Below are positions 1 through 34,550 of a stretch of DNA of 34,550 nucleotides, piece after piece; the stretch's first letter is position 1, and every line of letters begins with the position of its first letter. A program made the translations under genes and the position numbers. The stretch is from Puniceicoccales bacterium (lineage in GTDB: Bacteria; Verrucomicrobiota; Verrucomicrobiia; Opitutales; JAIRLG01). The stretch spans positions 1-34,550 of the forward strand of contig JAIRRP010000005.1 of the NCBI GenBank assembly GCA_031255915.1. The letters are read 5' to 3'. Below the pieces are notes generated by a model that was given only the letters and a program-made list of their open reading frames with translations, was not told where the DNA came from and did not search any database.

Positions 1-1059
1 GCCATGTCCGGTGGCGTAGACAGCTCCGAATCAGCTTTATTGTTGCAACGACAAGACATAAATATCATCGGTGCCTACATGCGGACATGGCACAACCAAG
101 ACCATCATCAACCACTCAGCCAATGCCCATGGGAAGAGGATATCCATCAAGCGCACACGGTGGCCAAACAATTGCAGATACCTTTCTCCATCATTAATAT
201 GATGGAGCATTATCAGCAGTGGGTCGTAACACCTCTGGTCGAAGGATACCGCCATGGGATAACTCCCAACCCAGATATTCTCTGCAACCAACATATTAAG
301 TTCGGACTCTTGGCCGATTACGCCCGCGAATCAGGCTGTTCGGGAATAGCTACCGGACATTATTGCCAAAAAATGACCCATAGCGACGGTAGTTGCGATC
401 TATGGGAAGGAGCGGATCCCCATAAAGATCAATCCTATTTCCTCGCCTACATCTCTCAGAAACAACTTCAATTCGCCCAATTTCCCATAGGTCATCTTTA
501 CAAAGCAGACGTACGCGCACTCGCCTCTCAAGCTCAGCTATGTAATGCCACCCGAAAAGATAGCCAGGGAATCTGCTTTTTAGGCAAGGTAAAAATTCAA
601 GATTTTCTCGCCCACTACATCCCCGACTTTCCCGGGGAAATCATCGACACAGAAGGGCACATTTTAGGAACACATAATGGCCTCCATAGATTCACCTTAG
701 GCCAACGCCACGGACTTCAGATCCCGTCGAATCGCGACCATGAACATTACGTAGTCGTAGCGAAATATCTGGAGAAAAATCAGCTCATTATAGCCCTAGA
801 ACACCCCTCCTCCGAGCACCTCTTTCGAAAAAAAATTTCTCTGCATAATGTCCACTTCATCCGCGAAAAGATCGAACATCCTCAGCACCTTTTAGGACGT
901 CCGAGATACCGAGATCCTGCCCAAAAAATTTACTTCGAACCTTCGGGACCTACCTCCGCCATCGTAGAATTTGCAACACCGCAACGGGCGCTGACCAGCG
1001 GCCAAGTCCTGGCCTTATACGAAGAAAAACGCCTCCTCGGCGGAGGCATATACGTTTAA
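1..1059 (+). CDS. mnmA: tRNA 2-thiouridine(34) synthase MnmA (5' end cut by window edge)
   Basis: ORF 4..1059 opens at the window edge with the PP-loop motif SGGVDS, which normally sits ~10 aa into MnmA. Further MnmA-type motifs are present: GITPNPDILCN, KDQSYFL, SQGICFLG. Confidence 0.9.
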   Translation, partial: AMSGGVDSSESALLLQRQDINIIGAYMRTWHNQDHHQPLSQCPWEEDIHQAHTVAKQLQIPFSIINMMEHYQQWVVTPLVEGYRHGITPNPDILCNQHIKFGLLADYARESGCSGIATGHYCQKMTHSDGSCDLWEGADPHKDQSYFLAYISQKQLQFAQFPIGHLYKADVRALASQAQLCNATRKDSQGICFLGKVKIQDFLAHYIPDFPGEIIDTEGHILGTHNGLHRFTLGQRHGLQIPSNRDHEHYVVVAKYLEKNQLIIALEHPSSEHLFRKKISLHNVHFIREKIEHPQHLLGRPRYRDPAQKIYFEPSGPTSAIVEFATPQRALTSGQVLALYEEKRLLGGGIYV

Positions 1060-1188
1060 GAAAACATATTTTCGCCGAGACTCACCTTCTCTTATCTCAC
1101 CTTGCTGGAGTTCATCCCATCTTCTGAAAAGTGATAAATTCTATTCAGACATTGGCCATGCCATGCGAACCAGGTTGTAGACGTGAAA

Positions 1189-1337
1189 CTAGAGGGTGTC
1201 GTCAAAAAAGATTAACAAAGGGAAAAAGAGAGGGAAGAAAGATGGAATGGAAAAAAGGACACATAAAAGATTTGTTTCTACATTCCACATCTGCCCTATC
1301 TCTCTTTTCGTTGCCTGATTTTGATGACATCCTCTAG
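1189..1337 (+). mobile_element. Family A MITE-like hairpin element, copy A1 (forward orientation)
   Basis: The ends read CTAG-AGGGTGTCGTCAAAA ... TTTTGATGACATCCT-CTAG. The GA-rich left arm is imperfectly complementary to the CT-rich right arm. It aligns along its length to copies at 1521, 14182, and (reverse) 3745, 21891, 34495. Confidence 0.8.
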
Positions 1338-1377
1338 GTTCCGGAAGGTTTCTAGGACGTCTCCGGTCGATGAGGCG

Positions 1378-1486
1378 GGTTTGCCGCCTTTGAGCCCTTC
1401 GGGCTCTGGCCCGCTACGCGGGCTGCGGTAAGAAAAAATGAAAGCTCCCGCTTTGCATTTTTTCCTTACCGCAAAGGCGGCAAACC
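1378..1486 (+). repeat. Family B four-helix-junction palindromic element, copy B1 (F orientation)
   Basis: Closing stem GGTTTGCCGCCTTTG/CAAAGGCGGCAAACC encloses three hairpins: GAGCCC-TTC-GGGCTC, GCCCGC-TAC-GCGGGC, and the long GCGGTAAGAAAAAATGAAAGC-TCCC-GCTTTGCATTTTTTCCTTACCGC. Confidence 0.85.
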
Positions 1487-1520
1487 GAGAGCTCCCGAGC
1501 TTAGGAGTTTCGTCGTTGTC

Positions 1521-1659
1521 CTAGAGGATGTCGTCAAAAAAGGTTAACAAAGAGAAAAAAGAAAGATGGAATGGAAAAGAGGACATATAGGAGACTTGTT
1601 TCTGTATTCCACATCCCCTCTCTCTCTTTTTGTTGCCTGATTTTGACGACGCACTCTAA
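1521..1659 (+). mobile_element. Family A MITE-like hairpin element, copy A2 (forward)
   Basis: Ends read CTAG-AGGATGTCGTCAAAAAAGG ... CTGATTTTGACGACGCACT-CTAA. The terminal CTAA (1656-1659) contains the TAG stop of the minus-strand pseudopilin gene. Confidence 0.8.
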
Positions 1660-2312
1660 CTCACCGGCGTCGTGGCTATTGGAACAGCACCACTGTCCGT
1701 CGTGGCGGCTTCGATGGGACTCGTACAGGCGCTATCGTCCAGTGCCTTTACAAATTTATCCGTCGTATTTTCAAACCACTCCACATGTCCATCTAGGAAA
1801 GCCACCAGCCCTCCCTCGTTTCCATAGATCCCGTTTTCCCAGTTTCCACTGGAAAGATTTAACCCACGGGTCCAGGCGATCGGCGTCGTCGTAGCCGGTG
1901 CATAGGGATCTATCCCCGCCAGCATGACGACACTGGGATTACCCCAACCATTGGTGGATGTACCTATGGTACCTTTAATTGTTCTTGGTAGTTCCTTATT
2001 CTTGAGCACCGGATCATCCTTCCATAAAAACATAGTAGGCTCATTGAGCACACCGGCATCGGCCAACACTTTTGCCCAGGCATAGGCCGTCTTCGCCGTT
2101 GCGGGTATCGCGCGCAATTCACCGGAAAAACCACTGCTGTAATTCATAAATGCCATCGCCACCTGGCGCATATTATTGGCACCACGAGTACGCCGCGCAC
2201 TCTCCATCGCCTTTCGAACCGATGGCACTAATATGGAAGACAGTATTGCGATGATCGCGATCACCACCAATAATTCCATGAGCGTAAATCCATACCCTTT
2301 TTTATTCTCCAT
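1656..2312 (-). CDS. prepilin-type N-terminal cleavage/methylation domain protein (type II secretion/type IV pseudopilin-like, DUF1559-like)
   Basis: N-terminus is MENKKGYG|[22 protein letters not shown], the class III signal (G|FTLxE plus hydrophobic helix). The C-terminal [14 protein letters not shown] motif is typical of the PVC-type family. ATG at 2312 is preferred over the GTG at 2321. No other pilus or T2SS genes are adjacent. Confidence 0.8.
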
Positions 2313-2402
2313 AAAACCCACTTCTTCTAAGGCTATATTCGATTTTTTACGAACCGAGACCGAACTAATGTCGCCTTATTGAAGATAAATTCCGACCTTC
2401 CG

Positions 2403-3650
2403 TCAATACCTTAAAGGAAATCTTTGGCAAAGTCGTTGCACCTCTGCGCGGATATTTTCTTGAAGGCCCACATTTCCTGGAGAGGATAATGTTTCCCATA
2501 TCCACGAGGCGATGGACTTCATCTCATGCTCCCTCATGCCACGAGTCGTTACCGCCGGTGTCCCCAAACGCAATCCACTCGCATGAAAAGGACTTCGCGT
2601 TTCTCGAGGAACGGTATTGTGATTTGTCGTGATACCCGCCCGTTCCAAAACAGCTGCCGCCTGCCTGCCCGTCAATTCTGGAAACGACGGCCGCAGGTCG
2701 AGCAACATGAGGTGATTCTCCGTCCCTCCACCGACAATAGCCAATCCCAGGCCCTGTAATTCCGTAGCTAATACACGCGCATTTTCCAAAATCTGCCCCT
2801 GGTAGGTCTTAAATTCTGGCCTCAACGCTTCCCAAAAACAAACCGCTTTCCCGGCGATGACATGCATCAGCGGACCACCTTGACTCCCCGGAAAGACTGA
2901 ACCGTCAATGGCTTTTGCCCATTTCTCCTTACACAAAATCATACCTCCGCGCGGACCACAAAGGGTCTTATGGGTCGTCGTCGTGACGAAATCAGCATGA
3001 GGAACAGGTGAAGGATGCAAGCCTGCCACGACCAATCCCGCGATATGGGCGATATCGGCCAGCATCAACGCTCCCGAAGCACGGGCGATCATCCCTACCC
3101 TTTCAAAATCAATGACCTTGGGATAGGCCGATGCCCCAATCGTGATCAATTTCGGATGTGCTTGAAAAGCCATTCGCTCCAAAGAACCGTAATCGATCGC
3201 ACCGGTATGAGGATCAATGTCGTAATGCAGTACCTCATAAAGCATTCCGCTGAGGTTCTTGCTATGCCCATGCGTGAGATGCCCACCATTCTCGAGCGAG
3301 AGCGTCAAAATCTTATCTCTTGGCTGCAACACCGCCGTGTACACCGCGAGGTTTGCCTGCGTTCCCGAGTGAGGTTGAACATTCGCATGTTCTGCCGAAA
3401 ATAATTGTTTCGCACGTTCGATGGCTAAATTCTCGACCTCATCGACATAACCACATCCGCCGTAGTAACGCTTTCCAGGATATCCTTCCGCATACTTATG
3501 GGTCAAGATACTACCGACCGCTTCAAGCACTGCTGGCGATGCGAAGTTCTCCGAAGCGATCAACTCGATCCCATTGTTTTGCCGATGAAGCTCATTCTGT
3601 ATCAGGCGAAATACAACGGGGTCCTGCTGTGCTAAAGGCGAGATAGTCAT
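2403..3650 (-). CDS. glyA: serine hydroxymethyltransferase
   Basis: The PLP-lysine motif TTTTHKTLCGPRGG and the LIASENF motif are present. The N-terminus MTISPLAQQDPVVFRLIQNE matches the usual SHMT start. The longer ORF to 3761 would run into repeat A3, so the ATG at 3650 is chosen. Confidence 0.93.
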   Translation of the reverse strand: MTISPLAQQDPVVFRLIQNELHRQNNGIELIASENFASPAVLEAVGSILTHKYAEGYPGKRYYGGCGYVDEVENLAIERAKQLFSAEHANVQPHSGTQANLAVYTAVLQPRDKILTLSLENGGHLTHGHSKNLSGMLYEVLHYDIDPHTGAIDYGSLERMAFQAHPKLITIGASAYPKVIDFERVGMIARASGALMLADIAHIAGLVVAGLHPSPVPHADFVTTTTHKTLCGPRGGMILCKEKWAKAIDGSVFPGSQGGPLMHVIAGKAVCFWEALRPEFKTYQGQILENARVLATELQGLGLAIVGGGTENHLMLLDLRPSFPELTGRQAAAVLERAGITTNHNTVPRETRSPFHASGLRLGTPAVTTRGMREHEMKSIASWIWETLSSPGNVGLQENIRAEVQRLCQRFPLRY

Positions 3651-3744
3651 ATAATGTTTTAAACTATGCACAGTGCCTGAAGCTACGGCAAATGAATTTT
3701 TAGAGTTTTCGTCTCCCACGGTTAACTGCGTACCTAATTTTTTT

Positions 3745-3892
3745 CTAGAGGGTGTTGTCAAAATTAGACAGCAACCTCCTCATCTTGTTCCACTTATCTA
3801 ATAGGTTATGTTTCCTACGTGTCCTTTTTTTCATTCCATTTTTCTTCCCTCTCTTTTTCTCTTTGTCAATTTTTTTTGACGACACCCTTTAA
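3745..3892 (-). mobile_element. Family A MITE-like hairpin element, copy A3 (reverse orientation, one arm diverged)
   Basis: Ends read CTAG-AGGGTGTTGTCAAAATTAG ... TTTTTTTTGACGACACCCT-TTAA. The right half aligns closely to the reverse complement of A1. The left half is diverged. Confidence 0.7.
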
Positions 3893-4023
3893 ATCTTCTA
3901 CACTTTTCCTAGCTTTTTCTTTCGCCTTTTTCAGCCTTCTTTCTGTCCTTTTTCTAAAATACTTCCGCTCTTTTGAGCTTCTACACGGCATTACCTTCAG
4001 CGGCGTCTCCGTTTTTTCCGGCG

Positions 4024-4129
4024 GGTTTGCCGCCTTTAAGCCCTTCGGGCTTGCCCGCTACGCGGGCTGCGATAAGGAAAAATGAAAGCTCTCGGCTTTG
4101 CATTTTTCCTCATCGCAAAGGCGGCAAAC
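4024..4129 (+). repeat. Family B element, copy B2 (F)
   Basis: Same architecture as B1. The hairpin-1 closing pair is A:T (AAGCCC-TTC-GGGCTT). The long-hairpin base is GCGATAAGG/CCTCATCGC. The apical loop is TCTCG. Confidence 0.85.
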
Positions 4130-4229
4130 AAAACGAAGCCCCCGGCCGCTCAAAATTTCCACAATCCGAAACTCCCACAGTTGAATATCTCCCCACAATC
4201 CATTAACTCCTCAGAAAATCCATTCATCT

Positions 4230-5462
4230 ATGACACCTTCTGACTCATGGGCCACGGACCAGATATACAGCATATCATCCCTCACCGAACACATTAAAAA
4301 CCTCCTCAGCACTCACATTCCCATGCTATGGATTCTGGGAGAAATCTCGAACCTCCGGCAACAAAGTTCCGGACATCTCTACTTCACATTGAAGGACAAG
4401 CACAGCCAAATCGCATGCGTCCTATTTCGTGGCAATGCCCTACACCTCTCCTCCCCACTGGAAAACGGAAAATCGATCCGCTGTTACGGAAGTTTAGAAA
4501 TTTACGCCCCCCGAGGCCATTACCAATGGATCGCACGCCATATACTGCCCCATGGAACGGGGCAACTTGAGGCCGAATTTCGACGCCTTAAGGAAAAATG
4601 CCAGCGCGAGGGACTTTTCGACGCCCAACGAAAACACCCTATCCCTTTGGCCGCTCGTCACATCGCCATCCTCAGCTCCCCTACCGGAGCTGCATTGCAG
4701 GATTTTCTTCAAATTTTACGCCGTAAAAACTGGAGAGGCGAGGTTACACTCTTCCCTTGTCGAGTCCAAGGAAATGATTCCATTCGAGATTTCCTCCATG
4801 GCCTCGACCAAGCCGAATGTTCTTCGGCCGACCTCATTGTCTTGGCTCGCGGAGGTGGCAGTGCCGAGGATCTTTGGACATTTAACTCCGAAGTTCTTAT
4901 CCACAAAATCGCGAATTGCCAAAAACCCATCATCTCGGCCATTGGCCATGAAACCGACTCCACCTTGGCAGATTTTGTAGCCGATCTCCGCGCAGAAACA
5001 CCTTCCGGAGCTGCGGAAATCATCGCAAGCTCCTATCAAAATGCTCTCCAACAATGGCAATGCCTCCAACAACGCATCGACGATCGACTACAACATTGGC
5101 AACTTCAATACAGACATTTTTTACAACTCCTGAAACAGCGTCTGGAACAGGCATCTCCTTCGCGATACAGGGAAAAATGGCAATACGACCTCCAGCGCCT
5201 ATCCTTCCAGCTTCATGAAAAAGCTCTGCTCTTATGGCGACAAAAGCAGTCACTCCTCTCCGATCTTCAAAACCGTTCCGAACGTTTTAATTTAGCCCGT
5301 AACCTGCGCAATGGCTTTCTAATCGCACAAAGCCTCCGGGGTGAGATCATTAAAACCCGCCAAGCGATATTACCGGGCACCGAGTTCATCCTGCATCTTT
5401 GCGATGGCTCCGTACGAGCACTCAGCACAATGCAGCTCGATGAAAGAACGAAACCACACTGA
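4230..5462 (+). CDS. xseA: exodeoxyribonuclease VII large subunit
   Basis: 410 aa. It has an N-terminal OB-fold region (WILGEISNLRQQSSGHLYFTLKDKHSQIACVLFRG), a catalytic core (ARGGGSAEDLWTFN, ISAIGHETD) and a C-terminal coiled-coil tail. Confidence 0.9.
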   Translation: MTPSDSWATDQIYSISSLTEHIKNLLSTHIPMLWILGEISNLRQQSSGHLYFTLKDKHSQIACVLFRGNALHLSSPLENGKSIRCYGSLEIYAPRGHYQWIARHILPHGTGQLEAEFRRLKEKCQREGLFDAQRKHPIPLAARHIAILSSPTGAALQDFLQILRRKNWRGEVTLFPCRVQGNDSIRDFLHGLDQAECSSADLIVLARGGGSAEDLWTFNSEVLIHKIANCQKPIISAIGHETDSTLADFVADLRAETPSGAAEIIASSYQNALQQWQCLQQRIDDRLQHWQLQYRHFLQLLKQRLEQASPSRYREKWQYDLQRLSFQLHEKALLLWRQKQSLLSDLQNRSERFNLARNLRNGFLIAQSLRGEIIKTRQAILPGTEFILHLCDGSVRALSTMQLDERTKPH

Positions 5463-5472
5463 TCCCATCGAA

Positions 5473-5558
5473 TGGTGGTGGGGGAGCGATTCGAACGCTC
5501 GAAGGGAAAACCCGTCAGATTTACAGTCTGCATCCTTTAGCCACTTGGATACCCCACC
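5473..5558 (-). tRNA. tRNA-Tyr (anticodon GTA), class II with long variable arm, CCA encoded
   Basis: Hand-folded. Acceptor GGTGGGG/CCCCACC, anticodon loop CTGTAAA, long variable arm, T arm GAGCG-TTCGAAT-CGCTC, 3' ACCA. Confidence 0.9.
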
Positions 5559-5633
5559 GTGACAGGAACTGGACTTGCTGCAAGCTAGAAGCACTCTCCT
5601 CGTTAGCAAGAAATTTTTTCCAAAAAACAATAC

Positions 5634-5659
5634 ATCACCGAAGGATATCCTTTGGTGAT
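5634..5659 (-). terminator. candidate rho-independent terminator downstream of alr
   Basis: Near-perfect 26-nt palindrome ATCACCGAAGGATATCCTTTGGTGAT. On the minus strand it is followed by GTATTGTTTTTTGG. There is one central mismatch on that strand, and it lies ~200 nt past the alr stop. Confidence 0.35.
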
Positions 5660-5858
5660 CAAAATTGGCATTCCTATCAAGGGAAAATGCCATAACCGAT
5701 ACCCTATGAAAAAAATCCCGTCGGCATCGGCGCAAGATACACACATGCCGGCATTATGAGATCCATTTTTCGTCAAAAACGCCAAATAACTTAGACCGTC
5801 ACTTATCGAACGGCCATAGGCCGCAACTTTGGGCATCTCGGTGCACGCGTTATCCAGA

Positions 5859-7004
5859 TCACTTATATACCCTCTGTACCCGTGCTGAAATCGAGCAAAG
5901 GCATTCCCGGATGATATGGTTTGACCAGTAGCAGAATTCGTTGGCCGTGATCTCATTCTCGCCATCGCGACCGATCCATGTCACGCGGTCTCCGGCGTGA
6001 ATCGGTACCTTTGCATCGGTGATGTCGAGCATGGCCTGGTCCATGGCCACACGGCCAAAGACCCTAAATCGCTGACCATAGATCATGGCCTCTGCCCTAT
6101 TCGAAGCGCTGGTGGAAATCCCATCGGCGTAACCGGCACTCAGGACGGCGATGCGCGTGGGCCTGCGCGTCACCGCCATGGCGTCATATCCCACAGGAAC
6201 CCCTACCGGAAGCATCTTGACGAGACTTACTCGACTGTAAAAACTCAAAATAGGCTCTAGAGCAAGGGCTTGAATAAAAGGAACCTGTGAATCTGGCCCT
6301 ACTCCATACTGCAATGCACCTATTCTGGCGGCATTACAAGGAGAATCCTTCCAATCATCTTGGAGCGCAAAGCTGCTGCTTTCATGAATCCATATACCGG
6401 CATCACATCCATAATGCCCTAGCCAATCATGAAAGCGTTGACGCTGAAGTTTCGTATATGTTTTATCCGAGCAAACACAGGAAAAGTGCGTAGCTATCCC
6501 CGTAAGCCTGATCCAAGGCCCTGAAAGATATTTCTTCACCTCTTCCTGCAGGGGATCCTCATACCAAAATCCCGCACGGCCCATACCGGTATCTATTTTC
6601 AGATGGACCGAGATGATTCTCTCATGCCCACATGCCCAAGACTGTAAATGTGCTAATTCATCGACACTGGAGACAAAAGGAGTCAATTGATATTCGAACA
6701 AAAGCGGGATCTCATCGGGGAGCACTGGACTTAAAATAAGTACCGGAAGTGTTACATCTTGCTCGCGAATCTGGAGTCCTTCTTGCACATTGGCGACCCC
6801 GAAAGCATCGACACCAGCGCGTAATAACCGCAAAATTACGGAGGGCATACCATGCCCATAGGCATCGGCTTTCACCACCGCTATATGGCGCACGTAAGGA
6901 GGTAGGTAGCGACGAATGCGGGCGATATTGCGATCGAGAGCAGCCAAATCGATTTCTACCCAACTGCGCAAAGCCCGGTGATTAGCTATAGGTGAGGAAG
7001 ACAT
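5859..7004 (-). CDS. alr: alanine racemase
   Basis: The PLP-lysine motif VVKADAYGHG is near the N-terminus, and length and architecture fit alanine racemase. The ATG at 7004 (GGAG 11 nt upstream) is preferred to the TTG at 7013. Confidence 0.88.
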   Translation of the reverse strand: MSSSPIANHRALRSWVEIDLAALDRNIARIRRYLPPYVRHIAVVKADAYGHGMPSVILRLLRAGVDAFGVANVQEGLQIREQDVTLPVLILSPVLPDEIPLLFEYQLTPFVSSVDELAHLQSWACGHERIISVHLKIDTGMGRAGFWYEDPLQEEVKKYLSGPWIRLTGIATHFSCVCSDKTYTKLQRQRFHDWLGHYGCDAGIWIHESSSFALQDDWKDSPCNAARIGALQYGVGPDSQVPFIQALALEPILSFYSRVSLVKMLPVGVPVGYDAMAVTRRPTRIAVLSAGYADGISTSASNRAEAMIYGQRFRVFGRVAMDQAMLDITDAKVPIHAGDRVTWIGRDGENEITANEFCYWSNHIIRECLCSISARVQRVYK

Positions 7005-7157
7005 TTTTCTCAATTCTCCATTGGGAATGGAGGGTAAAACGATCTACGCCCCGTGGAAATAATAAAAAAATGAAAAAGAAGTACGCCGATTTTTCAAAAA
7101 AAGCCAATGGGAAAATTTCCTAAAGGTTCCATGACTCTCGTCCTACCTTAAGTTTTT

Positions 7158-7266
7158 GGTTTGCCGCCTTTGCGCCCAAAGGGCTCCTGGCACGCGATGC
7201 GGGCCGCGCTAAAGAAAAATGAAAGCTCCCGCTTTACATTTTTCCTTAGCGCAAAGGCGGCAAACC
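7158..7266 (+). repeat. Family B element, copy B3 (F)
   Basis: GGTTTGCCGCCTTTG ... CAAAGGCGGCAAACC. Hairpin-1 loop is AAA, hairpin-2 loop is GAT, and the long-hairpin base is GCGCTAA/TTAGCGC. Confidence 0.85.
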
Positions 7267-7508
7267 CGGTGCTCAGATCCTCACCGATGCTGCGATTTTG
7301 CAAAAAAGCGAATCGAAGCCACCTAAAGAATATCCCCCCTTTTCATCCTTAAATTCCATCTTCCTCTCCGCCGAATTTTCCTTAAATGAAGACCACTGAA
7401 TCATTCCTCGCACTATTTTTTGCAACAATATGAAGAGGTTCGCACAGCTTAGCAACCCAACTGCAAGCACTTCTAAAATGCCCGTAGGGCTTCACTGATT
7501 CCCATCAA

Positions 7509-7586
7509 TGGGGTGGCTAACCGGGTTCGAACCGGTGACCCTCGGAACCACAATCCGATGCTCTAACCAACTGAGCTACAGCCACC
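7509..7586 (-). tRNA. tRNA-His (anticodon GTG) with encoded G-1 and CCA
   Basis: Hand-folded. G-1 plus acceptor GTGGCTG/TAGCCAC, discriminator C73, anticodon loop TTGTGGT, T arm ACCGG-TTCGAAC-CCGGT. Confidence 0.9.
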
Positions 7587-7696
7587 AATGCATCTGGGCT
7601 ACGCAATCGCTTCCTCTCCCTTTGTCAAGCAGAGCCTATACTCAAGGAAACTTAAATCACGAATTTAATTACCCAGAGATGAGGTCTAGGCAATTC

Positions 7697-7805
7697 GGTT
7701 TGCCGCCTTTGCACTAAGAAAAAAATGCAAAGCGGGAGCTTTCATTTTTCCTTAGCGCGGCCCGCGTCGCGGGCCAGAGCCCTTTGGGCTCAAAGGCGGC
7801 AAACC
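7697..7805 (-). repeat. Family B element, copy B4 (R orientation)
   Basis: This is the reverse complement of the B architecture. It shares with B3 the AAA hairpin-1 loop and the GCGCTAA long-hairpin base. It has one G-T pair (GCGC/GTGC). Confidence 0.85.
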
Positions 7806-7890
7806 CACGACAACCACCATTCCGAAGAAAACACTGACATCGAAAAATATGATTTTCCTCGCCGGCAGGAACGCAACTTTTTTCCTAAAA

Positions 7891-9018
7891 ATGGTGAGGC
7901 TCATCCAGGCATATATTTTCAAAGAAGGTTTTTTTCACATCCTTCTCTCGGTTACCGTTTTTGTTTTCATCCTCTTATCCGGCAACGCCATTCGCGATGT
8001 CCTGGAACTCGCGGCCGATGGCAAGGTCAGCCTTCTTCGAAGTCTAAAATTCCTCTGCATTTTAACCCCTTCCCTCATCTCCTACGCATTGCCGCTAGGC
8101 ATTCTTACCGGAACATTATTAACCATAGGAAAGCTGTCCTCAAATAACGAGATCCTCGTCCTTAAAAGCGCCGGCATCAGCCTCTTCCAAATCGCATCCC
8201 CCCTCCTACTCATCGCCATCGGCTTTACCATTTTTTCACTTTTCATCAATTTCGAATACGCGCCTAAGTCGATCGCAGCCTATCGACGTTCCCTAAAAGA
8301 AATGATCCGAGAAGATCCGATGAAATTCATCCGGCCTCGTACCTTTGTGCGCGAATTCCCGGGCTATATCCTCTTCGCAGATCGCAATGAACAGTCCCTA
8401 TTGCGAGATTTCTATATCTGGGAACTCGATTGGCAAGGATGCGTAACCGTCGTGGCCCATGCCGAGACAGCCGAAATTTCCTACGACACAGAACATGACC
8501 TACTTTTCCTAAGTCTTCGCCATGGGACAGCAGAAAAACGACCCCACGACACTCCGGAAAATTTTACGGAACAGTCCATTCCAATGCTCTTCTATGAACG
8601 CATGGATCTGCAACTTCCTCTCGGGGATCTATTGGCCCGTTACGGTTCGAGTGCCCAAAGGCTCAAATACATGACACTTTATGAACTCCTCCGGGCAAGA
8701 CGGTTAGCCATTCAGCAAAAAAACTTTCCGCACCAGATTTCAATTCAGCTCCAAATTCAAAGGCACTGCGTCATGGCCTTCGCCATCCTCTCGATGGTAC
8801 TTTTAGGAATCCCATTAGCGATGAAATCTCATCGCTCCGAAACTTTTATCCACCTCACGTTGGCCATTGCACTCTCCATGGCATTCTACTTCTCCGTCAT
8901 CGCACTGTCCTGGCTCGAAGATTCACCACGATGGCGCGCCGACATCCTCATTTGGTGCCCCAATATCCTACTGCAAATGCTCGGAATTTTTCTCTTCAAA
9001 AGGGCCGCCAAGCATTGA
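7891..9018 (+). CDS. LptF/LptG-family (YjgP/YjgQ) LPS export permease
   Basis: The N-terminus MVRLIQAYIFKEGFFHILLSVTVFVFILL fits the family start. Three N-terminal TM helices, a large periplasmic beta-jellyroll-sized insert and three C-terminal TM helices can be read from the hydrophobicity pattern. The upstream ATG at 7849 is an alternative start. Confidence 0.75.
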   Translation: MVRLIQAYIFKEGFFHILLSVTVFVFILLSGNAIRDVLELAADGKVSLLRSLKFLCILTPSLISYALPLGILTGTLLTIGKLSSNNEILVLKSAGISLFQIASPLLLIAIGFTIFSLFINFEYAPKSIAAYRRSLKEMIREDPMKFIRPRTFVREFPGYILFADRNEQSLLRDFYIWELDWQGCVTVVAHAETAEISYDTEHDLLFLSLRHGTAEKRPHDTPENFTEQSIPMLFYERMDLQLPLGDLLARYGSSAQRLKYMTLYELLRARRLAIQQKNFPHQISIQLQIQRHCVMAFAILSMVLLGIPLAMKSHRSETFIHLTLAIALSMAFYFSVIALSWLEDSPRWRADILIWCPNILLQMLGIFLFKRAAKH

Positions 9019-9139
9019 GCACGATTTTCGCACCATGTCCCTGATCGCCCAGGCGAGGTTCCTCGAATCTGAGATATTTCGAAATACGCGCCACAACGAG
9101 CACCATTGACACCTTTTCCGAAAAGGAATGATATTTCCT

Positions 9140-10375
9140 ATGGACTTCAAAAATTTATTTGCCGAGCGCATTGGTGGCCGCTCTTTCGGATTCGCAAAGG
9201 CCTACAAGATGGAAAAAATCAAACAGTCCAAACGTCGGGCCATGGAACACTTCCCAGAACGTCGTTTTCTGGACATGGGCATTGGCGAACCCGATGAAAT
9301 GGCGGATCAATCCGTCCTAGATGCGCTGCATAAAGCTGCCCAGAAGAGAGAAAATCGCGTCTATGCCGACAATGGTGGCTCCCTATTAAAAGAGACCGTC
9401 GCGAAGTATATGCACACCCTCTATGACGTCGATTTGGATTCCCAACGCGAGATTGTCCATTGCATCGGAGCCAAATCGGCACTTTCCTATCTGCCAGCTT
9501 GTTTCATAAATCCCGGTGATATGGTCGGTATTACTCAGCCGGGATATCCCATTTTAGGTCAGCATGTCCGCTTTCTCGGCGGAGAAATTTTTGAAATACC
9601 GCTCCTGGCGAAAAATCATTACTTGCCCGACCTAGACTCCATCCCGAATGACGTAGCCAAGAAGATGAAGCTACTCGCCCTCAACTATCCCCACAACCCA
9701 ACAGGGGCTGTGGCTACGGTCTCTTTTTTCAGAAAAGCCGTCGAATGGGCGTTTCAAAATGAGGTTATTTTAGTCAATGATGCCGCCTACGCGGCCCTAG
9801 TCCATGATGACCTGAAGCCGCTCTCACTACTCTCGATCCAAGGTGCCAAAGAGGTGGCAATCGAGATCCATTCGATGTCCAAAGCTTTCAACATGACGGG
9901 ATGGCGCTTGGGATGGGTTTGCGGGCAGGAAGAAATTATCAAAGCCTTTTCCTTTGTGAAGGATTATAGCGATTCCGGTCAATTTTTGGCGATTCAGGAG
10001 GCCGCCTGTACGGCCCTTTCTCAGCCCGAAATCACACGGCGAACAGCCCAGAAATACGCCCGAAGATGGAAAAATATAGCTTCCGTATTGGGTGAAAAAG
10101 GCATCATTGTCTCTCCCGCAAAAGCTGGATTTTTCCTTTATACATCCGCCCCTAAATGGGTGCGTTCCCGTCATGAGGAATCCCTGTCGTTTTCGAGCGC
10201 CGAAGTATGTGCACTCTGGCTATTGGAGGCCCTTGGCATCGTATGCGTCCCCTGGGACGAAACCGAGCCGGCATTGCGATTCTCCATGACCTTTGATGCT
10301 ACCTCGGCTGCAGAGGAAACTGCCTTCTATGAGGAACTAAAGCAGCGCCTCGCCCCTTATCAATTCGGCTTCTGA
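9140..10375 (+). CDS. class I/II PLP-dependent aminotransferase (possibly LL-diaminopimelate/aspartate aminotransferase-like)
   Basis: It carries the NYPHNPTG motif and the PLP-lysine motif SMSKAFNMTGWRLG. Substrate specificity cannot be set from sequence by eye. The start is either ATG 9140 (AAGGA 12 nt upstream) or ATG 9128. Confidence 0.85.
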   Translation: MDFKNLFAERIGGRSFGFAKAYKMEKIKQSKRRAMEHFPERRFLDMGIGEPDEMADQSVLDALHKAAQKRENRVYADNGGSLLKETVAKYMHTLYDVDLDSQREIVHCIGAKSALSYLPACFINPGDMVGITQPGYPILGQHVRFLGGEIFEIPLLAKNHYLPDLDSIPNDVAKKMKLLALNYPHNPTGAVATVSFFRKAVEWAFQNEVILVNDAAYAALVHDDLKPLSLLSIQGAKEVAIEIHSMSKAFNMTGWRLGWVCGQEEIIKAFSFVKDYSDSGQFLAIQEAACTALSQPEITRRTAQKYARRWKNIASVLGEKGIIVSPAKAGFFLYTSAPKWVRSRHEESLSFSSAEVCALWLLEALGIVCVPWDETEPALRFSMTFDATSAAEETAFYEELKQRLAPYQFGF

Positions 10376-10410
10376 TATTCTTCGGAAATTCGGTTATATA
10401 ACATTCCCAG

Positions 10411-10453
10411 GGCTCGGGAGTATTCGGTTTGCCCTAGACGATGCTCAAAAAAG
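10411..10453. repeat. degenerate junction remnant of families B and A
   Basis: GGCTCGGGAGTATTC-GGTTTGCC matches the flank plus first 8 nt of R-oriented B copies. It abuts CTAG-ACGATGCTCAAAAAAG, a diverged family A left end. Neither element continues beyond this. Confidence 0.55.
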
Positions 10454-10535
10454 TCCGCCAGACACATTACACCCCGAGCCACTCATCTTTCCGGTTTACA
10501 AAAACACATGATTCTCTCCAATCATCCCTCCCACC

Positions 10536-12041
10536 ATGAGGGCTATGAACGATTCCGACACAAGTGCTTCTCTAGAGAAGATAAGCCATGACCTTTTTTC
10601 CACCCGCAAGGCGAAGCTAGAAACCATGCGCCGCGATGGGCAAGACCCCTATCGCCAGAACTGGGATCAACGGCATACCAGCAGAACCGTGCGCGAGCGA
10701 TTGAAAGAAAAAGCCCATTCCATCACATCGAACGAAGTATCCCTAGCCGGTCGCATCGTAACCTTCCGGCTCATGGGGAAGGCCAGCTTTATCAAGATCC
10801 TTGATCGTGAGGGTATCTTACAGATCTACGTCACCCAACAGGCCATTGGCGAAAAGGATTACCAAGCGTTTAAAAAATACGACTTAGGTGATTTTATCGG
10901 TGTAAAAGGTACGCTCTTCCAAACCAAAACCGGAGAAATCACAGTTCGCGCCAATGCCATTCTCCTCATCTCGAAAGCTCTGCGGCCATTGCCAGAAAAA
11001 TGGCATGGCCTCGTGAATGATGATCATATCTATCGGCAGCGGTACCTCGCCCTCATCGCAGACCCCATATCTAGGGCAAGGGCCATTACGCGCACCGAAA
11101 TTCTCAAACACATTCGTCAATTTCTATGGTCTCGCGATTTTAGAGAAGTGGAAACTCCCGTCCTGCAGAATATCGCCGGTGGGGCCGCTGCCAGACCCTT
11201 CACAACTCACATGAATGCCCTGAATTGCGATTTTTATCTGCGCATCTCTCTAGAACTCTACCTCAAGCGCATGCTCATCGCCGGCTTCGATCGCGTATTC
11301 GAAATCGGTCGTGTATTCCGCAATGAAGGGCTCTCGCGGAAACACAATCCGGAATTTACGATGCTGGAGCTCTATCAGGCCTATGGCGATTATCGCGACA
11401 TGATGCGCCTCGTATACGACCTGATCCAACACCTCTGTCATGAAATATTGGGCCATACGCAAGTGATGCGACCCGATGGAAGCGCCATTGAACTCGGTAA
11501 TGAATGGCGTGAAGTCACCTATCGCGAGCTCCTACGGGAAGTTACAGGGGATCCATCATGGTTTTCCAGAAGCAAAAAGGAAAAGTTGCAATTCTGCTCC
11601 GAACACTCCGTCGAGGCATCAGGCGATGAAGAGGACTTTGAAGTCACCCATGCCATTTATGGCAAGCTAGTGGAGCCTTTTCTCATCCAACCGACCTTTG
11701 TGACACAACTTCCCAGAGAACTCTGCCCACTCGCCAAATTGAATTCCCAAGATCCCTCCGTCCTCGATGTATTTGAACTCTGCATCAACGGGCAGGAAAT
11801 CGCCCCTGCCTACTCTGAACAAAATGATCCTCTTCTCCAGAGAGAATTATTCGAAACACAGGTGGGCGACGATAAACAAAACCTGGATAACGATTTCCTG
11901 CATGCCCTAGAATATGGCATGCCACCCGCCGGAGGTATGGGTATCGGCATCGATCGCCTGATCGTTCTCCTGACAGAAGCGGATAGTATCCGCGATGTCA
12001 TCCTATTTCCCTCCATGAGACCCATCGACCACTCCGACTAA
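10536..12041 (+). CDS. lysS: lysine--tRNA ligase (class II)
   Basis: It has an OB anticodon-binding region and a class II core (FRNEGLSRKHNPEFTMLE, GGMGIGIDRL). An alternative ATG lies at 10545. Confidence 0.93.
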   Translation: MRAMNDSDTSASLEKISHDLFSTRKAKLETMRRDGQDPYRQNWDQRHTSRTVRERLKEKAHSITSNEVSLAGRIVTFRLMGKASFIKILDREGILQIYVTQQAIGEKDYQAFKKYDLGDFIGVKGTLFQTKTGEITVRANAILLISKALRPLPEKWHGLVNDDHIYRQRYLALIADPISRARAITRTEILKHIRQFLWSRDFREVETPVLQNIAGGAAARPFTTHMNALNCDFYLRISLELYLKRMLIAGFDRVFEIGRVFRNEGLSRKHNPEFTMLELYQAYGDYRDMMRLVYDLIQHLCHEILGHTQVMRPDGSAIELGNEWREVTYRELLREVTGDPSWFSRSKKEKLQFCSEHSVEASGDEEDFEVTHAIYGKLVEPFLIQPTFVTQLPRELCPLAKLNSQDPSVLDVFELCINGQEIAPAYSEQNDPLLQRELFETQVGDDKQNLDNDFLHALEYGMPPAGGMGIGIDRLIVLLTEADSIRDVILFPSMRPIDHSD

Positions 12042-12045
12042 GTCC

Positions 12046-13386
12046 ATGAAACAGGTTTTCATCAAGACTTATGGGTGTCAGATGAATGAACGCGACACCG
12101 AAGCCATTCGCGGATTGCTTAAATCTCATGGCTATGGCATCACGGATGAGGTCCACAACGCCGATGTCATTCTACTCAATACCTGTAGCATTCGAGAACA
12201 AGCGGAAATGAAGGCCATTGGAAAATTAACCTCGCTGTTTCAGCAAAAAAAACGCCGCGATTTACTCCTGGGCGTCTTTGGATGTATGGCCCAACATCAC
12301 GGAATAGAGCTACAAAAACGTATCCCCGCCATTGACTTTATCATCGGGACTGAGAAATTACACCACATCGCGGATTACCTTGATCGGCATTTTGCCAACA
12401 CAGCAGTAAATCCCAAAGGCACCATCGTCGACGTCACGGCGGAGCAGGATTCACAGAACAAAATTTCCACTCGTGATCTAAAACCAGGGCAAGTTTCGGC
12501 CTTTGTGTCGATCATGCAGGGCTGCAATATGCACTGCAGCTACTGCATCGTCCCAACAACACGTGGCCAAGAGCGCTACCGTCCCATGAAAGATATTCTC
12601 GATGAGATCCAGTACCTCATCATTCATGGCGTAAAGGAAGTCACACTCCTGGGCCAGATCGTCAATCATTACGGACAAGGCACATTCCCCATGGTCGATG
12701 GTAAAAGCCCTTTCGTCCAACTCCTGGAAGCTATTCAAGGCCTGGATGGCATCGAACGCATACGCTTTATGTCACCACATCCCGTAGGATTCCGCCATGA
12801 CCTCATCGGATGCTTCGGACGACTTTCAAAACTCTGTCCTCATATCCATTTGCCACTCCAAAGTGCCTCTGATCACATTCTGAAGGCCATGAAACGTCCC
12901 TACAGCTGCGACATATTCCGACAGATTGTCCAGCGCCTTCGAGAACGAGTACCGGATATGGCATTTTCGACCGACATCATCGTCGGGTTTCCGGGAGAAA
13001 CTGAAGAAGATTTTGACAAAACCGTAGCTTTTTTTGATGAGATCGCATTCGACATGGCCTTTATCTTCAAATACAGTCCTCGAAGTCATACACTGGCCGC
13101 CTTCATGGAAGAACAGATCGCCGAAAGTAAGAAAGAAGAACGCCAACAAGTCCTCCTGAAAACTCTAGAGCGACATTCCTATGAGCATAATCGAAAACTT
13201 ATCGGGACGACGCAACAAGTGCTGGTTGAAGGAAAAGCGCACCGAGGAGAGAGCAAGTTCTTCGGACGCAATGCCCATTTCCGCAAAGTCATCTTCGACG
13301 GCCATCCCGAACTCATCGGCCAAACAGTCGGTATCATCATCGAAAGAGCCAGCACGACGGCGCTCTTAGGGAAGGTACTTCCCTAA
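12046..13386 (+). CDS. miaB: tRNA (i6A37) methylthiotransferase MiaB
   Basis: It has the N-terminal UPF0004 cysteines (YGCQMN, NTCSIRE), the radical-SAM CNMHCSYC motif and a C-terminal TRAM-like domain. It starts 4 nt after the lysS stop. Confidence 0.9.
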   Translation: MKQVFIKTYGCQMNERDTEAIRGLLKSHGYGITDEVHNADVILLNTCSIREQAEMKAIGKLTSLFQQKKRRDLLLGVFGCMAQHHGIELQKRIPAIDFIIGTEKLHHIADYLDRHFANTAVNPKGTIVDVTAEQDSQNKISTRDLKPGQVSAFVSIMQGCNMHCSYCIVPTTRGQERYRPMKDILDEIQYLIIHGVKEVTLLGQIVNHYGQGTFPMVDGKSPFVQLLEAIQGLDGIERIRFMSPHPVGFRHDLIGCFGRLSKLCPHIHLPLQSASDHILKAMKRPYSCDIFRQIVQRLRERVPDMAFSTDIIVGFPGETEEDFDKTVAFFDEIAFDMAFIFKYSPRSHTLAAFMEEQIAESKKEERQQVLLKTLERHSYEHNRKLIGTTQQVLVEGKAHRGESKFFGRNAHFRKVIFDGHPELIGQTVGIIIERASTTALLGKVLP

Positions 13387-13390
13387 GATG

Positions 13391-13417
13391 AGAGCCTTCT
13401 CTCTCCGAGAAGGCTCT
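13391..13417. terminator. hairpin between convergent miaB and bioY (putative bidirectional terminator)
   Basis: AGAGCCTTCTC-TCTCC-GAGAAGGCTCT, a perfect 11-bp stem, lies 5 nt after the miaB stop. The flanking T-tracts are weak. Confidence 0.5.
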
Positions 13418-13427
13418 TGAGAAATTT

Positions 13428-14081
13428 TCAATTTCTCGCGCCGTCGCGCCCCTCGTGTGGCAAAGCACCCGAGCCACTTGGCACATACCGTTCAAAATGA
13501 CGACTGATCGTCGCAGCGATGACGGCTTTCAGAGTATCCCCTGGCAAGAATGGCCAAAAACCCGCCATCAAAAGATTCCCGCGAGGAACAAAGTACGACA
13601 GAACCCAATTTCCGAGCGCAAAGATGATGATTTCACCGACACCAAGAACTGCCAGTGTCCCCCACCATGTTTTGGCAAATCCCCTTGATTTGAGCCGACT
13701 GATAACCTCTGCAGATACAACCATTCCCAACAAGTATCCCGACTTCGCTCCCCAAAGCACTCCAGCCGAAGCTCCCGCCAAAACCGGCAAACCGCAGAGA
13801 CCTAGCAACCAGTAAATGGCGACAATAGGCGTCGCCAAAGAACCCATAGTGAGCGCTACACAGAATACCCCTAAGCTCTGCCCCGTAATCGGCACTGGAG
13901 TCCAGGGCAAAGGTATCGTTATTTGCGCCATAAGATAAAGAAGGAATACGCCGTAAGCCAATTTCAGCCACCAAGGCATTGAAATGAGCTGAAGCTGTGA
14001 TCCCAATCCTCTTGGTTGTGTAACATATATTTCTGCATTTTTCATAATATAGTTGTATTTATAATTCGGACTTTCATCCAA
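13428..14081 (-). CDS. bioY: biotin transporter BioY (ECF S-component)
   Basis: ITIPLPWTPVPITGQSLGVF, GLPVLAGASAG, KSGYLLGMVV and PFLPGDTLKAV match conserved BioY blocks. The start is uncertain: TTG 14081, ATG 14045 or ATG 13979. Confidence 0.85.
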   Translation of the reverse strand: MDESPNYKYNYIMKNAEIYVTQPRGLGSQLQLISMPWWLKLAYGVFLLYLMAQITIPLPWTPVPITGQSLGVFCVALTMGSLATPIVAIYWLLGLCGLPVLAGASAGVLWGAKSGYLLGMVVSAEVISRLKSRGFAKTWWGTLAVLGVGEIIIFALGNWVLSYFVPRGNLLMAGFWPFLPGDTLKAVIAATISRHFERYVPSGSGALPHEGRDGARN

Positions 14082-14181
14082 AATTCCTCACGAAAAAATA
14101 AGAAGAATAGTGATTATGTAATAAGTTTCACTTTTCAGAAGTCAATTCACTGTTCTCCGCATTCTTCATATGTCTCAAAAT

Positions 14182-14331
14182 CCAGAGGGTATCGTCAAAT
14201 AAAAGATTGATAAAGGGAGAAAAAGAAGGAGAGAGAAGGTATGGGAAAAAGGACACATAGAAGACTTGTTTCTGCATTCCACGCCCGCTCCATCTCTCTT
14301 TTGGTTGCCTGATCTTAATGACACTCTCTAG
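14182..14331 (+). mobile_element. Family A MITE-like hairpin element, copy A4 (forward)
   Basis: Ends read CCAG-AGGGTATCGTCAAATAAAAG ... CTGATCTTAATGACACTCT-CTAG. The terminal CTAG (14328-14331) contains the ftsH TAG stop. Confidence 0.8.
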
Positions 14332-16361
14332 GAATGCTTCGATTCTGAAGTATCTTCTCCCGGAGAGATCGATTCTATTTCCTGTTTATCCTGCTTTTCC
14401 TCCTGGTCTTTTTTATCAGCCGTATCATTTGATGCACCTTCAGTGGGATTGGGAGGTGATTTAGGCATTTCAAGCTCTGTTTGAAAATCCCCTGTTTGAA
14501 TCAACTCATACACTGAACGACCCTCAATGGTCTCATATTTGAGCAACGCATCCGCCAATTTTTCCAGTAAATGGCATTTTTCCAACAAGATGCAACGGGC
14601 CCGTTCCCTCTCTTCAGAGACAATTTTTAAAATCTCCAAATCGATCTTTTTCGCTGTTTCTTCACTGTAATTCTGCTCACGAGAAATTTCGCGGCCTAGA
14701 AAAATATGATCGCGATTATCTCCATAAGCGATGGGCCCTAAAGAAGTCATGCCCCAATCACAGACCATATTGCGCGCCATTTTTGTCGCCATTTTAATAT
14801 CCGACGAAGCACCACTCGTGACCTCCGTATCGCCAAATATCAATTCCTCGGCCACACGTCCTCCCATGGAACAACAAATACGTCCAAGGGCATTATGTTT
14901 CGTCGTGTTTAAAATATCCTTTTTCGGCAAAAACATCGTACTGCCAAGACTCTGTCCACGCGGAATGATCGTTACTTTATGGACAGGCAAATTACCGTCA
15001 TCGATCACTGCCTGGACGATAGCATGGCCTGCCTCGTGATAGGCCGTAATTTTCTTGTCCTTATCGTCCATGAGCTTCTTCCGCTCCCGACCATAGGCAA
15101 TTTTATCCCTCGCCTCCTCAATATCTTGACGTTCGACTTCCGTCTTATTGTGGCGAGCCGCCAAAAGCGCCGATTCGTTCAGAAGATTTTCCAAATCGGC
15201 ACCGGAAAATCCAGAAGTATTACGCGCCACATCTTCGAGATTCACATCCGAGACCATCTTGATCTTTTCCGCATGAACCTTGAGAATATCATGACGACCA
15301 TGAAGGTCCGGCAAATCGATCACCACTTGGCGATCAAAACGTCCCGGCCGCAATAAAGCATTATCCAAGACATCGGGCCGATTGGTCGCCGCGATAATGA
15401 TGACTCCCTCCCGACTGTCAAATCCATCCATCTCCACCAAAAGAGAATTGAGCGTCTGCTCGCGTTCATCGTTACCACCCCCTAAACCGGCTCCACGGTG
15501 CCGTCCCACGGCATCGATCTCGTCGATGAAGAGAATACAGGGAGCATTTTTTCTGGCCTGTTCAAACATATCGCGCACCCTCGCAGCGCCCACACCGACG
15601 AACATCTCGACAAAATCAGAACCACTGATGCTGAAAAACGGCACATCGGCCTCACCGGCAATGGCTCTGGCCAAAAGCGTCTTACCGGTTCCCGGAGGCC
15701 CCACCATTAGGCAACCTTTCGGGATCCTTCCGCCGATGTCCTGAAACTTTTTCGGACTTTTTAGAAAATCAATAATCTCAGCAACCTCTTCTTTGGCTTC
15801 GTCACAACCGGCCACGTCCTTAAGCGTCTTTTTTTTGTGATCAGGCGTAAGCATCTTCGCCCGACTTTTTGCAAATCCCATGGCATTGCGGCCGGCATTC
15901 CTGAGCTGACGGGAAAAGACGAAGTAGAAAATTCCAAAAATAATGAGTATCGGGAGCACACTTACCAAAATGTCGGTCCACAATGTATGTGAAGGTTTTT
16001 CTCTCCAATTAAGGGATGAACTCAGCAGTGCATTGAAACGATCACCCGTCAGTCTTCCCTGTGCCTCAAAGAGAACACTCTCCCTAGTTTCTCCATTCTC
16101 CAGCACCATGGGACGACCTAATTTGGCCTGGCCCTTGATTCGATACCATTCGGCTCCACGCGTTGGATCCGATTGAATAACACCCTGTAAAATTCTCCCT
16201 TCCTGTGAGGCCTGCAGCACTTGGTACGTCGTCCACTTTTGGACTTGTCCATGATACGGCGAGTAGCCTGACCATAGAGAGAAAATTCCAGCGATTACCA
16301 GGAACCAAATCGCCAATACTCTCAATTGGAATCTATTGAAAAAGAAATTTTTCCTTGCCAT
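14328..16361 (-). CDS. ftsH: ATP-dependent zinc metalloprotease FtsH
   Basis: It has an N-terminal TM pair, the AAA Walker [19 protein letters not shown], an SRH region and the zinc motif HEAGHA. The C-terminal tail is acidic. Confidence 0.95.
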
Positions 16362-16384
16362 TTCTACTGAGTCTCAAGGCATCT

Positions 16385-17815
16385 CTAAATCTCACAGAAT
16401 GTCAACTCAAGAGCCGAACGACTTTCCTCAGGAACTCTGAAATCTTCACAAAGTGGCAAAAAAGGCACCCAGATAATTTTTTCAGAATCAGGAAGCGCAA
16501 TAACCGGTAATTTTCGCCGCTTATCTATTGGAATTCTGCGCTCCTGAAACATTTTTTTCAGCTTCTTGTGACCCTGGAACCCCAATGGACGATAGGCATC
16601 CCCTGGTCGCCAATTTCTTACCAGAAGCAACTGATCCTCCCTTAGGCCCGTCTTGACACGAAGCACCTCCTGTAGAAATTTTCTTCCTTCTTTCTCCCTA
16701 TGGCATAGGGATTTTTTCAAAACACCGCCCGGAATCCCAACGCAGGGCGCCTGCCACAAAAGGGAATAATTTTCTGCCACCGTCATCGCCAATTTCGTAA
16801 GTCCAAGACAGCGATCTTTTACCCCAAGAACACTCCGGTCACCGAGGCTACAGCGAAAGTTTTTTCCCAAAAATAATGCCTCCAAGAGTTTTTCGAAATT
16901 CGCCCCACATACGCGCGCACGCAAATGACGCCGCTCCAGCCAAGCCTCCAAAATATAGCGATAAAGGGCCCGTGGCTGCCCATCCACTACCGAAAAATTA
17001 GGCATTTCGTCTTCGACGAGGTCGGAAAACGCGTGGGCAAAAAATCGCAGTGCCTCATCCGCTTCGCCTATCTGCCGCCATGTCTGACTCCAGCCCCCTC
17101 TCCACGGCCTCTGGGAAAATACTTCTTCCATCCGCGGGAGGAGATGATGGCGCACGCGATTTCTCAGATAAGTATCCTGGCCGTTGCTGCTGTCCTCACG
17201 CCAGGGAATCCCCGATTGTCCCATAGCCTCTGCCAGTTGTTTTCGCTCGAGATGAATCAGGGGACGTAAACGACGATAAGGGCCTATCAATTGAACCGCG
17301 AGCGGCGCAACCAACGCCCCCAAAGAAGCTCCCCGTACGGTACGCATGATCCATGATTCGCAAACATCATCCCAGTGATGTCCCAATAAAAGGCAGTGCC
17401 CCCCTTCCCGCAGCAGAACATTTTCAAAAAAAGCATAGCGATCCTCTCGCAGATCCGCCTCGGAACAACGAGGATTGGGCGGGCGCTTGGCTGAAAAAAA
17501 TATCAAGCCCAATGCCGCCGCTACTTCACGCATAAATGCTTCATCGCCATCGGATTCCTCACCGCGCAGGCCATGATTAAAGTGCAGAACAATAAATTTA
17601 TTCTCCGGAAAATGGAAATGGGAAAGCAACAGCAGGCATAGGGAATCGAGGCCACCGGAACAGGCGATTCCTACCGGATGCCCCTTTTCTTCGGAGAGAT
17701 GCTCGACCACTCGCTCCTCCCACAACTCCTTCGGGAGCCGACAGCCTAAGTCCACTGCATAATCCTGCCACTGCTTTTTGGGAAAACACTCATCTTGGGA
17801 TACTGCCACCTTCAA
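16385..17815 (-). CDS. tilS: tRNA(Ile)-lysidine synthase TilS
   Basis: It has the PP-loop SGGLDS (GIACSGGLDSLCLL). Length with the C-terminal substrate-binding domain fits. The conserved tilS-ftsH neighbourhood is present. Confidence 0.85.
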   Translation of the reverse strand: MKVAVSQDECFPKKQWQDYAVDLGCRLPKELWEERVVEHLSEEKGHPVGIACSGGLDSLCLLLLSHFHFPENKFIVLHFNHGLRGEESDGDEAFMREVAAALGLIFFSAKRPPNPRCSEADLREDRYAFFENVLLREGGHCLLLGHHWDDVCESWIMRTVRGASLGALVAPLAVQLIGPYRRLRPLIHLERKQLAEAMGQSGIPWREDSSNGQDTYLRNRVRHHLLPRMEEVFSQRPWRGGWSQTWRQIGEADEALRFFAHAFSDLVEDEMPNFSVVDGQPRALYRYILEAWLERRHLRARVCGANFEKLLEALFLGKNFRCSLGDRSVLGVKDRCLGLTKLAMTVAENYSLLWQAPCVGIPGGVLKKSLCHREKEGRKFLQEVLRVKTGLREDQLLLVRNWRPGDAYRPLGFQGHKKLKKMFQERRIPIDKRRKLPVIALPDSEKIIWVPFLPLCEDFRVPEESRSALELTFCEI

Positions 17816-17837
17816 TTCCTCCCGAGCTTTTCAGCCT

Positions 17838-17937
17838 ATTCGCTGTCTTTGGAGCCCTACGGGCTCGCCCGCACAGCGGGCTACAAGAAGGGAAATGAAG
17901 GCCTTCATTTCCCTTTTGCAAAGACAGCGAAGCGAAT
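17838..17937 (+). repeat. Family B variant, copy B7 (same architecture, different closing stem)
   Basis: Closing stem TCGCTGTCTTTG/CAAAGACAGCGA encloses GAGCCC-TAC-GGGCTC, GCCCGC-ACA-GCGGGC and the 14-bp palindrome AAGGGAAATGAAGG|CCTTCATTTCCCTT. The last is homologous to the AAGGAAAAATGAAAGC arm of canonical copies. Confidence 0.75.
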
Positions 17938-17959
17938 GCTCCCAAGGCCAAAAAATACT

Positions 17960-19054
17960 TCATGATGCCTCCGTTGCCTCCAGTAAGGTCTGTATCTTTG
18001 CCCGATGATCGGCTAATAAAAGTGCCTCAAGCAACGCCTCCAGATCCCCATCCATGATCTGCGGTAAACTGTACAATGTCAGACCGATGCGGTGATCCGT
18101 CAGGCGATTTTGAGGAAAATTATAAGTCCGAATGCGTTCTGAACGATCCCCAGAACCCACCTGATGCTTCCGAACAGCCGCGTATTGGGCCCTTTCCTCC
18201 TCCTCTTTTCTCTGCAACAACCTCGAGCGCAGAACCGTCATCGCCCTTACGCGATTTTTCTGTTGGGAGCGTTCGTCCGCACAGTAGACAATCATTCCGG
18301 TCGGCCGATGCAATATCTGAACGGCCGAATCCGTGGTATTCACCCCTTGGCCACCAGGGCCACTGGCTCGGCAAATGGAAATTTCAATATCTTCCGGCGC
18401 AATCTGAATATCCACCTCTTCCGCCTCCGGCAGCACCGCCACCGTCGCCGCCGATGTGTGAATCCGTCCATTCGCCTCCGTTGTCGGAATGCGTTGCACG
18501 CGATGCACACCGCTTTCCAACTTTAAATACCGATAGACTTCTTCACCGCGAATCAAGAAAATGATTTCCTTAAAACCACCACATTCCGACGGACTCGAAC
18601 TCAGGACTTCAAGCTTCCATCCCTTCCGCTCCGCACAGCGCGTATACATGCGAAAAAGATCGCCGGCAAATAAGCTCGCCTCATCTCCTCCCGTACCCGC
18701 ACGAATTTCCATAATCGTATGACGTGAATCCGATGCCTCATGGGGAATCATATCCAACAAAATAGCCTGTTCCAGATGAGCCAAATGCTCTTCTCCATGG
18801 GCCAATTCTTCCGCCGCAAGAACCTTGAGTTCAGCATCTTCATCCACATCATTTAATAGGCGCTGACATGCCTGAATATCGCCCAACAAGCCTTCATATT
18901 GTCCGTATTTCTTCAGCAGAAGGGATAATTTTTGATGTTCCTTGGATATCTGAGCCGCTTGTCGCTGATCCGAAAAAAAATTTGATTCCGCCATGGCTCG
19001 TTCCAGCAGCTCATGACGACGCCGAAATGGCTCTATGCTAGGAATTTGTGTCAT
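17960..19054 (-). CDS. prfA: peptide chain release factor 1
   Basis: It has the GGQ motif (GPGGQGVNTTDSAV) and the RF1-type tripeptide context RVQRIPTTEANGRIHTS. No in-frame stop or frameshift of the prfB type is present. Confidence 0.93.
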   Translation of the reverse strand: MTQIPSIEPFRRRHELLERAMAESNFFSDQRQAAQISKEHQKLSLLLKKYGQYEGLLGDIQACQRLLNDVDEDAELKVLAAEELAHGEEHLAHLEQAILLDMIPHEASDSRHTIMEIRAGTGGDEASLFAGDLFRMYTRCAERKGWKLEVLSSSPSECGGFKEIIFLIRGEEVYRYLKLESGVHRVQRIPTTEANGRIHTSAATVAVLPEAEEVDIQIAPEDIEISICRASGPGGQGVNTTDSAVQILHRPTGMIVYCADERSQQKNRVRAMTVLRSRLLQRKEEEERAQYAAVRKHQVGSGDRSERIRTYNFPQNRLTDHRIGLTLYSLPQIMDGDLEALLEALLLADHRAKIQTLLEATEAS

Positions 19055-19310
19055 AACACTCTACGCCTGAGGGTTTAAAATTCACACTCTCTAAAGTCAA
19101 GTACCGAGCGCTACTTCATCGCGATGGAGGCATATTATCCCTTAGAATACAACGGCCACTCTCGAGAACCGCCCCCGGTATACCTGTCCTGTTCCCGCGA
19201 ACTGCAACGGAAAAAGAGAGGCCGTATCATCCACCCTACCGTAGCGATGATAAACCAAATGGCCAAAAAATAAGCCCCTAAAGGCACACTTCGCTTACTT
19301 CCACCTGTAC

Positions 19311-20075
19311 CTATCGTTTAATCCTATGCACAATGCGCTTTTTGACATCATCGAACGAGCCCCTGCTGTCGATTTCGACAAAAGGAATATCCGTCGATTG
19401 AAGATAGCGCAATGCCACTTCGGTATCGCTCAAAAAATTTTTATACCGACGACGGGCCAAAACCTCATCAACATCCGTAGAACGCACTTCACGTAAAGCC
19501 CCATTGCCGGTCTGCTTTACCTCTTGATTATAGGCGATAGCCTTACGACCACGGGACAATTGGCGTTCTAAACTCGTCGCCTCATCAACGGAAAAAACAA
19601 TGACTCTAAATTGCGGATCCTCGCTGGAAAGAGCCCGCAATTTTCTCTCCAATAGGTACAAAAATTTCGCCTGAAATAAGGATCTTGGGTAGCCATCCAT
19701 GACAAGACCCTCGCCACCCTTTCCCCGCAAAAGCGCCAAAAATGTCGCGCGAACGACAATGCTATTGTCCACCAAATCTCCACGATCTTTACGGGATTGC
19801 AAATCATCCGTATCCAGAAGCTCGCTGACGACAATAGGCTCAGAAGATATTCCAAGAGCGCGCATTACATGGCAGGAATTGGCCCCTTTCCCAGAACCTG
19901 GAGCTCCGCTCAACCAAATCACCGGTCGAGGAAAAACCATACCGGCCGACACATGATGCTCTTCCACCAGCTCCTGCAAAACCTTTTCGCAGACCCTATC
20001 GCTATTATCGGCATCCTGCACACCAGATAACACCGGTCCAGAATACCCCATTGAACTTTCCTCTTCTGTAGACAC
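19311..20075 (-). CDS. adenylate kinase / NMP kinase family protein (divergent, N-terminal extension)
   Basis: It has the P-loop GAPGSGKGAN, a DGYPRS block (compare DGFPR) and a RSTDVDEVLARRRY block (compare RxDDxxE). About 50 acidic or low-complexity residues precede the P-loop. It is not in a ribosomal-protein operon context. Confidence 0.6.
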   Translation of the reverse strand: MSTEEESSMGYSGPVLSGVQDADNSDRVCEKVLQELVEEHHVSAGMVFPRPVIWLSGAPGSGKGANSCHVMRALGISSEPIVVSELLDTDDLQSRKDRGDLVDNSIVVRATFLALLRGKGGEGLVMDGYPRSLFQAKFLYLLERKLRALSSEDPQFRVIVFSVDEATSLERQLSRGRKAIAYNQEVKQTGNGALREVRSTDVDEVLARRRYKNFLSDTEVALRYLQSTDIPFVEIDSRGSFDDVKKRIVHRIKR

Positions 20076-20213
20076 TACTATTTCTTCACGTTTTCATCGA
20101 TCCATTTATGCTTCATCAACCATTATATCGTCCGATAGTTAGGAATGGCAAAATTCATCAGCTGTAGCTGACGGAAACTGCACTTTAGATATTTTCAAGT
20201 CTTTTCATAATTT

Positions 20214-21506
20214 TTATAAAATTGTATGATCCGGCACAACGGCGTCCTTCCCTACACACAAAATACCATCCCGCACATAAAGCCCATTATATTCAAATCC
20301 GTCCCTCTTTCCATCAGGTGTTAAACGCACGTGACTCCCAATGCGGGCACCTTTGTCGATGATACAATCCCGGATGTAACTGTGACAACCCACACCTATC
20401 ATTGGAACACAATATTCCTCCTGGCTGTTCTCCTCCAGCGATTCGTAACAATTGGATCCCATCATGAAAACATTTTCCATGACCGTTCCCTCTCGCACCA
20501 CCGAACAAAGCCCCAGAACACAACGCTTCAGATGCACTTCATCCAAAAGGCAGCCGTCCGAAACGAGCACATCCTGCAAATCGCAGTGACATATCTTTGA
20601 AGCCGGCAAAAAACTGGGATGCGTATAGATCGGTGCCAGAGCGTCATAGAAATTGAATTCCGGATGAAATGATGTTAGGCCCAAATTGGCCTCAAAAAAA
20701 GACCTTACGGTGCCAATATCTTCCCAATAATCATCGAAAATGTAAGCCCGCATCGCGACTTTTCCAAGAAGCCCCGGGATGATCTCCTTTCCAAAATCGG
20801 ATCCACAGCTCGCCAACGTACGTTTCAAAACCTCTGCCTTAAAAACATAAATCCCCATCGAAGCCAAGCTATACTTTGTCGAAGAACGATCTTTTAATCG
20901 GCTCCTCAATTCGCCATCCATCGTCAATTGCTCCACGATTTCCAAATCATCCGGCTTTTCAAAAAATTCCTCAACGGAAAGGTCAGGGAGCACCCGCATC
21001 ACCCCAAAAGACGCAACGCGTTCATTGGGGATAGCTTTAGCGGCGATGGTCACATCCGCCCCAGTACACCGATGTTGCTCCACCAAATCGGCGATGTTCA
21101 TGCGATACAACTGGTCTCCCGAAAGAATGACCATCAGGTCATCCTTCTGGGCTTTAAAATAACGCATATTTTTCCGTACGGCGTCGGCGGTACCTTCATA
21201 CCAACTATCGGAATTATCCTGCGTCTGTTCCGCCGAAAAAATCTCGATCTTTCCACCACCAAACGTATCAAAGCGGTAGGTATTTTCAATATGCCGATGC
21301 AATGACCGCGTATTGAATTGGGTCAAAATATAGATGCGATTGAATCCTGAATTGAGGCAATTGCTGATGGGAATATCGACCAAGCGGTACTTTCCGGCCA
21401 ATGGAACCGCCGGTTTACAGCGGTACTTCGTAAGCGGATCGAGGCGCCTACCTCTGCCTCCGCCCATAATAATACACAATACATTCGGCCCATCCACAAC
21501 CACCAC
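20214..21506 (-). CDS. glgC: glucose-1-phosphate adenylyltransferase
   Basis: The N-terminal motif is IIMGGGRGRRLDPLTKYRCKPAVPLAGKYRLVDIPISNCLNSG. A C-terminal left-handed beta-helix region is present. Confidence 0.92.
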   Translation of the reverse strand: MVVVDGPNVLCIIMGGGRGRRLDPLTKYRCKPAVPLAGKYRLVDIPISNCLNSGFNRIYILTQFNTRSLHRHIENTYRFDTFGGGKIEIFSAEQTQDNSDSWYEGTADAVRKNMRYFKAQKDDLMVILSGDQLYRMNIADLVEQHRCTGADVTIAAKAIPNERVASFGVMRVLPDLSVEEFFEKPDDLEIVEQLTMDGELRSRLKDRSSTKYSLASMGIYVFKAEVLKRTLASCGSDFGKEIIPGLLGKVAMRAYIFDDYWEDIGTVRSFFEANLGLTSFHPEFNFYDALAPIYTHPSFLPASKICHCDLQDVLVSDGCLLDEVHLKRCVLGLCSVVREGTVMENVFMMGSNCYESLEENSQEEYCVPMIGVGCHSYIRDCIIDKGARIGSHVRLTPDGKRDGFEYNGLYVRDGILCVGKDAVVPDHTIL

Positions 21507-21741
21507 ACCATACTAGCGGATAGTGGCATAAAGTCAAATAGACAAGCGGCGACGAATACCGATTCTCAACTCTTTTTTCGAATCATGACACTCGGCGAAA
21601 GCTACACTGAGCCCGGACACCCGTATTTTTCTGAATCCTATTTTCACAAAATCGACCATGGCAATCATTTTCTCAAATCGTTCCAGCCGTATCATTTAAC
21701 CCTTTGGGACAACGACAAAACTCCCAAGCTCGGGAGCTCTC

Positions 21742-21850
21742 GGTTTGCCGCCTTTGCGGTAAGAGAAAAATGCAAAGCGGGAGCTTTCATTTTTCCTCAC
21801 CGCGGCCCGCGTAGCGGGCCAGAGCCCGAAGGGCTCAAAGGCGGCAAACC
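21742..21850 (-). repeat. Family B element, copy B5 (R)
   Basis: This is the reverse complement of the B architecture. In the F reading, the hairpin-1 loop is TTC, the hairpin-2 loop is TAC, and the long-hairpin base is GCGGTGAGG/CTCTTACCGC. Confidence 0.85.
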
Positions 21851-21890
21851 CGCCTCATCGACCGGAGACGCCCCAAGAACTTTCCGGAGC

Positions 21891-22039
21891 CTAGAGGATA
21901 CCGTCAAAATCAGGCAGTGAAAAGAGAGATGGAGCAGACGTGGGATGCAGAAACAAGTCTCCTATGCGTCCTTTTTTCCATTCCATCTTTCTTTCCTCTC
22001 TTTTTCCCTTTGTCGACCTTTTTTGACAACACTCTTTAG
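21891..22039 (-). mobile_element. Family A MITE-like hairpin element, copy A5 (reverse)
   Basis: Ends read CTAG-AGGATACCGTCAAAATCAGGCAG ... CCTTTTTTGACAACACTCT-TTAG. It aligns to the reverse complement of A1 and A2. Confidence 0.8.
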
Positions 22040-22202
22040 GCATGACATTTTCCCAAACCCATTATCCTGCAGTGAAGTAACTCCCCATGGAACAACTGCT
22101 AGGGCACAAAAGACTCAAAAAATTTCCCTCTCAACCGTTCCATGTAGCCAAGGCTTTTAGGATAAAAATCTACTAAAACCTTCCGAGATACGGACACAAA
22201 TC

Positions 22203-24392
22203 CTACCTTTCTTTTCGATAAGGACTCCTCTTGCCACCCGAAGTCCTCGAAGGCATCTTCGCTTCATACGGCTCTCCACGCGCTTCGCAAAGCGCCGCTT
22301 TACGGCTTAACCGCGTACGACCGCGTTCATCGATACCGACACATTTAACGACGATCTCATCGCCAATCTTACAAACATCTCCCGGATTCTCTATGCGAAT
22401 ATCCGACAATTCAGAAACATGGACCAATCCCTCTTTCCCGGGAATACATTCCACAAAAACACCGTAGTCCTTCACGGAACGCACAATGCCACGATAGGTC
22501 TTCCCGGATTCAATTTCAGCCGATATAAGCCGAATCTCCTTCAAAACGCGCTCCATGGACTCCCGGCCCGTGGCAAAAATAGTCACCTGACCACTATTAT
22601 CCTCATGAATATCGATTTGGGCACCAGAAATTTCCGTAATACGCTTGATATTTTTCCCACCTGGACCGATCAGGGCCCCGATTTTTTCGGGATCGATGGT
22701 GACCCGTTCATACCGCGGTGCATTTTCACGCAATTCTTCTCTGGGACTCACCTGAACCCCCTGCATGATATCCAAAATCTTCAGACGCGCCTCGCGACTG
22801 CGAGCAATAGCTTCCTCCGCGATGGTCAACGGAATACCTTTAATCTTCAGATCCAATTGAAATCCCGTGATGCCTTTCTCCGTCCCAGCTATTTTAAAAT
22901 CCATGTCGCCATAATGATCCTCCACATCCATGATATCCGTTAAAAGCACATGTTTCTCTATAGTCCCTGATGCATCAGAAGACGTGACAAGCCCCACTGA
23001 AATACCTGCTACCGGAGCCGTGATCTTCACACCTGCGTCCATTAAAGCCAAACATCCTCCACAAACTGTCGCCATGGAAGAAGAACCATTGGATTCTAGA
23101 ATTTCTGACGCAACGCGAATGGTATAGGGAAAATCCTCCTCATCCGGAAGAACTGGGATCAGAGAGCGTTCCGCCAAGGCACCATGGCCAATTTCTCGGC
23201 GGCCCGGCGAACCACTACGGCCTGTCTCGCCGACGGAAAACGGCGGAAAATTATAGTGCAATACGAACGTCTTGGAATGAATTCCGCCAGAAATAGCATC
23301 GATTTCCTGAACATCTCTAGAGGATCCCAAAGTGGTCGTCACTAATGCCTGGGTCTCTCCACGTTGAAACAAAGCGGAACCATGCACACAGGGCAAAATA
23401 CCCGTCTCGCAATGAATGGGCCGTATCTCATCGCATGCACGCCCATCCGAACGCCTGCCATGCTCCAAAAGGTAACGCCGATGGAGCTTCTCGAGTACCT
23501 CCTCGAACGCCACATTTAGGGAAATATCCGGAGTCGCCACATCCTTTATCTCCTCCGATACACGAAACTTCGTCTCCTCCTTAATCACCGCTACAGCGGC
23601 ATTGCGGGATATCTTATCCGGCAGAGAGATCGCTTCGCACAAACGGTCTTCAAAATGCGAACAGATGTCCAAAATACGCTTTTCTGGCAGTACCAAAGGA
23701 AAGGTCTTTTTCGGCTTGGCGACCAATGATGCCAATTTTCTCTGCGCCTGCAGCAGGAATTGTACTTTTTCATGAGCAAACCTAAGCGCTTCTATAAAGC
23801 GAGCTTCTGGAAGTTGATCGGTATTCCCCTCGATCATCATCATGTGATGTTCATCACCGACATAAACCATATCCAAAGAGGAATCGAGCATCTGCTCATG
23901 GGTGGGATTCACGACCCATTCTCCATCCACCTCCGCCACACGGACGGCTCCGATAGGGCCCTCCCAAGGAATATCGGAACAGAGTAAAGCCGCCGATGCA
24001 CCGTTGATCATCAAAATATCACCATCGTTCTGTAGATCGGCCGACAAGAGATAGCCTATGATCTGGACCTCATTCATGAAACCTTTTGGAAACAGAGGTC
24101 GCAATGGGCGATCGCACAATCGCGATGTCAATATCTCTTTTTCCGAAGGCCGTCCCTCCCGCTTGAAATATCCTCCTGGAATTCTCCCGGCCGCCGAAAA
24201 CTTCTCGCGATAATCCACGCTTAAAGGAAAAAAATCCTGTTCCGCTCTGACTGCCGCCGCTGCGACAGCACTCACCAAAACGCACGTATCTCCGAGCCGC
24301 ACCGTTACGGCTCCATTGGCCTGTTTTGCCAAGCTGCCCGTAGAGAACATTATTCCCAACTCGGGAGTCTCTACATTATACAATTGTTTCAT
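22203..24392 (-). CDS. pnp: polyribonucleotide nucleotidyltransferase (PNPase)
   Basis: 729 aa with two RNase PH-like domains, a KH domain ([11 protein letters not shown]) and an S1 domain ([19 protein letters not shown]). It lies downstream of rpsO, as in most bacteria. Confidence 0.95.
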
Positions 24393-24485
24393 ATCTCTCT
24401 TTCTTGCTTAGATATCCTCTTTATTAACCACAGATCATTCAATTTTCACACAATATGTCAAAAACTCCCACGCTTGGGAGTATCC

Positions 24486-24594
24486 GGTTTACCGCCTTTG
24501 CAGTAAAGAAAAATGCAAAGCGGGAGCTTTCATTTTTCCTTACTGCGGCCCGCGTAGCGGGCAAGAGCCCAAAGGGCTCTAAAGGCGGTAAACC
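24486..24594 (-). repeat. Family B element, copy B6 (R), in the rpsO-pnp spacer
   Basis: Closing stem GGTTTACCGCC/GGCGGTAAACC carries a compensated G:C to A:T change. The long-hairpin base is GCAGTAA/TTACTGC. Confidence 0.85.
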
Positions 24595-24704
24595 CGCCCG
24601 TCGATCGTCGACGCCGTTCAAATAACACCACATTTCAAAATTCACGAACTCTAAAAGCTAGAAATTACTCCACGAACTCTGATCCTTTCGATAAAAACCT
24701 ACAC

Positions 24705-24977
24705 CTAACGGCGCAATTTCAGGCGCTGCAATATGGCTTCATACTGCGACAGGTTATGTTTCTGAAGGTAATTTAGTAACTTCCGACGGTGATTGGCCAT
24801 GGCGATGAGACCACGGCGCGTATGGTAATCCTTCTTGTGTATACGAAGATGTTCCGTAACATGCTGAATACGCGCCGTCAGAATCGCAATTTGGACTTCG
24901 CTCGAACCCGTATCCTTCTCATGCACCCTAAATGCATCGATCACTTTCTCCTTCTCGAGATAACTCGCTTTTGACAT
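24705..24977 (-). CDS. rpsO: 30S ribosomal protein S15
   Basis: 90 aa. The blocks DTGSSEVQIAILTARIQHVTEHLRIHKKDYHTRRGL are typical of S15. Confidence 0.95.
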   Translation of the reverse strand: MSKASYLEKEKVIDAFRVHEKDTGSSEVQIAILTARIQHVTEHLRIHKKDYHTRRGLIAMANHRRKLLNYLQKHNLSQYEAILQRLKLRR

Positions 24978-25238
24978 ATCTTTTCATAGATTCACGACCT
25001 TTAACGGGGATAACTTTATCCCCGATATCTCCGCCTCACGGCCGAAACATCGCTCCACTCGAAAATTTCGAGGGTCATGGCAGGTACTCCTGCTGGCGTG
25101 GGTTTGACGTTGAACAATTTCCTCCGTTCTACAAGCACTTTTAAAGCACCCAACGGCCAAAGCTGGTGAAAAAATTTTTTGAGGCCGTAAAAGTGTTGTT
25201 ATTTCTAAAACACGTACATAATTCCCTTAAGGAGATTT

Positions 25239-27800
25239 TTGTCCCCACCTATGGATCCGATCAATAATTTTACACCACGAGCCCAACAGGTTCTCGTTTT
25301 AGCGCGGCTGGAAGCAGATCGCTTTCAGCAAACTTACGTTGGCACAGAACATCTCCTACTCGGAATTATACAACTGGGTCAGGGCATTGCCTTTAACGCT
25401 TTGGAACGGCTTGGTGTCGACAATACCATCATCAAAGAGTGCATCGAACAGCGCATCTCTTCCCTTATCGGTGAACAAAAAAGGGACTTCGCCTCCAAGA
25501 ATACCCAAAATGTTCCCTTTACGCCACGTGTGAAAAATATCCTCATCTTGGCGGCCAAGGAAGCACGCGGATTACAGCATTCTTACATCGGTACTGAACA
25601 CCTCCTCTTGGCCCTTTTATGTGAAAATGAAGGGATTGCATCTGAAGTGCTACATGGCCTCCATATCGACGTCCAGGAATGTCGTAATGCTGTCCTTTCG
25701 GAACTAGATCCTCAATTCACCGGTGACATTCGCAAAAATACCGAAAATGATCCTCTTGATCACATCGATCCTCTCCACCACGACAGCATGATTAAGGTGG
25801 AGACCAAGACCCCAGCCCTCAAGGCATTTGGCCGCGATCTTACGGCCTTAGCCATATCCAAAACATTGGATCCCGTCATCGGTCGAGATAAAGAGATCGA
25901 GCGGACACTTCAAATTCTCTGCCGTCGAACAAAAAACAATCCCGCACTCATCGGGGAAGCCGGTGTTGGGAAAACCGCCATCGTCGAGGGGTTGGCACAG
26001 GCCATAGCCGAGAAAAAAGTTCCCCTAATTCTGCAGGATAAACGGATCATTTCGCTCGACCTTGCGCTCATGGTGGCCGGAACCAAGTATCGAGGGCAGT
26101 TCGAAGAGAGGCTCAAGGCGGTCATGGAAGAGATCCGCCGGACACAAAATGTCATTTTGTTCCTCGATGAACTTCATACCATCGTAGGGACGGGCGCTTC
26201 CGAAGGATCCATGGATGCCTCTAATATTTTGAAACCAGCGCTTTCACGTGGAGAAATCCAGTGTATCGGTGCCACTACTTTAGCAGAGTATCGAAAAAAT
26301 ATCGAAAAGGACTCGGCACTGGAACGACGCTTCCAATCCATCCTAATAGAACCACCGAGTACCGACAATGCGATACATATCCTCCAGGGGATCAAGCCAT
26401 GCTACGAGGAGCATCATTCCGTCTTCTACACACCTCAGGCCATCGAATTGGCGGTACAGCTCTCCGATCGCTATATCCAGGGACGATTCCTGCCCGATAA
26501 AGCCATCGACATCCTCGATGAAGCTGGTTCCTATGCTCACCTACATGCCTACCGACAAGCACCTGTTCTGGTCGCCGCGCTGCAGCGAGAAATCGAAACC
26601 ATAGCACTTCAAAAGGAAAAGGCGATTCATGACCAGCGTTTTGAAGAAGCGGCACAACTGCGCGATAAGGAAAAGCAGTTCTTGGAACAAAAGACATTCG
26701 CGCTTCAGGAATGGCAGGACCATCTCAAATCCTCCATCGTGGAAATTGATTCCGAATGCATCTGCCGCACCGTATCGGCCTACACAGGCATTCCCCTTTC
26801 ACGCATCGAACAAAAAGAGAGCGAACGATTACTGTGCATCGAGAAAGAACTACAAAAATCCGTCATCGGACAAGAAGAGGCGATCGAAAGTATTTCTCGA
26901 TCCCTTCGGCGTTCTCGCGCTGACTTCAGAGACCCTAAGCGTCCCATCGGTTCTTTTCTTTTTTTAGGTCCGACAGGTGTCGGGAAAACCTATCTGGCCA
27001 AGGTATTGGCAGAAAAAATATTTGGCTCCACGGAAGCACTTATCTCGGTCGACATGACAGAATACATGGAAAAGTTTTCCATTTCCCGCATGATCGGTTC
27101 TCCTCCGGGTTACATTGGCCATGAAGAAGGCGGGCAGATAACGGAGGCCGTTCGACGGAAACCGTACAGTGTGCTGCTCTTCGATGAAATCGAAAAGGCT
27201 CATCCTGATGTGCTTCAAATCTTCTTACAAATCCTTGAGGAAGGATGTTTAACCGATAGCCTTGGGCGAAAGGTCAATTTCAGGAATACGCTGCTCATCA
27301 TGACGAGCAATGTCGGCGCTGAGCTTTTTCAAAAAAACGGAATTATGGGATTTCCCTCTCTTCAGGGGAAAGAAGAAGGTGATTTCGAGATGACGAAGAA
27401 AAAAGTCATGGAAGAAGCTAAAAAGACGTTTCGACCAGAATTCATCAATCGCCTCAGTGACATCGTTGTATTTAAGCCGCTTTCCCAGGCAGTGCTGGAA
27501 AAAATTGTCCAGCTCAATATAGCCGCCATGAATCAACGCCTCGCAGCGAAGCGGATTTCTTTACATCTCTCTGACGAGACGCGAAAATTTCTCATACAGA
27601 AAGGCTATGATCCGAAATTAGGAGCGCGACCGCTGCGACGCTCCATTGAACATTACATTGAGGATCCTCTGGCCGAGGCTTTTCTCAAAGGGCGTATTCG
27701 CGAAGGCATGTCGCTCCACGCTACCCTTAATCCCGACCGCACCATTGCCTTCAAATCCAGACCACAGCGGCGAGCAACGCAGCTGGTCCCAAAAATTTGA
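25239..27800 (+). CDS. clpC: ATP-dependent Clp protease ATP-binding subunit ClpC
   Basis: It has a duplicated Clp_N repeat ([10 protein letters not shown] / [10 protein letters not shown]) and two AAA modules ([25 protein letters not shown]). A UVR-like linker ([13 protein letters not shown]) distinguishes ClpC from ClpB. The start is either TTG 25239 (AAGGAG 4 nt upstream) or ATG 25251. Confidence 0.92.
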
Positions 27801-28054
27801 GCTCTCATACGCCCAAGATAGGAGAAAAAGCTCCACAGCGGCCAGTGGATCGATTTTACCGCCATCGAGCCATGGAATGATCCCTCTCGATACAAATTAC
27901 AATACGGAGGATTTTCACGCGCCGCAAAGTCGATGAACTCATGCATTATGCCCATGACATCGCCATGCTGATGTGCGGCGATCGGCCTATTTCCCCGTGA
28001 TTCGGGAATTTTCACGGTTTTGTGAAGCTTCCTCTTCTTCGAGAAATTCCAGCG

Positions 28055-28156
28055 CCGCGCGATGGCCCCTTTGCCCTGCAAAGCTAGCGCCTTCGCGAAG
28101 CGAAGGCGCTAGGGTCGGCGGCCGGCATAGCCGGCCGTCGACGGGCCATCGCGCGG
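28055..28156. repeat. GC-rich 102-nt four-helix-junction palindromic element (single locus in window)
   Basis: 14-bp closing stem CCGCGCGATGGCCC/GGGCCATCGCGCGG encloses three hairpins: CTTTGC-CCT-GCAAAG (6 bp), CTAGCGCCTTCGC-GAA-GCGAAGGCGCTAG (13 bp) and GTCGGCGGCCGGC-ATA-GCCGGCCGTCGAC (13 bp, one G-T). Only one unpaired nt lies between helices. Confidence 0.7.
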
Positions 28157-28344
28157 GAAAATCAACGGACCACCTCAAGGGCTACACCCAGAGGATATCT
28201 TATTTTTTTCAAGCATCGATGCGACACCATCGCCCGTTCCCCAAGAAAATCAAAATGATAGAAAATGCGCCATTGCCGCTCCCAACGCGATAATTTACGC
28301 CTTGACTTTACCATAGGGCCACGCAGATTTTCGATCCCATCATT

Positions 28345-28421
28345 GGGGTGGTAGCTCAGTTGGCTAGAGCGTCGGCTTGTCACGCCGAAGGTCGCGGGTT
28401 CGAGTCCCGTCCACCTCGCCA
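28345..28421 (+). tRNA. tRNA-Asp (anticodon GTC), CCA encoded
   Basis: Hand-folded. Acceptor GGGGTGG/CCACCTC, D arm GCTC-AGTTGGCTA-GAGC, anticodon loop TTGTCAC, T arm GCGGG-TTCGAGT-CCCGT, 3' GCCA. Confidence 0.92.
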
Positions 28422-28440
28422 TAGGCTTCTTGAAGCCTAT
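28421..28440. terminator. hairpin between tRNA-Asp and the convergent transporter gene
   Basis: ATAGGCTTC-TT-GAAGCCTAT palindrome starts at the last base of the tRNA and is followed by ATTT. No strong U-tract is present on either strand. Confidence 0.4.
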
Positions 28441-28449
28441 ATTTAAGGC

Positions 28450-29769
28450 CTATGGGATCCGACCTGGGTTATGGCGCCTTCGCAGAATCCTCCCATTCAG
28501 CGCAAAAAAAAGTGTGCTGATTATGGCACAAATGGCAAAGAACAAGATCATGGCATTCCATTCCCACATATCGACGATTTTTCCAATACCCCAACCGGAA
28601 AAAGCGGCTCCCAGATAACCGAACATACCCGTCAATCCATTTCCTGCGGCCGCGGCGCGCTTGGAACTGAACTCCGCTCCGGCGCATCCGGCCAACATCT
28701 GAGGCCCATAGACAAAAAAGCCTATGATAAAGAGGAACAAAGTATTCGTTATTACCGACAGTGTCGGAACCATCCAAAAAATAAGCAATATGGCAATCAG
28801 TACCAACATGAAATAAACACAGGTACGATTCCTTCGCCCTTTAAATATTTTATCCGATACCCATCCGGCACATAAGCCTCCCAATGCCCCCATCAGCTCG
28901 AACCCCATGGATTGTAATCCCGACATCATGATGGAAGCGCCTCTGGCTTCCTGTAAAAACATCGGAGCCCAATTGAAGAAACCCATGCGGATGATATAAA
29001 GGAAAAAATTAGCCAGGCAAATGTACCATAACGAGGGATTCGGTAAAATATGTTCCATAAAAATTTCCCTTAACGTCACGACTTCTGTATCTTCATGGCC
29101 AGAAGTATGTCTCAAACCTTCCATATCTTCAATGGAAGGTAATCCCATCGCTTCCGGAATATCGCGCAGGCGATGGAAGAGAATGGCTGAAACAGTAAAA
29201 GCAAACATGGCTGGAATGATGAAAACCGTCCTCCAACCCCAATGCACCAGCATCCAAGAACCTCCCAAAAGAATGATCACGCTGCCGGCTTGATGGGAGG
29301 CATTGACGATGCCCCAATGGGTACCCAATTCTTGGGGAGAATACCAATGTACCATCAGACGTGCCACCGGTGGCCAACCCATCGATTGAAAAGCTCCATT
29401 CAAGGCATAAAACAAAGCCAATAAGATAACGGAATGGGTACAGCCGATACATAAACTACAAAGGGCAGTACCCAATAGACCCACCGTCATAAAATAACGG
29501 GCACTGGTCTTATCACATACCACGCCGCTGACGAATTTTCCTATTCCATAAATCAAAGCGAACATACTGAAAGCCCATCCCATCTGAGAACGGCTATACT
29601 CCAATTCACGTAACATCAAAGGAGCGGCTACTTGAAAATTCTGCCGTACAATGTAAAATGTGGCATAACCCAATGTCAGGGAACATAAAATTCGACAGCG
29701 CCAGTAATAAAAAGATCGACGAATACCCAGATCACTTACTTTACCATGATTGCCATGAGGAAAAAACAT
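28450..29769 (-). CDS. MFS organophosphate:phosphate antiporter (GlpT/UhpC family)
   Basis: Many blocks are shared with E. coli GlpT: FQSMGWPP, LMVHWYSP, GLPSIED, ILPNPSLWYICLANFFLYIIRMGFFNWAPMFL, GWVSDKIFKGRRN, YGPQMLAGCAGAEFSSKRAAAAGNGLTGMFGYLG. Whether the substrate is G3P or hexose-P is not resolvable by eye. Confidence 0.9.
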   Translation of the reverse strand: MFFPHGNHGKVSDLGIRRSFYYWRCRILCSLTLGYATFYIVRQNFQVAAPLMLRELEYSRSQMGWAFSMFALIYGIGKFVSGVVCDKTSARYFMTVGLLGTALCSLCIGCTHSVILLALFYALNGAFQSMGWPPVARLMVHWYSPQELGTHWGIVNASHQAGSVIILLGGSWMLVHWGWRTVFIIPAMFAFTVSAILFHRLRDIPEAMGLPSIEDMEGLRHTSGHEDTEVVTLREIFMEHILPNPSLWYICLANFFLYIIRMGFFNWAPMFLQEARGASIMMSGLQSMGFELMGALGGLCAGWVSDKIFKGRRNRTCVYFMLVLIAILLIFWMVPTLSVITNTLFLFIIGFFVYGPQMLAGCAGAEFSSKRAAAAGNGLTGMFGYLGAAFSGWGIGKIVDMWEWNAMILFFAICAIISTLFFALNGRILRRRHNPGRIP

Positions 29770-30013
29770 AACCGAAAAAGAAAACCGGACCTAAAACATC
29801 ACACGAGTTGCAAATAGGGCAAACATTTTTTAATAATTCCGACAACATTCCTTCTACTATCTTGCCAAGGTGAATTATTCACCGTCGCAAGATTACATTG
29901 ACGGCTTTCTCCCTTGACAAATACGCACTAATTTTAGGTTGCGGCGCTGGGAAGTGGATCGTTTTGCAGTTCCTAGGAAAGCTACGAAACGGGTCACTGT
30001 CCAAAGTAAGATT

Positions 30014-31276
30014 ATGAATACTGGAAGTGAGATCATTGCCGTGTTGGAATACATGGAAAAGGAGAAAGGAATTGCCCGCAACGATATGATCAAAACCATC
30101 CAGGAAGCTATTCGCAGTGCTGCCATCAAAAGCGTCCAGTTCGGTCGCGATGTACGCGTCTGCATCCATCCTAAAACAGGTAATCTTCAGGCCTGGGCCA
30201 TTTACGAAGTAGTCGATTCCGTAGCCGATCCATCGGCTCAAATGCACCTCCTCAAGGCCCAAGAGCTAGATCCCAAAGCACAGCTCGGAGGCATTATCGA
30301 AAAAGAAATATCCCCTACTCTTCTGGGTCGTATCGCTGCCCAAAGTGCGCGTCAGGCCATTAGTCAAAGCGTCCGGTATTTTGAAAAAGGACGCATTCAT
30401 GAGGATTTTAAAAATCAGGTTGGGAAGTTTATAACCGGTACTGTTCGGTCGGAAGACAGAAGGAATCTCTTCATCGACCTTGGAAAAGCAGAGGGCATTA
30501 TGCCCTTCCATGAACGTACTCCCGGCGAGGACTATCGCCCAGGCGATTCCATTCGATGCTTACTCCTACGTATTGAATCCTCGGCCAACGGACCTGAGAT
30601 TATCCTCAGCCGTGCCTGCAATCAGTTCATCAGCAAGCTTCTAGAACTGGAAGTTTCCGAGATCGCTGATGGGACCATCGTCATTCGCGGTCTCGCCCGC
30701 GAAGCGGGTTATCGGACAAAGGTCGCCATCGAGAGTAAAGAATTAAACGTCGACCCCGTAGGGGCTTGTATCGGCACCCGAGGCATTCGTATTCGGAGTA
30801 TTTGCAAAGAACTTGGAAATGAAAAGATCGACATCTTACATTACTACGCTGATCCCGTAAAGTTTCTGGCCGAAGCAATTCGGCCGGCTGTTCCACGCAA
30901 TATACAGATCGACGAACAGGACCATCGCATTTATTTTGAAGTTAGTGAGGAGGACCTCGCCATAGCCATAGGCAAGAGGGGCCTGAACGCTAAACTCACT
31001 TCCAAACTCATGAATTGGAAATTGAGCATTAATAAAGAAGTTTCCCAGAAAGACATTCGCTTTTCCCAACGTATTCAAAAAGCTACCCAAGGGCTCAATG
31101 ACATCCCAGGTATTTCGGACGAAATGGCTCAAAAACTTGTCACCGTCGGTATTACCGGCCTCGATGTTTTTGAAGGTGTCACAGTAGAGGACTTACAATC
31201 TTCCGGATTTACGGCCGAAGAGGCAGATACTATCATTTCATCGGTTCGACAATTTAAGTCACAAGCAACAGCTTAA
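30014..31276 (+). CDS. nusA: transcription termination/antitermination factor NusA
   Basis: The start MNTGSEIIAVLEYMEKEKGI is the typical NusA N-terminus. An S1 region, two KH domains (GACIGTRGIRI, AIGKRGLNAKL) and a C-terminal HhH-type repeat follow. The ORF extension back to 29939 is rejected. Confidence 0.93.
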   Translation: MNTGSEIIAVLEYMEKEKGIARNDMIKTIQEAIRSAAIKSVQFGRDVRVCIHPKTGNLQAWAIYEVVDSVADPSAQMHLLKAQELDPKAQLGGIIEKEISPTLLGRIAAQSARQAISQSVRYFEKGRIHEDFKNQVGKFITGTVRSEDRRNLFIDLGKAEGIMPFHERTPGEDYRPGDSIRCLLLRIESSANGPEIILSRACNQFISKLLELEVSEIADGTIVIRGLAREAGYRTKVAIESKELNVDPVGACIGTRGIRIRSICKELGNEKIDILHYYADPVKFLAEAIRPAVPRNIQIDEQDHRIYFEVSEEDLAIAIGKRGLNAKLTSKLMNWKLSINKEVSQKDIRFSQRIQKATQGLNDIPGISDEMAQKLVTVGITGLDVFEGVTVEDLQSSGFTAEEADTIISSVRQFKSQATA

Positions 31277-31349
31277 CTCACGCGACATTCTTAATTATTT
31301 ACAATGGAAGTCATTGCTATCTGTTAAGTTTTTCTCATCTGAGAGTAGC

Positions 31350-33869
31350 ATGAGTGTCAGGGTTTACCAGTTATCCAAGCAATTAGGGAAAGATAATAAA
31401 CAAATTATCGCCCTCCTACAGGCGCGTGGATTATCCATTCAAAGCGCCTCCAGTACCGTTCCTAACATCTACGCCGACGCGCTTCTGGAAGAATTCAAAG
31501 ATACGGTTCCTCAATCCGAAAATGCAGATATTGAAGCTCCTAAAACATCGAAAGATCTCGATGTAACAGACTCAGAACCACCTTCGGCCTCTAACATTGA
31601 CAAAAATCCACTCAAGCAAGACGAAGTAAAGTTAAACACACCAATACCCACCGAGGCTAATCAACCAATAAAAACACCTTTCTCATATTCCCAAACTTCT
31701 ATAGCATCGGCAACCTCATCTAACCAGACGGCGTTTCTCCCCAGAACCAAACCAGCACCTCGCCCCCCCGCTATTCTCCTCGAAAAACGCCAAGTCGTTG
31801 CGGCCGATGCCATTGCTGCTTTTTCGAACTCCGTAAGGAAACTCTCAACGGAAAAGGGACCTACTTCCGGAACAAAAGTTGTTTCTCAGCCTACTGATGT
31901 CATCTCCAATAAAAGCTCTTCTACTCCTTCAAACGCTGCCATTTCCTCTTCTATTCCCACTATACCTCGCTTTTCTCCCCACTTCAGCCCCAGACCATCG
32001 ATAAAAGAATTTAAGATTCCTGCACCGCTACCCCATTTGGCACCTGTTCCGCCGATGGCCAAAAATGAACCCGAAGTCACGAGAGCTCTCAAAGTCTTAA
32101 GGGCCAAGACGCCTATCATTGTCCATGAGTTTGCGTCCGCCATCGGCATTAAACCCTTCCAGCTCATTTCCGAATTGATGCGTCTGGGCATATTCGCATC
32201 CATGAACCAATCCATCGTGGAAGAAATAGCGGCGAAAGTAGCTAAAAAATATGGATTTCAGTTAGAAGTTCGTCGACGCGGTGAAGAATCTGACCCTAAA
32301 CGCAGGAAAGAAAGAACATCTCCCATTGCCACAGATACTTCTGAGCAACGGGAATTACGTCCTCCCATCGTCTGTGTTCTTGGCCACATTGATCACGGAA
32401 AAACAACTCTCCTGGATGCTATCCGACAAACGGATGTGGCCTCGGGCGAAGCGGGTGGCATTACCCAGCATATCGCCGCTTATCAGGTAGAGGTCCAAGG
32501 AAAAAAAATTACATTCCTCGACACCCCAGGGCACGCTGCTTTTGCCAAGATGCGCCAGCGAGGAGCGAATGTGACGGATATTGCCATTCTCGTCGTAGCT
32601 GCCGATGACGGATTCATGCCACAGACGGATGAAGCGCTGAAATTTGCACAAAAAGCGGGTGTTCCCGTCGTCGTAGCCATCAATAAAATTGACGTTAAAG
32701 GCGCCAACATCGATCGCGTCAAACAACAGATGCAACAGCGGAGCATTACGCCTGAAGAATGGGGTGGAGAAACACTTTGTATCGGCATTTCAGCCACTCA
32801 AAAAACACATCTGCAAGAACTCCTAGAGCTTGTGCTCATTCAGGCAGAAATGCTGGAGCTCAAAGCGAATCCCAAAGCCAATACAGAAGCTGTCATTATC
32901 GAATCACAGGTAGATACAGGTCACGGGGTAGCCGCGACCGCCATCATCCAAGAAGGTACATTAGCAATAGGTACCGTGCTCGTCTGTGGCTCACAGTATT
33001 GTCGCGTACGCGCCCTTTTCGACGATCATGGGAAATCGATCAAAACAGCCCCGCCTTCGACACCCATTCGCATCATAGGTTGGTCAGGTGCACCCGAAGT
33101 CGGTAGTCTAGCTCATGCAGTAAAAGAGGAAAAACAAGCCAGAGCTGAGGCTGAAGAAAACGCTTCTCTTGAAAAAAAGTCTAGAGAACAATCCACTTCT
33201 TCCATATTTGGAAAAAATGCACAAGAGACATTCGCCGCCCTCGGCACTCCTTCCCACGAAAAGGTACTAAAGCTCCTCGTCAAAACGGATGTCCAGGGAA
33301 GCATCGAAGCTGTCCGTCTGTGTTTGGAAAGTATCCTTAGTAATAAAGTTCACTGGGAGATCATTGCCCAATCCGTTGGAAATATCTGCAAAAATGACAT
33401 TGAACTCGCCCACTCTTCCGATGCCACTATTTTAGGATTTAACACCTCCTATGACTCCGGAGCAGCCGCTTTAGTTAAAAATCTTCAAGTGAAAGTCCTA
33501 CGACATAGTATCATCTATGAACTCGCAGACCAGGTTCGTGATGCCATGACGGATCTTTTGGAGCCAGAACTTCATGAAAATTATTTAGGGTCGGCGCAAG
33601 TACGTCAAATTTTTCACCTATCCAAAGGGCTCGTAGCCGGCTGCATGGTGATCGACGGCAAGATCATTCGCGAGAAATTCCTACGCGTAAAGCGCGGGAA
33701 ACAATTACTCTTCAAAGGTCGCATAGCCTCCTTAAAACACCTTAAAGAAGATTTACCTGAAGTACGAGCTGGATTTGAATGTGGGATACAGTCCCAAGGA
33801 TTTACTGCTTTTGAAATCAATGACGATATCGAGTGTTATGAAGTCGTCGAACAACGACCTTCACTCTAA
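31350..33869 (+). CDS. infB: translation initiation factor IF-2
   Basis: The N-terminal IF2_N motif is VRVYQLSKQLG. A long low-complexity S/P-rich linker follows. The G domain carries GHIDHGKTTLLD, DTPGH and NKID. The ATG at 31350 is chosen. Confidence 0.95.
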   Translation: MSVRVYQLSKQLGKDNKQIIALLQARGLSIQSASSTVPNIYADALLEEFKDTVPQSENADIEAPKTSKDLDVTDSEPPSASNIDKNPLKQDEVKLNTPIPTEANQPIKTPFSYSQTSIASATSSNQTAFLPRTKPAPRPPAILLEKRQVVAADAIAAFSNSVRKLSTEKGPTSGTKVVSQPTDVISNKSSSTPSNAAISSSIPTIPRFSPHFSPRPSIKEFKIPAPLPHLAPVPPMAKNEPEVTRALKVLRAKTPIIVHEFASAIGIKPFQLISELMRLGIFASMNQSIVEEIAAKVAKKYGFQLEVRRRGEESDPKRRKERTSPIATDTSEQRELRPPIVCVLGHIDHGKTTLLDAIRQTDVASGEAGGITQHIAAYQVEVQGKKITFLDTPGHAAFAKMRQRGANVTDIAILVVAADDGFMPQTDEALKFAQKAGVPVVVAINKIDVKGANIDRVKQQMQQRSITPEEWGGETLCIGISATQKTHLQELLELVLIQAEMLELKANPKANTEAVIIESQVDTGHGVAATAIIQEGTLAIGTVLVCGSQYCRVRALFDDHGKSIKTAPPSTPIRIIGWSGAPEVGSLAHAVKEEKQARAEAEENASLEKKSREQSTSSIFGKNAQETFAALGTPSHEKVLKLLVKTDVQGSIEAVRLCLESILSNKVHWEIIAQSVGNICKNDIELAHSSDATILGFNTSYDSGAAALVKNLQVKVLRHSIIYELADQVRDAMTDLLEPELHENYLGSAQVRQIFHLSKGLVAGCMVIDGKIIREKFLRVKRGKQLLFKGRIASLKHLKEDLPEVRAGFECGIQSQGFTAFEINDDIECYEVVEQRPSL

Positions 33870-33880
33870 CCGGAATTTTT

Positions 33881-34270
33881 ATGCATCCTCGGATCACACG
33901 GGTTAATTCGCTTTTGCAGGAAGCGCTTGCCGGTATTTTAAAAAAATACTATCGCGAAGAATCGGTCACCATCACCATCACCCGCATTGCCACTTCCAGC
34001 GATTTGCACTATGCAACGGTCTACGTAAGCATTATCGGCAACGAAGCGGAACAAAAGCGTTCCCTCCGTTGGCTTCACAAAAAAAAGTTCGAGCTCCGCA
34101 ACCACATCAATCGAGAAGTTGTGCTGAAATTCTCGCCGGAATTGCATTTTTTGATGGATAACTCTCATTTACGAGCGATGCGTATCGGATCCCTTCTCTC
34201 AGAAGTCGAGACATCCTCTTTCGAAGAACACAACAGCAGCTTCTTCATCAAATCCACAATGCCCTCTTAA
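33881..34270 (+). CDS. rbfA: ribosome-binding factor A
   Basis: The N-terminus RITRVNSLLQEALAGIL and the blocks ITRIATSSDLHYATVYVS and PELHF are RbfA-like. The conserved nusA-infB-rbfA order is present. Confidence 0.88.
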   Translation: MHPRITRVNSLLQEALAGILKKYYREESVTITITRIATSSDLHYATVYVSIIGNEAEQKRSLRWLHKKKFELRNHINREVVLKFSPELHFLMDNSHLRAMRIGSLLSEVETSSFEEHNSSFFIKSTMPS

Positions 34271-34494
34271 GGTCCGCCATAGGGTGGGGCTCCTAGGGAA
34301 AAATTAATATCCCTCATTTTTATTTCCATCACTCACCTGTTACTTTCGCAAAGAACTGGCTTCTCTCGTGGATTTGAATTTCCAGAAGTCTGTTGCAAAG
34401 TTGGGTTTTTAGAGAAAAACTAGCATCATTACAGGACAATTCTTCTCAAGAGGACAATTCCCTCGCCGCTTATTTGGGTGCCTTGGATGCCTTA

Positions 34495-34550
34495 TTAGAG
34501 GATGCTGTCAAAATTAGGCAACCCAAAGAGAGATAGAGGGGATGTGGAAT
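34495..34550 (-). mobile_element. Family A element, copy A6 (reverse orientation, truncated by window end)
   Basis: TTAG-AGGATGCTGTCAAAATTAGGCAACCCAAAGAGAGATAGAGGGGATGTGGAAT aligns to the reverse complement of the right arm of A2. Confidence 0.7.

Follow-up and report, generated by a model that had tools for sequence, protein, structure and literature searches.

Family B, the dispersed repeat to which the element at positions 1378-1486 belongs, represents a single branch of a much larger and so far undescribed collection of intergenic repeats that occur in a few Verrucomicrobia from termite guts. In the window (i.e., the whole 34.5-kb stretch of DNA analyzed here) and in related genomes, we document the copy number of these elements, their fold and the covariation within it, their restriction to one lineage, their presence or absence at particular sites, their lack of target-site duplications, and the compensation of paired bases at fixed sites. 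On balance, we judge it a little better than an even bet that the elements constitute a new, modular, lineage-restricted family of nested-palindrome repeats whose fold is needed for propagation or retention and is recognized mainly as DNA.

Small interspersed palindromes (e.g., REP, BIME, and MITE) are common, and their function and mode of spread have been settled for few of them. The elements described here are an unusually clean case, in that the fold is fixed (three hairpins within a closing stem) and the sequence is free. Given this fixed fold, the pairing kept at orthologous sites amid scrambled loops and flanks, and a copy that appears to have been built from codons, selection on structure becomes separable from shared ancestry. 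With this family, it can be tested directly whether a repeat in bacteria is recognized as a branched nucleic acid.

Six Canonical Copies Sharing One Fold

The original prediction placed six copies of Family B in the window, and all six are present, with a single correction: the copy that starts at 4024 ends at 4130 rather than at 4129. The 15-nt end of the element, GGTTTGCCGCCTTTG, matches the window 13 times when up to 3 mismatches are allowed, versus 1.1 matches expected, and 12 of these 13 matches are the two ends of the six copies. Copy 1 (1378-1486, + strand; 117.6 bits under the covariance model) is a long form, and its core comprises the closing stem and hairpins 1 to 3. Copy 2 (4024-4130, + strand; 106.1 bits) lies between the divergently transcribed genes glyA and xseA. 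Copy 3 (7158-7266, + strand; 105.4 bits) is a short form without flank modules, downstream of a tRNA gene (7512-7585, - strand), and copy 4 (7697-7805, - strand; 114.1 bits), also a short form, has the tRNA gene on one side and lptF/G on the other and is inverted with respect to copy 3. Copy 5, a long form that is downstream of pnp and in the sense orientation, spans 21717-21870 on the - strand based on the covariance model and flank alignment (core, 21742-21850; 5' module, 21851-21870; 3' module, 21717-21741); its orthologs are at L008:4031 and L022:12454 in related loci. Copy 6, another long form identified with the covariance model (24460-24613, - strand; core, 24486-24594), occupies the rpsO-pnp spacer.

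The predicted four-way junction is borne out by folding: the 1378 copy has a closing stem of 14 to 15 bp and hairpins of 6, 7, and ~21 bp, with 0 to 1 unpaired bases at the junction. It folds at -71.9 kcal/mol as RNA (z = -11.0) and at -47.6 kcal/mol as DNA (z = -11.2), and in both cases 0 shuffles fold as well. An alignment of the copies likewise contains every compensatory change that had been listed. The closing stem at 24486 is compensated to GGTTTACC/GGTAAACC; the base of the long hairpin is GCGCTAA/TTAGCGC at 7158, carries a G-T pair at 7697, and is GCAGTAA/TTACTGC at 24486; the closing pair of hairpin 1 is A:T at 4024; and the hairpin 1 loops TTC, AAA, and TTT are all seen, as is the complementary loop GAA in relatives. 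When eleven copies were analyzed with RNAalifold, 46 pairs were returned, 8 of which had changed on both sides.

The list of six, real as each entry is, was incomplete: the window holds three more junctions (described below), the elements carry flank modules, and two of the copies share a 339-nt block. Flank modules are found on 4 of the 6 window copies and on several copies in relatives. For copy 1, the 5' module (1358-1377, + strand) is a small hairpin, CGTCTC-N8-GAGGCG, which is kept at 1378, 4024 (as 4004-4023), 21742, and 24486 and in relatives; it is on all four flanked copies, compensated to CGTCGA..TCGACG at 24486. The 3' module of copy 1 (1487-1511, + strand), as read from the sequence, is GAGAG-CTCCCGAGCTTAGGAG-TTT, i.e., a small hairpin followed by a T run; the hairpin, CTCCCRAGC..GGGAG, and its T run are clear on three of the four flanked copies and degenerate at 4024. 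At 1378, an outer 8-bp stem encloses the 5' module, the core, and the 3' module. This copy is further flanked on both sides by a separate ~150-nt terminal-inverted-repeat element (Family A), and the block at 1189-1527 (339 nt) that contains it recurs in inverted orientation at 21701-22039 with 89% identity. As to whether the copies might be fragments of a larger insertion sequence (IS), the core does not look like an IS fragment at the end spacing scanned (65 to 95 nt), although it frequently belongs to a longer composite unit.

One Architecture across a Superfamily

A covariance-model search of the genome and its relatives had been proposed, and we ran it with a model built from eleven copies and applied without filters to the window and to clade loci from metagenome-assembled genomes (MAGs); it returned many divergent copies in both. 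We also used a sequence-blind scan, in which 7- to 8-mer inverted repeats lying 50 to 160 nt apart were folded and kept if at least 75% paired and at or below -0.5 kcal/mol per nt. The structure scan by itself recovers nine elements from the 34.5-kb window and, from ~155 kb of clade loci, 41, at a density of roughly one per 4 to 6 kb; with the model and the scan together, three of the window elements are additional to the canonical six, and ~32 more are in relatives. Exactly three hairpins are found in 41 of the 42 stable closed structures in the ~155 kb, the remaining one being a single hairpin. The scan itself is not biased toward three hairpins, because GC-rich unrelated contigs put through it yield mostly single hairpins.

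The three additional window elements differ in how far they depart from Family B. The element at 17837-17933 (+ strand; 54.7 bits), in the prfA-tilS spacer, is a divergent member of the superfamily with the closing stem CGCTGTCTTTG/CAAAGACAGCG and with orthologs at L022:16324 and L007:16224. The element at 28055-28156 (+ strand; structure scan and model) is a four-way junction with a 13-bp closing stem, hairpins of 6, 13, and 13 bp, and a folding energy of -90 kcal/mol, and the element at 13352-13449 (- strand; structure scan and model) is a four-way junction that lies across the convergent 3' ends of a miaB-like gene and bioY. Neither of these two, nor the element at L004:6795-6900, has sequence similarity to Family B, and all three follow the same plan.

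The original prediction held that structure is maintained rather than sequence, and this holds well beyond the canonical copies, since unlike subfamilies, and orthologs in other species, share the architecture. Divergent closing stems can be wholly unlike those of Family B yet complementary (e.g., TGGGGGCTGGCTTT/AAAGCCAGCCCCCA and TATTCGCTGTCTTT/AAAGACAGCGAA), and we count at least 15 different closing-stem sequences, each self-complementary, and about twenty unrelated sequences for hairpin 3. The sequence that is conserved comprises the inner closing stem, GCYGNCTTT/AAAGNCRGC, and hairpin 2, GCCCGC-N3-GCGGGC; the hairpin 3 apex AATGAA/TTCATT is kept in many copies. Across the set, elements measure ~90 to 113 nt, with a closing stem of 10 to 15 bp. 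In 67 kb from more distant Puniceicoccales/Opitutae (PNPase, 63 to 66% identical), there were 0 model matches and 0 such structures.

Pairing Is Kept at Orthologous Sites

With 27 copies aligned to the model, 96.9% of the cells are standard pairs, and 38 of the 46 pairs have changes on both sides; this alignment was fitted to the structure, yet each copy, when folded singly, adopts this plan as well, with energies of -58 to -88 kcal/mol. The claim that paired changes are compensated more often than by chance stands, with 246 double-change cells versus 54 +/- 6 in shuffles and 30 to 48 when partners are slid. Wobble pairs are rare, with 24 G:T pairs versus 1378 Watson-Crick pairs in the singly folded copies.

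Two of the related loci, L022 and L007, are syntenic with the window at 12 to 34 kb and allow the same site to be compared across genomes. The 28055-28156 element and its ortholog at L022:6414 occupy the same site, between clpB and a gene of the MFS type. Three compensated pairs separate their closing stems (C:G to T:A, G:C to C:G, and G:C to A:T), and two more separate their second hairpins, for five in all; the unpaired bases differ at 7 of 10 positions, and the flanks are not alignable. Between the 17837 element and L022:16324, there is one compensated pair and one change from wobble to Watson-Crick pairing, and in the L007 ortholog of the same element, hairpins 2 and 3 have been exchanged for different, equally well-paired ones. 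The dut-lysS spacer, a divergent promoter region, holds a junction in each of L024, L025, and L026; the inner closing stem is the same in these junctions, and the outer stem, hairpin 1, and hairpin 3 differ. In this spacer, the flanks of L025 and L026 align despite the differing junction modules.

At orthologous sites, then, stems are ~90% conserved versus loops that are ~70% different. Based on these comparisons, pairing is kept at fixed sites, with stems changing at a far lower rate than loops and with entire modules exchanged. Such slow evolution of the stems is not predicted for a purely selfish, decaying repeat, and it suggests that every copy is of consequence to its host.

A Junction Built in Part from Coding Sequence

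The 13352-13449 element bears on how junctions arise. On the + strand, its closing arm at 13352-13363 (GCACGACGGCGC) and the adjacent hairpin arm at 13364-13374 (TCTTAGGGAAG) encode S-T-T-A-L-L-G-K, and these codons of the miaB-like gene are conserved in the L024, L025, and L026 orthologs. The ~290-nt spacer downstream of the miaB-like gene in L026 has no junction. Because the codons are conserved and L026 is free of the junction, the partner arms at 13378-13388 and 13438-13449 must be inverted copies of preexisting coding sequence, amounting to 23 nt of conserved codons. The element also coincides with a synteny breakpoint: bioY is followed by the miaB-like gene in the window and by recR in L007 and L022. 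With two of its arms taken from conserved codons, at least some junctions are built locally rather than pasted in whole, and the element points to templated inverted copying, i.e., local palindrome formation.

Genomic Setting, Presence, and Absence

The genes of the window are housekeeping genes (mnmA, glyA, xseA, alr, lptF/G, lysS, ftsH, prfA, pnp, rpsO, clpB, nusA, and infB, among others), and a DUF1559/N-methyl protein typical of the PVC group is encoded as well. A scan of one genome per species with both ends of the element turned up five copies, which belong to two MAGs (Puniceicoccales bacterium Pcl387_bin38, JAITKE, and bin136, JAITIW); the Pcl387 sample comes from the gut of a lower termite. 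By PNPase, the nearest relatives (at 83% and 80% identity) are likewise MAGs of Puniceicoccales.

The copies are intergenic, lie in either orientation beside housekeeping genes, and are found in convergent, tandem, and divergent spacers alike. Within the window, 5 are forward and 4 are reverse, and GC skew is uniform, so there is no replication-strand bias. Presence and absence at given sites can be followed around pnp. The rpsO-pnp spacer is 312 nt long with its copy in the window and 137 to 149 nt long without a copy in L007, L008, and L022; when aligned to define the exact ends of the element, these filled and empty spacers proved too diverged. An exact look-up of the S15 protein of the window, made for strain variants of this spacer, found none on record. 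In the pnp-glgC spacer, the window, L008, and L022 each carry a Family B copy in the sense orientation, and L007 carries an antisense copy of another subfamily.

None of 32 copies, including the short forms at 7158 and 7697, is flanked by a direct repeat of the kind left by target-site duplication. The same is true of a pair at L005:6615/5214, whose members are ~95% identical with unrelated flanks. Canonical copies are 81 to 95% identical within a genome versus 79 to 91% between genomes; because identity within a genome is no higher than that between genomes, the family is old rather than the product of a recent burst.

It had been stated that the window encodes no mobilizing enzyme, and a Pfam scan agrees, showing no transposase. 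Transposases are also absent from Pfam scans of L002-L004 and from the Pfam hits listed for L007 and L022-L026, and no HUH or other candidate enzyme was found in the window or among the genes examined in L002-L004 and L007. The case for mobility is accordingly comparative, as there is no mobilizing gene in the window or among the examined genes of L002-L004 and L007. In the genome scan with both ends 65 to 95 nt apart, which bears on a parent IS with these ends, only the short elements were returned. Among JGI metagenome and viral contigs, the two-end pattern had no match, and the superfamily pattern had 10 matches among the metagenome contigs, all of them by chance and 0 positive under the covariance model.

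Likenesses to Known Repeats

The element had been described as unlike any familiar Rfam family, and the searches concur: in the whole window, only two tRNAs reach the gathering thresholds, and at E <= 10 over 1180-1670 there are only chance miRNA-like hairpin matches far below those thresholds. BLAST searches against plasmids and phages gave no match. It had also been set apart from REP/BIME, ERIC, Correia, and BOX, and in the literature searched we found neither a comparable repeat nor any four-way-junction repeat family; the closest report is that of Di Nocera et al. 2013, in which REP dimers may nest inside longer palindromes and Opitutus terrae is REP-rich (PMC3733652). Opitutus terrae belongs to Opitutae, as do the hosts considered here.

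The resemblance to REP/REPIN-RAYT systems and BIME mosaics is considerable, as both are high-copy intergenic palindromes in both orientations without target duplication, and with REP/BIME the present elements further share long vertical persistence, subfamilies, and mosaics with other small modules. In contrast to REP/REPIN, the unit is ~100 nt long and consists of a closing stem plus three hairpins instead of a single GC-rich 20- to 40-nt hairpin, a hairpin doublet, or the one hairpin that two inverted REPs form in a REPIN, and the core lacks a conserved GTAG or CGTC tag, which in REPs is unpaired and at one end. GTA+G is present only by chance in some reverse-strand hairpin 2 loops, which vary (TAC, GAC, TGC, TCC, GAA, and others), and CGTC is confined to the 5' flank module of the long form. 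Assignment to GTAG-REP was rejected because the tag is not conserved. Also unlike REP/REPIN-RAYT, no RAYT gene was found in the window or loci scanned, and one architecture is common to families without sequence similarity.

Bacterial MITEs (Correia/NEMIS, ERIC/IRU, RUP, and bcr1) offer a second comparison. MITEs are 100 to 150 nt long and often cotranscribed, and Correia RNA is cut by RNase III. Like them, the present elements are intergenic, fold stably, and have terminal inverted repeats, the 10- to 15-bp closing stem being formed by both ends. However, MITEs have target-site duplications and one long imperfect hairpin, whereas here there is no duplication and there are three near-perfect hairpins with strong covariation.

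With the PATEs of IS200/IS605 (HUH Y1), attC, and the attP site of CTX phage, the elements would share recognition of structure rather than sequence, and they do share the absence of target duplication and a conserved motif by the left end (GGCG in 8 of 12 canonical-subfamily copies). This left-flank GGCG, however, belongs to a flank hairpin and is found in a single subfamily. IS200/IS605 PATEs have subterminal hairpins without terminal inverted repeats, insertion 3' of a fixed target of 4 to 5 nt, and a strong strand bias with replication, none of which is seen here; nor do we see the R''/R' core sites (RYYYAAC / GTTRRRY) and promoterless cassette arrays of attC. An integron attC site was rejected because the ends GGTTTGCC/GGCAAACC misfit the core sites and the neighbors are housekeeping genes in mixed orientation. 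Also rejected were a tRNA-like RNA or ribozyme, as there is no conserved unpaired core, and a small ORF starting from AAGGAAAAATG in hairpin 3, as the ATG is just one arm of a palindrome and substitutions follow a structural pattern. In sum, the elements behave like REP, BIME, and MITE repeats yet lack defining features of REP (the tag and the single hairpin), MITE (target duplication), IS200/IS605 derivatives, and attC.

A further likeness is to a process rather than to a family. Quasipalindrome correction by template switching is known from mutagenesis studies in E. coli. It resembles what we see in its one-step paired changes, stems that are perfect on both strands, and inverted loops, and it could explain the hairpin arm copied from neighboring coding sequence at 13352. 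As a mutational process, it leaves the three-hairpin plan, the conserved motifs, and the slow stems unexplained.

Models for Propagation and Retention

How might such elements spread and persist? We posit noncoding repeats of the REP/BIME/MITE kind, which would be copied in the genome by a factor encoded elsewhere (putatively a trans-acting enzyme) and would insert without target-site duplication. The recognition target would most likely be one strand in its folded state plus a small number of conserved double-stranded motifs, i.e., the inner closing stem and hairpin 2 sequences given above and often the AATGAA/TTCATT apex. After fixation, pairing is actively kept, whether the fold is under purifying selection, is corrected from its own hairpins (template switching), or both, and modules (hairpin 1, hairpin 3, and the outer closing stem) are exchanged between copies to give a mosaic family. 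Transcription in either direction would produce the same very stable junction, which could serve as a REP-like 3'-end barrier or an RNase III site. Several findings weigh against a repeat mobilized in trans: no mobilizing gene was found in the loci examined, the copies in one genome are no closer to each other than to the copies of other species, stems evolve far more slowly than loops at orthologous sites, the 13352 copy takes arms from adjacent codons, and orientation lacks the replication-strand bias of IS200/IS605-type single-strand transposition.

Is the acting form DNA or RNA? The elements might mainly serve the host as cis-acting RNA, with the junction in 3' untranslated regions or operon spacers blocking 3'-5' exonucleases, providing RNase III sites, or aiding termination, and with selection on the RNA keeping the pairing. 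We regard this as unlikely. Orientation would be irrelevant to it, given that the two strands fold equally well: of 32 copies, 17 are more stable as the forward strand, no strand is intrinsic to the element, and the asymmetry of G:T versus A:C by element orientation (24 versus 15) is not significant. Compensated pairing at orthologous loci while loops and flanks diverge is what RNA selection would produce, and REP sequences are a known precedent, acting in RNA 3' ends to block exonucleases or in processing or termination (PMC3733652). Among copies between tandem genes, sense outnumbers antisense by 7 to 4. The 19 copies in tandem contexts have 9 internal G:U pairs on the mRNA-sense strand versus 3 on the antisense strand (P = 0.15), and 13 of the 19 are more stable as the sense strand (P = 0.17); neither asymmetry is significant, and the G:U excess is a hint only, as a transcription-linked mutation bias could produce the same. 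At its 3' end, the long form has a small hairpin followed by TTT(T), which is sense to the upstream gene in four cases (1378, 21742, 24486, and L008), although a consensus terminator scan did not list this hairpin. The core itself has no 3' T run, and where some subfamilies have A/T runs, these place TTTT 5' of the stem and AAAA 3' of it, a polarity opposite to that of a terminator. G:U pairs are rare overall, as the wobble count above attests, and the ten or so copies in divergent promoter regions, where they are perhaps untranscribed, are as well paired as the others. Conserved bases are in the stems and not the loops, which are triloops of any sequence, leaving no conserved unpaired nucleotide. 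The loops occur as complement pairs (TTC/GAA, AAA/TTT, and TCC/GGA), which fits inversion of hairpin loops at the DNA level. Overall, the evidence leans toward DNA as the acting form, based on the variable triloops, the conserved sequence inside stems, the equal folding of both strands, the copies at divergent promoters, and the lack of target duplication.

If DNA acts, it need not do so as a mobile repeat. The elements could be structural sites for the host, i.e., branched cruciforms or folded single strands to which gyrase, a replication factor, or a protein of the nucleoid or junction-binding type attaches and which are made and perfected by template switching at replication forks. BIMEs, which bind IHF and gyrase, are the model for this proposal, which we consider rather improbable. 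It would account for symmetric stems that are nearly wobble free on both strands, for the complementary loops as inverted hairpin loops, for the 13352 copy with its inverted 23 nt of coding sequence at a synteny breakpoint, for a three-hairpin plan that is fixed whatever the sequence, and for the density of the elements. However, it has no known binding protein, extruding a junction with closing arms 80 nt apart from duplex DNA is energetically unfavorable, and neutral template switching would change stems as fast as loops, as paired doubles. Given the disparity between stems and loops at orthologous sites, selection is still needed. A related idea, to which we assign a low but real probability, is an element class specified by architecture: perfect junctions would be made locally, at times from host sequence by templated inverted copying, and would be kept by site-wise selection through a junction-specific enzyme or the RNA decay/termination machinery. 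Were such a class real, it would represent a new mode of propagation (a mimic of the Holliday junction) or a novel type of genome punctuation for Verrucomicrobia. Multicopy genes for trans-acting small RNAs, or the remnants of ribozyme or tRNA-like RNAs, are also brought to mind by the strongly covarying fold, which as a four-helix junction is compact and cloverleaf-like. This is very improbable given the Rfam results above, the lack of conserved loops or junction nucleotides and of a shared promoter or terminator, the occurrence of both orientations with both strands folding alike, and a junction whose 0 to 2 unpaired bases could not accommodate a catalytic core. The one point in favor of chance palindromes, an assembly artifact, or pieces of a known larger element (an IS end, integron attC, or prophage att) is that every source is a metagenome assembly. 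These explanations are effectively refuted: the same family is present in independent NCBI, JGI, ENA, and Logan assemblies, control loci are without such structures, the genes on either side are of the housekeeping type, and neither attC core sites nor any match in plasmids or phages was found.

Footprint of the Repeats

In these termite-gut Puniceicoccales genomes, repeats fill about half of the larger intergenic spacers. In the window, they also create spurious ORFs, at 21585-21920 and 27973-28293.

Composite copying of Family A and Family B

Besides Family B, the ~109-nt repeat that folds as a four-way junction (a closing stem around hairpins 1 to 3), there is a second dispersed repeat of ~150 nt, Family A. 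Its ends are terminal inverted repeats of ~19 nt (CTAGAGGRTGTCGTCAAAA), and it folds into a single long hairpin with imperfect pairing (-27.7 kcal/mol as DNA; z = -5.8). Copies lie in the window at 1189-1338, 1520-1658, 3746-3891, 14182-14332, 21890-22039, and 34496-34550, the last cut by the window end, and in related termite-gut Puniceicoccales at L005 2023-2090 and 3478-3557 and L004 3123-3153; the Puniceicoccales bacterium Pcl387_bin38 MAG also carries Family A. A 339-nt block in which a spacer separates Family A from Family B (1189-1527) recurs, inverted, at 21701-22039 with 89% identity; on at least one occasion, therefore, the two families were copied as a unit.

Every 1-kb bin across the full window has a negative GC skew (cumulative, -4.9), which places the whole window inside one replichore. 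Within it, five of the nine junction elements are forward and four are reverse.

Junction elements and neighboring genes

The convergent ORFs 12046-13386(+) and 13428-14081(-), at the meeting ends of miaB-like and bioY genes, both extend into the four-way junction at 13352-13449. A hairpin arm of this junction contains the miaB-like gene's stop codon, and that arm is an inverted copy of the gene's own Leu-Leu-Gly-Lys codons. BioY carries a C-terminal extension of ~15 residues versus its orthologs, and synteny with the related loci L007 and L022 is broken at the junction. Elsewhere, two Family B copies inverted relative to each other, 7158 (forward) and 7697 (reverse), flank a tRNA gene at 7512-7585(-) (span, 7158-7805). 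The junction at 28055-28156 is followed, 190 nt downstream, by another tRNA gene, 28345-28418(+).

Repeat sequence makes up most of the window ORFs 21585-21920(+) and 27973-28293(+), of 111 and 106 codons, respectively, and both ORFs are probably spurious. In related loci, called genes also lie on or partly over an element (L024 10878-11072, 64 residues; L022 12514-12639, 41 residues).

Motifs and flanks

Third hairpins that otherwise differ share a palindromic motif at their apex, AAATGAA(R)...(Y)TTCATTT, found at 1431-1445 in the window and in many copies in L002, L004, L007, L022, and L025. In the canonical Family B copies it reads AAGGAAAAATGAAAGC, which resembles a ribosome-binding site plus start codon; a 28-codon ORF begins at the apex motif of the 1378 copy and extends beyond the element. 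In copies of the TGGGGGC-type subfamily (L003 7132-7234 and 376-470, L005 4-105, and L007 14858-14960), the closing stem is flanked immediately 5' by TTTT and immediately 3' by AAAA. These flanks extend the palindrome, and their polarity is the opposite of that of a terminator.

In a close relative, a 600-residue ankyrin-repeat protein (L026 5293-7095) adjoins lysS/miaB-like genes, consistent with a host- or protist-associated lifestyle of these termite-gut bacteria.
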